DNA of 64,000 nt from an uncultured bacterium (GCA_965370295.1 CBDUSO010000003.1:7059-71058), one strand, 5' to 3'; counted from the stretch's first letter, positions 1-64,000 are shown. A program made the numbers and translations. The notes: generated by a model from the sequence alone, not told the origin.

Positions 1-462
1 AAGAGGGGTACTCTTGAGAGACTGTTCCGACCTTCGATCACAATCGAGCTAGAGGATGGAATAGTCAACGTCACAAGATCCTCTGAACTGAAGCACATCA
101 AACAGCTTCATGGAACAACCAGAGCTCACATCGCCAACATGGTTGAGGGTGTCAGTAATGGATTCAAAAAAGTTCTCATGATCACAGGTGTTGGATACAA
201 GGCAAACGTTCAAGGGAAAATGATCTCCCTGAGCCTTGGTTACTCTCACCCGATTGAAGTCAAAATACCAGACGACATCAAGTGTGAGACTCCAAAGGAT
301 AATCGCATTGAAATCGAGGGAGCAAACAAAGAATCCGTCGGTGCATTTGCCAGAGATATTAGACAGTATAGAACTCCAGATCCATACAAAGCCAAGGGAG
401 TGAGATACAAGGATGAAATTATCCGTCGCAAGAGTGGCAAATCAATGGTTGCAGGAGAATAG
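1..462 (+). CDS. rplF: 50S ribosomal protein L6 (5' partial; continues upstream of window)
   Basis: In-frame translation from nt 1 reads like an L6 C-terminal half (…[26 protein letters not shown]…). It sits in the expected place before rplR. Confidence 0.9.
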
Positions 463-464
463 AC

Positions 465-821
465 ATGATAGTTCCATTTGAAAGAAACAAAGAAAGACTC
501 AGGAGAAAACGCACCATTCGTAAGAAAATCAACGGTACTCCTGAGAGACCAAGGCTTACAATTTTTAGAAGCCTCAAACACATCTCCTCCCAGGTTATTG
601 ATGATATGAAGGGTGTAACTCTCTTCTCAGCAAGCACCATGCAAGATGTTGATGCAAGTGGAAGCAATGTGGAAGCTGCAAAAAAAATTGGAAAGATTAT
701 CGCAGAAAGAGCTATCTCAGCAGGAATAAAAGAAGTCGTGTTTGATCGCTCTGGTTATCTTTATCATGGACGTGTAAAGGCTTTTGCAGATTCTGCAAGA
801 AAAGCCGGACTCAAGTTCTAG
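465..821 (+). CDS. rplR: 50S ribosomal protein L18
   Basis: 118 aa with L18-like sequence. ATG start at 465 lies 3 nt after the rplF stop, in conserved operon order. Confidence 0.9.
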
Positions 822-841
822 GGCCTTAAGGAGAATCTCAC

Positions 842-1372
842 ATGGCAGATAATAATAGAAGAAGATTTGGCAGAGACGAGAATGACCCGTTTGAAGAACA
901 GATAGTTCAGATAGACAGGGTCAGCAAAACTGTCAAAGGTGGTAAGAGGATGCGATTCAGAGTTCTTGTTGTTGTTGGAAACAAGGATGATGGAACGGTT
1001 GGTGTAGCACTTGGTAAGGCTAAGGAAATCCCAATCGCAATCAGAAAAGCAGTGACCAGAGCAAAGAGAGCTATGATAAAGGTTCCAATTCGTGGAACAA
1101 CAATTCCACACGACATTACATCAAAAATTGGTGGAGTAAGTGTTTATCTGGCTCCCGCAGTTCCAGGAACTGGTTTGATTGCAGGTGGTGTTGTCCGAAT
1201 GGTTCTTGAAAAAGCCGGTCTCAAGGATGTTATCAGTAAAGCTCATGGCTCAACAAACGCCATGAACCTTGCAAAAACAACCGTTAAAGCAATTCGTAAC
1301 CTAAAAGATCCAGTAGAATATGCCAAACAAAGAGGTATTTCGGTAGCCCAGATGTTTGGTACAGAGGTTTGA
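842..1372 (+). CDS. rpsE: 30S ribosomal protein S5
   Basis: 176 aa. Contains the S5 dsRBD and C-terminal domain motifs (GGRRMRFRVLVVVG…). AAGGAG RBS upstream. Confidence 0.9.
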   Translation: MADNNRRRFGRDENDPFEEQIVQIDRVSKTVKGGKRMRFRVLVVVGNKDDGTVGVALGKAKEIPIAIRKAVTRAKRAMIKVPIRGTTIPHDITSKIGGVSVYLAPAVPGTGLIAGGVVRMVLEKAGLKDVISKAHGSTNAMNLAKTTVKAIRNLKDPVEYAKQRGISVAQMFGTEV

Positions 1373-1373
1373 T

Positions 1374-1901
1374 ATGAATCTACATACACTAAAACCCGTT
1401 GAGGGCTCAAGAAAAAAGAAGAGAATTATTGGTCGCGGTGATGGCTCAGGTCGAGGCAAATGTTCAGGTTATGGACACAAAGGTGCCAAAGCCCGTTCTG
1501 GTCGAGGAAAGGGATACGGAAGTGGTTACGAGGGTGGAGCAACCCGAAGTTATCTCCGCATTCCAAAGATCAGAGGTTGGAGAAACAAACTGATAAAGCC
1601 ACTTAAACTTGGTGAAATTCAGCTTGAAAATCTCAACTCAATCCCAGCCGGTACTGATGTAAATCTAACTGTTCTCTGGGAGCATGGTCTGGTCAAAAAA
1701 ACAGATCGAGCTTACAAAATTCTTGGTGGAACAGAGATTACAGTTGCCCTCAATTTCAAGAAAGCCAGAGCAACAAAGAGTGCAGTAACTGCAATCGAAA
1801 AGGTTGGCGGAACAATTGAGATAGTTAAACCACCAGCCGATCCTAAAAAAAGATTTGCAGCAAAAAAACCAATTAGCAAAAAATCCGAGCAAGGAGTTTA
1901 G
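1374..1901 (+). CDS. rplO: 50S ribosomal protein L15 (with Lys-rich C-terminal extension)
   Basis: MNLHTLKPVEGSRKKKRIIGRGDGSG… is a typical L15 N-terminus. I place the start at ATG 1374, directly after the rpsE stop. The longer track ORF at 1356 starts with TTG and overlaps rpsE. Confidence 0.85.
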   Translation: MNLHTLKPVEGSRKKKRIIGRGDGSGRGKCSGYGHKGAKARSGRGKGYGSGYEGGATRSYLRIPKIRGWRNKLIKPLKLGEIQLENLNSIPAGTDVNLTVLWEHGLVKKTDRAYKILGGTEITVALNFKKARATKSAVTAIEKVGGTIEIVKPPADPKKRFAAKKPISKKSEQGV

Positions 1902-1903
1902 CG

Positions 1904-3220
1904 ATGTTCAAAACCTTAAGAAATGCCTGGAACATACCCGAGCTTAGGCAGAAGTCTTTTGTGACCCTGATTCTTTTTGTTCTCTTCAGGTTGGGTAACC
2001 ATATTACCCTCCCCGGTATCAACCGACTTGCATTATTTGCAATGAAGGAACAGGGCGGACTTATGGGACTCATGGACATGTTCTCGGGTGGCGGACTTCT
2101 GAAAATTTCAGTTTTCTCACTCGGAGTAATCCCGTACATCAATGCATCCATCATCCTGAATCTCCTCCAGTCTGTTATTCCAGCACTTGAACGTATGGTG
2201 CAGGAAGAGGGCATGGAGGGTCGAAGAAAGATGGCAAGAATAACCAAATGGGTAACCGTTGGTTTGGCATCTCTCCAGTCCTTTGCGTTCGCATTCATGC
2301 TCTATCCTGGTATTCTAAAGAGTAATGCTGCATTCCATGGAATTGACCTCTATGCAAACCCCGATTCTATTATGCTCAGATTCTACGCAGCATTCGTTTT
2401 GATTGTGGGTTCATTCCTTTTGGTTTGGCTTGGAGAATTAATGACCGAAAAGGGCATCGGTAACGGTGTCTCACTCATCATCTTCGCTGGAATCATTGCT
2501 CGTGTTGTTCCTGGATTCAATATTGTTCTTCAGAATATCAAAGGTAATGCCGCATCATGGATTGGTTTTGGAGTTTACATAGGAATATTCATTGCCTTTA
2601 TCGGTGTGATTATTTGGGCATATGAAGCTGAAAGAAGGGTACCGGTTCAACATGCCAAGAGGATTGTCGGGAGAAAGATGTATGGTGGTCAAACCACGTA
2701 CATCCCACTTCGCTTGATTCAAGCGGGTGTTCTACCAATCATCTTTGCCTCAGCCGTCATCACATTCCCCCAAATAATAGGTACCTTTATATCTCAGCAG
2801 TCCTGGTGGAATACTGCGGTAGTCGCAAACCTGTCAAGTACAGGCAAACCACTCTACAACGTTCTGTTCTTCTTCCTGGTTGTTTTCTTCACCTATTTCT
2901 ACACAGCAATGCAGTATGATCCCGAAAAACTATCCTCCGATCTTCAGAAACAGGGTGGATTTGTACCCGGTGTAAGACCTGGTGAAGCGACGAAGAAATA
3001 CTTCCAGGGAGTTCTTGCAAAAGTAACTCTTCCTGCATCGGTATTCCTTGGTATCTTAGCAGTCCTTCCAAACCTGCTTCTTGCAGGAGTTCCACAGTTT
3101 GCAAGCATGTTCATCGGTGGAACAGGTATCCTGATTGCAATCGGTGTCTCACTTGAAACAGTCAACCAGATTGAATCATACTTGACGATGAGAAACTATG
3201 AGGGATTCCTAGGAAAATGA
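1904..3220 (+). CDS. secY: preprotein translocase subunit SecY
   Basis: 438 aa with 10 TM segments and SecY signature regions. Position after rplO matches the conserved operon. Confidence 0.95.
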   Translation: MFKTLRNAWNIPELRQKSFVTLILFVLFRLGNHITLPGINRLALFAMKEQGGLMGLMDMFSGGGLLKISVFSLGVIPYINASIILNLLQSVIPALERMVQEEGMEGRRKMARITKWVTVGLASLQSFAFAFMLYPGILKSNAAFHGIDLYANPDSIMLRFYAAFVLIVGSFLLVWLGELMTEKGIGNGVSLIIFAGIIARVVPGFNIVLQNIKGNAASWIGFGVYIGIFIAFIGVIIWAYEAERRVPVQHAKRIVGRKMYGGQTTYIPLRLIQAGVLPIIFASAVITFPQIIGTFISQQSWWNTAVVANLSSTGKPLYNVLFFFLVVFFTYFYTAMQYDPEKLSSDLQKQGGFVPGVRPGEATKKYFQGVLAKVTLPASVFLGILAVLPNLLLAGVPQFASMFIGGTGILIAIGVSLETVNQIESYLTMRNYEGFLGK

Positions 3221-3834
3221 GATTGATTCTTCTTGGCCCACCCGGATCTGGAAAGGGAACTTCCGCGAGAAAACTCGCAGAGAAGTTTGGTGTGGAGAAT
3301 GTTATCGCATCCAACCTTTTGAGACAGGAATACAAGAATGGCTCTCCGGATGGGGAAAAGATAAGAAGCTATATGGATTCTGGGAACTTGGTTCCAGATG
3401 AGATTACAAACAGAATCCTGCTGAGTTATCTGAAAGAAGTTGATGGATACATCCTTGATGGTTATCCAAGAACCAGGAATCAAGCAGAAAAACTTGAGGA
3501 GAAGTTGCAGGAAAATGGCGTCGTGATAGACCGAGTAATCTATCTTGATGTCCCACTGGATGTGGCTCTTGCAAGAAACCTCTCCAGGATGACCTGCCCG
3601 AATTGTGGTTATTCACCGTCCTCTGAGATGGAAATATGCCCACATTGTCACACAAAATTGGGAAAAAGAACCGATGATGCTGTCCAGACTATCAAACACA
3701 GATTCAAAACATATCTCGAACTGACAAAACCGCTCATCGATTTTTATAGTGAAAAAGGAATCCTGCTTACCGTTGATGCAAGTGTAACGATTGATGAAGT
3801 TAACAGGTCTATTGTTAGTGGACTTGAAGACTAG
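3217..3834 (+). CDS. adk: adenylate kinase (with Cys4 zinc-binding lid)
   Basis: GPPGSGKGT P-loop plus a CPNCG…CPHC lid. The ATGA start overlaps the secY stop. Confidence 0.9.
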   Translation: MRLILLGPPGSGKGTSARKLAEKFGVENVIASNLLRQEYKNGSPDGEKIRSYMDSGNLVPDEITNRILLSYLKEVDGYILDGYPRTRNQAEKLEEKLQENGVVIDRVIYLDVPLDVALARNLSRMTCPNCGYSPSSEMEICPHCHTKLGKRTDDAVQTIKHRFKTYLELTKPLIDFYSEKGILLTVDASVTIDEVNRSIVSGLED

Positions 3835-4590
3835 ATGATAGTAATAAAAACTCCTCAAGAAATTGAGAAGATGAGGGTGTTGGGTCGCGAGGCGGGTCAC
3901 ATCCTTAGCACCTTGAAAAAAAATACAAAGTCTGGCATGACAACCAGACAGATTGATGAACTTGCAGTAATTGAATCTGAGAAGATGGGTGCAAACCTTT
4001 CCAGCTTTGGCTATCATGGTTTCCCTGGTCATCTGTGTATCTCTGTGAATGAAACTATTATTCATGGAATTCCAGACAGGAGAAAACTAAAGAATGGTGA
4101 TCTTGTCAGCCTGGACATGCTTCTTGATCGTGATGGGATGTATGTTGATACAGCAATCACATTCACGGTTGGAAGCCCGAAAAAACTGCAAAAAAAATTG
4201 ATGGAAGTCACAAGAGAAGCCTTGAATTTAGGCATCAAAAAGGCTGTTTCGGGGAATCACGTTGGTGATATTTCCTTTGCGATTCAGCTCTTTGTCGAAT
4301 CAAATGGTTTCTCAGTGATAAGGGAGTTTGTGGGTCATGGTGTTGGTAAATCAATCCTTGAAGATCCACAGATTCCAAATTTTGGAAAATCAGGTTTTGG
4401 GCATATCCTGAAACCTGGAATGACCCTCGCTATTGAGCCCATGGTGTCTGCTGGCACATGGAACGTTAAGGTTCTGTCCGATGGTTGGACAGCAAATACA
4501 GCAGATGGTTCACTTTCCGCTCATTTTGAGCACACAGTGCTTGTGACTGAAGATGAACCAGAGATACTAACTAAGAGAATGACAGATTAA
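3835..4590 (+). CDS. map: methionine aminopeptidase type I
   Basis: 251 aa with MetAP metal-ligand motifs (D…D…H…E…E pattern, HGIPD, FVGHGVG). Confidence 0.9.
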   Translation: MIVIKTPQEIEKMRVLGREAGHILSTLKKNTKSGMTTRQIDELAVIESEKMGANLSSFGYHGFPGHLCISVNETIIHGIPDRRKLKNGDLVSLDMLLDRDGMYVDTAITFTVGSPKKLQKKLMEVTREALNLGIKKAVSGNHVGDISFAIQLFVESNGFSVIREFVGHGVGKSILEDPQIPNFGKSGFGHILKPGMTLAIEPMVSAGTWNVKVLSDGWTANTADGSLSAHFEHTVLVTEDEPEILTKRMTD

Positions 4591-4602
4591 GATGGAGGTT
4601 AT

Positions 4603-4821
4603 GTGGCAGATTCACGAGAAGTGATTGAGACTGAGGCAGAGATAGTCGAAACTTTACCCTCAGCAATGTTCAAGGTAAAGCTTGCCAACGGCAAGATAAT
4701 CCTTGCACATGTATCTGGTAGAATGAGAAAGTATTTCATTCGTATCTTACCAGGAGACAGGGTACGTATCGAGCTGAGTCCCTATGATCTTTCCCGTGCT
4801 CGTATAACCTACAGGTTGTAG
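4603..4821 (+). CDS. infA: translation initiation factor IF-1
   Basis: 72 aa S1-like IF-1 sequence. GTG start with a GGAGG RBS 7 nt upstream. Confidence 0.9.
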
Positions 4822-4843
4822 AGAAGACTGGAGGAAGCACACT

Positions 4844-4957
4844 ATGAAGGTTAGAGTGTCAGTAAAACCAATTTGTGAAAAATGCAAAACCATTCGACGC
4901 AAAGGTCGAGTGATGGTGATTTGTGAAAACCCAAAACACAAACAGAGACAGAAATAG
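4844..4957 (+). CDS. rpmJ: 50S ribosomal protein L36
   Basis: This 37-aa ORF is not in the supplied track (too short). [37 protein letters not shown] carries the canonical C-x2-C-x12-C-x4-H L36 zinc ribbon, and it lies between infA and rpsM. Confidence 0.85.
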
Positions 4958-4967
4958 GAGTATGTAA

Positions 4968-5339
4968 ATGCCACGAATTTCAGGTGTAGACATTCCAGCT
5001 AACAAACGTGTAGATATTTCTCTGCGTTACATCTACGGCATTGGTCCTGTCAATGCTCATGAGGTTGTCGAGAAGGCCGGTATTGATCCCTTAAAGAGAA
5101 TGAAAGAGCTCACAAAAGAAGAGCTTGAGAAGATCAATGAGGTTCTAAACAACGATTATAAGGTTGAGGGAGACCTCAGACAAGAAGTCACCCAGAACAT
5201 CAAACGCCTTATTGAAATCGGTTCGTACAGAGGTCTCAGACACAAACGCGGTCTCCCTGTCAGAGGACAGAGAACACGTACAAATGCACGTACCCGTAAG
5301 GGTAGATCTCATGCAGTCGGCATTTCAAGAAAGAAATAA
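4968..5339 (+). CDS. rpsM: 30S ribosomal protein S13
   Basis: [15 protein letters not shown]… is an S13 N-terminus. AGGAG RBS upstream. Confidence 0.9.
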
Positions 5340-5351
5340 GGAGTAAGGGAT

Positions 5352-5726
5352 ATGGCTAAGAAAAAAAGAGTAAAAAAGCTGGTCTCTGAGGGACGAATCT
5401 ATATTCATTGCAGTTTCAACAACTGCATTGTTTCTATCACTGACAAAGATGGCGGTGTGGTAGCATGGTCATCCGGTGGTGAGAGTGGTTTCAAGGGAAC
5501 AAGAAAAGGAACAGGATTTGCAGCCCAGGTAGTAGCCCAGAATGCTTGTAAAAAAGCAATGGACATGGGTATGAAAGAAGCCAGATTGTTTGTCAAAGGT
5601 CCGGGTTCTGGCAGAGAAACTGCAATCCGTTCAATAGGTAACTCAGGTATCACAATAACCGCAATCAAAGACATCACTCCAATTCCACACAACGGATGCC
5701 GTCCACCAAAGATCAGGAGAGTATAA
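5352..5726 (+). CDS. rpsK: 30S ribosomal protein S11
   Basis: 124 aa with S11 sequence. Confidence 0.9.
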
Positions 5727-5729
5727 AAG

Positions 5730-6362
5730 ATGGGTAGATACACAGGACCAGTCTGCAGACTTTGCAGAAGAGAAAAAAACAAGCTCTATCTCAAGGGTGC
5801 AAGATGTTTTGGAGCAAAGTGTCCACTCGAAGGGAACTATCATATTCCCGGAATGCACGGACCAAAGAAGAGACCAAGAGAAAAGATTTCTGATTATGGA
5901 CTTCACCTCAGGGAAAAACAGAGAGTAAGAAGAACATATGGAATGATGGAGAATCAGTTCAAGAATTATTTCGTGGTTGCCAAAAATCAGAGAACTATTC
6001 CAACCGGTGACAAACTGCTTGAGCTCCTGGAGAGAAGACTCGATAACGTTCTGTATCGTGCATCTCTTGCCCCAAGTCGAACATCAGCAAGACAGATTAT
6101 CAACCATGCTCACATCAGAGTGAATGGTAAGAGATTGGATATCCCCTCATACATCGTCAAACCCGGTGACTCCATTGAAATCAAACCAAAGGCAAGAAAA
6201 ATTAATCTGATCGAAGAAGCTATCAAATCACCTGTCACACCACCATCATGGATGACATTTGATGAAAAAAACTTTAAAGTTGAAATTCTTAGAATTCCAA
6301 CGATTTCAGACATAGACTCGACCGTCAACATCCAGCTTGTGGTTGAGTATTACTCAAGGTAG
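5730..6362 (+). CDS. rpsD: 30S ribosomal protein S4 (Cys4 N-terminal type)
   Basis: MGRYTGPVCRLCRREKNKLYLKG…C…C, followed by an S4 RNA-binding domain. Confidence 0.9.
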   Translation: MGRYTGPVCRLCRREKNKLYLKGARCFGAKCPLEGNYHIPGMHGPKKRPREKISDYGLHLREKQRVRRTYGMMENQFKNYFVVAKNQRTIPTGDKLLELLERRLDNVLYRASLAPSRTSARQIINHAHIRVNGKRLDIPSYIVKPGDSIEIKPKARKINLIEEAIKSPVTPPSWMTFDEKNFKVEILRIPTISDIDSTVNIQLVVEYYSR

Positions 6363-6373
6363 AGGGGTAAAAA

Positions 6374-7969
6374 GTGTTTCCACTTGCTAGTCTTGAACTC
6401 AAGACCATCGAAGAGGATGCCTTCCTGGGGCGTTACACATTAGAACCTCTTCATCCAGGATATGGAGTACTAATTGGCAACAGTTTGAGAAGGGTTATGC
6501 TCTCCTCAATCAAGGGTGCCTCTCCTATCGCACTCCGAATTGACGGTGTTCCTCATGAATTCTCCGTGATTGAGGGTGTGGTAGAAGATGTTGTTCAGAT
6601 CGTTCTTAATCTGAAAAAACTCGTGGTTGCCATGGATACTGATGAAATCCGAACACTAACACTCGATGCTTCTGGTGAAAAGATGGTTACTGCGGCTGAT
6701 ATTATTCCCGATATTGATACCACCATCGTGAACCCGGAACTTCACATCGCAGAACTTTCATCACCAAACTCAACTCTTCGAATGGACATAATGGTATCCA
6801 AAAAGAGGGGTTACGTTCCCATTGTCAAAAACAAAATGGAAGGTTATCCCATTGGTACCATCTGGCTCGATGCCATGTTTACACCGGTCAAAAATGTCAG
6901 ATTTTCTGTTGAGCAGACATTAATTGAACAGTATCTGGACTTTGAAAGATTGAGTATCGATATCCTTTGTAACGGTGCAATTCCACCCCGTGAAGCATTG
7001 CTCCAGGGACTCCAGATACTCTCAGATTACTACACTGTGATTGCACAACCTGAGCTTCTCAAAAAAGAAGAAGAGGGACTTGAAGAGATGCTGGAAGAAA
7101 AGCTTGGTCAACCACTTGACACAGCAGTTCCAGGCATTTCTGCAAAAACCCACCATCTTCTTGTTTACGAAGGAATCAAATCACTTCGTGACCTCCTCAT
7201 GCGTGAGCAGGATGAAATCAAAGCAATTCGTGGAATCAGCACAAAGGCTCTCTCCTCCCTCATGAAGGCGTTAAACAATTCCCCAGATTACGAATTGATT
7301 TCACAGTACACATTCCCTCTCTTTGGTGAAGAATCAGCTGTAGAAGTTTCCGATCCAGTCGAAGAGGAACCCAAGAAAAAATCTCAGAAAGAACCAGTTT
7401 CCGTAACTCCCGAGGTTGAAGAAGAAATTTCAGAACCAGAGGAAGAAACTGTTCTTGAAACTGAAGAATTAAAAATTGACAAAACCGTAACTGGTGAGGC
7501 AGATGTCCCTCAGGAAGCATTGAACTATCAACTTGAAGATATTTCACTTGCAAAACACACCATGAACTTCCTTGAAGAAAATGGTGTTACTACCCTTGTC
7601 CAGTTGGTAAGCAGATCCAGAGATGAAATTCATGAGATGAAAGATTTCAAGGATAAGATTATCACTGAAATCGAAAATAAACTCGAAAAATTGGGTCTTC
7701 AACTCTCATCAGACAAGAGTTTTGAGTCCATGGATAAGGCAGCCCAGGAGAGAACAATTCGTGAAATGGAGATTGAAGTCTTCATCGCAAATGATGTTCC
7801 AATCCCAAGCACATCCCAAAAGGCACTCGAACAAAAAGGGATAAAAGTTGTTGGTGGACTCATGGATTTGGGAAAATCCGCACTTAAAGGAAAATTGAAA
7901 TTCTCAGGAAAAACAATAAAGACGATAGAAAAGAGACTCCAAGAATGGGGTCTTGAGCTCAAGGAGTAA
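6374..7969 (+). CDS. rpoA: DNA-directed RNA polymerase alpha subunit with extended C-terminus (three alpha-CTD-like HhH modules)
   Basis: GTG start after a GAGGGG RBS. The alpha-NTD spans aa 1 to about 230. Three modules match the alpha-CTD helix-hairpin-helix pattern, separated by an acidic E/P-rich linker. Total length is 531 aa against about 330 aa in typical bacteria. Confidence 0.9.
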   Translation: MFPLASLELKTIEEDAFLGRYTLEPLHPGYGVLIGNSLRRVMLSSIKGASPIALRIDGVPHEFSVIEGVVEDVVQIVLNLKKLVVAMDTDEIRTLTLDASGEKMVTAADIIPDIDTTIVNPELHIAELSSPNSTLRMDIMVSKKRGYVPIVKNKMEGYPIGTIWLDAMFTPVKNVRFSVEQTLIEQYLDFERLSIDILCNGAIPPREALLQGLQILSDYYTVIAQPELLKKEEEGLEEMLEEKLGQPLDTAVPGISAKTHHLLVYEGIKSLRDLLMREQDEIKAIRGISTKALSSLMKALNNSPDYELISQYTFPLFGEESAVEVSDPVEEEPKKKSQKEPVSVTPEVEEEISEPEEETVLETEELKIDKTVTGEADVPQEALNYQLEDISLAKHTMNFLEENGVTTLVQLVSRSRDEIHEMKDFKDKIITEIENKLEKLGLQLSSDKSFESMDKAAQERTIREMEIEVFIANDVPIPSTSQKALEQKGIKVVGGLMDLGKSALKGKLKFSGKTIKTIEKRLQEWGLELKE

Positions 7970-7971
7970 TT

Positions 7972-8331
7972 ATGAGACACCAGAAAACACATAGAAAACT
8001 TGGAGTTTGGAGTTCCTACAGAAAGATGATGCTCAGAAATCTCGCCACAAACCTCGTAATCTCAGGCAAGATTGAAACAACTGAAGCAAGATCAAAGGAA
8101 CTCAGACGAAAGATCGACCAGATATTTGTGGTTGCAAAAAGAGATGATCTTCCTTCAATCAGAAAAGTTTATTCCTTTTTCACAACAAAACAGGCTGCCA
8201 AAAGATGTCTTGATGATGCTAAGACAAAATTTGACGACAAAAAAACCGGTGGATTTTCGAGACAGTTTAAACTTGGACCACGCAGGGGAGATGGTGCCCC
8301 GTTGGTTCTTGTCAAATTAGACTATGCCTGA
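7972..8331 (+). CDS. rplQ: 50S ribosomal protein L17
   Basis: 119 aa with L17 sequence. Confidence 0.9.
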   Translation: MRHQKTHRKLGVWSSYRKMMLRNLATNLVISGKIETTEARSKELRRKIDQIFVVAKRDDLPSIRKVYSFFTTKQAAKRCLDDAKTKFDDKKTGGFSRQFKLGPRRGDGAPLVLVKLDYA

Positions 8332-9184
8332 AGAACTAGAGGTATCTGAGAACTCATCTCTGATAAAGTTCAGGGATGTGACATTCAGTTATCGCGACAG
8401 CGAAGATAATCGAGCACCCGCACTTAGTGGGTGCTCTTTTGCAATTACCGCTGGTGAATTTGTGGCACTTGTCGGACACAATTCCTCAGGGAAGTCGACG
8501 CTTGCAAAGCTTGTTAATGGATTGCTTTTGCCGGTTTCTGGTGAAGTGGTTTCAAATGGACTTACAACATCTGAAGAATCAAATCTGATTGAGATTCGTA
8601 AAGTAGTTGGACTCGTTTTTCAAAATCCAGACAATCAAACGGTTGCAACGATTGTTGAGGACGATGTCGCATTTGGTCCTGAAAATCTGAACCTTCCCCA
8701 ACCTGAGATTCGTGAACGAGTAGACAAAGCACTCGACACAGTTGGTATGTCAGACAAAATAAATCACATCGTTGCAAACTTGTCTGGTGGACAAAAGCAA
8801 CTTGTGGCGATTGCCGGGGTGCTTGCACTTCGCCCTAAGGTGATAATTCTTGACGAGGCAACCTCACTTCTTGACCCTAAGGGAAGACGACAGGTTCTCA
8901 AAAGAATCACTGAACTAAATCAGATGGGTATTGGAATCGTAATGATTACCCATCGAATGGAAGAAGTCTTGCTTGCAAATCGGGTGATTGCACTTGAAAA
9001 AGGAAAAATAATCTTTGATGGAAAACCAGCCGATCTGTTTGTGAATCGAGAATTACTAATCAGAGCAGGACTTGAACCACCAGCAATACTTGAACTAACC
9101 AAAGAGCTTCGGGATAAAAATTATAAAATAAAAACCCCCAGAAATCCAGCAGAACTTGTGGAGGAAATATGCAAATTGAGGTGA
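8324..9184 (+). CDS. ecfA1: ECF transporter ATPase component EcfA1
   Basis: ABC ATPase with Walker A GHNSSGKST, an LSGGQKQ signature, and the C-terminal ECF-type extension. Lies in the conserved rplQ-ecfAA'T-truA arrangement. Confidence 0.85.
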   Translation: MPEELEVSENSSLIKFRDVTFSYRDSEDNRAPALSGCSFAITAGEFVALVGHNSSGKSTLAKLVNGLLLPVSGEVVSNGLTTSEESNLIEIRKVVGLVFQNPDNQTVATIVEDDVAFGPENLNLPQPEIRERVDKALDTVGMSDKINHIVANLSGGQKQLVAIAGVLALRPKVIILDEATSLLDPKGRRQVLKRITELNQMGIGIVMITHRMEEVLLANRVIALEKGKIIFDGKPADLFVNRELLIRAGLEPPAILELTKELRDKNYKIKTPRNPAELVEEICKLR

Positions 9185-10017
9185 AGAACCTCACTCATGT
9201 TTATGACCGAGGGATGCCATTCGAATACACTGCACTCGACGATGTTTCTGTAACAATCAAAAGTGGATGTATCACTGGAATTATTGGGTCAACGGGTTCT
9301 GGAAAGAGTACCCTGATTCAACATTTTAACGCACTTCTTTTGCCAACCGAGGGTAGTGTTTTTGTTGATGGTGAAGATATTTCTGAAAAAAAGATGGATA
9401 AAAAACGACTCAGACAGAGAGTCGGAATGGTTTTCCAGTATCCCGAATCACAACTTTTTGGTGAGACCGTTGAAAAAGATATTGCATTTGGTCCAACCAA
9501 AATGGGTTTGAATGCTGATGAAATCGAGCAGAGAGTCAGAGAATCAATCTCGATGGTTGGGTTGAGTTTTGATGATTATCGGGAGAGATCCCCCTTCAAC
9601 CTCTCTGGTGGTGAAAAAAGAAAAGTTGCAATTGCTGGAATCCTTGCACTTCGTCCTGAGGTTTTAGTGCTTGATGAACCGACTGCCGGACTTGACCCAA
9701 GTGCAAGAAAAATACTCCTGGAGCTGATCGTTTCGTTCCGAAAAGATGGGAAAACTCTTGTGATGGTCTCTCATGATATGGATGAGATTGCTGGAGTTTC
9801 TGATGATGTGATTGTAATGAATCAATCCAAAATAGTTTTCTCCGGTGAGACTAGTGAAGCCTTCTCACAACCTGAAATGCTTCGAGGTGCAGGGTTGGAT
9901 GTCCCCATGCTTTCAATCATTGCCGAACTTCTGAGAAACAAAAAATTTGATATTCAGAGAAAAACCTGGACAGCACCGATGCTTGCAACCAGAATTTCAG
10001 AGGAATTAGAAAAATAA
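9169..10017 (+). CDS. ecfA2: ECF transporter ATPase component EcfA2
   Basis: Second ABC ATPase (GSTGSGKST, LSGGEKRK). Overlaps ecfA1 by 16 nt. Confidence 0.85.
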   Translation: MQIEVKNLTHVYDRGMPFEYTALDDVSVTIKSGCITGIIGSTGSGKSTLIQHFNALLLPTEGSVFVDGEDISEKKMDKKRLRQRVGMVFQYPESQLFGETVEKDIAFGPTKMGLNADEIEQRVRESISMVGLSFDDYRERSPFNLSGGEKRKVAIAGILALRPEVLVLDEPTAGLDPSARKILLELIVSFRKDGKTLVMVSHDMDEIAGVSDDVIVMNQSKIVFSGETSEAFSQPEMLRGAGLDVPMLSIIAELLRNKKFDIQRKTWTAPMLATRISEELEK

Positions 10018-10820
10018 TGGCACTTGCAAATCTTATTGTAATTGGTCAATATATTCCACTCAAAACCATCATTCATCAGATGGATTCCAGGATGAAATTG
10101 TTTATTGCGATGTTGCTCCTTGTGTTCATTTTTATGATCAGCCATCTTGGTGCATTGGCAATATTATTTGGACTCATTTTACTGTTGAGTTTTGTTGCCA
10201 AAGTTCCGTTCATGCATCTTGTTCGAGGACTCAGACCAATTTTATTTCTCATATTGATAACCGTGGTGATTCAGATTTTTGTGGCTCCCGGCGACCCTAT
10301 CGCTCAATTCTGGGGAATCACAATCACCAAACAGGGATTGCTCTTCGCAAGTAAAATCGTCCTCAGGTTGATAACTCTTGTGTCGGTGTCGGTTATTCTA
10401 ACATTTGCAACATCACCACTTGAGCTGACATTTGCGATGGAAGCATTTATGACCCCCCTTAAGTGGGTGAGATTTCCCGTTTCAGAGGTGGCCCTGATGA
10501 TGAGCATTGCACTCCGTTTTATCCCAACACTTCTCTCAGAGGCGGATAAAATTGTGAAGGCTCAAAGCTCCAGAGGGGCAGATTTTGGATCCGGTGGATT
10601 AATCACGCGGGCTAAAGCATTCATCCCTGTGATAATCCCACTCTTTGTCTCATCGTTTAGAAGGGCTGAGGAATTGGCTCAAGCGATGGAGTCAAGATGT
10701 TTCATCACAGGCGGAAAGCGTGGAAGGCTTCATGTTGTCAAGAGCAAACCAATTGATTGGATTTTTTTGATTTTAATAATCCTGGTTCTGACAGCGTTGT
10801 ATCTCTATGCGACCCTTTAA
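10017..10820 (+). CDS. ecfT: ECF transporter transmembrane component EcfT
   Basis: 267-aa polytopic membrane protein. Its start overlaps the ecfA2 stop (TAATG). Confidence 0.8.
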   Translation: MALANLIVIGQYIPLKTIIHQMDSRMKLFIAMLLLVFIFMISHLGALAILFGLILLLSFVAKVPFMHLVRGLRPILFLILITVVIQIFVAPGDPIAQFWGITITKQGLLFASKIVLRLITLVSVSVILTFATSPLELTFAMEAFMTPLKWVRFPVSEVALMMSIALRFIPTLLSEADKIVKAQSSRGADFGSGGLITRAKAFIPVIIPLFVSSFRRAEELAQAMESRCFITGGKRGRLHVVKSKPIDWIFLILIILVLTALYLYATL

Positions 10821-11559
10821 TTATAAAGCAATAATTTCTTACGATGGAACGGATTTTTTTGGATTCCAGAGACAGTATGGTCTACCCTCAATTCAGGTTG
10901 CTTTTGAGGATGCAATTTGGGAGGGGTTAGACATTAAAACAGCGGTGTATGGCTCCTCAAGAACTGACAGAGGAGTGCATGCCTTGGGTCAGGTCATCTC
11001 TTTTTCGATTGACCGGGATATTCATCCTGCCGGCATGAAAAGTATGATAGCCGGCAATCTTCCCCCAAGTATTCGTCTTCGATCGCTGGAGAGAGCCCCA
11101 TGGGGATTTATTGCCAGGTTTGCACAGAGAACAAAGGTGTATTCGTATGTTCTTTACAACTCTGATTCTGATTCACCATTTGTGCATCGAGGCTCCTGGG
11201 TTCTTGCCAAAAAGAAAATTGATCCAGATATTCTTGAGGATACTTTTTTGAGATTCAAAGGAAAACACAACTTTGTCTGTTTTGGTAAAACCACAAAAGA
11301 GGGCAAAGAAAAAGACCCAAATTGCACAATCCTTGAGGTTGATGTGATGAAAAAAGGTGATTTTATTTCTCTCGTTCTCCGAGGGGATAGATTTCTTCAC
11401 AACATGGTCAGAAGGATTGTCGGGTACTCTGTTGAATGTGCTTTGGGCAGAGAGGATCCAGATTCTCTAAAGTCAATTTTTGCAGGGAATATGCGTCCCT
11501 CTGCTGGACAAAAAGCTCCGCCTCAGGGATTATACCTTGTTTCAGTAGACTATGAATAA
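10807..11559 (+). CDS. truA: tRNA pseudouridine(38-40) synthase
   Basis: YDGTDFFGFQRQ…RTDRGVHALGQV carries the TruA catalytic Asp motif. Confidence 0.85.
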   Translation: MRPFNYKAIISYDGTDFFGFQRQYGLPSIQVAFEDAIWEGLDIKTAVYGSSRTDRGVHALGQVISFSIDRDIHPAGMKSMIAGNLPPSIRLRSLERAPWGFIARFAQRTKVYSYVLYNSDSDSPFVHRGSWVLAKKKIDPDILEDTFLRFKGKHNFVCFGKTTKEGKEKDPNCTILEVDVMKKGDFISLVLRGDRFLHNMVRRIVGYSVECALGREDPDSLKSIFAGNMRPSAGQKAPPQGLYLVSVDYE

Positions 11560-11580
11560 ATAGCCAGTATAATCCGAGTC

Positions 11581-12234
11581 ATGAACAGTTTCATGACAGT
11601 GATAAAACTTGCTTTTGAAGTACTGATAGCCCTTTTGATGCTTGGGACATCGATATTTTTGTTTCAACATTACCGCAAGGGTGAAGATATTGCTTCGTTG
11701 CCGTTTGCAGTTTCCAGCCTCTCGTTGTTTGCATCTCAAATTGTACTGATAGTGATTCTATCTATGACCGGTGCCACATCAATGCCCACCCAGTATACGC
11801 TTCAGTATCTGCAGTGGTATGTAAGTGCTGGATATTTGCTCTTTGCAGTTGGCATCTTCTGGTCGATATTTTTCACCGGGAAAATTCTCTCAACGATAAT
11901 AATTCCAGTAATTATTTCAGCATCCATTTTTTTTGGAATCGGGTTTCTTCCCGGATTCATGGATTGGTTGCCGGCATTTCCAAATTCTGGATATTGGCTG
12001 TTGTTTTTGACGGGTGCAATATTTCTTGCGGTCTCGCTCAACTATTTCCTCCATTGGATTCGTGAAAAACAGGCCTTCAGAATCAGGATGTCCGTTGCAA
12101 CACTTCTCCTTGCCATCACCATGCTTCTGCACATGTTTTTGCCACAGAACAATTTTTATTGGTATGCCAACCAGTTTCTTAGATTTTTGGGATTTTGCAT
12201 AATTTTTTACGAGGTGCAGGTCGGACATTCATGA
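11581..12234 (+). CDS. hypothetical polytopic membrane protein
   Basis: 217-aa ORF with about 6 hydrophobic segments. I see no recognisable motif. Confidence 0.5.
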   Translation: MNSFMTVIKLAFEVLIALLMLGTSIFLFQHYRKGEDIASLPFAVSSLSLFASQIVLIVILSMTGATSMPTQYTLQYLQWYVSAGYLLFAVGIFWSIFFTGKILSTIIIPVIISASIFFGIGFLPGFMDWLPAFPNSGYWLLFLTGAIFLAVSLNYFLHWIREKQAFRIRMSVATLLLAITMLLHMFLPQNNFYWYANQFLRFLGFCIIFYEVQVGHS

Positions 12235-13124
12235 GATGGCTCTCGGTTCTGGTTTGCGTAGTTGTTGTGTTATCGACGGTATCATTTGTTGATTCACATG
12301 ATCCGGAGACTTTCATTGAAACAATTGAACCAGAAAAAATTGAACTCTTTAACAGATTTGAAAGACTCGGATTGCTCCCTCCCAGCTTTGAGCTTGATCG
12401 CATGGATGAATACGTCAGTAGAGACGATTGTATATCGCTGGTTTCTTTGTTAGTTGATTGGGGAGATAGGCTCTGGATTCAACGAACATCATCAGGATTT
12501 TCAAAAACTTTTTTGAAAATAAAACGTTTTTTCGGATACATCGATACTGATATTAAGTTTCTTGAAAATATTTCCAGCAGAGAAAATGCAACACTGCTGA
12601 TGATGGCGAGGCGGTGGAATCTCAGGGTAAACGTAGAGAGTCTTGACGTAGAGGTTTTTGGATGGGAGATGCTTGAAATGGAGTACAACGCACTCTCTCG
12701 GATGCTTTGGACGGCTGGAATTCCTAGAACGTTGATTGATGAGGTTAGTTCGGTTTTAGAAGAGTTAGGCGATATTCAGGATGAATCTGATAGTTTGTTT
12801 AACTCTGGGAAGCTGTCTGGCATGGTTGGATTGAATTCGTACAGAGGGGATAAACATCTCTGGGCTTACTACCTGACCGCACTTCAACATGAGCTGTTGC
12901 CTGGGTCCTCCGAGGAGATACATTTTAACGAAAGAAGTACTCCTCAAGAGATTTTGAACCTTGAACTTACGATGTATGAAACACTTCTTTTTGCAGACAG
13001 AATGATAGGCTATGTTGATTCGTTCACCGGCCATGTTTCTGGTTTTTACGAAAGAGTAAACCTGATGAAAGAATCAGCTGTTGTGACCTCAGGACAGATC
13101 GTTGAACTTTCAAATAGTTACTAA
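12231..13124 (+). CDS. hypothetical protein with N-terminal signal/anchor
   Basis: Start placed at ATG 12231 (MRWLSVLVCVVVVLS…), overlapping the upstream stop as ATGA. The longer track ORF starts at a TTG. Confidence 0.5.
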   Translation: MRWLSVLVCVVVVLSTVSFVDSHDPETFIETIEPEKIELFNRFERLGLLPPSFELDRMDEYVSRDDCISLVSLLVDWGDRLWIQRTSSGFSKTFLKIKRFFGYIDTDIKFLENISSRENATLLMMARRWNLRVNVESLDVEVFGWEMLEMEYNALSRMLWTAGIPRTLIDEVSSVLEELGDIQDESDSLFNSGKLSGMVGLNSYRGDKHLWAYYLTALQHELLPGSSEEIHFNERSTPQEILNLELTMYETLLFADRMIGYVDSFTGHVSGFYERVNLMKESAVVTSGQIVELSNSY

Positions 13125-13126
13125 CC

Positions 13127-13172
13127 CAAAAAAAAACAGAAAAGGACTCCTTTATTTTGAAATATAGAGTCC
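13127..13172 (-). terminator. rho-independent terminator for rpmB
   Basis: GGACTC…GAGTCC hairpin followed by a T-run on the minus strand (an A-run at 13127-13135 on the + strand). Confidence 0.5.
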
Positions 13173-13215
13173 CCTTGTTGTCCTGCTTAAGTTTTGTTAC
13201 AGAGTGTTTTTTTAG

Positions 13216-13404
13216 CTAAACTATTTCTACTTTGCCAGCTTTAAGGCATTTTGCACAGAGTTTTACTCTCTTTACTGTACCACCGATTTTGGCTCTGACA
13301 GTGTGAAGATTGGGTAACCAACGCCTCTTTGTACGGACGTGTGAATGACTGACCGTGTGACCGGTTATTGGACCTTTGCCACATATATCGCACTTTCTTG
13401 ACAT
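13216..13404 (-). CDS. rpmB: 50S ribosomal protein L28
   Basis: [33 protein letters not shown]… is a canonical L28. Confidence 0.85.
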
Positions 13405-13491
13405 TATTCTTCGACCTCCTGGTTATTGACGAACATGTAATCTACCATTCTTTTTGCGTTGTACAAGTGAGGAAAAGGAAAATGAATGTAG

Positions 13492-13519
13492 TTGACATGA
13501 AGTGCATAAGGGATACAAT
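13492..13519 (+). promoter_or_regulatory. candidate sigma70 promoter for rplM-rpsI
   Basis: TTGACA-N16-TACAAT about 25 nt upstream of the rplM RBS (AGGAGG). Confidence 0.45.
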
Positions 13520-13543
13520 TCATGCTTCGGTTAGGAGGATACC

Positions 13544-13972
13544 ATGGATACAGTATTCCCAAAGATAGAAGAGAAAGATAGAAAATGGTACTTGGTTGAT
13601 GCCCAGGAAGCACCTGTTGGCAGATTGGCAACAAAAATTGCCAGATTGCTCACAGGCAAAAATAAACCAATTTGGTCTCCACACATTGATGGTGGTGATT
13701 ATGTTGTCGTTATTAATGCAAATAAGTCCAATGTAACTGGTAACAAGAGAACGGATAAAAAATATTATTCCTACTCAGGTTATATCAGTGGGTTAAAAGA
13801 AGTTCCCTTCAGAAGAATGTTACTTAGACATCCAGAACGAATCATCGAGAGGGCTGTTTGGGGCATGCTTCCAAAGACGAGATTGGGTCGCAAGATGTAC
13901 ACAAAACTAAAAGTGTATGCCGGTGAAAGTCATCCGCATTCAGCCCAACAACCAACCAAGCTGACATTTTAA
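13544..13972 (+). CDS. rplM: 50S ribosomal protein L13
   Basis: …RKWYLVDAQEAPVGRLATKIARLLTGK… is an L13 signature. Confidence 0.9.
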   Translation: MDTVFPKIEEKDRKWYLVDAQEAPVGRLATKIARLLTGKNKPIWSPHIDGGDYVVVINANKSNVTGNKRTDKKYYSYSGYISGLKEVPFRRMLLRHPERIIERAVWGMLPKTRLGRKMYTKLKVYAGESHPHSAQQPTKLTF

Positions 13973-13983
13973 GGAGTAAATGA

Positions 13984-14364
13984 ATGTATAGAGCAACAGG
14001 AAGAAGAAAAACAGCGGTAGCCCAGGTTATTATGACCCACGGGGATGGTGAGATAGTAATCAACAACAAGCCACTCAACGATTATTATCCAAACTCTACC
14101 TATCATAGACCAATCTTTGAGCCACTTGCAGTAGTCGATCAGCTCAGAAAATATAACATCAAAGTGAAAGTTGCCGGTTCTGGAAAATCAGCTCAAGCTG
14201 GTGCGATCAGACATGCTATCGCAAGAGCCCTGGTTGTTGCAGATGCAGATCTCAAAACACAGCTCAAGAGCCATGGTTTGATGACTCGTGATGCCAGAAA
14301 AAAAGAACGTTGCAAAGCTGGACTTCGTGGAGCCAGGAAGGACAGGCAGTACCGCAAGAGATAA
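13984..14364 (+). CDS. rpsI: 30S ribosomal protein S9
   Basis: 126 aa ending in the S9 C-terminus …RKDRQYRKR. Confidence 0.9.
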   Translation: MYRATGRRKTAVAQVIMTHGDGEIVINNKPLNDYYPNSTYHRPIFEPLAVVDQLRKYNIKVKVAGSGKSAQAGAIRHAIARALVVADADLKTQLKSHGLMTRDARKKERCKAGLRGARKDRQYRKR

Positions 14365-15425
14365 TGCAACGGTCATTATTCTCGAACACAAATATCGAAT
14401 TCACAAACTCCCTGGAAGAATTATCCGGGGAGTTTTCTGATTTTAGCGAAGTATCTCTTTTTATTCCCTCGATTTGGAAATATTCCCAGTTCCCCCCAGG
14501 GGTCGAGATTGTAAATTTACTAATCAATTTTCTTGTGTCAAAAGGAACTCGAGTTCGATTACTTTATGATGGATTCAAGATGAAAGATTGGATTCAAGCG
14601 GTTGATTCAGAAAAAATTGAATTGATTGACCTGAATAGTACTCGCTACATGAGAACCGACGGGATTGGTGAAAAGAAGGTTCAACGATATGGAAAATCTG
14701 ACAATCTCCGAATCCCGATTCTCAAAAATATCTTCATTAATTCTGTAGTGATGGATTCCTCAGCAATAATTCCCATTCTTACGCCATATCCTTCAAATGT
14801 TTTTTTAGTGAACGGTGTGATAAGTTCGTTTATGTCTATCATTCCCACCGAGACAAGAACCAGAATTCTTTTAGAGGCTGGTGTTGGCAAACACCACGAT
14901 GCTCTCGTTGAATTATTCTCACTCATTTACAAAAAAGTGATTCTTGCGGTGTACGATTTTCATCACTTTTTTAATTGGTCCGGAAGTGGTGAGGTCGAAC
15001 ATGTTAAAGTTGATTCAACGCTGGTAACAACAGATGTGGTTGCGGGTGATGCACTTATTTATTCGCTGTTTGGATGGCCAAAACTAATATCAAAAAACAT
15101 TAGAACTGCGATTGATTTGAGATTGGGTGATGGGCTTCTTGATGAAACTCTTATAACAGGATGCAGACCAGAGCTACCAAAGATAAAGAGACCTGTTTCA
15201 GACCGAACGCAAATACTATTTCCATTCTCTGCGATTGTGAAGTTTCTGGTTCAGGTCAAGCCGGACTCTTGTACAGGTTGCATGGAGTGTACCTATGCGT
15301 GTCCTAACGGGTCGATTACGGTGATTGATGAGGATGTATTGGTGGATCATTCAATGTGTGTAAAATGTTTTGCCTGCGTCGATGCCTGCCCTGAATTTGT
15401 ACTCTCTATCAAAAGGAGACCCTGA
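14365..15425 (+). CDS. hypothetical protein with C-terminal 2x[4Fe-4S] ferredoxin domain
   Basis: Start placed at the ATG directly abutting the rpsI stop. The C-terminus has CTGCMECTYACP and CVKCFACVDACP motifs. Confidence 0.5.
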
Positions 15426-15681
15426 AGCCAAATTCATTTTTGATTTCGAGCATGATTGTTTCTTTTATCTCCAGGACTTCGCTGTATCTTGGACCAATTT
15501 TCAGTTCAGAGATAAAAATTGAAAGAGTTGCTTTTTCACCCTGAGCTTCAATACAAACACTTCCATTAATAAGATTTTTGACAAACCCGGTTACTCCCAA
15601 TTCAGTAGCCTTTTTGCGGGTAAAATTTCTAAAACCGACACCCTGAACTAATCCTTTAATCCGGACTTTTTTCCTCATCAT
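15409..15681 (-). CDS. acyP: acylphosphatase
   Basis: VRIKGLVQGVGFRNFTRKKATELGVTGFVKN is the acylphosphatase signature. Start chosen at the MMRKK ATG. It overlaps the nusB 3' end by about 26 nt. Confidence 0.65.
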   Translation of the reverse strand: MMRKKVRIKGLVQGVGFRNFTRKKATELGVTGFVKNLINGSVCIEAQGEKATLSIFISELKIGPRYSEVLEIKETIMLEIKNEFGFRVSF

Positions 15682-16087
15682 TTTTCTTCTCAAGCTCCCT
15701 AAAGATTCCACCAAGAATTCCGTTTACAAAACGACCTGACTCGTCACCGCCAAACTTTTTCCCAAGTCGAACTGCCTGGTCAATAACGACAGATGATGGT
15801 GTTTCTTCGGGGTGGAGGAGTTCAAATACTGCCATCCTGATGATTGAAAGATCAACCTTGTGGAGTCGGTCCAGCTTCCAGTTGTTGAGTCTTGCTGAGA
15901 TTAGTTCATCAATTTTTGCAAGACTGGCGAGTGTTCCTTCAAAAATACTGTTTGCAAATTCACCAACCTCCGAGTCGACGGTTGATGTTTTTAGAACATT
16001 TTTTCCAGCAAGTTCCAGATCGCCATTCCAAAAACACCCAGCGAAGAGCATCTGAAGAGCTAGTTCTCTGCCAGCTCTTCTGTTCAT
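15656..16087 (-). CDS. nusB: transcription antitermination factor NusB
   Basis: MNRRAGRELALQMLF… plus a NusB fold signature. Confidence 0.8.
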   Translation of the reverse strand: MNRRAGRELALQMLFAGCFWNGDLELAGKNVLKTSTVDSEVGEFANSIFEGTLASLAKIDELISARLNNWKLDRLHKVDLSIIRMAVFELLHPEETPSSVVIDQAVRLGKKFGGDESGRFVNGILGGIFRELEKKNDEEKSPD

Positions 16088-16111
16088 CTGGAGACAATCC
16101 CTTCGGTTGGA

Positions 16112-16675
16112 TTATTTGTTTGCACGTTCAAGATATAAACCAGTTCGTGTATCCACCTTAATTTCTTCGCCCTCCTCAATAAAAAGAGGCACCTGGCAAA
16201 TATAACCAGATTCGAGAGTTGCTGATTTTGTGCCAGCTTGAGCACGGTCCCCTTTGAAACCAGGTTCAGTTTCGGTTACTTTCAAAATCACAAAGTTGGC
16301 AAGCTCGATACCAACCTGTTTTCCTTTGAAAAATGATACTTCAATCATCTCGTTTTCTTTGAGAAAATTTGCAGAGCTTCCAAGATCGCCCCTCATTAAG
16401 GTCAGCTGTTCGTAGTTGTCTACATCCATGAAAATGTATTCATCACCTTGGGAGTAGAGATACTGCATCTTTCTGTGGTCAAGAAACGCCGGTTTGAATT
16501 TTTCGTTTGGTCGGAATGTTTTTTCGATGGTTGATCCGTTGTTTACATTTTTTATCTTCAAGCGGACATGAGCAGTGCCTTTGCCGGGTTTTACGTGGTG
16601 GTATTCGACGCAAATCCAGAGATCATCGTCCATCTCAAATGTTCTACCTGATCTTAAGTCGTTTGCTGTAATCAT
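16112..16675 (-). CDS. efp: elongation factor P
   Basis: 187 aa with the KPGKG loop (…VKPGKGTAHVRLKIKN…). Confidence 0.9.
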   Translation of the reverse strand: MITANDLRSGRTFEMDDDLWICVEYHHVKPGKGTAHVRLKIKNVNNGSTIEKTFRPNEKFKPAFLDHRKMQYLYSQGDEYIFMDVDNYEQLTLMRGDLGSSANFLKENEMIEVSFFKGKQVGIELANFVILKVTETEPGFKGDRAQAGTKSATLESGYICQVPLFIEEGEEIKVDTRTGLYLERANK

Positions 16676-16776
16676 TATTCCTCCTTGGAATCATAAAGAT
16701 TATATCGACCATCACGTTCCTGTCAACGAACCATCTAGCTTGACTACCTTACGTAAAACTAATATCATGTTGCTAG

Positions 16777-17601
16777 ATGCTTTATCTACCAAAAGGCGAG
16801 TTGATATTTGATATGCTACCAGTTAGCTCAGTTTCTATTGACGAGTTGCTGGACGGAGATAAAGAGATTAAGCGTTTGATCGAGGTGCATACTTCGGATT
16901 CCTCAAATGCATTCATCACCCATGGACACGATGTAATCTTTGGTTTTGAGTTTCGTGAGGAGATAATCCATCTTGGGGATTTGAGCATTACAAAAATTCT
17001 TTCAGACATCAAACAGAATCCATCAAAAATTTCCATCAGCAAACTTGACGAGACGCTGTGCAAATTTTATTCAGATTTGATGGTTGTGGTGCCGAGGTAT
17101 CAAAATCTGGATACCAGATATTTCTCCCTGTGGCGTTTCTCAGATGTGATTGCTGAGGGGGGTTTGAGCGGTTATATTAGTGTTCAATTCCCGGGTGGAA
17201 CGTTGTGGTCAACGTATCTTGATGGCGTAAATACCGGTGGATATTTAGTTCAAGCAGAAAAAGGAAGAACAGAGAGACTGACAACAAAACAGATATTGGA
17301 ACAATCTGTAAGGCTCACCGGCAGAATTGATTTCCACGAGCTGACCAGGAAAGAAACATTTCATATCAAAGAGGAAACGATACTGTCCAGAAGCGATTCC
17401 TTTTTTGATATTATAGACACCGACTCACAACCACAGAGAAGAATTATCAAACAATTTGGAGAGATGGGGATTGAAATAGCCATGAGCTTTGACGGGGTTC
17501 GTTCAGTTTTGCGAATTGCATCAGAATCCAGAGAGCCGGTTGAACGAGTATTGTCGCTTGCAGGTTTTCTTATTCAGTTAAAAATTCTTGAACAGAAGTA
17601 A
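16777..17601 (+). CDS. hypothetical protein
   Basis: 274-aa ORF with no recognisable motif. Divergent from efp. Confidence 0.4.
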   Translation: MLYLPKGELIFDMLPVSSVSIDELLDGDKEIKRLIEVHTSDSSNAFITHGHDVIFGFEFREEIIHLGDLSITKILSDIKQNPSKISISKLDETLCKFYSDLMVVVPRYQNLDTRYFSLWRFSDVIAEGGLSGYISVQFPGGTLWSTYLDGVNTGGYLVQAEKGRTERLTTKQILEQSVRLTGRIDFHELTRKETFHIKEETILSRSDSFFDIIDTDSQPQRRIIKQFGEMGIEIAMSFDGVRSVLRIASESREPVERVLSLAGFLIQLKILEQK

Positions 17602-17610
17602 GGGAGTTTC

Positions 17611-18174
17611 ATGGACGAAAATAAACAAATACAAATTAAACACAGCACACCTGAAAGATTGGCGATGCCCTTTGTCAGATATTTTTTCTTTAGACAAGAA
17701 AAGCGTGCCTCCTCCAGAGGTTTGGCGTTGGTCACAAAAGGGATTTGGGAGATGTTTGGTGCTAGAAAAGCCAAATCCATTCTTTATTATGTTGGAAGAC
17801 AGGCGGGACGAGAGATCTCAGAGGCAACGGAAGTAGAATACAAAACGAGCAGAGCAAAGAGCTGGTCAGAACTTCTTGGAAACATCGAAATATTCTGCGA
17901 CTTGCTTGCTGGAGCAAAGGGAAAAATAGTTTCAGCCACAGAAAATCAAGCGATAATCCATCTCTATGACTCTCCATCATGTTATAAATTGTCAGGATTC
18001 TCCGAGCCTTGTTGTGATTATATGGCAGGTATTTTTGCCTCACTCCCCCCGTTTGATTTTGATGGAGCTCAAGCAAGTTGCAAAGAAATCAGATGCAAAG
18101 GCAACGACCCAGATATTGATTATTGTGAGTTCGAATTGAATGTTGTCTGGCCAAACGGGAAGATGCCAGAATAG
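17611..18174 (+). CDS. hypothetical protein (possibly V4R-like, Cys-containing)
   Basis: AAGGGAG RBS upstream. A C-terminal CYKLSGFSEPCCDY motif loosely resembles V4R/hydrocarbon-binding domains. Confidence 0.4.
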   Translation: MDENKQIQIKHSTPERLAMPFVRYFFFRQEKRASSRGLALVTKGIWEMFGARKAKSILYYVGRQAGREISEATEVEYKTSRAKSWSELLGNIEIFCDLLAGAKGKIVSATENQAIIHLYDSPSCYKLSGFSEPCCDYMAGIFASLPPFDFDGAQASCKEIRCKGNDPDIDYCEFELNVVWPNGKMPE

Positions 18175-18205
18175 TTAGGATAAACAAACTACCGTCCTTT
18201 TTTTA

Positions 18206-20929
18206 TTAGCTTGGGCTTATTCTGATGGTCATAGTGATTGTTTTTGTTTCACCATCCCATTCAACGGTGGCTCCTAACGCTTCAGCAATAAATCTGAAAG
18301 GAAGCATTGTTCTACCTGATACTATCTGAGGTGGCGGACTTACTGATTCTACTGAATCACCTACTATTGCTGTTTCTGAACCTATAGCCAGGATAATATT
18401 AATATCATTAAGTGTGATGACAATACTCCTGGTCTCTGCTATCCAATCTACATCTGCCCCAAACGCTTCAGATACCGCTCGTACTGGAACCATAGTACTA
18501 CCACTGATAATGGTTGGTGCCGGATTTACATCTTTCTCTACACCATCAACCACCATTATATTTGAGTTTATCTGAAGCTTAACTTCAAGTTCTTTGATAT
18601 TTCTAACTGTGACTGTGGATGTCGTTTCATTACCAAGTAAGTCTGTAGCTATCACTTGAATTTCAGTGATGCTGGGAGCCGGTATGAGAGGAATCACCAC
18701 CTTGAAGACGTTTTCATTCTCAGCTGAACTAGAAAATTCTTCACCATTTACAATTAAATTGCACGGTTTATTAGTGCTGATAGCCAACTGAATTTCTTCT
18801 GCGTTTATTTGATCTGGAATGTTTTCTATCTCTACTTCAGGTGCAATCTCATCAGCTGGTGTCGAGAAGGTCACTGGAATTTCTAAGTACCCACCGTCTC
18901 TCCATTTGAGTGTAACCTTGCCTTTAAACGATTGACCAAGCTCCAATCCCTCCGTATTTATAATGATTTTTATCTTTTGGGAATCCATAACTCCAAGAGA
19001 ATAACTGTCTTTTGAAATGCTCAACCATCCACCAGAAGTAGTTGTAGAAACTTCGACATTTGTCATTGCATTATTATCAAGATAGAGTTCATGTTTTGAT
19101 TCACTATTCAACTCAATGATTCCAGCATCCAGTTTTCCAATGCTGACCGAAGGTCCTACAGTGGTGGCAGTAACAGTGACAATAGCTTCACCTTCTGCCC
19201 ACAATAACTCGACTTCACCAGTTACTTCGCGTCCTAGAGGAACTCTGTTTTTGTCTAGCTTAACAGCAACAAGTCCTTCGCTTAAGCCATCTATATCAAA
19301 ATAATTGCTATCAACCTCAATCCATGATTTGGAGGATTTTATACCAACAGCAATTGGGTTTATGAAATTATTTTTAAGAACCAGTGTTCTCCCGTTTCTG
19401 TCAGTGAAATCAACTTTTCCAAAATTGATTTCACTTTCCATTATTTCCAAGAAAGCGTGTTCAAAAACCTTCACATCCACAGTATTCTTTATCTTACCAC
19501 AGCTGATATTTATCTTGCATTCACCAGCACCAATAGCCTTAACAACACCATCCTTATCAACAGTGCATACATCAGTGTCAGATGACGAGAAGTCGAGTGA
19601 TGGATTTGGAATCTTTGATTTATTCTTATCAAAAACAGAGACATCGATTGAGAAGCTGTCATTTATTACTACCGCCACTTTAGTGGGATTAACTACTATC
19701 TCTGCTGGTTTACTCGATACTTTCACTCCCTTCTCAAAGCAATAAATGTTGCTACTACCCCTACTTCTCATATCACGAGTGATTACAATAAGCCTGTTTT
19801 CTGCAAGAATTGTATTTAGCTCAACTGTACCATCCATTTTGTATTCCCAGGTAATCTCTCCATTTGATGCATCCAGCCTGTAAACTTTGTCTCCACCATT
19901 TCTATTTCGAGATGTTACAAATAATCCATTCCCACATAAAATTGGATTAGCTATCGAGTTGTCAAACTTTTGCACCCATACTTCTTTTCCAGTGTCTTGC
20001 TCTATACAATGCATCCTTCCATCATACGAACTGTAAAAAATATTATTACTACTCACTGCAAAACCATCGATTCCTGAATCATAATCAATCGACCATTCCT
20101 CATTTCCAGTGTCAATGTCGATACAAACTACTTCTGTGTTATCGGAATCTGTGCTGTCGAGTGCAACAAAAACATAATCATCATTACATGCAATATCACG
20201 AGCATAAGCATTAGAGAATTTGTATGATTTCTTTCTTCTAGTATTGTTCATATTAACAATATCGATTGAGGTATCATGGTCGAAGACAAATTTATTGTCA
20301 GCAATCAGTAGCTCAAATGGACGTGCATCATTTGGGCTATCACCGGTTTCATAAACTGTTGCTGAGTTATGTGTTCTTGGGTTGTGTTTGAATATTTTTC
20401 CACCTGAAGTCACGTATACTTGTTCCTTGTAGAGCATTGTTTTTGGGTGTATGCCAATCATAACAAACATGTTGGAAGTCCTGGGATAACGCATATCAAA
20501 TTTTGTAATTCCTTTGTTCAGGTCAACACCTTTGATTCCCATCATTGTGCCATAAAAAATAGTATCATTTGTTATTACCGAATAAGTGCCATAAATCTGG
20601 TCAAGAGCACCTGTTTGTTGGTCCCATAATTTCTTGCCAGATTTTATGTCATAGCAGTGAAGATGGCGTTCCTGAAGGATTAGCTTGTCACCGGAGGAAT
20701 AAATCCAAGTATTTGGTAAACCGGTGCTTGCAGTAATTTCTTTTTTGTAGCTCAGTTTGAGAGTGGGTGTGGTAATACCGCAGGCAGGTGCAATATTTTT
20801 TGTACTACCAGAGTCTCCATCATGCTGATTCCAACCAAGACAATCTGAACCAGCATTTGTTGGTATATTTCCATGTCCAACAATCAAAAGAAAAACGACG
20901 AACAATGCAACAAATTTGTTTCTTTTCAT
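18206..20929 (-). CDS. large secreted cell-surface protein: PQQ-like beta-propeller repeats + Ig-like (Big_2) domains + two C-terminal Cu-amine-oxidase-N-like domains
   Basis: N-terminal signal peptide. Repeated …DG.lyclD..tGke.W… propeller motifs and a Big_2-like segment. Two C-terminal repeats (…GVEKDVNPAPTIISGSTMVPVRAVSEAFGADVDW… and …PPPQIVSGRTMLPFRFIAEALGATVEW…) are typical of Clostridia-type wall-associated domains. Confidence 0.6.
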   Translation of the reverse strand: MKRNKFVALFVVFLLIVGHGNIPTNAGSDCLGWNQHDGDSGSTKNIAPACGITTPTLKLSYKKEITASTGLPNTWIYSSGDKLILQERHLHCYDIKSGKKLWDQQTGALDQIYGTYSVITNDTIFYGTMMGIKGVDLNKGITKFDMRYPRTSNMFVMIGIHPKTMLYKEQVYVTSGGKIFKHNPRTHNSATVYETGDSPNDARPFELLIADNKFVFDHDTSIDIVNMNNTRRKKSYKFSNAYARDIACNDDYVFVALDSTDSDNTEVVCIDIDTGNEEWSIDYDSGIDGFAVSSNNIFYSSYDGRMHCIEQDTGKEVWVQKFDNSIANPILCGNGLFVTSRNRNGGDKVYRLDASNGEITWEYKMDGTVELNTILAENRLIVITRDMRSRGSSNIYCFEKGVKVSSKPAEIVVNPTKVAVVINDSFSIDVSVFDKNKSKIPNPSLDFSSSDTDVCTVDKDGVVKAIGAGECKINISCGKIKNTVDVKVFEHAFLEIMESEINFGKVDFTDRNGRTLVLKNNFINPIAVGIKSSKSWIEVDSNYFDIDGLSEGLVAVKLDKNRVPLGREVTGEVELLWAEGEAIVTVTATTVGPSVSIGKLDAGIIELNSESKHELYLDNNAMTNVEVSTTTSGGWLSISKDSYSLGVMDSQKIKIIINTEGLELGQSFKGKVTLKWRDGGYLEIPVTFSTPADEIAPEVEIENIPDQINAEEIQLAISTNKPCNLIVNGEEFSSSAENENVFKVVIPLIPAPSITEIQVIATDLLGNETTSTVTVRNIKELEVKLQINSNIMVVDGVEKDVNPAPTIISGSTMVPVRAVSEAFGADVDWIAETRSIVITLNDINIILAIGSETAIVGDSVESVSPPPQIVSGRTMLPFRFIAEALGATVEWDGETKTITMTIRISPS

Positions 20930-21363
20930 TTTTTTCTATTCTCCCTTTCCAGGATTCTTCATTTAGAATCTAGATTAATGTTACAATGGTTTCTCACGGA
21001 ATAAACGTAAGGAGCCTGGGGTTAAGCTATTTCAGAGGTCTGCTCCTGAACTCCAAAAGGAGTATATATACAAGTCCAAGTTACACAAGTTGAATCTATA
21101 TTCATACTCTTTAATAGAATTTCTTCAGCCTATGTTTGGCATATGACCAGAATGACTCTATACTGTTGACGTGTCCTGTTCCTTCCACAAATTCATCCTT
21201 GCTGTGGATTACCCTGTAAGGTTACTTGATTATCATTAGTTCCGTATTTTGCCTGCTGAGTGCATGGAGCTAAAATCAGCACCTGAGTATAACCTCACAC
21301 ATTTAGTGAAATTTCTTTTCGTATTCTCTCCTGTTGTTTGAAAAGTAATTCAATCAATTTATC

Positions 21364-23427
21364 CTACCAGATACAACCAACCTTTCCACCTTCACCATCT
21401 GAGTTTGCATCCATCCCAACGCCAACCTCAATGCCGGGGCGGGTTTTAGATTCTTCATACCAACTATCATCCTCGACACATTTTTCATTTCCATAGGTGT
21501 CATTTCCACCAACATCCAGGAATAGACCCAGACAAAGAATTTCATTTCGGATAGTGTCTGGAGAAGTATCTCCACGGATATATGAACCGCCGTACATTCG
21601 ATTGCTTTTTCCGTCATAAACATCGTCACCACCAACATTTACGAATATCCCAATCCCATTTGCGTTGCCACATCCCAACATGAGACCACCCTCTTTGCGA
21701 ACTTCATTCCCCTTTTTATCCTCTTCAACTCGGAAGCAGTCGTACTGGTCGTTTCCACCAGTGTCTATATGCCATGAAGTTGAGAAGTCATGCCCAACAC
21801 CGATTGAGGTTGCCTGTTTTGCCTGGTAGTGGTCGTCTCCAGCCTCATCTCTGAAGAGTGAAATTGCAAAATGTGCGGTTGCACCCTGGACATACCAGAG
21901 ACCGGTGTAGCTGTCATCACCAGATTTATCCGACAAGACTCCTACCCCATACCAGTATGCAACTCCCTGACCAAATACTCCGCATGAATACATATCATCA
22001 CCCGCATCATCAACAAGTAATCCGCATCCACCCGACATTGAATGACCATCAAGATAATCAGCACGCCTGCCGTATCCTGCCCCTTGGCTCAATGAGACGT
22101 TGTGATTTGCGTTCTGGGGTGAGGGGTTGATGATGTTGGTGTCATTTGCAATATATTCATCATTCCCCTCTTTGTCGTAGAGAAGTCCATATCCCCAGGT
22201 GTAACCAAATCCCTGGGATTCTATGTAACAGTTATAGGTGTCATCACCACTGTAATCCATGCAGATTCCAACACCAAAAGCCCCTGCTCCCTGGGAGAGT
22301 TCAACAGCGTCATATGTGTCGTTGCCGGCATAGTCAGCGAGTAATCCCACACCAAATACACCACTACCTTGAGAATTGTAAAATCCTTTGTAATGATCAT
22401 CACCATCAATATCCAGTAAAATTCCACAGCCAAGAATCCCTGCACCAAAAGAGGGAAGAGCTTCAGTTTCAGCGATGTATTCATCATCACCGCTTAAATC
22501 AATAATGACACTCGCACAGTTTGTGATACTGCTGGTTGCACCTGCACTTCCGCTGTAGGTGTCTGAGCCGAGACTGTCGATTATCAGAAGATGATTTGTT
22601 CCACTGTATTCATTGTCATTATCCCGACCGTCGATTGTGATTTTGCCGTATGGTGTCAAGATTGAAAAGTATTCTGAGGGGGTAGAAAATTTCTCCTCCA
22701 TCATTGCATTTTTGATGTTTTGGGTGGTGAATACTACTCTGCAACAGGCCCAGAAAAGTTGAAGCATGTCAGTGTTTTCACCAATTTTGTAGAGTGAAAT
22801 CATGTCCTCTTCAGCCATCAAATTCATGAGTTTATGGAAAAGGGCATCATTCAATTCAACATTTTCAAAAACACGTTCTCGTTCAGTTTTCAGATGATTG
22901 GCAGACCAGATAAACTCAGCTAAAAGATGAGCCGTTTCTGGATTCAACTTTGCTTCATATCCAGAAATAATTTCCTCAGTTTTGTCTCCCCATCTCCAAC
23001 CTTCGAGTTCATAAATACTTTTGAGTGATTCAGTTAATGGATTTTCATCGGGAATATCAAATTCTGGCAGGTAGTCATCCATGAATCCTGCGATTCGTCC
23101 GGCAACTTTGCCTGCACCATAATAAAAATTCATCTTCAGCTCTGCACCCATTTCGCCACTGTTCCACGCAGAGATTCTGTCTGTCATCTGTCTTGTGATT
23201 TGAGGAATTCGGAGTGGTTTTGACCAGATTTCGTCAAACCAGTAGAGCCGAAATGGATCACTTCCCAGTCGGTTGAGTTTATCCATATCCCAACTGACAT
23301 CTTCTGGGGTGAGATTACATGCAGTGAGTGCCTCTTCAAAATAATCAATCTCATCTGCAATCAAATTACCTGTGCCTGAAAAAACAAGAGAGACCACAAT
23401 TAAAACCAGAACCAGACGCTTTATCAT
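21364..23427 (-). CDS. secreted repeat protein with about 12 copies of a ~22-aa G(D/N)DxY motif (beta-roll/beta-helix-like)
   Basis: Start chosen at the second ATG, 8 nt after GGAGG (MIKRLVLVLIVVSLVFSG signal peptide). The C-terminal half repeats …SQGxGxGxGxLxDxxGDDxY…. Confidence 0.55.
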   Translation of the reverse strand: MIKRLVLVLIVVSLVFSGTGNLIADEIDYFEEALTACNLTPEDVSWDMDKLNRLGSDPFRLYWFDEIWSKPLRIPQITRQMTDRISAWNSGEMGAELKMNFYYGAGKVAGRIAGFMDDYLPEFDIPDENPLTESLKSIYELEGWRWGDKTEEIISGYEAKLNPETAHLLAEFIWSANHLKTERERVFENVELNDALFHKLMNLMAEEDMISLYKIGENTDMLQLFWACCRVVFTTQNIKNAMMEEKFSTPSEYFSILTPYGKITIDGRDNDNEYSGTNHLLIIDSLGSDTYSGSAGATSSITNCASVIIDLSGDDEYIAETEALPSFGAGILGCGILLDIDGDDHYKGFYNSQGSGVFGVGLLADYAGNDTYDAVELSQGAGAFGVGICMDYSGDDTYNCYIESQGFGYTWGYGLLYDKEGNDEYIANDTNIINPSPQNANHNVSLSQGAGYGRRADYLDGHSMSGGCGLLVDDAGDDMYSCGVFGQGVAYWYGVGVLSDKSGDDSYTGLWYVQGATAHFAISLFRDEAGDDHYQAKQATSIGVGHDFSTSWHIDTGGNDQYDCFRVEEDKKGNEVRKEGGLMLGCGNANGIGIFVNVGGDDVYDGKSNRMYGGSYIRGDTSPDTIRNEILCLGLFLDVGGNDTYGNEKCVEDDSWYEESKTRPGIEVGVGMDANSDGEGGKVGCIW

Positions 23428-23511
23428 TATCATTACCTCCAAAGGTGACTGAAGGTAATGATAACATAAAAACTCATACTACTCAAAATTAATGCTATTG
23501 TTGTGCTTGTT

Positions 23512-24324
23512 TTAGCTGGTCATCTTCAGCTCTACATATGATGCAAGGATAATCAGTAGTGTCCCAACTTGAGATAACAGGGGCAATAGTGGAATGTTGA
23601 TTATGATTCCTCTTGCAGACATGAATTGAAAAATTGCATAGTTGATAGAGAAAAATAAAATTGCTGTTGTGATAATTTTCCACGATCTCGACAGCAGACC
23701 TTTGTGAATTTCAGAGAGTACCGCGATTGAAACAATGATGCAGGCAAATGCAAATCCAATATTCCAGAGTGAAATCATTCTCTCGGCAGTTGTAAATACT
23801 CCTGGTGCAAAAATTGGAGAGACAAAAGCCAGCATAAGTGCATAAACAACAAGTACAACCGGAAGACCAATTTTCATAATTTTGCTTGGAGGTGATGCAG
23901 TCTTAACCAGTGAATATTCTCTTAAAATTGCAACCAGTAAGAGTGGTAGAACCCATAACAGACCGAACCACTCCGCCCAACTTGGTGGTCTGGACGCATA
24001 TACTTTGAATACATACATAACGAGAATAGATACTAAGCTACCTAACATCAAAAAGAACATGGAAAACATTACAAATCGCCAGATTTTTCTGTGGTAATCG
24101 GTAAAGTCGTAGTTCTGCATTGTTTTGTAACTATAGTAATATGCCACAAAAGCATTCAAAAATTGTATTATAAGTATTGGAAGATTTTTGTAGTGGATAC
24201 CACCAGTTTTTGCAAATATTTTTGGGAGGAAGAAGAATGCCACTGCTTCAAGAATCAAAACCGACAGAAGAATAATTCGTGCTCTGTCAAATGTATTTTT
24301 AAGGAGTTTTTTTATCAGATTCAA
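23512..24324 (-). CDS. hypothetical polytopic membrane protein
   Basis: 7-8 hydrophobic segments. Start is uncertain: the track ORF begins at TTG 24363. I prefer TTG 24324, which is preceded by AGGAG. Confidence 0.45.
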   Translation of the reverse strand: MNLIKKLLKNTFDRARIILLSVLILEAVAFFFLPKIFAKTGGIHYKNLPILIIQFLNAFVAYYYSYKTMQNYDFTDYHRKIWRFVMFSMFFLMLGSLVSILVMYVFKVYASRPPSWAEWFGLLWVLPLLLVAILREYSLVKTASPPSKIMKIGLPVVLVVYALMLAFVSPIFAPGVFTTAERMISLWNIGFAFACIIVSIAVLSEIHKGLLSRSWKIITTAILFFSINYAIFQFMSARGIIINIPLLPLLSQVGTLLIILASYVELKMTS

Positions 24325-26224
24325 TTGGGATGCTCCTCTCGTTGATGTTGCCTGCAAGGTCAACCGCCTGGATTTTGATGTATAGTGCAGTATGATTTTT
24401 GATTGTTTTTAGTATCGAGCCTATGCCTGTTTCAGCATTCACGGTTACAGCGTCTAAGGTCATGTCAATTCCTTCAACATAAAATTTTGTGAGAGCTTCA
24501 ATCTCTCCCATAATCGTAACGTTACCGGTGGTAGGGTCTCTCCTTGCCTTGAGCTTTGATAGATCAGGTTTTGTTAGATCGCAGATAATCTCAAGCTCTT
24601 TTTTTGTTCTATTCCCACCACTGGAGGTTGCGATTATTTCGAAGTGATTTTTTCCCTCTTTGAGCGAGAGACTCTTTTGAAATTTTCCCTCAGGACTGAC
24701 TGAGATCGTTTCGTCTCCAAAGGTAAGGGTGCTTGTATTTTTTACAGAACCATAAATAACAATTGTACTACTGTCCGTTATTTTTTTGTAGTCATCAATT
24801 CGAATGGTTGGTGATGGTGCATCCGATCTTTTTCGATAAACTGAAATTTCAGCAGAAGTCTGTTTGTGTTCGTCATCCTTCGCAACAAAAACCAGGATAT
24901 TGTTACCGTAATCAAGTCGAACGTTTACCTTGAATACTCCATTTACGACATTGATCTTCTCTCCCTTGAACAAGACGTTTTTTGTGTTGGTGATTCCTCT
25001 TATGTCGATGTTTGTATTGTCGGTTTTCAACCCTTTTTTTGGAGATGTGATTGAGATTGATGCAAGCTCTAAAGACTTCACCCTCTCTACGTTACGCCAC
25101 TTTCGAAGCTTGTTCCCGTCTGCATCCACCGATGAAACCTCAATTACCTGTTTACCGACATATAATGGGTACGAGTATTCAAAAATCCCTTCAGAGTGTG
25201 TGATTTCAGTTGTGCCGATAAACAGACGAACTGAACCCTGGATATTTCCAGTTATCTTTATGGTTGCTGAGTCTGTGATGGTGTTGTCTATGGGTGAAAT
25301 TATCTCCAGGGAGTGCTCTGTCATCTCTTTTGGCTTTTTGCGAAATATTGTGATTGCCTTTGAGGTCTCTCTGTTTGCCTTATCTTCTGAGGTAACAAAA
25401 CGTTCAACTCTACCGAAAGGATGATCGTTGATTGTTATTTCAAATCTACCATTTGACTCGGCGATAACCGGGCTAAAGTTATCAACAGAGACCTTGTTGC
25501 CAGGATTTGTTTCTCCTGTGATGATAATAACAGACTCTTCAGTTTCAATATAGCTTTCATCAATTATGAGTTTTGGTTTTGCCTGTAGGAGTAACTCTTT
25601 ATCTTTATTGTTCAGTCTCGCCGCACTCACATTTGAGCGACCATTTTCAAAAAAAGTGAGTTTCTCTCCAAAGGGAATTCTTTGAGTGGAGCCACCACTT
25701 TCGTGCGTAACAATACAACCTTCTGTCAGTGGCTTTACTTCATTGTCTGTTATCAGACACGTACCCTTCTCTATTCTGATGGTGCCTGTTTTTGTGACAA
25801 TTTCATAGAGTGAAACCTTTCCACCAGCATCTACAACATAATTTCCATGTACCTGTTTCCAGTTAACAGTCCGAATCCCCTGCCATGGATTTGAGTAGAA
25901 TGCCAGGATATGAACCTCAGAATTTTCCAGCATACGCAGGAAAGAACCATCATCGAATCGGATCTCAGCAGTACTTGCGGAAGCGGTTCTAATCTTGCTA
26001 CCCGGACCAAGTTTATGTCCAATATCTGTCGAATCCCAGCTTCCAGTTGATTTTTCATACACGGTAACATTGCCATCTTTGACGTTAATGTATGAAGTTA
26101 TCTCATCACCAGATCGAATAAAGAATAAGACCATTGCGACAAAGGTGATGGCTGTAAAGGCAATCCACACCTTTACCAGCAATCGTCTCTTCCACAAACC
26201 TTTAACTATATCATCTATTTCCAT
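24299..26224 (-). CDS. secreted/membrane-anchored protein with multiple Ig-like beta-sandwich repeats
   Basis: 641 aa with an N-terminal signal-anchor and several ~90-aa repeats of Ig-like character. Confidence 0.5.
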   Translation of the reverse strand: MEIDDIVKGLWKRRLLVKVWIAFTAITFVAMVLFFIRSGDEITSYINVKDGNVTVYEKSTGSWDSTDIGHKLGPGSKIRTASASTAEIRFDDGSFLRMLENSEVHILAFYSNPWQGIRTVNWKQVHGNYVVDAGGKVSLYEIVTKTGTIRIEKGTCLITDNEVKPLTEGCIVTHESGGSTQRIPFGEKLTFFENGRSNVSAARLNNKDKELLLQAKPKLIIDESYIETEESVIIITGETNPGNKVSVDNFSPVIAESNGRFEITINDHPFGRVERFVTSEDKANRETSKAITIFRKKPKEMTEHSLEIISPIDNTITDSATIKITGNIQGSVRLFIGTTEITHSEGIFEYSYPLYVGKQVIEVSSVDADGNKLRKWRNVERVKSLELASISITSPKKGLKTDNTNIDIRGITNTKNVLFKGEKINVVNGVFKVNVRLDYGNNILVFVAKDDEHKQTSAEISVYRKRSDAPSPTIRIDDYKKITDSSTIVIYGSVKNTSTLTFGDETISVSPEGKFQKSLSLKEGKNHFEIIATSSGGNRTKKELEIICDLTKPDLSKLKARRDPTTGNVTIMGEIEALTKFYVEGIDMTLDAVTVNAETGIGSILKTIKNHTALYIKIQAVDLAGNINERSIPIESDKKTP

Positions 26225-26311
26225 TTGAACCCATTGTAACAGGAATTATTTTTGTGTCTACAGCAACATTACTTACTTGATAAACAATTTGATAACAATA
26301 GAATCACTCCT

Positions 26312-28720
26312 ATGAACTGGAATAATTTAGACGAGAAAACACAGCGTGTATTCTATCTTGCACAAGATGAGGCATACTCGCTTGGAAATGATTATCTTGG
26401 GACGGAACACCTTTTGTTGGGGCTGACACGGGAGGGGTCAAGCTTTGCAGTTTCAACTCTCAAAGCAATGAATGTTGACTTTCAGGCGTTGAGAGACAGG
26501 GTCGTGTCCCTGGTAAGAGGAGTCAGAAATTCAGCAACAGGTCCCGTCCAGAAGAGTCACATTGTGGTTTCAGCACGAGCTAAAAGAGCCTTAGAGATGG
26601 CTGACAAAGAGATGAGAAACTCAGGGGTTAAAAAGCTTTCACCAGAGCATTTGTTAATTGGAATTCTGATGGAAGCAGAGGGGCTTGCCGCAAGAATCCT
26701 TCGAGATATGAATGTCGATATTGATTCATTCAGACAGAATCTTTCCCAGAATTTCTCAGGTGCAGGCAAAGGAAAACCTGCTTCGATACTTGACAATTAT
26801 TCAAGAGACCTCACACAGATGGCAAGGGAAGGAAAACTTGACCCAACCGTTGGAAGGGTGAAAGAGATCAGTCGGGTAATCCAAATCCTCTCACGGAGAA
26901 CAAAAAATAATCCCGTGTTGGTTGGTGATCCTGGTGTTGGAAAAACTGCAATTGTTGAAGGTCTCTCCCAGAGAATTGTTACAGGAGAGGTTCCAGAACC
27001 GTTGCGGGATAAGAGAGTGTTGTCTCTTGACCTTGCAAGCGTTGTTGCAGGCACAAAATATCGCGGAGAATTTGAGGAACGAGTAAAAAATATCCTCGCA
27101 GAAATCTATAAATCTGACGGGGAAATCATCATCTTTATCGATGAGATTCACACCATTGTTGGAGCAGGTGCAGCAGAGGGTGCAATTGATGCCTCTAACA
27201 TGTTGAAGCCACCACTTGCCCGTGGTGAACTCCAGTGCATTGGTGCAACAACGATGGGTGAATATCGAAAAAATATTGAAAAAGATTCCGCTCTTGAGCG
27301 TCGTTTCCAGATGATAAAGGTTGAGGAACCATCAGTCGAAGAGACTGTAAAAATTCTCATCGGACTCGCCCCAAGATATGAAAATCATCACAAGATAACA
27401 ATCAGCCATGCGGCACTTGAAGCATCTGCAAAGATGTCTGCAAGATTTATCTCCGATCGTTTCCTCCCGGATAAAGCAATCGATTTGATTGATGAAGCGG
27501 GTGCAAAGGTGAGATTATCCGTTTTGAATCTCCCACCAGAAATCAGAAAACTTGAGAAGAAGCGGAAGGAGATTGAAGAAGATAAAAAATCAGCGGCTGA
27601 TTCTCAAGAGTTTGAAGAAGCTGCAAAACTTCGTGACAACGAACGCGAGATTGAAGACCAACTTAGACTGAAACGAACAGATTGGCAAAAAGAGGTTGAT
27701 GCACTCGACCTTGTTGTAACACCAGATGATATTGCAGAAATTGTTGCAATGTGGACTGGAATTCCAACTACCCAACTCGTTCAAGAAGAAAAAGAACGTC
27801 TGCTGTCTCTTGAAAAAATTCTCCATGAAAGAATTATTGGTCAGGAGGAAGCTGTTTCTGCCATTTCAAAATCACTCAGAAGAGCAAGGGTTGGGCTTGC
27901 TGGACGCAACAGACCAATCGGATCATTTATCTTTGTTGGTCCAAGTGGAGTTGGAAAAACTGAACTTGCAAGGGTTCTAGCCACCCATCTGTTTGGTTCT
28001 GAAAAATCAATAGTCAGGCTTGACATGTCTGAGTACATGGAGCGACATGCTGTTTCAAGATTGATTGGTGCTCCTCCCGGTTACGTTGGTTTTGAAGAGG
28101 GCGGACAGCTCACTGAAAGAATCAGAAGAAGACCCTTCTCCGTCATCCTGTTAGATGAGATTGAAAAAGCACATCAGGATGTTTTCAACATTCTGCTTCA
28201 GATAATGGATGATGGCAGGCTCACAGATTCCAAGGGTCGACTGGTCGACTTCAGACATGCAATAATCATCATGACTTCAAATGTCGGAACCCAGTGGAAG
28301 GGTGCAAAGAGTCTTGGTTTCTCCTCTTCTGAACAGATGGACAGCAAGCTCGAAGGAAACCGATTGGATGATGCCATCAAAAAGATTTTCAGACCAGAAT
28401 TTCTTGGCAGGCTTGACCAGGTGGTTCATTTCAGTTCCCTGAGCAAGGAACAGCTGGGTCAAATTGCAGTGCTTCTGATTGAAAGACTCAGTGAAAATCT
28501 TGTCGATGAGGGTCTCAAGGTTGAACTCACGCCAGAGGCAATCGAGGCACTTGTTGAAAAGAGCTTTGATCCAAAGCTTGGAGCAAGACCGCTGGTCAGA
28601 GCAATCCAAAACATGATTGAAGACCCCATCGCTGAAAAAACTTTAGCTGGAGAATTCATCCCTGGTGATACAATCAAGGTAGACAAAAAAGAAGATGAAT
28701 TCTTTTTGTCAAAAGCATAA
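26312..28720 (+). CDS. clpC: ATP-dependent Clp protease ATP-binding subunit ClpC
   Basis: Two Clp_N repeats, Walker A boxes GDPGVGKT and GPSGVGKT, and a UVR motif ([16 protein letters not shown]). Start placed at ATG 26312 ([18 protein letters not shown]…). Confidence 0.9.
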
Positions 28721-28742
28721 AAAAACAAATAAAGAGGTCAAC

Positions 28743-30203
28743 ATGTCAGATGAAGTAAGGGTTAGAATTGCCCCATCCCCAACTGGAAAACTCCACATCG
28801 GCAATGCAAGAACAGGTTTGTTCAACTATCTTTTTGCAAGAAACAATGGTGGAAAATTTATCCTCAGAGTTGATGATACCGACAAAGAAAGATCCACTGA
28901 AGAGTCAGAAAATGCCATCTATGAAGGCTTTGAGTGGCTCGGAATAGATTGGGATGAAGGTCCAAACAAAGGTGGAGATTTTGGTCCATACAGGCAGAGT
29001 GAACGAGGGGATCTCTACCATGATGCAATAGAAAAACTCCTTGAATCCGGGAATGCATACTTTTGTTTTTGTCCAAAAGAAGAGCTTGCTCAAAAGAGAA
29101 CAACAGCCGAAAAAGCTCACGAGATTTACAGATATGACAACAAATGCAGAAATATTCCTTTAGCAGAAGCCAGAAAAAGAGTAGCAGATGGGGAACGAGC
29201 AGCAATCAGATTGCGAATTCCCGATGATTTGGCTATCACTTTTACAGACATGATTCGTGAAGAGATTGAGGTAAAATCAAATGCGTTTGATGATTTTGTG
29301 ATTGCAAAACCAAACGGTGATCCTCTCTACAATTTGGCAACTGTCATTGACGATCACCTGATGAAAATAACCCATATTTTGCGAGGACAGGACCATCTCA
29401 CAAATACTTCAAAGCAAATTCTGATATTTAATGCTTTGGGATATGATTTGCCAAGATTTGGGCATTTCTCTCTCATCATGGATAAAAATAGAAAAAAGCT
29501 GAGCAAACGTGCTGGGGCTGTTTACATCGGTGATTTCAAAAAAGATGGATATTTACCACAGGCGGTTACAAATTTTATTGCACTTCTTGGATGGTCGCCT
29601 GGTGAAGATCGGGAAAAAATGATCTTGGAGGAGATGGTTCAGGCATTTTCCATGAAGAGAATTCAGAGATCGGATGCAATCTTTGACACAGAAAAATTGT
29701 TATGGTTGAATGGTGTTTATATACGAGATATGTCTCTTGACAAATTCCTTGAAACCGTAAAACCCTACCTGAAATCCGCAGGGTATCCTGTTGATGATGT
29801 TTCCTCCGAGTGGCTGAAAAAAGTTGTCTCACTTGAACAGGAACGAATAAAAACTTTCGCAGAAGCCCCCGAAGTGTTTGAATTCTTCTTCAAAGACCTC
29901 CCGTATGATAAAATCTTGCTGACCAAAAAAACCAAAAAAACTGAAGAAGAAGTTGCGTCTGCTCTTGGAATTGTCAAAGAAAAACTTTCAAAAGTTGAGC
30001 AATGGATAGAACCAGAACTTGAAAAAACCTGCCGAGAAATCGTTGAAAGTTTAGAATGGAATGCTGGACAACTCTTCATGCCTATCCGAATTGCAATCAC
30101 AGGACGCAAGGCCACGCCACCGCTTTTTGACACGATGGAAGTTCTGGGTCGTGAGCTTAGTCTGAATCGCATTGACAAAGCAATCAGTTTGCTTACAGTC
30201 TGA
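28743..30203 (+). CDS. gltX: glutamyl-tRNA synthetase
   Basis: RIAPSPTGKLHIGNART is a HIGH-class motif, with a KMSKS-like KLSKR. Start at ATG 28743 after an AAAGAGG RBS. Confidence 0.9.
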   Translation: MSDEVRVRIAPSPTGKLHIGNARTGLFNYLFARNNGGKFILRVDDTDKERSTEESENAIYEGFEWLGIDWDEGPNKGGDFGPYRQSERGDLYHDAIEKLLESGNAYFCFCPKEELAQKRTTAEKAHEIYRYDNKCRNIPLAEARKRVADGERAAIRLRIPDDLAITFTDMIREEIEVKSNAFDDFVIAKPNGDPLYNLATVIDDHLMKITHILRGQDHLTNTSKQILIFNALGYDLPRFGHFSLIMDKNRKKLSKRAGAVYIGDFKKDGYLPQAVTNFIALLGWSPGEDREKMILEEMVQAFSMKRIQRSDAIFDTEKLLWLNGVYIRDMSLDKFLETVKPYLKSAGYPVDDVSSEWLKKVVSLEQERIKTFAEAPEVFEFFFKDLPYDKILLTKKTKKTEEEVASALGIVKEKLSKVEQWIEPELEKTCREIVESLEWNAGQLFMPIRIAITGRKATPPLFDTMEVLGRELSLNRIDKAISLLTV

Positions 30204-30206
30204 AAC

Positions 30207-30280
30207 GCGGTCGTAGCACAACTGGATAGTGCACTTGCCTACGGAGCAGGAGGTTGCAGGTTCGAACCCTGTCGACCGTA
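30207..30280 (+). tRNA. tRNA-Arg (anticodon ACG)
   Basis: Cloverleaf folded by hand. Acceptor GCGGTCG/CGACCGT (G1·U72 wobble), anticodon loop CTACGGA, T-loop TTCGAAC. No CCA encoded. Confidence 0.8.
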
Positions 30281-30305
30281 TATTTTGTCTGGAGTTTTTA
30301 GAGTG

Positions 30306-30758
30306 ATGATTTCCAAATTCATGAAGTTTGCATTTGAACAGGCATACCTTGCCAGAGAGCAGGGAGAACTGCCGGTTGGTGCAATTGTTGTGAGGGACGG
30401 GGAAGTGATAGGTAAAGCTTTCAACCATACACTGACAAACTCGGATCCAACCGCTCATGCAGAAATTCTTGCAATCAAAGATGCAGCAAAAACCATTGGT
30501 GATTGGCGTTTGACGAATTGTTCAATTTATGTAACCCTTGAACCATGCCCGATGTGCACTGGTGCAATCCTTCTCTCACGAATCTCAAATATTTATTTTT
30601 CAGCATATGACCACAAAGACGGAGCCTGTGGCTCCCGAATGAATCTCGCAGTACACCCAATTTTTGGACACAGTGCAAGGGTGCACCATGTTGACGGTGG
30701 AGAAGAATCATCAAACCTGATAAGAGAATTTTTCAGAAATAAAAGGAGAAAAAAATGA
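30306..30758 (+). CDS. tadA: tRNA-specific adenosine deaminase TadA
   Basis: HAEILAIKDA…LEPCPMCTGAI CDA zinc motifs. Start is uncertain between ATG 30306 and ATG 30321 (the latter after a shorter spacer from the tRNA). Confidence 0.8.
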   Translation: MISKFMKFAFEQAYLAREQGELPVGAIVVRDGEVIGKAFNHTLTNSDPTAHAEILAIKDAAKTIGDWRLTNCSIYVTLEPCPMCTGAILLSRISNIYFSAYDHKDGACGSRMNLAVHPIFGHSARVHHVDGGEESSNLIREFFRNKRRKK

Positions 30759-31699
30759 ACAAACATAATTTCATTGGAGAAATGAAAAGTGGAATGGAAG
30801 TTGATGGATATTACGTCCTTGTAAGAAAAGCTGAAAAATTGACAAAACATGGTGATCCATTTTTGAGCATGGTTCTCTCAGACAGCACAGGTCGAGCTGA
30901 TGCTGTGATGTGGAAAGAGGGAGTAACCAAGTGGGGAACAGACTTTGAGAGAAATCAGGTCGTCCGTATAAAAGGAAAAACCGAGGAGTATAACGACAAA
31001 GTTCAGATTGTTGCAGAGCGAGTTGGGGTTGCCGATCCAAATAACTATGACAGCAAATGGTTTCTTCCGATTTCACCTGTTTCAGTTGAAAATATAATAA
31101 CCCAGATAAAGGAAAATCTGGAAATTATCAAAGATGAAAAACTCAAGGAACTCGTAAATCTTTTTCTCTCTGACGAAGAACTTTTTTCAAAATTTGAAAC
31201 AGCACCAGGTGCTGTAAACCTTCATCATGCCTATCTTGGTGGGCTTGCTCATCACACACTTGGTGTGATGAATCTCTGTTTGGACATGGCAAGCAGGTAT
31301 CCCAACATAAGTCGCGACCTCCTCATTGTTGCGGCTCTCTTCCATGACATTGGAAAAATTCAGGAAAACACTTGGGATGTAAGCTTTGCAAGAACCGCTG
31401 ATGGTGATCTGCTTGGGCATATTATCCAGGGAATTCAGATTGTAAGACCGATGATTGAAAAGGTTTCACTGGACAAAGAAACCAGATTGAACCTTGAACA
31501 TTGCCTGATTGCTCATCATGGATTTTATGAGTATGGTTCACCAAAATTACCGATGACAAGAGAGGCACTGGCTCTCCACCTTGCAGATTATGCTGACTCT
31601 CATTTTGATGAATTTGACAGGATTTTGGAGGAAGTTGCACACGGTGAGGGGACTGGACCGATTCGTTTTCTTGATAATCGGAAATTGTATAATCTTTAA
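30755..31699 (+). CDS. yhaM: 3'-5' exoribonuclease YhaM-like (N-terminal OB-fold + HD domain)
   Basis: 314 aa. OB-fold N-terminus, then an HD motif (HHTLGVMN…ALFHDIGK). Start overlaps the tadA stop (ATGA). Confidence 0.7.
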   Translation: MNKHNFIGEMKSGMEVDGYYVLVRKAEKLTKHGDPFLSMVLSDSTGRADAVMWKEGVTKWGTDFERNQVVRIKGKTEEYNDKVQIVAERVGVADPNNYDSKWFLPISPVSVENIITQIKENLEIIKDEKLKELVNLFLSDEELFSKFETAPGAVNLHHAYLGGLAHHTLGVMNLCLDMASRYPNISRDLLIVAALFHDIGKIQENTWDVSFARTADGDLLGHIIQGIQIVRPMIEKVSLDKETRLNLEHCLIAHHGFYEYGSPKLPMTREALALHLADYADSHFDEFDRILEEVAHGEGTGPIRFLDNRKLYNL

Positions 31700-31726
31700 T
31701 GAATATCCTTTGATATTTTAATGTTT

Positions 31727-31770
31727 GTAGGGGAGGGTTTGAAACCCTCCCCTACGTTATTCTTATTTCC
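31727..31770 (+). terminator. rho-independent terminator after yhaM
   Basis: 14-bp perfect palindrome GTAGGGGAGGGTTT/GAAACCCTCCCCTAC followed by a T-rich tract. Confidence 0.65.
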
Positions 31771-31902
31771 TGTCTCTCTCTACGTCTTTCCCGTAAAAAC
31801 GGGAATCTAGGGTAGCAAAAAAGCGTATTCATATTTTGGAAAAACAATTGTTGAATCAGATAAGTTTTTTGTTTTTCATAAATGTGTACTCAGCTCCAAG
31901 AA

Positions 31903-31932
31903 CCCTGGATTCCGCATCAAGTGCGGAATGAC
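31903..31932. repeat. palindromic repeat, copy 1 (ccctggattccgcatcaagtgcggaatgac)
   Basis: 8-bp stem ATTCCGCA/TGCGGAAT. A near-identical 30-mer occurs at 38425-38454. Both lie about 110-135 nt upstream of a tRNA gene. Confidence 0.7.
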
Positions 31933-32037
31933 AAAGGAGGGCAAAAAGCGGACATCTCCCCTTGAAAAAGGGGAGCATAAACCGGAATGACGATGTATCT
32001 AATTGACTACCAACACACAAAACGTAAACTCACACGT

Positions 32038-32129
32038 GGAGAGATGGCTGAGCGGTTGAAGGCACCTGATTCGAAATCAGGAGTGTGGGGTTTCCTGCAT
32101 CGGGGGTTCGAATCCCCCTCTCTCCGCCA
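32038..32129 (+). tRNA. tRNA-Ser (anticodon CGA), CCA encoded
   Basis: Acceptor GGAGAGA/TCTCTCC, anticodon loop TTCGAAA, long variable arm, T-loop TTCGAAT, 3' GCCA. Confidence 0.85.
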
Positions 32130-32144
32130 TGGAAGGGAGATATT

Positions 32145-32918
32145 ATGCCAGAGAGTGTGCTAGACGCAATGCCTATCGTTGTTGCAGTACTTGGAGCTGT
32201 ATTGACCGGTTTCGTTAGTTTTTTGGTGTCCCGTTATAGTATTAAAGTTACAATCAGGGAAATGGTTTCTATTGAGTACAAGAAAACCAAAGCAGAACTA
32301 GCTTATGCAGAATATGTAAGATGTAAAAATGCATTTTACCAGGAACTGTACCATAATATTGTTAGTGCATTTGGTTATGCAAAAGATATCAAAAATGGAC
32401 CGGTAAGCTTTGGCTTTGATGATGACTCAGTGGATATAGTAGACGCAGAATTATTAATGCAAGACCGAAAAATACCAAACAAATCACAAGCAAAAGTGCT
32501 AAATTTATTCAGACAACCAAAAGATAATAGAGTTGCTTTTATAGAGCTAGAAACCGTCTTAGTTGTTGATTACCAAAACCAATGTAACGAAAGCATTAGA
32601 GTGTTGAACAATAGTATTGTCAGAGGTTATATTTATATGGCTGTGGAGTTATACGATAGGTGCAAATCTCTGTTGAAGAATATTGAAAATATTTTCAACA
32701 ACAGCAACAGGATAGGTTGTCTAAATGGAATAAAAAATCCTAAATATTTTAGTATAAAGGAATCAAAAAATAACATAACAGTAGAAAAACTAATGAATAG
32801 AAATTCACAAATATTAGACTCAGTCAGCAAATCGTTATTGGATATTGCTAAAGAAATAAAAGAAGAACTGGATAAACCGTTATCAGCTATTATGGATGAT
32901 GGTAGTAGTAAAAAATAG
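32145..32918 (+). CDS. hypothetical membrane-anchored protein (AT-rich islet)
   Basis: ATG start 15 nt after the tRNA-Ser 3' end. One N-terminal TM. GC content is clearly lower than the surrounding genes. No recognisable motif. Confidence 0.45.
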   Translation: MPESVLDAMPIVVAVLGAVLTGFVSFLVSRYSIKVTIREMVSIEYKKTKAELAYAEYVRCKNAFYQELYHNIVSAFGYAKDIKNGPVSFGFDDDSVDIVDAELLMQDRKIPNKSQAKVLNLFRQPKDNRVAFIELETVLVVDYQNQCNESIRVLNNSIVRGYIYMAVELYDRCKSLLKNIENIFNNSNRIGCLNGIKNPKYFSIKESKNNITVEKLMNRNSQILDSVSKSLLDIAKEIKEELDKPLSAIMDDGSSKK

Positions 32919-33264
32919 TATAAAGTCTAATTCAGTTATCCAATCCCACTCAACACAAATATCATAATACCCAGTCAAGCGCAACACCTTTGGACAATTC
33001 ATAGAAGGTGCTGGTATAAAAGAAATTCAAACTCCATAATATCCAGTCGAAGGTTCAAAATTCTAACACCTGAAATCTTGTAAGAACCCCCCCCCAATTT
33101 TCACAGCGTGAAAATTTGATCCCCTTGAAAAGAGGGGATTGACCACCCCCAATCCAAAGTCAAAAGTACTATTCCCATCCGTAGTAATTTAATTGAACAA
33201 TTCTGGTATATTCATACCATAATCCAGCTGATTCTAAAAGCTAGAAACGCAAAAGGAGTAATTT

Positions 33265-33582
33265 ATGCAAACTATGTTGTTGGTGAATACCGTTGTGAAA
33301 TCGCTGATAGTGATCGTTTGTGTCGTCGGTTTCATGTTTTCTCTGAACCTTGTGAGACACTACAAAAAGTCAATATTTGGGGTGCTGGCTCTGTTTTTGT
33401 CGATTGGTTTTCCGTTTATTGCTGTTGGAAAAGTGTTTGGAATAATTTCAAATATTACCGGAAATGGTAGACTCGGAAGCTTGAACGAAATGGTCTCGGT
33501 TGTTGGTCTGATCGCAATGTTGGTTGGATTGGTGCTACTTGACCGAACTGCCAAGAAAAAATTGGAGAGCTTAAATGCCTGA
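33265..33582 (+). CDS. small hypothetical membrane protein (3 TM)
   Basis: 105 aa, hydrophobic, with an RBS-like AAAGGAG upstream. Confidence 0.4.
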   Translation: MQTMLLVNTVVKSLIVIVCVVGFMFSLNLVRHYKKSIFGVLALFLSIGFPFIAVGKVFGIISNITGNGRLGSLNEMVSVVGLIAMLVGLVLLDRTAKKKLESLNA

Positions 33583-33913
33583 AGCCAGTGTTGGATTACC
33601 CGTTTACATTTTAAAATCATTGATTATTGGCGTTCTTATTGCAATGGTTGTGTTTTCGATACTTGTTTACAAACACTTCAAGGGTTCACATTTTGAAAAG
33701 ACTACAAAGTACTTTACAACAGGATTTTTTGCAATTGGAATTGCGATGATAATCTCCATTATTTTCGTATTCCTGCTTGACAATCACTTCGTGCCTATCG
33801 CTTATAAGTGGGCAATGTCTCTCTATGAAGTGCTTGGCTTTGTTGGGTTGTGTTTGGTGGTGTATGGTCTCTACAGGCATATCCACCATTCAGGAGTAGA
33901 TTCAGCCAGATAA
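33575..33913 (+). CDS. small hypothetical membrane protein (3 TM)
   Basis: 112 aa. Overlaps the previous ORF by 8 nt. Confidence 0.4.
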   Translation: MPEASVGLPVYILKSLIIGVLIAMVVFSILVYKHFKGSHFEKTTKYFTTGFFAIGIAMIISIIFVFLLDNHFVPIAYKWAMSLYEVLGFVGLCLVVYGLYRHIHHSGVDSAR

Positions 33914-33937
33914 AAATCTGGAGAATATCAGTGTGTT

Positions 33938-33978
33938 TATGCGTGGGGTGAGTTCTCTCATCTCACGCATATTTTTTT
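33938..33978 (+). terminator. rho-independent terminator
   Basis: TATGCGTGGGGTGAG…CTCACGCATA hairpin followed by TTTTTTT. Confidence 0.6.
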
Positions 33979-34094
33979 GTAAATCTTTCCTTTCTCACTT
34001 TTGACTTGTCAAACAAATCCATCTGTATATGATAACAATTGTCTAGAATCCAGACGTTACTACTCTAGCAATAAAACCTAAAAAAGGTGGTGAT

Positions 34095-34640
34095 ATGAAA
34101 GAGATTCGAATTCATGGAAGAGGAGGTCAGGGTGCAGTTACTGCCGCTGAGTTGCTGGCTACATCAGCATTTTATGATGGCAAATTCGCCCAGGCATTCC
34201 CAAGTTTTGGTTCAGAGCGAAAGGGTGCTCCCGTCATGTCGTTTGCTCGTGTGGATGACAAAAAAATCCGTACGAGGGTTCAGATTGAAACACCCAACTA
34301 TCTGATTGTTCAGGACTCAACGCTTCTTGCGGTGGTCGATGTTCTTCATGGTCTTGGTGATGATGGTTTAGTAGTTGTCAACACAACGAAGACTCCTGCT
34401 GAACTTGGACTGAAAACGAAGTCAAAAGTAATCACGCTGGATGCAACGTCAATCGCAGTTGAGGAGCTTGGAAAACCAATCCCAAACACTGTCATGATTG
34501 GTGCATTTGCAGGAGCTACCGGGCTTGTTTCAATTGATTCAGTTGAAAAAGCTGTTCGACATCGCTTCTCAGGTGAGCTTGGTGAAAAGAATGCGAAGGC
34601 ATGCAGAAGAGCATTCAATGAAGCAAAGGAGGCAAAATAG
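34095..34640 (+). CDS. porG: pyruvate:ferredoxin oxidoreductase gamma subunit
   Basis: 181 aa of the POR gamma family (MKEIRIHGRGGQGAVTAAELL…). Strong RBS AAAGGTGGTGAT. Confidence 0.85.
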   Translation: MKEIRIHGRGGQGAVTAAELLATSAFYDGKFAQAFPSFGSERKGAPVMSFARVDDKKIRTRVQIETPNYLIVQDSTLLAVVDVLHGLGDDGLVVVNTTKTPAELGLKTKSKVITLDATSIAVEELGKPIPNTVMIGAFAGATGLVSIDSVEKAVRHRFSGELGEKNAKACRRAFNEAKEAK

Positions 34641-34641
34641 A

Positions 34642-34911
34642 ATGAGCAAGGTAATCATTAGACCGGGTATCATTGTTCAACCAGGGACAACCAGAGAAAA
34701 CAAAACTGGTTCCTGGAGAAATTATGCCCCAAAATTTGACAAAGAAAAATGCACAGCATGTGCCCAGTGTGAAACCTATTGCCCGGAGTTTATTATTTAC
34801 GGAGATCGTGAACATAAATATGATGCAGACCTTGATTATTGCAAAGGTTGCGGAATCTGTGTCCAGGTTTGCCCTGTGAATTGTATTGAAATGGTTCTGG
34901 AGGTCAGGTAA
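34642..34911 (+). CDS. porD: pyruvate:ferredoxin oxidoreductase delta subunit (2x[4Fe-4S] ferredoxin)
   Basis: CTACAQCETYCP and CKGCGICVQVCP motifs. Start at the MSKVII ATG, 2 nt after the porG stop. Confidence 0.8.
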   Translation: MSKVIIRPGIIVQPGTTRENKTGSWRNYAPKFDKEKCTACAQCETYCPEFIIYGDREHKYDADLDYCKGCGICVQVCPVNCIEMVLEVR

Positions 34912-36086
34912 TGGCAAAGGTATTTATTGAAGGAAGCATGGCTATTGCAGAAGGTGCAGCACTTTGCAGACCTGGAGTAATCTCAGCCTATCCAATCACA
35001 CCACAGACTCACATTGTTGAGGATTTGGCAAAGTTTGTTGCCGACGGAAAACTCTTGTGTGAATTTGTAAACACCGAGTCAGAATTTGGTGCGGCATCCG
35101 TTGTTCTTGGTGCTCAGGCTGCCGGCGTTCGTTCATACACAGCAACCACATCACAGGGACTCATCCTCATGTCAGAAGTTCTCTTTAACGTTGCTGGAAT
35201 GAGACTTCCATTGGTCATGTGTGTTGCAAACCGTTCACTCTCTGCTCCACTCTCAATCTGGACAGACCATCAGGACGTTGTAACACTTCGTGATTCTGGA
35301 TTCATCATCATGTTTGCAGAAGATGCTCAGGAAGCACTCGATATGCACATGATCGCATTCAAAATTGCAGAGGACAAAAGGGTTCAGCTTCCAGTGATGG
35401 TAAACGTTGATGGATTTCTCATCACTCACACATATGAACCGGTTGATGTTCCAACTCAGGAACAGGTTGACAAGTTCTTGAAACCGTATGTGCCATTCCA
35501 GGAACTTGATCCAAAAAAACCATGTACCATGGGTGCATTCACCGAACCTGCCTATCACATGGAAGTCAGATATGCAATGCACAAGGCAAATGTTGATTCT
35601 GTAAAAGTTATCGAGGAAGTATCTGCTGAGTTTGAGAAACAGTTTGGAAGAAAAGCATGCGGACTAACCCAGGGATATAAACTTGATGATGCTGAAACCG
35701 TGGTTGTTGCGTTTAGTTCAATCACAGGATTACTTGAAGAGGCAACCGATTATCTGAGAGAAAAAGGTCAGAAGGTTGGCGTTCTCAAGATTAAAACCTA
35801 CAGACCATTCCCAGCAGATGCTATCAGAAAAGCACTTGCCGGTAAAAAACGTGTTATCGTTCTTGACCGTGCAATGTCAGCTGGATTTGGTGAGATTCTT
35901 GGTGCCGAAGTTCGTAGTGCCATGTATGGAGCAGACGGTCAACCACCAATCGACAGTTATATTTATGGACTTGGTGGAAGAGACATCAATGTTGCAACAA
36001 TCGAAGAACTGGTCAACAAACCCAATCCAGGAAAACATCACAGTGAATGGATTGGCGTAAGACATGACATTCTGGAGGAAGCATAA
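34911..36086 (+). CDS. porA: pyruvate:ferredoxin oxidoreductase alpha subunit
   Basis: 391-aa POR/KOR alpha domain. Start overlaps the porD stop. Confidence 0.85.
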
Positions 36087-36985
36087 TGGATAATCTAAAA
36101 GAGAAGTTAATGAAAAAGCATCTCCTTGCTCCTGGTCATACCGCCTGTGCTGGTTGTGGTGAAGCACTTGGAATGAGAATGATTATTGATGCAATCGGCT
36201 CAAACTCAATCGTTGCGAACGCAACCGGTTGCTCAGAGATTTTCACATCCAAATTCCCGCAGAGTTCATGGGAAGTTCCATGGATTCACTCTCTGTTTGA
36301 GAATTCTGCAGGTGTTGCAAGTGGAATTGAAGCTGCATACAAAGCCAAAGGTCGCACCGATGTTAAGGTTGTTGCAATCGGTGGAGATGGTGCAACTGCC
36401 GACATTGGAATGGGTGTTATCTCTGGAATGTTTGAACGTGGTCACAATATTCTTTATGTCTGTCTTGACAATGAAGCTTATATGAACACTGGAATTCAGC
36501 GTTCATCACTCACTCCTTTCAAAGCCTCAACCACCACATCCCCTGCTGGAAAAGTTTCCTATGGAAATCCAACTCGCAAAAAAGACCTCATGGCAATCGC
36601 TCTTGCACATCGTGTGGGATATGTTGCCTCATGCTCTCTCGCAAATCCAAGAGACCTTGAACGTAAAGTAAAAAAAGCCGTTGAACATGTTGGTCCATCA
36701 TTCATCCACTTCCATGCTCCCTGCCCCCTTGGTTGGGCTTTTGAATCTGACCAGACAATCAACATTGCAAAACTCGCAGTCAACACCGGATTGTTCCCCG
36801 TTCTTGAGTATGAAAACGGTGAATTAATCAAAGTTGGCAAGATCAAAAAAGTTCCAGTTAATGGATACCTTGAACTCCAGAAACGCTACCGTCATTTATT
36901 CAAAACTGACGAAGGCAAAGCATTTATTGCTGGCATCCAAGAGATTGCTAATGGAAATATTGCGAAGTTTGGTTTGGAGAAGTAG
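36086..36985 (+). CDS. porB: pyruvate:ferredoxin oxidoreductase beta subunit (TPP-binding)
   Basis: GDG-x-N TPP motif ([13 protein letters not shown]…[11 protein letters not shown]) and Cys ligands for the proximal cluster. Confidence 0.85.
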
Positions 36986-37029
36986 GACAGTAACCAGATA
37001 GTTATTATTTATTTTTGAAAATACAAAAA

Positions 37030-37056
37030 GGGAGTCATGAACTGACTCCCTTTTTT
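37030..37056 (+). terminator. rho-independent terminator after porB
   Basis: GGGAGTCA-tgaac-TGACTCCC hairpin followed by TTTTTT. Confidence 0.7.
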
Positions 37057-37110
37057 ATTATGCGGGGACAAGGATTCCTACAGGTTATCGATATTCATCT
37101 TGCTATGATT

Positions 37111-37213
37111 GTCATTCCTGAGAAATCGGGAATCCAGGAGATTAAAGAATTGAATTCAAATTCTGAAAAATCAACAATCAACTAGACAAGATTTCTGTTT
37201 TCTCAGGAATGAC
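37111..37213. mobile_element. MITE-like element with 15-bp terminal inverted repeats
   Basis: GTCATTCCTGAGAAA (37111-37125) is the exact reverse complement of TTTCTCAGGAATGAC (37199-37213). The 70-nt core is about 92% identical to 38325-38395. Confidence 0.55.
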
Positions 37214-37232
37214 AAGTCCTTATTTTCTTAGT

Positions 37233-37261
37233 TTGACAATATTAGTCTTTAGAAATAAAAT
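37233..37261 (+). promoter_or_regulatory. near-consensus sigma70 promoter of the TIR gene
   Basis: TTGACA-N17-TAAAAT lying 40 nt upstream of the GAGGAGG RBS and ATG 37301. Confidence 0.5.
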
Positions 37262-37300
37262 GTGTACTTGTTGAAATGAAATCAGAGGAGGCTTTAGGGT

Positions 37301-38275
37301 ATGTTTACGATTGAATATAAACTTGATAGTGATTTTGGGAAGGAACGGTTTTGGGTGTATATGGATTGGTCATACATGGAGGGTAATGAGGAGGGTATTG
37401 TTCTGTATTTTGATATTCCTGTAAATAATCCAAATGCAAATCGTGAACAGCTTTGGGAGGAATTCAATGCTTTTCTAAGAAGAGAAAAGGTTGAATGGTT
37501 AATCAAAGATGATGAAGATTATATTCTTGATTTTGACAATCTTCTTAATGACATCAGGACGGGAGATCGATATGAAAAAAGATGTACCAATTTCCCAGAT
37601 GTAGAATGGTTCAACGGAAAACTCGAAGTGCCTATTCGGCAGGGTGGTGTATCAGTAAATTCAGGCTCAGGTGATCCAAATGACTTGTATTGCACTTACG
37701 ACTTAACGTTGCTCAAGGCTCAGATTGAAAAAAGAAAAAGAGATATTGAAGAAATAAAAAAATTGCAAGCACCCAAAATAATTTTTCTAAGTTGTGCACA
37801 CGAAGACCGTAAGCGCATAGATGAATTTCAAAAGACATTAGAAGTTATAGGCTATGATTGTTGGTTTTATGAAAACGATAGTATTGTAGGAAAGCCTTGT
37901 TCAGAAGAATATTTGGCTAAAATAAAGAATTCAAGAGTAGTTGTATACTTCATTACTGAATCGTTTACTGAAAAGATAAAAAATACTGGTAGTGGTGTAT
38001 ACAAAGAGCTTTTTGCAGGTGTTGAAAGATACCAATCTGAAAATGAGAAATTCAAGATTATACCAATAATAATGCCTCCTCTGAGGGTAATTTATAAAAT
38101 ATTAAGAAAATTGGGAGTAAGGAAAATTAAGATTCCCAGTATTATAAAAGAGACTGATATTACATATTCGGAGGGTAAATCAGAACTTGAGTGTTTACGC
38201 ATTATTCTTAAGAGTATCCAAGATTTGGAATTGAACGAAGCAACAGATTACTTAGGTGCTTTTTCTTTTGAATGA
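37301..38275 (+). CDS. TIR-domain protein with unknown N-terminal domain (candidate antiphage/NADase effector)
   Basis: Residues ~160-300 match TIR motifs: KIIFLSCAHEDRKRI (box 1), DCWFYENDSIVGK (BB-loop region), SRVVVYFITESF, and GVYKELFAGVE (alphaC with the conserved Glu). The gene is AT-rich with a strong RBS. Confidence 0.6.
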   Translation: MFTIEYKLDSDFGKERFWVYMDWSYMEGNEEGIVLYFDIPVNNPNANREQLWEEFNAFLRREKVEWLIKDDEDYILDFDNLLNDIRTGDRYEKRCTNFPDVEWFNGKLEVPIRQGGVSVNSGSGDPNDLYCTYDLTLLKAQIEKRKRDIEEIKKLQAPKIIFLSCAHEDRKRIDEFQKTLEVIGYDCWFYENDSIVGKPCSEEYLAKIKNSRVVVYFITESFTEKIKNTGSGVYKELFAGVERYQSENEKFKIIPIIMPPLRVIYKILRKLGVRKIKIPSIIKETDITYSEGKSELECLRIILKSIQDLELNEATDYLGAFSFE

Positions 38276-38305
38276 TATATCCAGTAATAGGTCGCCATAC
38301 TCTTC

Positions 38306-38395
38306 GTCATTCCCGCTTTACGCGGGAATCCAGGAGGTAAGGAATTGAATTCAAATTCTGAAAAACCAACAATCAACCAGACAGGATTTCTGTTC
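38306..38395. repeat. second, truncated copy of the MITE-like element (left TIR-like hairpin present, right TIR absent)
   Basis: gtcattcccgctttacgcgggaatccaggaggtaaggaattgaattcaaattctgaaaaaccaacaatcaaccagacaggatttctgtt aligns with 37111-37198. Confidence 0.5.
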
Positions 38396-38424
38396 CATAC
38401 AAATATTCACACGCTTTGATAGCA

Positions 38425-38454
38425 CCCTGGATTCCGCATCGAGTGCGGAATGAC
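38425..38454. repeat. palindromic repeat, copy 2 (ccctggattccgcatcgagtgcggaatgac)
   Basis: 29/30 identical to 31903-31932. A further gtgcggaatgac fragment lies at 38500-38511. Confidence 0.7.
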
Positions 38455-38588
38455 GAGGATGGATGTGGGATGACAAAAGAGTATTATAAAATAACGAGGG
38501 GTGCGGAATGACAAAAGCAATAATTCCCCAGCCAAAAAATGGTTTCTTGATTTTACTCCCAACCCCATATATAGTTGTCTGTCAGTGA

Positions 38589-38665
38589 GGCGACGTGGCC
38601 AAGTGGTCTAAGGCGATGGTCTGCAAAATCATTATTCAGGGGTTCGAATCCCCTCGTCGCCTCCA
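38589..38665 (+). tRNA. tRNA-Cys (anticodon GCA), CCA encoded
   Basis: Acceptor GGCGACG/CGTCGCC, anticodon loop CTGCAAA, T-loop TTCGAAT, 3' TCCA. Confidence 0.8.
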
Positions 38666-38684
38666 TCTTTTTAGACCAATCCTT

Positions 38685-39575
38685 TTATCCCAGCAATTCC
38701 TTCTTTATTTCGTCACCCGGTTTTTTCTGTTTGTCGGTAAGCGAGATAAATAGTGCTGTCTCAACGATAACAACGAGAAGAATTCCCAACTGAGATGCGA
38801 CAGTTCTGATGAATTGATTTGAAGTTGCATAGTCGGTGAAATAGGTGATTGTCATCGAGAGCAGAATAATCGGAGCTATAACCAAAACTATCAGTATTAC
38901 TTTTCCAGAACTGATGTGGATTGAATACTTGATGCTGTCAAATAATCTTTCGGATGATTCAAGTCGAATATAGCTGAGAAATGTGATTCTCAGGAATACA
39001 AAAACCAAAAAGATAACGGTTACAGATGCGACGATTGACCATGGTATGAAGCTCGTATTATTATTGATGAAATCCGGAGTAACAACATAGATTTGAACGA
39101 ATGTACCAATCAGTCCAGCAAAAAGAATTGGCGAGAGCGTCAACCACATTGCCCCTAAAAATCTCATAGAGGGTTTAACAGAAGAGGTAATTGCTTTACT
39201 GAGCGAATCCTTGTTTCTGAGAAGTTTGATGATTACCCAGCTTGCAAACCCGACCAAAAGTATCTGTATGGTGAGAGTGAGGAACACTTGAATTCCGCTA
39301 TTCATTGCTTTGAAAAATACTGTACTCTCCCCGCTTTCAGCAATAACTGGGATTCCACCTCTTATGATTTCTCCAAAAAGACTATCACTCCAGAGTCTCC
39401 AGGGAGAGAGACCGCCCCATCCAGACCCAACAAGCTTTGCCATGATTCGTTGAACAAAGAATGTGAGTGGGTATGAAACCGCTATCATGATTCCAAAAAC
39501 AATAATGCAACTCTTGAGGCACCTGTCTTTTATTTCAATCAGGACTGAAATAAATCTAGCAAATTGTTCAGCCAT
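38685..39575 (-). CDS. polytopic membrane protein, paralog 1 of 5 (unknown family)
   Basis: 296 aa with 6-7 TM segments. Shares topology and motifs with the four genes upstream. Confidence 0.55.
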   Translation of the reverse strand: MAEQFARFISVLIEIKDRCLKSCIIVFGIMIAVSYPLTFFVQRIMAKLVGSGWGGLSPWRLWSDSLFGEIIRGGIPVIAESGESTVFFKAMNSGIQVFLTLTIQILLVGFASWVIIKLLRNKDSLSKAITSSVKPSMRFLGAMWLTLSPILFAGLIGTFVQIYVVTPDFINNNTSFIPWSIVASVTVIFLVFVFLRITFLSYIRLESSERLFDSIKYSIHISSGKVILIVLVIAPIILLSMTITYFTDYATSNQFIRTVASQLGILLVVIVETALFISLTDKQKKPGDEIKKELLG

Positions 39576-39577
39576 TT

Positions 39578-40369
39578 CTATTTGACTGCTTTCAGGTATA
39601 ATGGTGCGAGCAAGGTGAGTTGGATGATCAGGATCAGGGAGCTAATTAATTCTGTGACAAGGGGAAGATTCCCTGTCAGATTGAAAAAAACTTTTGTCAT
39701 GATTGCAGTTACAATGACGATTCCAGCCACAATCCCGGTGAACATTTTTGTTTTATCCATCGAGGAACCAAGGGCAGAAAACCAGGATATTTTTTCGACC
39801 ACCACACAAAATGGTGTGAAGGCAAATCGGATATAAACGTAAAGAACAACGACCACTAAAATAATAAATATGAGCAAACCAGCTATGACATATACCAAAG
39901 CTCCTAGTCCAAATCCAACAGCAAAGGAGAGCAAGAGTATAATCGCAATCATAAGGTTTACCCCCATCATTCTGCAAAGATTTTTCCAGCCTGCCTTTAG
40001 GAATTGGGAGATTGCTGATTTGGAATTTGATTCTTTTTGTGTCAGATAGTTTGCGATCCCGCCCTGGATGAAACTGAAAACAATGAGGAAGCTGAACACA
40101 TTTAGAGATATTATTATAGTCAACGTTTTCCACATGGCAGGTGGGATTGCCTGAAGGAATGGAACCCCTGCTTTTATCTGGGTTGAACCGAACTCAAAAA
40201 TCTCAGAGATCATGACCTGAGAACTAACAATTCCACCTTGTGTTACCCAGAAAATAATACTTGGAATCAGTAGAAACAATGCTGAGACAAGCCATATCAT
40301 CAGAAAATCACTTGTTCTCTCTCTGATAAATCTTCCCAGAAATGTTAACGATAGTTGTGTGTTGCTCAT
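39578..40369 (-). CDS. polytopic membrane protein, paralog 2 of 5
   Basis: 263 aa. A …KAGWKNLCRMMGVNLM… motif is shared with the paralogs. Confidence 0.55.
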   Translation of the reverse strand: MSNTQLSLTFLGRFIRERTSDFLMIWLVSALFLLIPSIIFWVTQGGIVSSQVMISEIFEFGSTQIKAGVPFLQAIPPAMWKTLTIIISLNVFSFLIVFSFIQGGIANYLTQKESNSKSAISQFLKAGWKNLCRMMGVNLMIAIILLLSFAVGFGLGALVYVIAGLLIFIILVVVVLYVYIRFAFTPFCVVVEKISWFSALGSSMDKTKMFTGIVAGIVIVTAIMTKVFFNLTGNLPLVTELISSLILIIQLTLLAPLYLKAVK

Positions 40370-40387
40370 ACCCTGGAGTATAGCTGT

Positions 40388-41326
40388 CTATGATTTCTGG
40401 TCAATGAGAATATTCAATTTTAATTCTTTGTCTGCGATGGGAGTGATTAGAATCACGGTGAAAGTGATTATAAGTGTGAAGATAATTTGGGAACCACCAA
40501 AGCTGTGGCTGGACATGAGCAACGGGAGAATCCCAAAGCCAAGAGGAAAAATTGAAAATGTAAACAATGTCCAGAAATATTTGGCAGAGCGATTCCAACT
40601 TAAAACCAAACACTTCCCCGGTGAATAGTCAGTGTTCATCACATAAAATGGGGCAAGCATGAATCTGGCACTGCGATAAATCATCGCATACAACCCAACA
40701 GAAAGAATTATCCACAATTCCAACCTGCCAAAAACAATTACAGAGACAGTGTAGCAAAATGCAAAAAGAAATGCTGTAGCGATGAAAGTTCTGATTGTGA
40801 TGAGAATCATTATTCCAACCATTCGAACATATTGAGAGAGTTTGATACGGAAAAAAGTGACAAGACCAGAATTCTCGTCAGATTTTGAAGTGAACACGTT
40901 CACAAGACCACAGAGAATATATGGTAAAACAAGCAAAAACCAGACAAGCCCAATGAGTACCCATCGCCAGATTAACCACAAAACAAGCTGTACCTTCAGG
41001 TCAAGTTCGTGATTGAAAGTAATTCCGCCTTCATAATCAAATGAACCAAGTGTTTCCAATAATTCTTCGAAGAGATATGTCCCAGTAAAAACTTCGTTGA
41101 AAGCCTGTTTTTCTATCGATATTTCATTTATTTTTACGGACTTTCTTGAGCTTCTTGTGACTTCCTCTGTTTGGTTATTTATTTGATAGGGGTCATTTCC
41201 AAAAATTGCAAGGTTGATTGCAGGGGATAGCAGAGAGATGAGGAAGCAGACTACGATTATCAGAGCCAGCTCTGACCCCCATCTCTTCAGTGCAGTTGAT
41301 AAGAAATCTAGTGATTTACCAATCAT
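40388..41326 (-). CDS. polytopic membrane protein, paralog 3 of 5
   Basis: 312 aa. Confidence 0.55.
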   Translation of the reverse strand: MIGKSLDFLSTALKRWGSELALIIVVCFLISLLSPAINLAIFGNDPYQINNQTEEVTRSSRKSVKINEISIEKQAFNEVFTGTYLFEELLETLGSFDYEGGITFNHELDLKVQLVLWLIWRWVLIGLVWFLLVLPYILCGLVNVFTSKSDENSGLVTFFRIKLSQYVRMVGIMILITIRTFIATAFLFAFCYTVSVIVFGRLELWIILSVGLYAMIYRSARFMLAPFYVMNTDYSPGKCLVLSWNRSAKYFWTLFTFSIFPLGFGILPLLMSSHSFGGSQIIFTLIITFTVILITPIADKELKLNILIDQKS

Positions 41327-41338
41327 GTTGTGTTATTT

Positions 41339-42175
41339 TTACCAGGTAGTTCCTTCTGTTGATTCGTTGCTTATTTCTGATTCATCACCAACAAGTTCTG
41401 ATGCATGTTTGTAGAGTGGGTAGAACAGGAAAGCTTGAGAGAGAACAGTTATTACTATACTGATAATTAATGCCACATATAATCCCGAAACAAGTGATAA
41501 GATTATGTAATTAACAATACCTAGAAGCAGTGCTAATCCAAATAGACTCCAGTATACACTCTTTGCTTTTTTGAAAGATATACCGATGGTTGATAAAACT
41601 GGTGTGTCAGTTAATGCAGCTTCGTACATCATAAACATGAAAAATAGTGCGACAGCTGTTACCGCAAACGTGATAATGAAAGCGACAAAGAGTATGCCAC
41701 TGATATTCCCCGACATAAAAACTGAGAAAAAGATCAGTCCTAGAATCAGCCCGACTATTAGCCCGATCACAAAGGTTAGAAGTGCCTGAAGTAACGATGC
41801 ACCCAGCACACGACCAAACTTTTTAAGTCCCATATTGAAAAATAATGCCACATGGTTGTCTTCGTTTTTCTTCGAGTTTAAGTATGAGAGAAATCCTGCT
41901 GTGGTGAACGATGTAATCACTATCAAGATTATCACGAACAGAAATAATAATCCGACTAGATTACCAAGTTGTGGGGCTACGCCTGTACCTGCCCCAACAT
42001 TTGGAGACTGGAACATCCCGTATGGGTTTGGCATTGGTGTCATACCTGGACCAAGCGAACCAGAAAATAATAAGTACGGAAGGAGAGTGAAGCCAATAAT
42101 AATAAGTAGAATGATAAAAAATGCTGATGGATTTCTGGAAATCAACGATATAACGTTATTTATATATTTTTTCAT
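41339..42175 (-). CDS. polytopic membrane protein, paralog 4 of 5
   Basis: 278 aa. MKKYINNVISL… and …GFLSYLNSKKNED…FGRVLGASLLQAL… motifs. Confidence 0.55.
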   Translation of the reverse strand: MKKYINNVISLISRNPSAFFIILLIIIGFTLLPYLLFSGSLGPGMTPMPNPYGMFQSPNVGAGTGVAPQLGNLVGLLFLFVIILIVITSFTTAGFLSYLNSKKNEDNHVALFFNMGLKKFGRVLGASLLQALLTFVIGLIVGLILGLIFFSVFMSGNISGILFVAFIITFAVTAVALFFMFMMYEAALTDTPVLSTIGISFKKAKSVYWSLFGLALLLGIVNYIILSLVSGLYVALIISIVITVLSQAFLFYPLYKHASELVGDESEISNESTEGTTW

Positions 42176-42335
42176 GAAGTTTATTGTATTCAGTGAGTGT
42201 TAACGTGTCAAATGGAATTTCTGTGTGATTCACGTTTTCAGTTAATAATTTGTTGTTTTTTGTTGAAAAGAGGTGCTTTGAATGGGGACAAGGAATCAAA
42301 TTCTGATCCTCATCCCCAAAGAATGTTTATTTCAA

Positions 42336-43250
42336 TTATTCTGAAAATCCGCTTGCGTCAGGATTTTTGTTCTCTTCGTTCCTGAGTTTCTTGTAATGAG
42401 ATTCGAGAATTTTTCTGTCCATCTCATCCATTTGCCCTTTCTCTGCTCTGTCGGCCAACCATCTTTCTGTAGCCAAATTATAGAGTGGATAAAAAACAAA
42501 TGCCGTGAGATATCCGAATATTAGGTTTATCAAGAAGTATGAACCATAATACAATAGATCACCAAATTGTCTGAGCGCGCCTATCAGTAATGAAGAAACA
42601 ATTATCACAAATATCCAGAAAAACATCAACCAAAATACTTTCTTTGCTTTCTTGAATGAATTCGAAACCCACTCACCTACCACAGTTTCATCTTTGAGGG
42701 CAGCTTCAAATGTGATGAAATATGTGAACACCATCACAATGATTAATATGAGTGTGGATGCAATAATTAACCCAGAGCCTCCACCTGCTCCGCCACCAGG
42801 AGAGATTTGAAATATTGCCATAAGAATTGCAACGGCTATGGCAAGGGGAATGATATAAGCAAGCATCATGAGGTATTGCATCATGGTTGCACCTATCATT
42901 CTTCCCCATTTTCCAAATGCTGATTTGAAGAAGAAATTCACATACTCGTCTTTTTCTTGCCTCCCCTTTTTCAGATAGCTCAAAAAGCCACCTTCAATAA
43001 ACGCAGAAAAAATGCCAATGACCAGGATAGATAGCAACAGAAAAAGGAAGACTTCACCTGCTTGCCCAGTGATATATTCGTTTGTCCCCACCATACCTGT
43101 GGTTGAAATGTATTCCTGTGTGTTGAACACAAACTTATTGAAAAGAAACACAACAAGTGTCATCAACCCCCCGCAAATAAACAAAATCCACAGAAATGCA
43201 CCCGTATTATGCTTAACCAATTCAGAAACTTTTGATATATATTTTTTCAT
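42336..43250 (-). CDS. polytopic membrane protein, paralog 5 of 5
   Basis: Start placed at the MKKYISKV ATG by homology to paralog 4. The track ORF extends to ATG 43271. Contains …GFLSYLKKGRQEKDE…WGRMIGATMMQYL…. Confidence 0.5.
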   Translation of the reverse strand: MKKYISKVSELVKHNTGAFLWILFICGGLMTLVVFLFNKFVFNTQEYISTTGMVGTNEYITGQAGEVFLFLLLSILVIGIFSAFIEGGFLSYLKKGRQEKDEYVNFFFKSAFGKWGRMIGATMMQYLMMLAYIIPLAIAVAILMAIFQISPGGGAGGGSGLIIASTLILIIVMVFTYFITFEAALKDETVVGEWVSNSFKKAKKVFWLMFFWIFVIIVSSLLIGALRQFGDLLYYGSYFLINLIFGYLTAFVFYPLYNLATERWLADRAEKGQMDEMDRKILESHYKKLRNEENKNPDASGFSE

Positions 43251-43353
43251 AACGTTAATACTAACTAACATCTGATTTTTTTCAAGACGGGTTCAGTTGA
43301 CTAAACTTTGCTTGACCAGATTGGTTTACCGATGTATCTTTGTCGGAGGTTAT

Positions 43354-43440
43354 GCCGGAGTGGCGGAATTGGTAGACGCACGGGATTTAAAATCCCGCGA
43401 TGGCAACATCGTGCCGGTTCAAGTCCGGCCTCCGGTACCA
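43354..43440 (+). tRNA. tRNA-Leu (anticodon TAA), CCA encoded
   Basis: Anticodon stem-loop CGGGA-TTTAAAA-TCCCG, long variable arm, T-loop TTCAAGT, 3' ACCA. The 1-72 pair is G·U. Confidence 0.75.
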
Positions 43441-43451
43441 GGCGTAACAAC

Positions 43452-43500
43452 AAAAAAACCCCACTTTCAGTAGATTCTGTCGGTGGGGTTTTATTATTTT
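43452..43500. terminator. bidirectional rho-independent terminator
   Basis: CCCCAC…GTGGGG hairpin flanked by an A-run (5') and a T-run (3'). It serves tRNA-Leu on the + strand and the convergent minus-strand gene ending at 43525. Confidence 0.7.
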
Positions 43501-43524
43501 GTTTGAATAATTATTTCTGGTGTA

Positions 43525-44745
43525 TCAGGGGATGGTCTCCTTGACCATGGTTACAGTTTTTGTAGTTGCATCCCATTCAAGTTCACAGCCAAGTGTCTCA
43601 CCAAGGAATCGGAAAGGAACCATGGTCCTGCCGGCAACAATCTGTGGTGGGACATCAAGTGTCTGAATCTCACCGTTGACGATTGCGGTTTTTGAGCCAA
43701 CTTGAAGGATTATGGTGTCGCTTCCGAGAGTTATGGTGATAGTTTTTGTTTCACCAATCCACTCAAATTCTGCTCCAAAAGCTTCACCGATGAAACGAAG
43801 TGGGACAACTGTTCGACCATCGACTATCTGGGGTGGAGCATCAAGTGCTGTGGCTTCACCATTTATGAACGCAGTATCAGAACCAATCTGAACCTTGACC
43901 TCTGTTCTTGTCCAGACATCAAATTCTTTGTCGAGAGTGCCTACGTTGCCAACTCTGTCGACTGCCTCGATATGAACTTTGTTATGACCGAGGGTTACGG
44001 GAATTTCAACAACAAAAATATCATTCACGACGGTTGCTTTGATGCCGTTCACAGTCACCTGAGAGCCGGGTTCAACACGACCCCTTATCATGAGAGTGTC
44101 TATGTCGACGTAGTGTTCTTTGTCAAGTTTAGTCTCCAGAATCATGGACGGACTCACTGTGTCCAATATCATGTCAAACTGTTTTATGGTTGTTGCGTAA
44201 TCGTTGCTTGCTTTAACCATGATTGTGTTTTTTCCCTCTTGAAGGGCGATTGTTGCAGAGAAATTTCCCTTGGCATCAACGGCAGCTTTGACCTTGTTGA
44301 CATACACAGAGACCCCTGGATTCGTTTTCCCAGTTACCGTTAGCTGTTTGGTTGATGTCGGTGTTACCTGTGGATCAAGACCAAGTGTTGGTGAGCTTTT
44401 ATCCGGGACAACTGGAATCTCAGCCTTGGTTGGTATCATACCATCATACTTGGCTGTTACCTTGATTTTGCCCGTTTCAGTTGGTACGACAGCAAAAACT
44501 GCCTCACCCTTGTAGCTTGTGAGTTTGTGCATGTTTACACCGCAACCCGTTAAGGTTACTTCTGCTTCTGCTACCAGGGCTTTTGTTCCGACCTCACGAA
44601 CAATGACCACCACCTCTGAGAGTTTTCCGGGATGGAGCGGACCATCAGGTATCACTATCTCGCTTGAGCGAGCACTTACCAGTATCGGTGCCATCATCAA
44701 CACCACGAGTGTTACGACTATTGCTACTGTTATCTTTTTCATCAT
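43525..44745 (-). CDS. secreted protein with Ig-like domains and two C-terminal Cu-amine-oxidase-N-like domains
   Basis: Signal peptide MMKKITVAIVVTLVVLMMAPILVSA. The C-terminus has …PPQIVDGRTVVPLRFIGEAFGAEFEW… and …PPQIVAGRTMVPFRFLGETLGCELEW…. RBS AAGGAGG. Confidence 0.6.
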   Translation of the reverse strand: MMKKITVAIVVTLVVLMMAPILVSARSSEIVIPDGPLHPGKLSEVVVIVREVGTKALVAEAEVTLTGCGVNMHKLTSYKGEAVFAVVPTETGKIKVTAKYDGMIPTKAEIPVVPDKSSPTLGLDPQVTPTSTKQLTVTGKTNPGVSVYVNKVKAAVDAKGNFSATIALQEGKNTIMVKASNDYATTIKQFDMILDTVSPSMILETKLDKEHYVDIDTLMIRGRVEPGSQVTVNGIKATVVNDIFVVEIPVTLGHNKVHIEAVDRVGNVGTLDKEFDVWTRTEVKVQIGSDTAFINGEATALDAPPQIVDGRTVVPLRFIGEAFGAEFEWIGETKTITITLGSDTIILQVGSKTAIVNGEIQTLDVPPQIVAGRTMVPFRFLGETLGCELEWDATTKTVTMVKETIP

Positions 44746-44789
44746 CTTGCCTCCTTTACTCTTTATACGGACAAGTAGGGCATTTGGTT

Positions 44790-45602
44790 CTAAATCAGTT
44801 TTACAATCTGTGGTTTTCGTTTTTCAAAATATGTTATTTCATCAACTCCAATTTGAGAAAGTCTCATCATTGCTTCCTTGCATCCTCTTCCAACATTTTC
44901 TGGTGTGTGAGAATCTGAACCAACTGTCAACCATTTTCCACCAAGTTCAAAGAACCATTCAACAATTTTGTAATCAGGAAATGGTTCTTTTGGAGGTTGA
45001 TAAACCCCTGAAGCGTTTATCTCAATTCCTTTATCGCGACTGATAATGACCGATAAAATATCCTGAATTATTGATTTATACTCTGTTGGTTTGAAGGTGT
45101 ATCCGTGAAGATTTGAAAACCTTTTGATAATATCGAAGTGACCAACCACGTCATAGATTCCGTTTTCAGCAAATCCGGCAAGTGTATCAAAATATTTAGT
45201 GAAGCAGTGTTTTCTGTGTTTGTTAAAAAACTCTTTAACCGTTGGTCCACCCGAGAATCCGAGTTTGTCTATTTCGTGGATAGAGCCGATGATAAAATCC
45301 AGCTCAGGGATTATGGAAATATCTTCTTGAGCGGTGGATTCAAATTCCTGCTGATATGCCAGCTCAATTCCCAGAAGTGGTTTGCATGTATCCACTGTTT
45401 CTAAAGAATGAAAATTTTCATTGATAAGTCCAAGAATTCTTCGATTTTCTGAGTGATTGTTGTGGTGTTCATAATCGAGATGGTCAGAAAATCCAATAAT
45501 ACTTAAGCCCAGTTCGACAGCTCTATCGTAATGGGCTTGAGGTTTTCCTTGTCCGTCAGGAGAGAGTCCGGTGTGGACATGAAGATCAAGAAGTTTCTTC
45601 AA
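44790..45602 (-). CDS. PHP-family phosphoesterase (histidinol-phosphatase-like)
   Basis: LDLHVHTGLSPDG…GFSDHLDYEHH… are PHP metal-binding motifs. Confidence 0.65.
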   Translation of the reverse strand: MKKLLDLHVHTGLSPDGQGKPQAHYDRAVELGLSIIGFSDHLDYEHHNNHSENRRILGLINENFHSLETVDTCKPLLGIELAYQQEFESTAQEDISIIPELDFIIGSIHEIDKLGFSGGPTVKEFFNKHRKHCFTKYFDTLAGFAENGIYDVVGHFDIIKRFSNLHGYTFKPTEYKSIIQDILSVIISRDKGIEINASGVYQPPKEPFPDYKIVEWFFELGGKWLTVGSDSHTPENVGRGCKEAMMRLSQIGVDEITYFEKRKPQIVKLI

Positions 45603-46557
45603 TATCTACCTGTGCATCAAGATGTTCTATCACTGTTGCCATGAGGTTGAGTCCCTCGGTTTCCATGATATGACAATCCTCAAGTAAATTTTTTGCTTCT
45701 TCCATATCCGGGTCCGGATAGGTCATATCCTTTTTTGGAAACGGGAAGAGCTTTGCCATTTTTACAAGTTTTGCGTGAACCTGGGCAAATCTTTCTGATG
45801 CTCTGAGCAAAAGGTTTTGTGGCAAACCCTTGAATGCTTTAGCAGATTCTGCCAGGTACAACGCTGATGACCTGCGTGCCTGGAGAAGAATCCGGATATA
45901 TTGAGCGTTTCCAAAGAGATTAAATTCACCTTCCAGCTCTTCCTGCCATTTTTTGTAGGAAGAAATTCCCTGAGCGGGATGAAGATGGGAGGCGTATGGC
46001 GGTTTGTCCATCAAACCAACCGTAACCGCTGTTCTTAGCGTCATCAATGCCGATGATTTCACTGATATTTCAAGATTCCTTATTGGAAAAATTGCAAATA
46101 TTGAGGGAATATCACCATTTCCAAAATCTGTTTTGTTTAATGTTTTTCTGCCAGAGATTCCATTTATTATCAGCTTGTCATTATCTATGCCGATAACCAA
46201 TGCAAATTCAAAACTTTCCCAGATAAGAACCGGTTTTTTTGATTCTATGCTTTTGGAGATTTTATCCCAAACATAATTCTTGTATTTATCATAGCACTTC
46301 TGACCGCCCCAAGTTAGAGTTATTTCAACCAGAAATCCAAGTCTGTCAAATGCAGACTGGAATGCATCGTACCAGTGAAAGCTTGAATTGAAAGCACCGG
46401 GAAGCAACCCGTCCCAGATAGCATTTCTAAATGCAAACCCAGAAATTGCGTCAACCTGAACATCCGTGAAACCAGCTCCAAGATATGTGATCATGGAGTG
46501 AATGAAAGCAGATGCAGAAAGCCAATGCTGTTTGGGTTCGATATCAAGGCATGTCAT
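45586..46557 (-). CDS. hypothetical protein (possibly BtrH_N/DUF4872-like)
   Basis: Start placed at ATG 46557 (MTCLDIEPKQHW…), 10 nt after the upstream stop. The longer track ORF overlaps the upstream gene by 188 nt. Confidence 0.4.
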   Translation of the reverse strand: MTCLDIEPKQHWLSASAFIHSMITYLGAGFTDVQVDAISGFAFRNAIWDGLLPGAFNSSFHWYDAFQSAFDRLGFLVEITLTWGGQKCYDKYKNYVWDKISKSIESKKPVLIWESFEFALVIGIDNDKLIINGISGRKTLNKTDFGNGDIPSIFAIFPIRNLEISVKSSALMTLRTAVTVGLMDKPPYASHLHPAQGISSYKKWQEELEGEFNLFGNAQYIRILLQARRSSALYLAESAKAFKGLPQNLLLRASERFAQVHAKLVKMAKLFPFPKKDMTYPDPDMEEAKNLLEDCHIMETEGLNLMATVIEHLDAQVDIEETS

Positions 46558-47353
46558 GAATAAACCATTTGTTGTTTCTGGCGGTAAGGGTTGCCCAGGC
46601 AACACCAGACTCCATGTATTCCCAGTTCTCATCGATTTTTTCTTCCAAATATCTTGTCTTGGAGTCTGCCTCTTCCATGGTTTTTGGCATATTTTTCGGG
46701 TCAAGAATATCTTCTTGTTCTGGAGTTTCATTCATTTCAGGTTGTACCACTGAGAATCCATGGATCCTGTATCCAATCTCTATCACTGGGCTGTCACCCA
46801 AATCGTTGAATTTAATTTGTTCAATTTTTACAGATGTGATTTTTAAGCTGGAGGAATAGTCATAATACTCAACCTGAAAAGAATCTGGATTTCCATACTT
46901 TGCATATTTGATGCCTGTTGGATCAAGAAAATCAAATGCAGCTCTGAATTCTCTTTCTGCCAGTGCAGAATAGTATGCTTGAAGGGTTGCGGTGGGGTTT
47001 ACTTCGATGTTGTATTTTTCTTTGAGTAGATTTAAAAATTCTGTCTCAGAAAGTTTTCCAGAAGAATCGCTGATGATTTCAATGTTTACTTCTTCAGATA
47101 GTTCTTTTGATTTTATGTCGATAAACTGTTCTTTGAGTTCTGGATTTTTTTTGGAAAGTTCGTAGAGAAGTGTGTACTCTTTGGGGTTGTCCGTTTTAGC
47201 TTTTTCCAGAAGTTCAACTGAATCTGTGATAGTCTCACCGGTTTTTGTGTCTGTGAATCTAGCCTGTGGTTCTGCTACTTTTACCCCACCACAAGCTGTA
47301 AGTACAAACATCGCAACCAATAAAACTGTCAACATTCCTGTATATCTTGTCAT
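46544..47353 (-). CDS. lipoprotein
   Basis: MTRYTGMLTVLLVAMFVLTACGG is a lipobox. Start chosen at ATG 47353; the track ORF starts at TTG 47410. Confidence 0.5.
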   Translation of the reverse strand: MTRYTGMLTVLLVAMFVLTACGGVKVAEPQARFTDTKTGETITDSVELLEKAKTDNPKEYTLLYELSKKNPELKEQFIDIKSKELSEEVNIEIISDSSGKLSETEFLNLLKEKYNIEVNPTATLQAYYSALAEREFRAAFDFLDPTGIKYAKYGNPDSFQVEYYDYSSSLKITSVKIEQIKFNDLGDSPVIEIGYRIHGFSVVQPEMNETPEQEDILDPKNMPKTMEEADSKTRYLEEKIDENWEYMESGVAWATLTARNNKWFIHDMP

Positions 47354-47468
47354 TCTTTTTCCTCGCGATCCATCCGTATTTCGTTTTTTTATCATACACA
47401 GAGTATTCAAAGTTCACTCCATTTATGCGGTTAAACTTACCCTTATGCTATCGATTGATTGGTCATGT

Positions 47469-48026
47469 TCAAGGAAGTCTGGTGAGTCTTGGTTTGGTTA
47501 TTCGTTGTCCAACAACTTGCCCAAATTTATTTTTGAGTTTCAGCGAATTCATCGAGAGAATTGAGGTGTCAAAGGTTGTTATATCCAGCCAGGACTTTGC
47601 AACATCTTCGACTGCTTTATCGAAGTTTGCTTTTCTGCCGGAGTGTGCGTATGTTCTTCCCGGAAATCTTCGGATGTCACCATCAAACTTTTCTGAGATG
47701 TGCCACAGTTCATGGATTATTGTGTGAACCTTTCCGGTCATGGGAAGATCGATGAATCTGGGGAATAAAAAATTCAGGATGTACAGCATTGTAGTGCCAT
47801 CAATGACCATCAAAGGTATCTCGTATAGCCTACCTCTTCTTGACGTTACGGTTGCTCCATCTTCAAACCTGAGTGGTGTGAGCGATGCCAGCAACCCTGA
47901 ACTCTTTTGGGTTCGTGCCTTTGAAAAACCTATCGCAATCTTGTCACACCTGATGTGGTGTAGCTCTGGACACAACCGCGACATGTCGACGATGACATCT
48001 CGCAGATGGGAGGTGTAGTTTATCAA
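47469..48026 (-). CDS. predicted Zn-dependent hydrolase, YgjP/DUF45-like (HExxH)
   Basis: …TIIHELWHISEKFDGDIRRF… carries a HExxH motif as in COG1451. The start codon is uncertain (TTG at 48026 or ATG 47984). Confidence 0.45.
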   Translation of the reverse strand: MINYTSHLRDVIVDMSRLCPELHHIRCDKIAIGFSKARTQKSSGLLASLTPLRFEDGATVTSRRGRLYEIPLMVIDGTTMLYILNFLFPRFIDLPMTGKVHTIIHELWHISEKFDGDIRRFPGRTYAHSGRKANFDKAVEDVAKSWLDITTFDTSILSMNSLKLKNKFGQVVGQRITKPRLTRLP

Positions 48027-49471
48027 TCTTCAGGTACCCACTTAAGCTTTGGTTTTCTTGCCGCCTGTGTTTCGTCTACTCTTGAGATTTTTGTGGTTAG
48101 CGGGGTGTTGTGGAAGTCAATTTTTCCTTCCTTGGCTTCGTCAAAGATTGATCTCATTGCGGATATGAATTCGTCAACCGCTTCTTTGCTCTCTGTTTCG
48201 GTTGGTTCGATCATGATGGCTTCGTCAACAATCAGCGGGAAGTAGTTGGTTGGTGGGTGGAAGCCATAATCCATGAGTCGTTTTGAAATATCCATTGTTC
48301 TCACGCCAAACTCTTTTAATGGAGCTCCACTCAAAACGCATTCGTGCATGCAGATTCCGGGATAGCCCTCAGGGTACAAGTCGTTCAGTTTTACTCGAAC
48401 ATAATTTGCGGAAATGATTGCGTGTTCGCTTGCTTTTCTGAGACCTTTTGCCCCCATGATTCGGTTGTAGCAGTATGCTTTGATGAGAACCAGGAAATGT
48501 CCCCAGCTTGACATGATTTGACCAATACTCTTTGGTCTGTTGAAGTCAAATTTCAATTTGTCGTTTTCTTTTATAACAACGGGAATTGGCAGGAATTGTG
48601 CGAGTTCTTTTTTTACGCCAACTGGTGCAGAACCGGGACCTCCGCCACCATGTGGAGTCGAAAATGTTTTGTGAAGATTTAGATGGATAACATCAAATCC
48701 AAAATCACCGGGTCGACTGATGCCCATCAGAGCATTCAAATTTGCACCATCGTAGTAGAGAAGTCCACCATGTTCGTGAACGATGTCAGATATTTTTAGA
48801 GTGTTTTCATCAAAGATTCCGAGTGTGTTTGGATTTGTCAACATCAGACCAGCGACTGTTTCATCCATCTTTTCCGCCAGGTCGTTTATGTCGATGCCAC
48901 CTTTTTCGTCTGACTTGACGGTCACCACATCAAAACCAGCAGTTGCTGCTGATGCTGGGTTTGTTCCGTGTGCAGAGTCGGGAACAATCACTTTTGTGCG
49001 ATTGGTGTCGTCCCTGTCTTCATGGTAAGCCTTGATGATGCTCATTCCGGTCCACTCACCGTGAGCCCCTGCTGCTGGAATCATGGTGAAGGCATCCATT
49101 CCGGTTATTTCACAGTAATCACGTTCGAGTTCGTGGATGATTCGCAGGGCACCCTGGCATCCGCTGACGTGGGTTGACGGGTGAATGTTTGTGAATCCAT
49201 CTAAGCCTGCAATCTCTTCGTTTATTTTTGGGTTGTATTTCATGGTGCAGGAACCGAGAGGATAGAATCCGTTATCGACTCCGTAGTTTAGCTTTGCAAG
49301 GTTTGTGTAGTGTCTGACGATTTCTGATTCTGTGACTTCTGGTAAGTCTGGTTCGTTGTTTGAAATCAAATTTTCAGGAAGGACGGAAGATGGAACATCC
49401 GATTTTGGTAATGAATATCCAACCTTACCTGGTTTTGACAATTCAAATAAATATTTGTTTGAGATTTTCAT
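48023..49471 (-). CDS. gcvPB: glycine dehydrogenase (decarboxylating) subunit 2
   Basis: 482 aa. PLP-dependent GcvPB sequence, with the PLP lysine in the …LHKTFSTPHGGGGPG… context. Confidence 0.9.
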   Translation of the reverse strand: MKISNKYLFELSKPGKVGYSLPKSDVPSSVLPENLISNNEPDLPEVTESEIVRHYTNLAKLNYGVDNGFYPLGSCTMKYNPKINEEIAGLDGFTNIHPSTHVSGCQGALRIIHELERDYCEITGMDAFTMIPAAGAHGEWTGMSIIKAYHEDRDDTNRTKVIVPDSAHGTNPASAATAGFDVVTVKSDEKGGIDINDLAEKMDETVAGLMLTNPNTLGIFDENTLKISDIVHEHGGLLYYDGANLNALMGISRPGDFGFDVIHLNLHKTFSTPHGGGGPGSAPVGVKKELAQFLPIPVVIKENDKLKFDFNRPKSIGQIMSSWGHFLVLIKAYCYNRIMGAKGLRKASEHAIISANYVRVKLNDLYPEGYPGICMHECVLSGAPLKEFGVRTMDISKRLMDYGFHPPTNYFPLIVDEAIMIEPTETESKEAVDEFISAMRSIFDEAKEGKIDFHNTPLTTKISRVDETQAARKPKLKWVPED

Positions 49472-50784
49472 TTTGCCACCTCGATGAGGGCTTCGACAAA
49501 TCCATCCATTGATTTTTTTGAATTCATTTCAGTTGCAGAGAGAATTAGTAAATTGTCGTTTGTTACATAGGTGATTACAAATCCTTTTTTCAACATGGTT
49601 TCTTGTAGATTTTTTGTGGCGTTCGGGATGATAACTGCAACTTCGTTGAAGAATGGATTTTCATTTTTCAGTTGAAATCCGTTTTCTTGGAGTTTTTTTG
49701 CGAGGTAGTGAGCCTTGTCGAAGTTCTGTTTTGCGACTTCTCTCAAACCTTTTTTCCCCATCAAGGCAAGATAGATAATCCCTCGAAGCATTGCATTGCC
49801 GTTGTTTGTACAGATATTTGAGGTTGCTTTTTCTCGTTTAATGTCTTGCTCTCTTGGGCGAAGCGTGAGGGTGAGGGAGCGATTTCCGTGTCGGTCAACA
49901 CTTTCACCAACGATTCGACCGGGAAGTTTTCGCATGAATTTTTTGTCGGTAGCCATGAAACCAAGATGTGGTCCACCAAAGCCCATCGGAATTCCGAATG
50001 ATTGAGCCTCACCACAACAGATGTCAACACCCATGTCTCCAGGTCTCTTCAGAAGTCCCAGAGAAATTGTTTCTGTGATTACCTGGACAAAAACCGAAGT
50101 GGATTTTTCAGCTGTCAGAGCTTCAATATCTTCGATTGTTCCGAGGAAGTTTGGACTCTGGACAATGACACAAGCCACATCTCCTGAGACTTTTTTTAAT
50201 TCTTCAACACTGGTTCTGTCGCCATCAGCCGGGATGTAGACGATTTCAAAGCCAATGTTTTTTGCATATGATTTCAGGGTTTCAATGTAGGCAGGATGAA
50301 GGAGCTCAGAAACAGCAACCTTGGTCATTCTTTTTTGACTACATGCAACACGTGCCGCCTCGCAAACTGCGGTTGCTCCGTCATAAAGTGAGGCGTTTGC
50401 AACATCTAAACCTGTCAGATTTGAAATAGCGGTTTGCCATTCAAAAGTTGCGGTGAGTGTTCCCTGGGAGAGTTCCGGTTGGTATGGGGTGTAGGCGGTG
50501 AGGAGTTCGGGAAGTGAGGCAAGGTGATTCAATGCACTTGGAATATAGTGATTGAATGCAACGCCACCGGCAAAACAGGCTGTTTCGTCGGGGTTATAAT
50601 TTTCGTTGGCAATAGATTTTGCGAGAATTCTCAACTCAGATTCTGAGAGAGCTCGAGGCAGGTTCATCTCTTGTTTTAGTTTGATGCTCTCTGGAATTGA
50701 GGCTAACAGGTCGTCAAATTTTTCTACGCCAATTGTCCCTAGCATCTCTCGGATGTCATCCGGTGTTAGTGGTAAGTAGTGCAT
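49468..50784 (-). CDS. gcvPA: glycine dehydrogenase (decarboxylating) subunit 1
   Basis: 438 aa. Overlaps gcvPB by 4 nt. Confidence 0.9.
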   Translation of the reverse strand: MHYLPLTPDDIREMLGTIGVEKFDDLLASIPESIKLKQEMNLPRALSESELRILAKSIANENYNPDETACFAGGVAFNHYIPSALNHLASLPELLTAYTPYQPELSQGTLTATFEWQTAISNLTGLDVANASLYDGATAVCEAARVACSQKRMTKVAVSELLHPAYIETLKSYAKNIGFEIVYIPADGDRTSVEELKKVSGDVACVIVQSPNFLGTIEDIEALTAEKSTSVFVQVITETISLGLLKRPGDMGVDICCGEAQSFGIPMGFGGPHLGFMATDKKFMRKLPGRIVGESVDRHGNRSLTLTLRPREQDIKREKATSNICTNNGNAMLRGIIYLALMGKKGLREVAKQNFDKAHYLAKKLQENGFQLKNENPFFNEVAVIIPNATKNLQETMLKKGFVITYVTNDNLLILSATEMNSKKSMDGFVEALIEVAK

Positions 50785-50793
50785 TATTTTGGC

Positions 50794-51165
50794 TCAGTCG
50801 TGTGATTTTGAGTAGTCTTCTTCGGAGAGAAGCTCATCAAGTTCAGACAGGTTTGATAGTTTAACCTTTACGATCCAGCCCTCATCTTCAGCGGATTTGT
50901 TTACGATGCCTGCTTCTGACGAGAGTATCTCGTTGAACTCAATCACTTCACCTGTAACTGGTGAATAAACATCAGTTGCGGCTTTTACTGATTCGATGGC
51001 GGTCAGGATTCCACCTTTTTCGAGTTTGTGTCCAACTGGAATTTCCTCGATAAAGATAAGGTCTCCAAGCTGTTCCTGAGCATAGTTGCTGATTCCAATT
51101 ATTGCAACATCCCCGTCGACTTTGACGTACTCATCGGTTTTTGTGTATAGGGTTTTCATCATCAA
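50794..51165 (-). CDS. gcvH: glycine cleavage system H protein (canonical lipoyl-lysine ESVKA)
   Basis: …ILTAIESVKAATDVYSPVTGEV…. Confidence 0.85.
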   Translation of the reverse strand: MMMKTLYTKTDEYVKVDGDVAIIGISNYAQEQLGDLIFIEEIPVGHKLEKGGILTAIESVKAATDVYSPVTGEVIEFNEILSSEAGIVNKSAEDEGWIVKVKLSNLSELDELLSEEDYSKSHD

Positions 51166-51171
51166 ACCTCC

Positions 51172-51570
51172 TTATTTATTCTTGATCTCTCCAAGCTCTG
51201 AGAGATTGTTTATACTCGGTATTTTACATCTGATTATCCAACCGTCACCGATTGTGTCATCAGAAACAAGATTTGGTTTGCGGTTGAGTTTTGTGTTGAA
51301 CTTGGTTACTTGCCCGACAACAGGTGATTTGAGTGGCCAGTCACCTTCTTTTTCGGTCTCAAGGATTCCGATTATGCCATCTTTGGACAACACTTTGCCC
51401 ATCGGAATCTGGTCGACGTATGTTATCGATCCCAATTTTGAAACTATGGATGGCAACAATCCGATATAGAATTCACCATCCTCAACGGAAACCCAACAAT
51501 CATTTATTTCGACATATTCATTTACGTTCATAACACCGGTGATTTTATTATTGGTTGCCCATTCAGTCAA
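51172..51570 (-). CDS. GcvH-like lipoyl-carrier paralog (divergent lipoyl motif ETEKEGDWPLKSPVVGQV)
   Basis: 132 aa with a GcvH fold pattern. Sits where gcvT would normally be. Confidence 0.6.
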   Translation of the reverse strand: MTEWATNNKITGVMNVNEYVEINDCWVSVEDGEFYIGLLPSIVSKLGSITYVDQIPMGKVLSKDGIIGILETEKEGDWPLKSPVVGQVTKFNTKLNRKPNLVSDDTIGDGWIIRCKIPSINNLSELGEIKNK

Positions 51571-51690
51571 GGATGAAAGAGTTCAGGTTCTATGCAGATT
51601 GATAGAGTATGTTTGAGATTTTGTTTCGTGTTGACGAATCCAGTAAATGAAGTTAGAATAGCGATAGATTTAAGTTGAAGGAGGAGCATT

Positions 51691-52107
51691 ATGCCAGAGA
51701 TTGGAGATTACAATCTGCCAGAGGACCTTTATTACCACAAGGAACATTTTTGGGTAAAGGTAGACGGAAACACGGCCATTGTTGGAATGGATGATTTCGG
51801 AACAAAGCTTGCCGGTGAAATCTCTTTCATTGAACTTCCAATGGAAGACGACGAGGTTGGTTTTGATGAGCAGGTGGGTTCACTTGAAACAGGTAAGTGG
51901 TTGGGAAAAATTTACAGCCCAGTATCTGGAACAGTTTCAGCTCTCAACGAAGACATCGAGGATGATCCTGCAATCGTAAACGAATCACCATACGAAAACT
52001 GGCTTTTCAAAGTTGAAATGGGCGACAAGTCCGAACTTGAAAAGTTGATCACAGGTGCAGCTATTGCCCCGTGGCTCGAAAAAGAAATTGAAGAGCGTGG
52101 AAAGTAA
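51691..52107 (+). CDS. GcvH-like lipoyl-carrier paralog 3
   Basis: …VGSLETGKWLGKIYSPVSGTV… with a GAAGGAGG RBS. Its 3' end overlaps the start of the large membrane protein gene. Confidence 0.6.
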   Translation: MPEIGDYNLPEDLYYHKEHFWVKVDGNTAIVGMDDFGTKLAGEISFIELPMEDDEVGFDEQVGSLETGKWLGKIYSPVSGTVSALNEDIEDDPAIVNESPYENWLFKVEMGDKSELEKLITGAAIAPWLEKEIEERGK

Positions 52108-54805
52108 AAAGAAGTTCAAGGGGGCGGGATTATTTCTCGCTCTCTTTCTGATTCTTACACTCATCTTTCCGTTTTTTCCACCCGCAAATGCTCAGCAGAA
52201 ACCCAATGTCCAAAAACTCGTTGCATACTTCGTGCTTAAATCTGATGGAAGTGCAAGGGTCAAATTAAACCTTCAAATAAAAGAGACCGAATCAAGAAGC
52301 TCTCTTGTTTTAGGTCCATTCATGTCTGGTTATTCAAATCTTACAGCTGTAATCTACAAAGGCTCTTTGGACGGCTTTATTTTAGATACCAATTTAAGCT
52401 CTGTCCCTGTTTCAGTCAGTAACTACGATGGAAACATCAAGCAATTCAATTATTCCAGCTCCTCTTCGTACAACGAAACCTATGTTATTCACCTTGAATA
52501 TAATCTCCCCGATATTTCCGTCAAAAGTTTCATGAATGGTTACAGGGATATTGGCTGGTCACCGTTTCAAGCATCTCAAACAATTGACAACGTTATTGTC
52601 CAAGTTGTTTTGCCAATATCGTTACCAGATGACGTTGATACTCCGGAAGAGGTAACGAGCGATCTGGTCAACGAAAAAGGTTTCATCATGGCAACCGACT
52701 CGTCTGGTGACTCAAAAACCTCTGACAAAAAATTTGACAGATTTGTTTTTTTCCCGACACCAGACAGTGCAAGTGGAATGAATTTCCTCTCATTCCATGC
52801 TGAGAAAAAAAATGCACCAGCATATTTTCATGCTCAGGTAACATTCAGTCTCCCCGAGAAATATTTTGGTGGAACACTTCCAGATGAAGTTATAAAGAAA
52901 ATTTTCAAACTAAATGTTTCAACGATTGCAGATGGTTTGAACGATATAACAGTTCTTAACACACCAAACATGACCTCCACAAAAAAAATCATCATCACAC
53001 GAAGAATTGGTGATGGTGTTGAAGAACTTGTTACGGGTGAACTCAAGGAAGATGGATTTGAGAAGTATTCAGTTACCGATAACTATGACCCGACAACTTT
53101 GGAATCAATCACCTATAAAGCCTATCTGTTGAAGGTTCCAAGAGACAAAAAAGACCGATTTCAGAAGCTGAGATATGTGAGTTTTGATGTTGGACGACTC
53201 AAAGCAGAATTTGAAATTCTCAGCTCCACTCAAGAGGTCTCTTTTGAGCAGGCACCTGGACAGTCAGTTCTTTCTGCGAAGCTGGACATCACGCTTGACA
53301 AAAAGGGAACTGCAATCGTAAAGGTTGAGAGAGATTCTCTCTTTAAGGGCGATCAGAGTCTCTGGAGTGATTGTCTGCACTTTGATTTTGATGATTATCA
53401 ATATCTCACGGATTGCTGGTTTACAGATTTCAAAGATGACAAGAAAAACGAGTATATCTTGTCCTCCAGGGGATCAGAGGGAACATACAATATAAGCCCT
53501 GAAATTGGCTGGGTCGATTGGTATTGGGGTGCTTACAACGAGACTCGTCATTTTGAATATGGATACAAAATCTATGGCTCTTTTGTAAAAACTAATGATT
53601 GGTCGACGAACGAGGAAAAGCAGGAAATTTTATTGCTTCCACTCATAAGTGCCGGTGTTTCAAACATTCCAAAACTTGAAGTAATCATAACCGTACCAGA
53701 TGGATTCCCTGCACCAACCTTTTCTGAGGGTCTGGAAAATGTAGCAGTTGAAACAAGTGGCAACACACACAACTTTATTTTAAGTGGCAATCAGGTTGAC
53801 GATTATTCCAGCATGATGTTCCCAGAGGGTACGTTCAAAAAAGGCTTACTTTGGTCCAGGTGGTGGATTGACCATAAGGGAACCATCTATTTCTGGTTGT
53901 TTGTGTTGCTCATTTTCCTGTTCACCTATTGGTTGATAAGCAGAGGAAAGAGGGCGGGTCGAAGAAATTTGATCAAAAAGGCTACCAAATATGAGTCTCC
54001 TGAGATTGAACTTGAAACCTACACGATTGAGGGGAAAGTTCCTGATCTTTCTGCAATTGAAACCGCAATGTATCTTGGCAAACATGACAAGGTCATCGCT
54101 GGAATTGTGTTGCAACTGTCAGCTAAAGGTGCGATAACGATCATCACTCACAGACCGCTTCAACTCGAAAAAACAAATCCAAAACTGGCAACAGAGCCTT
54201 ACGAAAAAGTTCTGATGGAAAACATTTCCCCCGAAGGAACAATCTCAAGAGAAGCCGTCCCAAAAATTATTGACTCAGTTTCAAAAGAACTCTCAGTCAA
54301 GATTTGGGATGCTGACCCAACTGCAACCAGAACGCATTACACCAATGTTGTGAAAAAACGCTGGGATGACATACTCACAGATTCAACTCCAAGGAATTCA
54401 TCATACTTCCAAAGAAACATGGCATGGCTTATCATTCACAATGATTACGCCAAAAATTTCAATAAAATTCCAAAAGCCCAACGACCCAAGACGGACAGTT
54501 GGGCTGTTAAGGCTGTTGACGGAATTGAAGATTTCACTGAGGGAATTGTCTCCAGTGTCCAAAGTTCCGTTGCAAAGGCAACAAACGCAATTGAACAGGC
54601 ACTTGGTTTGGGAACTCCAAACGTAGAAAATCTGTCATACGATGCCTGCCATTCCGCTTGTCATTCAGCCTGCCACAGTGCTTGTGTGCATGATGCCTGC
54701 CATTCTGCTTGTGTTCATTCAGCCTGCCATTCTGCCTGCCACTCTGCCTGCGTCCATTCTGCCTGCCATTCTGCCTGCCATTCAGCCTGTGTATCGGGAA
54801 TCTGA
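52097..54805 (+). CDS. single-pass membrane protein (DUF2207-like architecture?) with cytoplasmic C-terminal (AC[V]HS)x12 Cys/His repeat tail; candidate substrate of the downstream radical SAM enzyme
   Basis: From GTG 52097 the product begins with a signal peptide, MESKKKFKGAGLFLALFLILTLIFPFFPPANA. The track ORF instead starts at GTG 52055. About 590 aa are extracytoplasmic, followed by a TM helix IYFWLFVLLIFLFTYWLI and then SRGKRAGRR (positive-inside). The cytoplasmic domain is about 290 aa and ends …NLSYDACHSACHSACHSACVHDACHSACVHSACHSACHSACVHSACHSACHSACVSGI. Confidence 0.6.
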   Translation: MESKKKFKGAGLFLALFLILTLIFPFFPPANAQQKPNVQKLVAYFVLKSDGSARVKLNLQIKETESRSSLVLGPFMSGYSNLTAVIYKGSLDGFILDTNLSSVPVSVSNYDGNIKQFNYSSSSSYNETYVIHLEYNLPDISVKSFMNGYRDIGWSPFQASQTIDNVIVQVVLPISLPDDVDTPEEVTSDLVNEKGFIMATDSSGDSKTSDKKFDRFVFFPTPDSASGMNFLSFHAEKKNAPAYFHAQVTFSLPEKYFGGTLPDEVIKKIFKLNVSTIADGLNDITVLNTPNMTSTKKIIITRRIGDGVEELVTGELKEDGFEKYSVTDNYDPTTLESITYKAYLLKVPRDKKDRFQKLRYVSFDVGRLKAEFEILSSTQEVSFEQAPGQSVLSAKLDITLDKKGTAIVKVERDSLFKGDQSLWSDCLHFDFDDYQYLTDCWFTDFKDDKKNEYILSSRGSEGTYNISPEIGWVDWYWGAYNETRHFEYGYKIYGSFVKTNDWSTNEEKQEILLLPLISAGVSNIPKLEVIITVPDGFPAPTFSEGLENVAVETSGNTHNFILSGNQVDDYSSMMFPEGTFKKGLLWSRWWIDHKGTIYFWLFVLLIFLFTYWLISRGKRAGRRNLIKKATKYESPEIELETYTIEGKVPDLSAIETAMYLGKHDKVIAGIVLQLSAKGAITIITHRPLQLEKTNPKLATEPYEKVLMENISPEGTISREAVPKIIDSVSKELSVKIWDADPTATRTHYTNVVKKRWDDILTDSTPRNSSYFQRNMAWLIIHNDYAKNFNKIPKAQRPKTDSWAVKAVDGIEDFTEGIVSSVQSSVAKATNAIEQALGLGTPNVENLSYDACHSACHSACHSACVHDACHSACVHSACHSACHSACVHSACHSACHSACVSGI
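54644..54792 (+). repeat. tandem 12-nt coding repeats (gcctgccattct variants, about 12 units) encoding the AC(V)HS tail
   Basis: Periodicity is directly visible in the sequence. Antisense and out-of-frame ORFs over this stretch (54534..54893 -, 54642..54839 +) are artefacts of the repeat. Confidence 0.85.
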
Positions 54806-56187
54806 TGGAACTAAAAAAATATATAGAGAGTGTGATTGAAAGCACTCGTGAGCATATTTTCATCCGTGATGAAGATGGAATTTTGATAATCAAACCAAAT
54901 CGGGTTCATAATCTGAACCCGACTGCAACTCAACTTTTGAGCAGGATGTATCAAGAAGACCCCGATAACCCATACCAAGCCGTAATTGATATGGCTAAGG
55001 AGTTTGGTGAACCCGAAGAACGAGTTGCAACTGATGCAAAAAAAGTCCTTGATACACTTCTTGATCTGTTGAAAAATCCCTTTGCCATGGTGTCTGGCGT
55101 TAAGATGACAACCTTTGGCTCACACAAACGAGATTTGCCCGTTCTTTCGGAGATTGCTTTGACATATGGCTGTAACAACAAGTGTGTTTTTTGTTATGCT
55201 TCCTCCCCGGAACGTGTTGATGATGTTCCCCAGATGACAACCGACGAAGTCAAAAAAATTCTAAGAATTATCAGAGAAACTGCAAAGATTCCAACTGTCT
55301 CATTTACGGGCGGAGAACCCACAATGAGAAAGGATTTACCGGAACTTGTCGAGTATGCAAAGTCAATCGACATGCGGGTAAATCTCATCTCAAATGGAGT
55401 CTTGCTCGCAAGCGGTGACTTGGCTGAAAGGCTGGTTTCAGCAGGACTTGACTCTGCTCAGATTTCCCTTGAATCAAGCATTCCAGAGGTACATGACAAA
55501 GTTGTTGGAGTAAAAGGAACATTCGAAAAAACTGTTGCAGGATTCAAAAAAATAAAAAAACTTGGAATCCACTGCCATATCAACACAACAATCTGTGCGG
55601 ATAACTTTGCTACAATCACTGAACTGCCAAAGTTTGCACGAGACGAACTGGGTTTGGAGTACCAATCCATGAATATGGTAATTCGAACTGGGCATACCTA
55701 CGACAACCCGGACGAAATTGGATACACTGAGATTGCAAAGATTTTACCGAAGTTGCATGAATCAGCAAAGCAGGCAGGAATCAAACTTGTCTGGTATTCA
55801 CCAATTCCATTTTGCATCATAAACACAATTGCAGAGGGAATCGGTGGGACAACCTGTGCCGCTTGCGACGGGCTTCTCTCGATTGCTCCAAATGGTGATG
55901 TCCTCCCGTGTTCATCTTTCTCAGATGGAATCGGAAATCTTTTGAGAGAGCCATTTGAAAAAATCTGGTGGAACAGGCAAGCTCTTTATTTCAGAAAAAA
56001 AGAGTTTATCCCGCCCGTCTGCAAGGATTGCGACAGTGCTCCAATGTGTCAGGGGGCGTGTCCACTCTATTGGGATAACAGAGGAAACTTTGATGAAATC
56101 GGTGGAAGTTCAAAGTTGAGCTCTTCCATCTGGAAGCTCAAAAGAAAACTGGTTGGTCGCTCAAAACCAGTGATGGGGGTAAAATAA
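54805..56187 (+). CDS. radical SAM/SPASM-domain enzyme with N-terminal PqqD-like RRE domain (RiPP-type maturase)
   Basis: ATG 54805 overlaps the upstream TGA (TGATG). Residues ~20-95 are PqqD/RRE-like (…VHNLNPTATQLLSRMYQ…VIDMAKEFGEPEERVATDAKKVLDTLLDL). The rSAM motif is CNNKCVFC. The SPASM domain has 7 cysteines: CAACDG…C…C-KDC…CQGACP. Confidence 0.8.
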   Translation: MELKKYIESVIESTREHIFIRDEDGILIIKPNRVHNLNPTATQLLSRMYQEDPDNPYQAVIDMAKEFGEPEERVATDAKKVLDTLLDLLKNPFAMVSGVKMTTFGSHKRDLPVLSEIALTYGCNNKCVFCYASSPERVDDVPQMTTDEVKKILRIIRETAKIPTVSFTGGEPTMRKDLPELVEYAKSIDMRVNLISNGVLLASGDLAERLVSAGLDSAQISLESSIPEVHDKVVGVKGTFEKTVAGFKKIKKLGIHCHINTTICADNFATITELPKFARDELGLEYQSMNMVIRTGHTYDNPDEIGYTEIAKILPKLHESAKQAGIKLVWYSPIPFCIINTIAEGIGGTTCAACDGLLSIAPNGDVLPCSSFSDGIGNLLREPFEKIWWNRQALYFRKKEFIPPVCKDCDSAPMCQGACPLYWDNRGNFDEIGGSSKLSSSIWKLKRKLVGRSKPVMGVK

Positions 56188-57345
56188 ATGAGAAAAGACC
56201 TGGATGGAACAATCAGCGTTGTTGATGCCTGGATAAAGGACATCAAGTCTCTTCAAAATGAAATTGCCGAAATTAATTCTGTCTGGATTACCGAACTTGG
56301 AAGTCTTGAAACCGACAAACTCAAAGAGGTTGGCAAGCTGTCGCAGTGGCTTAAGGACAATATCCAGACACTCCCAGCTTCTTCCAAAACAGGAGTAGAA
56401 AAATTCTGGGACAAAGAGAAAAAACTTTTGAAGGCAGAAACTCAAAAACTTGAAAAAAGTATCAAAAAAAATATGTCGGAAAGCTTTGAACTTGAGATTG
56501 AAATAAACAAACATCGCAAAAAAGTTGAGGAAGATAATCCTGAGTTTGATGAGCAGGAAGAAGCTCTGAAATCTAAGATTGAAGAAGTGCTTGCGGATGT
56601 TAAGGATGTTGACAGGGAGTTAGCCAAATATGACAGTTTCAGAGGTTGGTTCAACGGAAAACGAGTCAAAAAACTGAAAACTGAATTTGACAAAAAGATG
56701 AGGAAGCTGAATCGTTTGACCGGCAGGCTTGAGGAGCTTCGAGGTACATGGCACAAGACATTGTCTGACAAGGATAGTTCTGAAAATGAAAAGCAGGATT
56801 TCTGGGCAAAGCTCCAAAATTTTATCACCGAGGATAAATTTGAACTTGGTCATATCGAAGAGCAGTTTGACGACATCACACTTTCAAATGTTGTGCTTGA
56901 AATGTTAGACATTGATACTCCCAATGGTTTTCCCAAGGAGCAAAATGAAAGTTTCAGTAAGGCAAAAAAACTCAAAAGTCGAGTGGAAAGCATAAACAAA
57001 GGCATCAAACGTCTGGCTTCCTTGATTGGAGCAATCAATGGTGTAGGCAAGGGTTTATCTGAAATGAACAAGAGTTTTCATTCTCTCAGGAAAACTCAAC
57101 GAGCACACACCCAACTTCCGAAGTTGTCTATAGAAATCCCGGATAATGTAGTCAAATACAATTCAATCTGGCAGACCCTCGTCCCAAAAGTAAAAAATGA
57201 GAAAAAATTTGTGGACGATCCAACCCACCTTGCTGATGAATTTGACAAGATTGGAAGCAAATATCTAAGCATGGAAAATATCAAAACCATGTTTGATTTG
57301 TTTGGTGGTGCCTTGAAAGAATCAACCGCAGGATGGAGTGCATAA
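56188..57345 (+). CDS. hypothetical coiled-coil protein (same operon)
   Basis: ATG immediately follows the rSAM stop (TAAATG). K/E-rich and predicted largely alpha-helical. Confidence 0.5.
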   Translation: MRKDLDGTISVVDAWIKDIKSLQNEIAEINSVWITELGSLETDKLKEVGKLSQWLKDNIQTLPASSKTGVEKFWDKEKKLLKAETQKLEKSIKKNMSESFELEIEINKHRKKVEEDNPEFDEQEEALKSKIEEVLADVKDVDRELAKYDSFRGWFNGKRVKKLKTEFDKKMRKLNRLTGRLEELRGTWHKTLSDKDSSENEKQDFWAKLQNFITEDKFELGHIEEQFDDITLSNVVLEMLDIDTPNGFPKEQNESFSKAKKLKSRVESINKGIKRLASLIGAINGVGKGLSEMNKSFHSLRKTQRAHTQLPKLSIEIPDNVVKYNSIWQTLVPKVKNEKKFVDDPTHLADEFDKIGSKYLSMENIKTMFDLFGGALKESTAGWSA

Positions 57346-57346
57346 T

Positions 57347-57844
57347 ATGTTTGCAAAAAAAATAATCTATGTTTTGTTGTTTGTTGTTGGGGTTGCCTTG
57401 CTCGGACTTGGCTTGTTGTTTTTGATGGGATCAGGTGGAAGTTCAGCAAGATCGATGACAGGTTTTGTGATGATTGGAATTGGAGTCGCAAGCTTGATTG
57501 GTGGCTCTGGCATGAAAGCAAGCGTTAAAAAGAACATGCCATCGATGATTGATGCTGACATGATGAGGCTTGCATCCCGCTCGGATGGAAGAGTGACTGC
57601 AGACATGGCGGTTGCCGACCTTCACATCACAAAAGCTCGAGCCCTTGAATCGCTTGACCGATTATCATCTAGCGGAACCGCAAGACCAGACATGACAGAC
57701 AACGGCGTTGCCTACATCTTTGACCAGGTAAAACCAAAAAGAAAAATCAGAAAATGCTCATACTGTGGTGCAGAATATCCTGTCTCAAAACCAATCACAA
57801 AATGTGAAAACTGTGGTGGAAAGGTGAAATTGGTAGAGCAATAA
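57347..57844 (+). CDS. membrane protein (2 TM) with C-terminal zinc ribbon (CSYCG…CENCGG)
   Basis: ATG 1 nt after the previous stop. The track ORF starts at GTG 57338. Confidence 0.5.
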   Translation: MFAKKIIYVLLFVVGVALLGLGLLFLMGSGGSSARSMTGFVMIGIGVASLIGGSGMKASVKKNMPSMIDADMMRLASRSDGRVTADMAVADLHITKARALESLDRLSSSGTARPDMTDNGVAYIFDQVKPKRKIRKCSYCGAEYPVSKPITKCENCGGKVKLVEQ

Positions 57845-57883
57845 ATAAGTAGTATGTGATTAGAAATATCTGAGGAGGTTTTG

Positions 57884-59035
57884 ATGAGAGGATTATTGAT
57901 TTGTACGGTGGTTGTGATGTTGGTGTCTACGTTGATTTCATGTGGCGGAGTTGGCGTAAACAGCTACTCGCTTGATGGTATCCAGTTGTCTGCTGGCGGT
58001 AGTAGTGAAGCTGTGTTTGTGGCAAAAGAAAATGATTCATCAGATGAAAAAGCAGAACAGACACAGGCAATTTCTTTTGCTTTGAATAATGCGATAAAGG
58101 ATAGACCAGACCTTGCTTTGATGCTTGAAGCTGACATTGTTGATGATGAAAATAATTTTCTTTTCATGGGTTCAGACCATTTTCTCAAAACCCTACAATC
58201 CTTTGCAGATGAAAACTATCCTAAAGCAAAGAAGATGTTTCTAGAGATGACTTGTGAGGAGTTTTATTACTGCACTGCAGTTGGGTACGAAGTGGCAAAC
58301 TCAAATAATGTAAAAACAACATCTGTTGATGTATATATTGACACTGAGCATAAAAATATAGATATAAACCCATCATTTGAAGATATAATAAATCATGGAT
58401 TCTGGGCTACATACTTTGCCAGAATCCATGATTTATTGATCAATGATATTGGTGTTATATCTGAAGATATTGTGTTAGATAACTCACTTGATATGGAATC
58501 TCATGGTATATCATTTGATTCTACAGCAGATATTATACAATTATCTATTATCAATCTTAGTATGGATTGTTTAATCCATAACACGATACAAAATTTTCCT
58601 GAACTGAAAAAAGATGGTCGTGGTTTGGTAAACCAGTTGATGACCCATAAGATGTTGGATCATCTCCAACTATATGGATTTGAAAAGAAACTTTTTACAA
58701 GTTACAGAAGTCGTTTCTCTGAGATTGGCACACAGACCCACTATATGTTATTACTTATCAAAATAAACACCAATCCAGGCGAGAAACAACTACGAATCGG
58801 AGACATATTTGCTGCGAATGGTGAATATCTTTTCCAACTTAGTAAGGGATATGGTATGCATAAATCTGATGCAGAAGGAATAAATGAATCTATTATGGGC
58901 ATGTTTATAGGTGGGAATGATGTTGTAAAATTAGGACATAGGTGGGACAAATGGTTTCGAGATGAGTATCCAAATCCGAATGATAACAAGTTGTACAAAG
59001 GATTATTACAGAATTTAAGTCTTAAAATCCCATAA
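57884..59035 (+). CDS. lipoprotein, unknown function
   Basis: GAGGAGG RBS upstream. Lipobox LISCGG. 383 aa. Confidence 0.5.
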   Translation: MRGLLICTVVVMLVSTLISCGGVGVNSYSLDGIQLSAGGSSEAVFVAKENDSSDEKAEQTQAISFALNNAIKDRPDLALMLEADIVDDENNFLFMGSDHFLKTLQSFADENYPKAKKMFLEMTCEEFYYCTAVGYEVANSNNVKTTSVDVYIDTEHKNIDINPSFEDIINHGFWATYFARIHDLLINDIGVISEDIVLDNSLDMESHGISFDSTADIIQLSIINLSMDCLIHNTIQNFPELKKDGRGLVNQLMTHKMLDHLQLYGFEKKLFTSYRSRFSEIGTQTHYMLLLIKINTNPGEKQLRIGDIFAANGEYLFQLSKGYGMHKSDAEGINESIMGMFIGGNDVVKLGHRWDKWFRDEYPNPNDNKLYKGLLQNLSLKIP

Positions 59036-59046
59036 CGCTCAGAAAT

Positions 59047-59433
59047 ATGTGTACAACGACAGTCACCCTCCCAGACACCACAACAGTCACATTCACCTAC
59101 TATGCAGATGGTAACCGTGCAACAAAAACAACTGCTACAGAATACATAGAATACCACTACAACGGCTCCCTACTTAAAGAAGTCCATATGGATGCTACCA
59201 ACGTGGTACTCTTCACTGTCCACTATCAGGGATGTAAATATACAATTGACCCAGGGGCAGAGGGTGGTGGAGATGAGGTTGAATACTACCCAATAACAGA
59301 TGTATCAACCTATGCCTACTCACCATTTGGTGAAAAATTCAGCACCGGGGGTTTACATGCCTCTTGGGTATGGAGCTATATCTTGTTATCCTCCCCTCTT
59401 CCCTTGACATTAAAAATAAAGTTCATATTCTAA
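59047..59433 (+). pseudogene. possible RHS/YD-repeat fragment (remnant ORF)
   Basis: …FTYYADGNRATKTTATEYIEYHYNGSLL… resembles YD-repeat units. There is no RBS, and the ORF is only 128 aa. Confidence 0.3.
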
Positions 59434-59460
59434 CCATATACAAATAAACATAGGTGAGAT

Positions 59461-60873
59461 ATGAGACCAGGAATGAAAAAACACAATCCCGAGATGATGG
59501 GAAAAGAATCCATAGGAAAACTTCTCTTCAAGTTTTCATTGCCAGCGACTATAGCTATGTTGGTTCATGCAATTTATAATGTTGTTGACAGGGCGTTCAT
59601 TGGTCAGGTTGCCGGAAAACTTGCATTTAATGGAGTTTATGTTTCGTTCCCGATTATGATGGGTGTGATGGGTATTGGATTTCTATTTGGAATTGGAGGC
59701 TCTGCACTATTTTCAATAAAGCTTGGTGAAGGGGACAAAAAGGGAGCAATGAGACTCCTCGGAAACTCGGCATTCCTTCTGCTTATTACGTCAATAATGA
59801 TAACCTCTCTTGGGATAATATTTGCGGAGCCATTGCTAAGACTCTTTGGTGCAACTCCTGAGAACATGCCGTTTGCGTTAACCTATTTGAGAATAATCTT
59901 TGGTGGAAATATCTTTATGATGGTTGGTATGGGATTGAATAATTTCCTTCGAGCAGAGGGAAGAGCAACCATCGCCATGGCTACAATGATAATCGGTGCT
60001 GTTGCAAATATGATACTCGACTACATCTTCATCGTTTTACTTGGCTGGGGAGTGGCGGGTGCGGCGTGGGCAACTGTGATTGCAAGGGGAATTGGTGCCT
60101 GTTGGGTTATGTACTACTACCTGTCAGGAAGAACATCAATCCCATTGAAAGTATCTATGATGAAGCTGAAATGGAGCGTTATAAAACCGATAATCTCTCT
60201 TGGTTCATCCGCATTTTTTCAACAGATTGCAATGAGTGTGATGATGGGGATCCTCAATTCGACGATAAGAGGTTTGGGTGGCGATTCCGCAATTGCCGTT
60301 ATGGGTACGATATTTTCTATAATGGTTCTTATCCATATGCCGATTATGGGTATTGCTCAGGGTGCACAGCCAATATTTGGTTTCAACTTCGGTGCAAAAA
60401 AATATGCCAGATTGAAGAAGTCTCTCGTTATCTCGGGGTTAGCAGCTTTTGGGTTTGCGTTAATAGGATTTACTGCAGTGCAACTATTTCCAGGCGTACT
60501 CTCAAGAATTTTCATGTCAAACAAAGATGCTCTTGAAGTAATAAAAACAGCAGAGAGGGCAATGCCGATATTCTTGATGATGCTTCCACTGGCAGCCCTG
60601 CAAGTTATTGGTGCTGGATACTTCAGATCGGTTGGAAAGGCATGGCATGCATTGGGTCTTGGACTTTTGAGACAATTTATTATATTTATACCACTGGTCT
60701 TAATTCTTCCAAGAATATACGGGTTGGATGGCGTATGGATTATTGGTCCGATTTCGGATACCATCGCTTTTCTTGTGACAGCCGTGTTCCTTGTGTTTGA
60801 GATTCGGAAACTGAACAATGGAGCCAAGGAAACTGATAAAGATGCTCTTGAGGTAAATCCAGCAAAGGTTTAA
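59461..60873 (+). CDS. MATE family efflux transporter
   Basis: 470 aa with 12 TM segments and an N-terminal MATE motif (…SLPATIAMLVHAIYNVVDRAFIGQ…). Confidence 0.8.
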   Translation: MRPGMKKHNPEMMGKESIGKLLFKFSLPATIAMLVHAIYNVVDRAFIGQVAGKLAFNGVYVSFPIMMGVMGIGFLFGIGGSALFSIKLGEGDKKGAMRLLGNSAFLLLITSIMITSLGIIFAEPLLRLFGATPENMPFALTYLRIIFGGNIFMMVGMGLNNFLRAEGRATIAMATMIIGAVANMILDYIFIVLLGWGVAGAAWATVIARGIGACWVMYYYLSGRTSIPLKVSMMKLKWSVIKPIISLGSSAFFQQIAMSVMMGILNSTIRGLGGDSAIAVMGTIFSIMVLIHMPIMGIAQGAQPIFGFNFGAKKYARLKKSLVISGLAAFGFALIGFTAVQLFPGVLSRIFMSNKDALEVIKTAERAMPIFLMMLPLAALQVIGAGYFRSVGKAWHALGLGLLRQFIIFIPLVLILPRIYGLDGVWIIGPISDTIAFLVTAVFLVFEIRKLNNGAKETDKDALEVNPAKV

Positions 60874-60876
60874 CGT

Positions 60877-61620
60877 TTAGTCGGATAACTTTGCAATCAC
60901 AACCGTGATATTGTCGGTGCCACCTCTTGACAGGGCAAGGTTAACGAGCTGATCGGCACATTTCTGAGGGTCTTTTTTCAGGTCTAGAGTTCGATGGATT
61001 TGTTTGTCGGAGATGTGCTCGGTTAAACCATCTGTGCACAGAAGTATCCACCGAATATCATCAAGTGGAACTCTGAAATAATCTGGTATGATTTCATCTG
61101 AAATACCAACAGCCTTGAGAAGATGGTGTCTGTGTGGATGTTTTTTGGCTTGAAGGGGCGTGATTTCCCCAGCAACAATGAGTTCGTTTGTCCAGGAATG
61201 GTCAACCGTGATTTGCTTTATTTCTGAACTCTTTGTGATGATATATCCTCGACTATCGCCAACAGAGATAAGGTGAAGATCATTGCCTAGAATGATTCCG
61301 ATTACAATCGTTGTACCCATGCCTGCCAATTCTTCGTGGTTGTTTCCGATGAGAATTAAGTTTCGGTTTGCTAGTTTGACCGCTTCGCTTGATAATAATT
61401 TAATATTGTTTGCTGTAAGATTTTGTTGTAATAGATAATCACCAATTGTTTGAAGAGCCTTGACGGATGCCATATCTCCAGCATTCCTGCCACCAACTCC
61501 GTCTGAGACTGCAATAAAATATGGCAAATCTTCATAGTCAGCAGGAATTACTGAGTAGTGATCCTCGTTCTTCTTCTTAACCTTACCTTTGTGTGATCTG
61601 GCTCCAAATTCTATTTTCAT
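60877..61620 (-). CDS. PP2C-family Ser/Thr protein phosphatase
   Basis: …ARSHKGKVKKKNEDHY…AVSDGVGGRNAGDMAS…DGLTEH are PP2C metal-binding motifs. Confidence 0.8.
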   Translation of the reverse strand: MKIEFGARSHKGKVKKKNEDHYSVIPADYEDLPYFIAVSDGVGGRNAGDMASVKALQTIGDYLLQQNLTANNIKLLSSEAVKLANRNLILIGNNHEELAGMGTTIVIGIILGNDLHLISVGDSRGYIITKSSEIKQITVDHSWTNELIVAGEITPLQAKKHPHRHHLLKAVGISDEIIPDYFRVPLDDIRWILLCTDGLTEHISDKQIHRTLDLKKDPQKCADQLVNLALSRGGTDNITVVIAKLSD

Positions 61621-61746
61621 CTTTAAAGTTTATTATGTCAGAGATTTCATTCAAATGCAAGCTGTACTTTCATTTTTTGTTTATGTTTGTATAATGCCTG
61701 TGTGGCAAACAGGACAATCGGCGATAGATTCGAGCTAAAGACAAGA

Positions 61747-64000
61747 ATGACTGACAATGATTCCCTCTGGGAGGCATTTGATGTCGAATCACAATGTATC
61801 GTTCTGATACGGCTTTTGCGTATCACAAAACAGGATATGCGTGGCTGGATTAGACTGGAATCTACGCTGGAAGAAATCAAAAAAATTGATTGCAAGCATA
61901 TTGCTAAAGTGGTTGAATGGGGCGATTGTGCTGAGGGCAAGTATATTGCAATGGAGTGGTTTGATGGTCAGTCGCTATCACAGATCAAACTGGAATTACA
62001 TGATGCCCTCAAGACCCTTTTATCAGTGGCAAAAGCACTCAAAGAACTCACCGATATGGACATTATCCATCCCTTGATATCCGTAGATAATATTTTCATG
62101 TCAGATAACGGTGTAAAGTTGTATGGTTTTGATACACTCCTGTCTCAGAGAACAAAACTTAGACAGATGAAATCCAATGAGATTACCAATATTCTCAACT
62201 GGATTGCTCCTGAGCTTCTCTCTGGTAAGAAACATAGCGTCCTATCAAATTTGTACAGTTTTGGGCTTGTTTGTTTTTTCACGCTAACCGGTGAATTACC
62301 CTTCAAAGATACCAATCCAAACAGTCTTGTTTGGGCAATAAAAAATTCTACCCCTGTCCCGGTTTCAACGATCAATCCAAATGTTCCTGTTTCTCTGGAA
62401 AATATGATAAAGAGACTGCTGAACAAGGTTCCTTCAGCAAGATTTCAAACATTTCATGAGGTCATAAAAAATTTAGAAAAGAGTATCTCAGAACTTGGTA
62501 GTAGCTCATCGATAAGCATTACCACTGGCTTGATGCTCAATCGTGGAAGAATCATTGGAAAACTGAAGGAGCTTGCAAGTATTGAGGGTGAGATCAAGAA
62601 TCCAACAGGGAATACTGTGCTTGTTGAGGGTGATGAGGGGGTAGGGAAAACACGATTCCTTCAGGATGTAATGAGCTTTGCAAGAAATTTTGATATGGTT
62701 ATATTGAATGTTGCCTGTGATGTGTCGCAGAAGGAAAAATCATGGTCAGCTATTTCGTTGTTGGTTTATGAAATTGTTGAAGAATTTGGAATTGGGATCA
62801 TAGGTCGTTCGAGATTTAAGAGAGAATTTTTATCAATTTGCCCCAAGCTAGGGTCTCGAGCAATGCTCACATCTGAACAATCATTCAAGGATTCAAAGCA
62901 ATTAAAGTCCAAATTGGAAATTGCTTTCCCTTGGATATTAGCTGAAATTACCAAAAAAAGAAAAGGTCTAATCGTAATTGATGATATTCAAAATTGTGAT
63001 AATGAATCCCTTGAATTATTTTGTAAATCACTTGAGGCGTTGAAAACACCTGAATTAACGTATCTTTTTTCAGCATCAGGAGAAGACAAATCGAACTCTA
63101 GCAAACTAATTAAACACAATTGTCGTCTGAAAAGAATAATCCTAAAACCATTATCACCAAAGCAAACAATGGAAATGGTTTCCAGCGTTCTTGGCAATAA
63201 AGAAATCCCTCTCCACATTGTTGATATGCTTCACAATAAAACAAAAGGAAACCCATTAAAAATCTTGCAAATTGTTGCAGGACTCATATCTGGTGGGATC
63301 TCATTGCTCCCAGGTACCCAGCTTGTATCGTCTGATAGTCCTTCTGACCTCAAAGGGATTGCTTCAATGAGAATAAAAAATTTAGATTCAAAAACTCTGG
63401 AAATCCTTGCTGAGGCGGCTATTCTTGGTGATTCTTTCAAGGAAGACTTTCTGATAGAGGTATCGTCCCATCCGAGAACAGCTGTTGAAGAAACTTTGGA
63501 TCTAGCTGTAATGTCCATGATACTCTCAATGATAAAAACAGCCAGTGGTTTTAAGTATACTTTCGTTATCAGTGAGCTGAGAGAAACTTTATTAACAAGT
63601 TTTACACCATCGCAGCGGATGCATTTTCATGATAGAGCTGGTAGAATTCTAAAAAAGAAATATGAAGATAGTTTGGATCCATACCTTGAGGATTTGATTA
63701 AACATCTCCTCAACGGGAGTAATAAATCAAGTGCCATCCCCTATCTGTTGACACTCTCCAATAATTCTCTGAGCAATTTTCAGTTGTCAAAGGCTGTGGA
63801 ACTCAGTAGGGTAGCCAAAGATACCGCTGTTAAATCCGGAAATATCAAATATATAGTCGATACCGCAATCCAACTTTCCAACATGACACTGCTTAGTGGT
63901 GATATTGTAGAGGCTCGAGAGATTCTAATGGGTACCCATAGCGCAATGAGTCAAGCTGGAATCAATTTATCTAATGAAGCAAAACTACTTATCAGTATTG
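61747..64000 (+). CDS. degenerate Ser/Thr protein kinase-like (pseudokinase) fused to a STAND/AAA+ NTPase (3' partial; continues beyond window)
   Basis: This ORF has no stop inside the window, so it is absent from the track. It has a kinase-fold sequence (…YIAMEWFDGQSL…WIAPELL…) but R replaces the VAIK lysine, HPL replaces HRD, and GFD replaces DFG. A Walker A GDEGVGKT follows. Start is uncertain between ATG 61747 and an upstream GTG 61702. Confidence 0.6.
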   Translation, partial: MTDNDSLWEAFDVESQCIVLIRLLRITKQDMRGWIRLESTLEEIKKIDCKHIAKVVEWGDCAEGKYIAMEWFDGQSLSQIKLELHDALKTLLSVAKALKELTDMDIIHPLISVDNIFMSDNGVKLYGFDTLLSQRTKLRQMKSNEITNILNWIAPELLSGKKHSVLSNLYSFGLVCFFTLTGELPFKDTNPNSLVWAIKNSTPVPVSTINPNVPVSLENMIKRLLNKVPSARFQTFHEVIKNLEKSISELGSSSSISITTGLMLNRGRIIGKLKELASIEGEIKNPTGNTVLVEGDEGVGKTRFLQDVMSFARNFDMVILNVACDVSQKEKSWSAISLLVYEIVEEFGIGIIGRSRFKREFLSICPKLGSRAMLTSEQSFKDSKQLKSKLEIAFPWILAEITKKRKGLIVIDDIQNCDNESLELFCKSLEALKTPELTYLFSASGEDKSNSSKLIKHNCRLKRIILKPLSPKQTMEMVSSVLGNKEIPLHIVDMLHNKTKGNPLKILQIVAGLISGGISLLPGTQLVSSDSPSDLKGIASMRIKNLDSKTLEILAEAAILGDSFKEDFLIEVSSHPRTAVEETLDLAVMSMILSMIKTASGFKYTFVISELRETLLTSFTPSQRMHFHDRAGRILKKKYEDSLDPYLEDLIKHLLNGSNKSSAIPYLLTLSNNSLSNFQLSKAVELSRVAKDTAVKSGNIKYIVDTAIQLSNMTLLSGDIVEAREILMGTHSAMSQAGINLSNEAKLLISI

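Follow-up and report, generated by a model that had tools for sequence, protein, structure and literature searches.

A tandem Cys/His coding repeat next to a radical-SAM/SPASM gene probably reflects a constrained periodic peptide

Does a short tandem repeat at the 3' end of a long gene mark a site of ongoing replication slippage, or is it what a peptide under strong selection leaves behind in the DNA? This question is raised by a 64,000-nt stretch of DNA from an uncultured bacterium, which is referred to here as the window. The original prediction described perfect 12-nt repeats encoding AC(V)HS in this stretch and proposed that replication slippage may lengthen or shorten the tract in frame, so that the number of modifiable motifs could differ from strain to strain or from cell to cell. 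The features of the locus are collected in Table 1.

Table 1. Features of the repeat locus and its neighbourhood, with positions counted from the first base of the window
Feature	Position	Strand	Basis or remark
GcvH-family gene directly upstream of the tail gene	51691..52107	+	NCBIfam GcvH, 121.8 bits vs 117-bit cut-off
916-aa membrane protein gene bearing the tail	52055..54805	+	ORF, hydropathy, orthologue alignment
Predicted TM helix, aa 609-629	53879..53941	+	Kyte-Doolittle window and positive-inside rule
Conserved domain before the tail, predicted cytoplasmic, ending in a conserved YD	53942..54643	+	Caldisericia identity 0.63
Spurious 119-aa ORF, poly-NGRQ	54534..54893	-	Antisense
Spurious 65-aa ORF, poly-PAIL	54642..54839	+	Other frame
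Cys/His repeat tail	54644..54802	+	12 units, frame of ORF 52055..54805
Longest perfectly period-12 DNA	54754..54783	+	30 nt, ~2.5 units
TGATG stop/start overlap	54803..54807	+	TGA 54803-54805 and ATG 54805-54807 share one base
460-aa PqqD(RRE)/radical-SAM/SPASM enzyme gene	54805..56187	+	Pfam domains, motifs
385-aa coiled-coil protein gene, third of the cassette	56188..57345	+	First base after the radical-SAM stop
168-aa TM/Zn-ribbon protein gene, fourth of the cassette	57338..57844	+	8-nt overlap with the coiled-coil gene

The tandem coding repeat itself was borne out, with 12 units located in frame from the predicted starting position, and the translated peptide agrees with the AC(V)HS motif. 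The order of the units is ACHS three times, ACVHD, ACHS, ACVHS, ACHS twice, ACVHS, ACHS twice and ACVSGI before the stop codon, an architecture in which eleven units of the form A-C-(V)-H-x precede a terminal ACVS-G/S-I/F. Of the 53 residues of the tail, 12 are Cys and 11 are His, strictly spaced as CxxxC/HxxxH, and in the relatives compared A-C-H is unchanging while the fourth position of the unit accepts S, D, N, G, A and T. The description of the DNA as perfect did not hold, as only eight of the units are 12 nt long, three are 15 nt and the terminal one is diverged. The sequence gcctgccattct accounts for three of the eight ACHS units, and the others are one to three synonymous changes away from it, including a TCN-to-AGT serine switch. 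With Tandem Repeats Finder, period 12 gave 76% matches and 13% indels, and periods 39 and 66 scored better. The periodicity of the tract is well above the chance expectation, and its level is that of the peptide. Both of the predicted by-products, poly-PAIL in another frame and poly-NGRQ on the opposite strand, are present because the repeat is free of stop codons in those frames. When searched alone against NCBIfam and Pfam, the tail gave zero matches.

Several of these features would suit a slippage-prone tract. Like contingency loci, the window carries an in-frame tandem coding repeat whose unit lengths, 12 and 15 nt, are multiples of three, and one perfectly periodic run within it (Table 1) is the sole segment near a classical slippage substrate. 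In contrast to contingency loci, however, the units are imperfect copies, are not homogenised and are constant in number among related genomes. The 12-unit order is identical in eight of the nine other Caldisericia loci and recurs in 72 of 89 loci overall, counting the best 80 of at least 442 metagenome matches; in the same sample, the remaining 17 loci have 9-11 units. The number of units has thus changed in the course of evolution: an orthologue, L001, has lost exactly one ACHS unit in frame, and the unit count of distant relatives ranges from 2 to 12. The central part of the prediction, ongoing variation between strains, was contradicted by the comparison of copy number across related genomes, as none of the 22 locus pairs that are at least 90% identical in nucleotide sequence upstream of the tail differed in tail length, and 20 of the 21 pairs with 80-90% identity had tails of equal length. 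Whole-unit gains and losses thus appear, from the sequences compared, to be fixed rarely and over deep time.

The pattern of synonymous change points in the same direction. Between loci with identical tail peptides, a median of 56% of third codon positions are common (57% between the window and L008, 40% between the window and L002), so that third positions are scrambled under an invariant peptide, and TCN/AGY serine switches occur in the tail units. Recent homogenisation of the units, which slippage would bring, was likewise not supported, since adjacent units are no closer to each other at third positions (0.544) than non-adjacent ones (0.568), and this comparison gave no signal of concerted evolution between the tail units. 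Between closer genomes, similarity is higher for orthologous than for paralogous units (0.56 versus 0.38 for L003/L004, 0.81 versus 0.52 for L006/L007). The last five full units of the window are unusually uniform, as a slippage tract might be, but this is partly explained by the codon GCC being favoured before Cys throughout the family. Within Caldisericia, mean pairwise identity reaches 0.92 in the tail, compared with 0.63 in the cytoplasmic domain and 0.40 in the ectodomain of the same protein. As the length and sequence of the tail are nearly frozen across many lineages, the tract does not behave as a slippage-prone variable one, and we consider the slippage explanation very improbable. 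Instead, the residue-by-residue constraint on the tail implies that selection keeps the number and order of units constant while synonymous sites drift. The locus is a cautionary case, in which a strongly selected periodic peptide resembles a microsatellite in the raw DNA and behaves in the opposite manner to a hypervariable tract.

The protein that carries the tail was predicted to consist of a signal/anchor segment (aa 20-46), an ectodomain (aa 47-608), a TM helix (aa 609-629), a cytoplasmic domain (aa 630-863) and the tail (aa 864-916). A basic cluster, RGKRAGRR, lies directly C-terminal of the TM helix, and the C-terminal 287 aa are therefore predicted to be cytoplasmic. We infer that the carrier is a single-pass, DUF2207-like protein whose tail faces the compartment in which the enzyme is expected. 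The likeness to DUF2207 (PF09972) comes from relatives, which scored 15.5-20.3 bits against a cut-off of 24.4 bits; these sub-threshold matches are N-terminal, the precomputed label of one relative (P0009) is marked 'weak', and the window protein itself had no match at E<=0.01. No match to the 916-aa carrier was obtained in NCBIfam or in the Pfam models searched, which do not include PF27846. A homologous-protein search with the whole carrier found none, its candidate list being probably swamped by repeat words, and a separate homologous-protein search with the cytoplasmic domain only also found none; a cytoplasmic-domain query retrieved 139 representative proteins at E<=1e-3. The segment immediately upstream of the tail is modestly conserved, and a segment recognised by the RRE of the enzyme may lie within the cytoplasmic domain. 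A single-sequence AlphaFold model of the C-terminal 274 aa had a mean pLDDT of 43, which is too poor for use, and showed the tail as helical at low confidence. A terminator-like hairpin at 52118-52146, which might have been a sign of a later start codon for the carrier, was discounted, as four such matches occur in the region where five are expected, and the upstream N-terminus is kept in orthologues.

The stop codon of the tail gene overlaps the start codon of the next gene in a TGATG, which implies that the two are translationally coupled. The product of this second gene has a radical SAM core at aa 119-262 (Pfam Radical_SAM, 106.4 bits) with the CX3CX2C motif CNNKCVFC at aa 123-130, a SPASM domain (Pfam, 36.4 bits) with the CX2CX5CX3C motif CKDCDSAPMCQGAC at aa 406-419, and a PqqD-like RRE at aa 31-87 (PF05402) that passes narrowly, with 23.9 bits against a cut-off of 23.4. 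Eight Cys residues lie between aa 337 and 419, and, judging from the motifs, the SPASM cysteines would suffice for two auxiliary Fe-S clusters. A longer ORF of 492 aa, starting at TTG 54709 and overlapping the enzyme gene in the same frame, exceeds the 460-aa enzyme because the frame stays open through the repeat. The enzyme matched no equivalog model of NCBIfam at cut-off, and an exact look-up of its protein sequence returned no record. The nearest solved structures (SkfB, tetraether synthase, SuiB, PqqE and CteB) represent several different chemistries.

Two further genes follow in the same orientation. The 385-aa protein gave weak matches to SMC/Rad50-type coiled coils and nothing else. The 168-aa protein begins with a TM hairpin and ends in a CxxC...CxxC zinc ribbon, with Zn_ribbon matches in orthologues; its single-sequence AF2 model (pLDDT 63) is confident for the hairpin and the ribbon only, with a disordered middle. 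The order tail, radical-SAM, coiled-coil and TM/Zn-ribbon gene was found in the Caldisericia loci with readable downstream sequence and in most metagenome loci, whose G + C content ranges from 31 to 70%. The GcvH gene, which is kept only in Caldisericia loci and is absent upstream in other lineages, is context and probably lies outside the core cassette. In 52 of 69 metagenome loci, a radical-SAM homologue starts at most 400 nt from the stop codon of the tail gene, and in six more at most 3 kb from it, whereas about 10 of the 69 have no radical-SAM gene within the sequence available; these figures describe a biased sample of relatives, as the tail motif itself served as the query of the scan, of whose matches, at least 442 in number, the best 80 were read. 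The carriers of the cassette include Caldisericia, Chloroflexota-like high-GC contigs, Ozemobacteraceae and a MAG labelled as archaeal. The relatives are annotated in databases as 'hypothetical protein', and our literature search found no paper on the tail motif or the protein family.

Taken together, these observations favour an explanation to which we give a probability of roughly two in three: the repeat reflects, at the level of DNA, a constrained periodic peptide rather than a mutational device, and the tail is most likely a substrate of the coupled enzyme that stays attached to its protein. That the tail is the substrate is suggested by its adjacency to the enzyme gene, and it would remain on the carrier after modification. 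This reading is also favoured by the curated PF27846 label of two relatives and by the precedents of PapB and HxsA, all described below. In the mechanism envisaged, the RRE of the enzyme would dock on a segment upstream of the tail, and the enzyme would abstract hydrogen atoms from one unit after another. Cysteine-based cross-links, most likely thioethers, would then arise, and the product would be a rigid, poly-cyclised, His-decorated tail that is still part of the membrane protein. The thioether chemistry is the weakest step of this proposal and is put forward by analogy.

Alternatively, the tail could serve, unmodified, as a module that binds metal (Zn, Cu, Ni or Fe-S), with the enzyme acting elsewhere or using the tail for docking or cluster donation. 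The density and strict spacing of Cys and His would suit such a module, as would the tolerance of the fourth unit position beside an invariant A-C-H, and conservation at the level of single residues is typical of ligand sets and less so of RiPP cores. If the tail is a helix, as in the low-confidence AF2 model that provides the sole structural hint, Cys and His at i, i+1, i+4 and i+5 would line up along one helix face. However, the cassette contains no metal chaperone or transporter genes as judged by Pfam and NCBIfam, and the tight and wide linkage of the tail gene to an RRE-bearing radical-SAM/SPASM gene, including a stop/start overlap, weighs against the metal-module hypothesis. This linkage extends to relatives whose Cys tails are of another kind: in distant relatives, whether the tail has 2 units, 10 units or the form (CA)n, a radical-SAM/SPASM gene is next, which points to Cys repeats, rather than one metal site, as the target of the enzyme. 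We therefore regard a purely metal-binding, unmodified tail as unlikely, although metal binding after modification is compatible with the substrate reading, and both can be true. In the same context, c-type haem attachment, with the units read as CX3CH, was rejected, since the tail is predicted on the cytoplasmic side and is linked to a radical-SAM gene, not to cytochrome maturation genes.

The tail might also be the core of a classical RiPP, which, once modified, would be cut off the carrier to yield a free peptide natural product. The combination of RRE, radical SAM and SPASM is typical of RiPP maturases, and the window has a radical-SAM core with SPASM cysteines, a borderline PqqD/RRE and a co-oriented adjacent candidate substrate; moreover, in Ozemobacteraceae-type loci the gene directly upstream of the tail gene encodes an M50B intramembrane peptidase. 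A short leader-bearing precursor with cleavage and export functions, by contrast, is not found: searches of Pfam and NCBIfam and an inspection of synteny revealed no protease or exporter in the window cassette, and the carriers are membrane proteins of 600-900 aa with conserved domains of their own. As a rule, the cores of secreted RiPPs are hypervariable, whereas this one would be nearly invariant across lineages of 31-70% GC. Release as a free peptide is accordingly judged highly unlikely. Several observations also weigh against the favoured, protein-attached reading: its 'precursor' is a 916-aa membrane protein rather than a short peptide, in a cassette that lacks these cleavage and export genes, and a conserved tail rich in Cys and His could serve simply as a metal-binding site. 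The borderline PqqD score, the metagenome loci that show no radical-SAM gene, the missing equivalog and the varied chemistries of the nearest solved structures count against it as well.

Several known radical-SAM systems resemble the locus. One is PF27846 ('tSAM_targ_Cxxx_rpt'), apparently curated for radical-SAM target proteins with CXXX repeats. Two relatives, P0017 and (weakly) P0038, carry this label as precomputed, and the cytoplasmic domain of the window protein retrieves them at E=1.2e-14 and 3e-8, respectively; the closer relatives P0004 and P0012 are unlabelled. Like the window protein, P0017 and P0038 carry ACH[SD] repeats with ACVSG at the end, and their genes are followed directly by a radical-SAM/SPASM gene; the window protein shows the feature that the family name implies, a C-terminal period-4 Cys repeat beside a radical-SAM gene. 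The window subfamily differs from these relatives in its punctuated 12-unit order with ACVH[SD], its much larger ectodomain and its two extra cassette genes. In our literature search, no function or chemistry was found attached to PF27846.

In the PapA/PapB system (freyrasin), the SPASM maturase PapB cross-links CXXXD motifs as thioethers, one per motif (PMC10739248). The window shares with it a tandem short Cys motif and a SPASM maturase; PapA, however, is a short secreted peptide with an Asp acceptor at i+4, whereas the unit in the window is A-C-H-S/D, which lacks a CXXXD register and sits on a membrane protein of 916 aa. The NCBIfam model for PapB was not among the 25 best NCBIfam matches listed for the window enzyme. 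In the HXS system, HxsA is a full-length repeat protein with His/Ser-containing repeats that is matured by the radical-SAM enzymes HxsB and HxsC (PMC13128918). Here too the carrier of the repeats is a full-length protein and not a small peptide. The window tail, in contrast, reads H-S-A-C without H-x-S, is accompanied by one enzyme instead of two and no HxsD, and is predicted to be cytoplasmic where the HXS effector is periplasmic; the window enzyme scored 90.7 bits against HxsC (cut-off 267.9) and 98.8 against HxsC4 (cut-off 500). A period-4 repeat starting with Ala-Cys beside a radical-SAM/SPASM gene also characterises the ACGX-repeat system (TIGR04340), but the window enzyme reached 87.9 bits where the cut-off is 400, the repeat unit has His instead of Gly in third position, a large membrane protein carries the repeat, and the tail has no NCBIfam match.

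The locus is of more interest than the slippage idea through which it was noticed, as the tail is far more conserved than its carrier and a radical-SAM/SPASM gene is almost always adjacent. A broader proposal, which we offer tentatively and with considerable doubt, is that the four genes form a phylum-spanning system whose enzyme, rather than making a secreted peptide, would turn the nearly invariant cytoplasmic tail into a protein-tethered, poly-cross-linked Cys/His structure acting as a metal-binding or redox cofactor or as a membrane signalling module. If true, such a tail would represent a new functional class of radical-SAM-matured proteins. A PADLOC search with the cassette proteins returned only a match of the generic radical-SAM core to viperin models, the other four proteins having no match. 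In two distant loci the neighbouring genes are TIR/AAA and AAA_15/DUF4276, and a possible defence role is suggested by these neighbours alone.

At the 3' end of the 916-codon open reading frame, 12 head-to-tail units encode the tail peptide, which reads YD, then ACHS ACHS ACHS ACVHD ACHS ACVHS ACHS ACHS ACVHS ACHS ACHS ACVSGI, and a stop. The original prediction had described perfect 12-nt repeats here; the 12 units are present, but eight are of 12 nt, three are of 15 nt (the 12-nt unit plus a Val codon) and the terminal one is diverged. Of the eight ACHS units, just three have the sequence gcctgccattct; each of the other five departs from it by one to three synonymous changes, one of which is a TCN-to-AGT serine switch. 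At period 12, Tandem Repeats Finder reported 76% matches and 13% indels; periods 39 and 66 outscored it, indicating higher-order structure. The open reading frames expected in other frames and on the opposite strand are real. As the radical-SAM frame is free of stops through the repeat, mechanical calling yields a 492-aa frame from TTG 54709 (32 additional codons); the most likely start of this gene is ATG 54805. Public protein collections also include products of such tails read with a frameshift or in an alternative frame (PATRPATVPAT..., LSFGLPLPLGL...; P0020, P0053, P0125, P0131 and P0010).

Features of the tail protein, its cassette and adjoining genes (window coordinates unless given as aa of the 916-aa protein)
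Feature	Position	Strand	Remarks
Repeat array	54644-54802	+	3' end of ORF 52055..54805
Longest perfectly period-12 stretch	54754-54783		30 nt
Alternative-frame ORF	54642..54839	+	
Alternative-frame ORF	54534..54893	-	
N-terminal signal/anchor	aa 20-46		ends ...PPANA
Ectodomain			roughly 560 aa
Single TM helix	aa 609-629		RGKRAGRRNLIKK right after
Conserved cytoplasmic domain			234 aa, between TM helix and tail
Coiled-coil protein gene	56188..57345		385 aa; no gap after enzyme gene
TM hairpin/C-terminal zinc ribbon gene	57338..57844		168 aa; no gap after coiled-coil gene
GcvH-family paralogue	50794..51165	-	
GcvH-family paralogue	51172..51570	-	
GcvH-family paralogue	51691..52107	+	
Lipoprotein-like gene	57881-59035		384 aa; downstream of cassette

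A genome scan with the neighbouring 460-aa enzyme as query returned nine Caldisericia/Caldisericales MAG loci (62-79% identity) and one archaeon-labelled MAG (42%), which places the window in a Caldisericia bacterium. The alignment also served to seed a metagenome scan; this gave at least 442 relatives, and the analysis covered the best 80. Because the seed was the tail motif and the ranking was by similarity, these 80 are biased toward similar tails. The unit count, which had been proposed to vary by replication slippage, is kept in eight of the nine Caldisericia orthologues: the tail peptides of L008 and L002 are those of the window, L001 has exactly one ACHS unit fewer, and the tails of L003-L007 and L009 carry one extra Cys (ACVCHS or ACDCHS). 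Among 89 tails, 72 show the same 12-unit order (three short, long, short, long, two short, long or long with Cys, two short, terminal), and the remaining 17 have 9-11 units. Relatedness of loci was gauged by nucleotide identity in the sequence before the tail (up to 700 nt, with 250 or more aligned); tail length was equal in 22/22 locus pairs at 90% identity or above and in 20/21 at 80-90%.

Synonymous sites are likewise not homogenised. Across 175 locus pairs with the same tail peptide but different DNA, third positions were a median 56% identical; the window matches L008 at 57% of these positions and L002 at 40%, with zero amino-acid changes. Within genomes, third-position identity of ACHS units was 0.544 for adjacent and 0.568 for non-adjacent units. 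In moderately close genome pairs, orthologous units resembled each other more than non-orthologous ones (0.56 versus 0.38 in L003/L004; 0.81 versus 0.52 in L006/L007), with no such difference in window/L008 (0.59 versus 0.58); where the signal is unsaturated, the units evolve independently and not in concert. A slippage-variable tract is largely refuted by the constant copy number among close loci and the scrambled synonymous sites, the two outcomes that the original prediction had named as counter-evidence, and the periodicity appears to be kept by selection on the peptide. Codon preference partly accounts for how uniform the units are at the window's 3' end: of the 12 tail alanines, which precede Cys, nine are encoded by GCC, compared with 14% GCC (and 52% GCA) in the other genes of the window (P=3e-6). 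In relatives, whatever their GC class, GCC is likewise favoured for Ala before Cys. This bias may reflect avoidance of out-of-frame starts; across the junction of GCN with TGY, GCC is the only Ala codon free of an out-of-frame ATG, GTG or TTG.

Slippage-driven variation is thus not what this locus is about. In the Caldisericia, where the sequence reaches, the gene order is GcvH-like, tail protein, radical-SAM, coiled-coil and TM/Zn-ribbon; in the window, the tail gene TGA (54803-54805) shares one base with the enzyme ATG. The Caldisericia tail proteins are only 40-69% identical overall to that of the window, and mean pairwise identity rises from 0.40 in the ectodomain to 0.63 in the cytoplasmic domain and 0.92 in the tail. 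Most of the best 80 metagenome contigs, with GC contents of 31-70%, carry the same cassette. Among the 69 loci with enough downstream sequence, a radical-SAM homologue starts no more than 400 nt from the tail stop in 52; in another six it starts no more than 3 kb away. About ten metagenome loci (L112, L115, L117, L119, L130 and others) encode the conserved tail protein with no radical-SAM gene in the available 1-4 kb downstream, carrying unrelated genes instead (phosphodiesterase, solute-binding protein, beta-helix protein).

The 916-aa protein has no match in Pfam or NCBIfam, and its relatives show sub-threshold matches to the DUF2207 N-terminal domain. By the positive-inside rule, its last 287 residues are predicted to be cytoplasmic. 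Alignment-free structure prediction was uninformative. The enzyme comprises PqqD/RRE, Radical_SAM and SPASM domains; it carries CNNKCVFC, and its eight C-terminal cysteines include a canonical SPASM motif, CX2CX5CX3C. It met no NCBIfam equivalog cut-off (best AhbD, 141 bits against 500), and the nearest solved structures (SkfB, tetraether synthase, BlsE, SuiB, PqqE and CteB) all matched at E 1e-14 or weaker.

From the extreme conservation of the tail and its tight, widely kept linkage to an RRE/radical-SAM/SPASM enzyme, we infer, with a probability of about 0.7, that the tail is the substrate of this enzyme. The RRE would bind a moderately conserved stretch ahead of the YD-AC junction, the enzyme would act once per unit, and the modified product would remain on the membrane protein, as protease and exporter genes are absent from the cassette. 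This lack also disfavours a released RiPP natural product, as do the invariant core and the large, conserved carrier protein; in its favour, an M50B peptidase gene lies upstream in one distant clade. In that Ozemobacteraceae-type clade (L166-L168), the Peptidase_M50B gene (site-2-protease-like) is directly upstream of the tail gene, which hints at intramembrane cleavage of the carrier. An unmodified metal-binding tail is plausible, given its 12 Cys and 11 His in a helical i/i+4 pattern, but would leave unexplained the near-universal radical-SAM linkage, also seen where relatives carry (CA)n tails; metal binding after modification is compatible with the substrate role.

As to the chemistry, A-C-H is invariant in the units and the fourth position tolerates small or polar residues. 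Shifting the register turns every unit into H-x-A-C, interrupted here and there by a Val, with the spacing of NxxC, the beta-thioether motif. SPASM enzymes form thioether cross-links on repeated Cys motifs, as PapB does on CXXXD (PMC10739248), and by analogy cysteine-derived thioether cross-links would be a best, if doubtful, guess for the tail. For such maturation there is a precedent in HxsA (PMC13128918), a full-length protein with repeats that radical-SAM enzymes mature.

Word-indexed protein searches with the 916-aa protein or its cytoplasmic domain alone returned no homologue, and an exhaustive profile-free search with that domain, tail removed, found 139 representative proteins. Full-length relatives carry either ACH[S/D/N/G/A] repeats (2 to 12 units) that end in ACVSG... 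or (CA)n tails such as SCACACACAGCACACAGGGR, the latter in 47 of the 139 and ending ...CACACAGCACACAGGGR. Thus, unit number, constant among close loci, rose and fell over deep time, and to this extent the predicted expansion and contraction holds. A radical-SAM gene, mostly with a SPASM match, followed the tail gene in every relative whose contig was examined: one 2-unit tail, four of ACH[S/D] type (P0004, P0012, P0017 and P0038) and one (CA)n; the P0004 contig is too short to annotate domains in the gene that follows. All these proteins are called 'hypothetical protein' in their source records. The precomputed Pfam label PF27846 'tSAM_targ_Cxxx_rpt' is attached to P0017 and, weakly, to P0038, and is absent from the closer relatives P0004 and P0012; curators therefore already recognise a family of radical-SAM targets with CXXX repeats. 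Databases have thus begun cataloguing such targets, without assigned chemistry or function, and the window tail appears to be a new, architecturally distinctive member of this kind.

Several neighbourhoods differ in detail. In the (CA)n loci L163-L165 (P0058), the tail gene precedes radical-SAM/SPASM, second radical-SAM and methyltransferase genes. The archaeon-labelled L010 (31% GC; positions 454-1947 and 4839-5897) has a tail of nine ACHx units followed by ACVSGGH; a gene for a 352-aa polytopic membrane protein separates its tail and radical-SAM genes, and upstream lies an additional radical-SAM-like gene that by eye looks B12-dependent. Defence-island-type neighbours occur at two distant loci, too few for an association: TIR and AAA_22 in L170 (2486-5685), and AAA_15/AAA_21 and DUF4276 in L169 (3529-5465). 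In the window, the cassette neighbours glycine-cleavage genes and a gene for a 470-aa polytopic membrane protein resembling a MATE-type exporter. The three GcvH-family paralogues adjoin gcvPA/gcvPB-like genes, and in all Caldisericia loci, though not in other lineages, the plus-strand copy immediately precedes the tail gene. The lipoprotein-like gene, whose N-terminal hydrophobic segment ends ...LISCGG, has no family matches and no homologue at the equivalent position in L002-L007; three tandem paralogues occur in L008 (9069-12296) and one homologue in L001.
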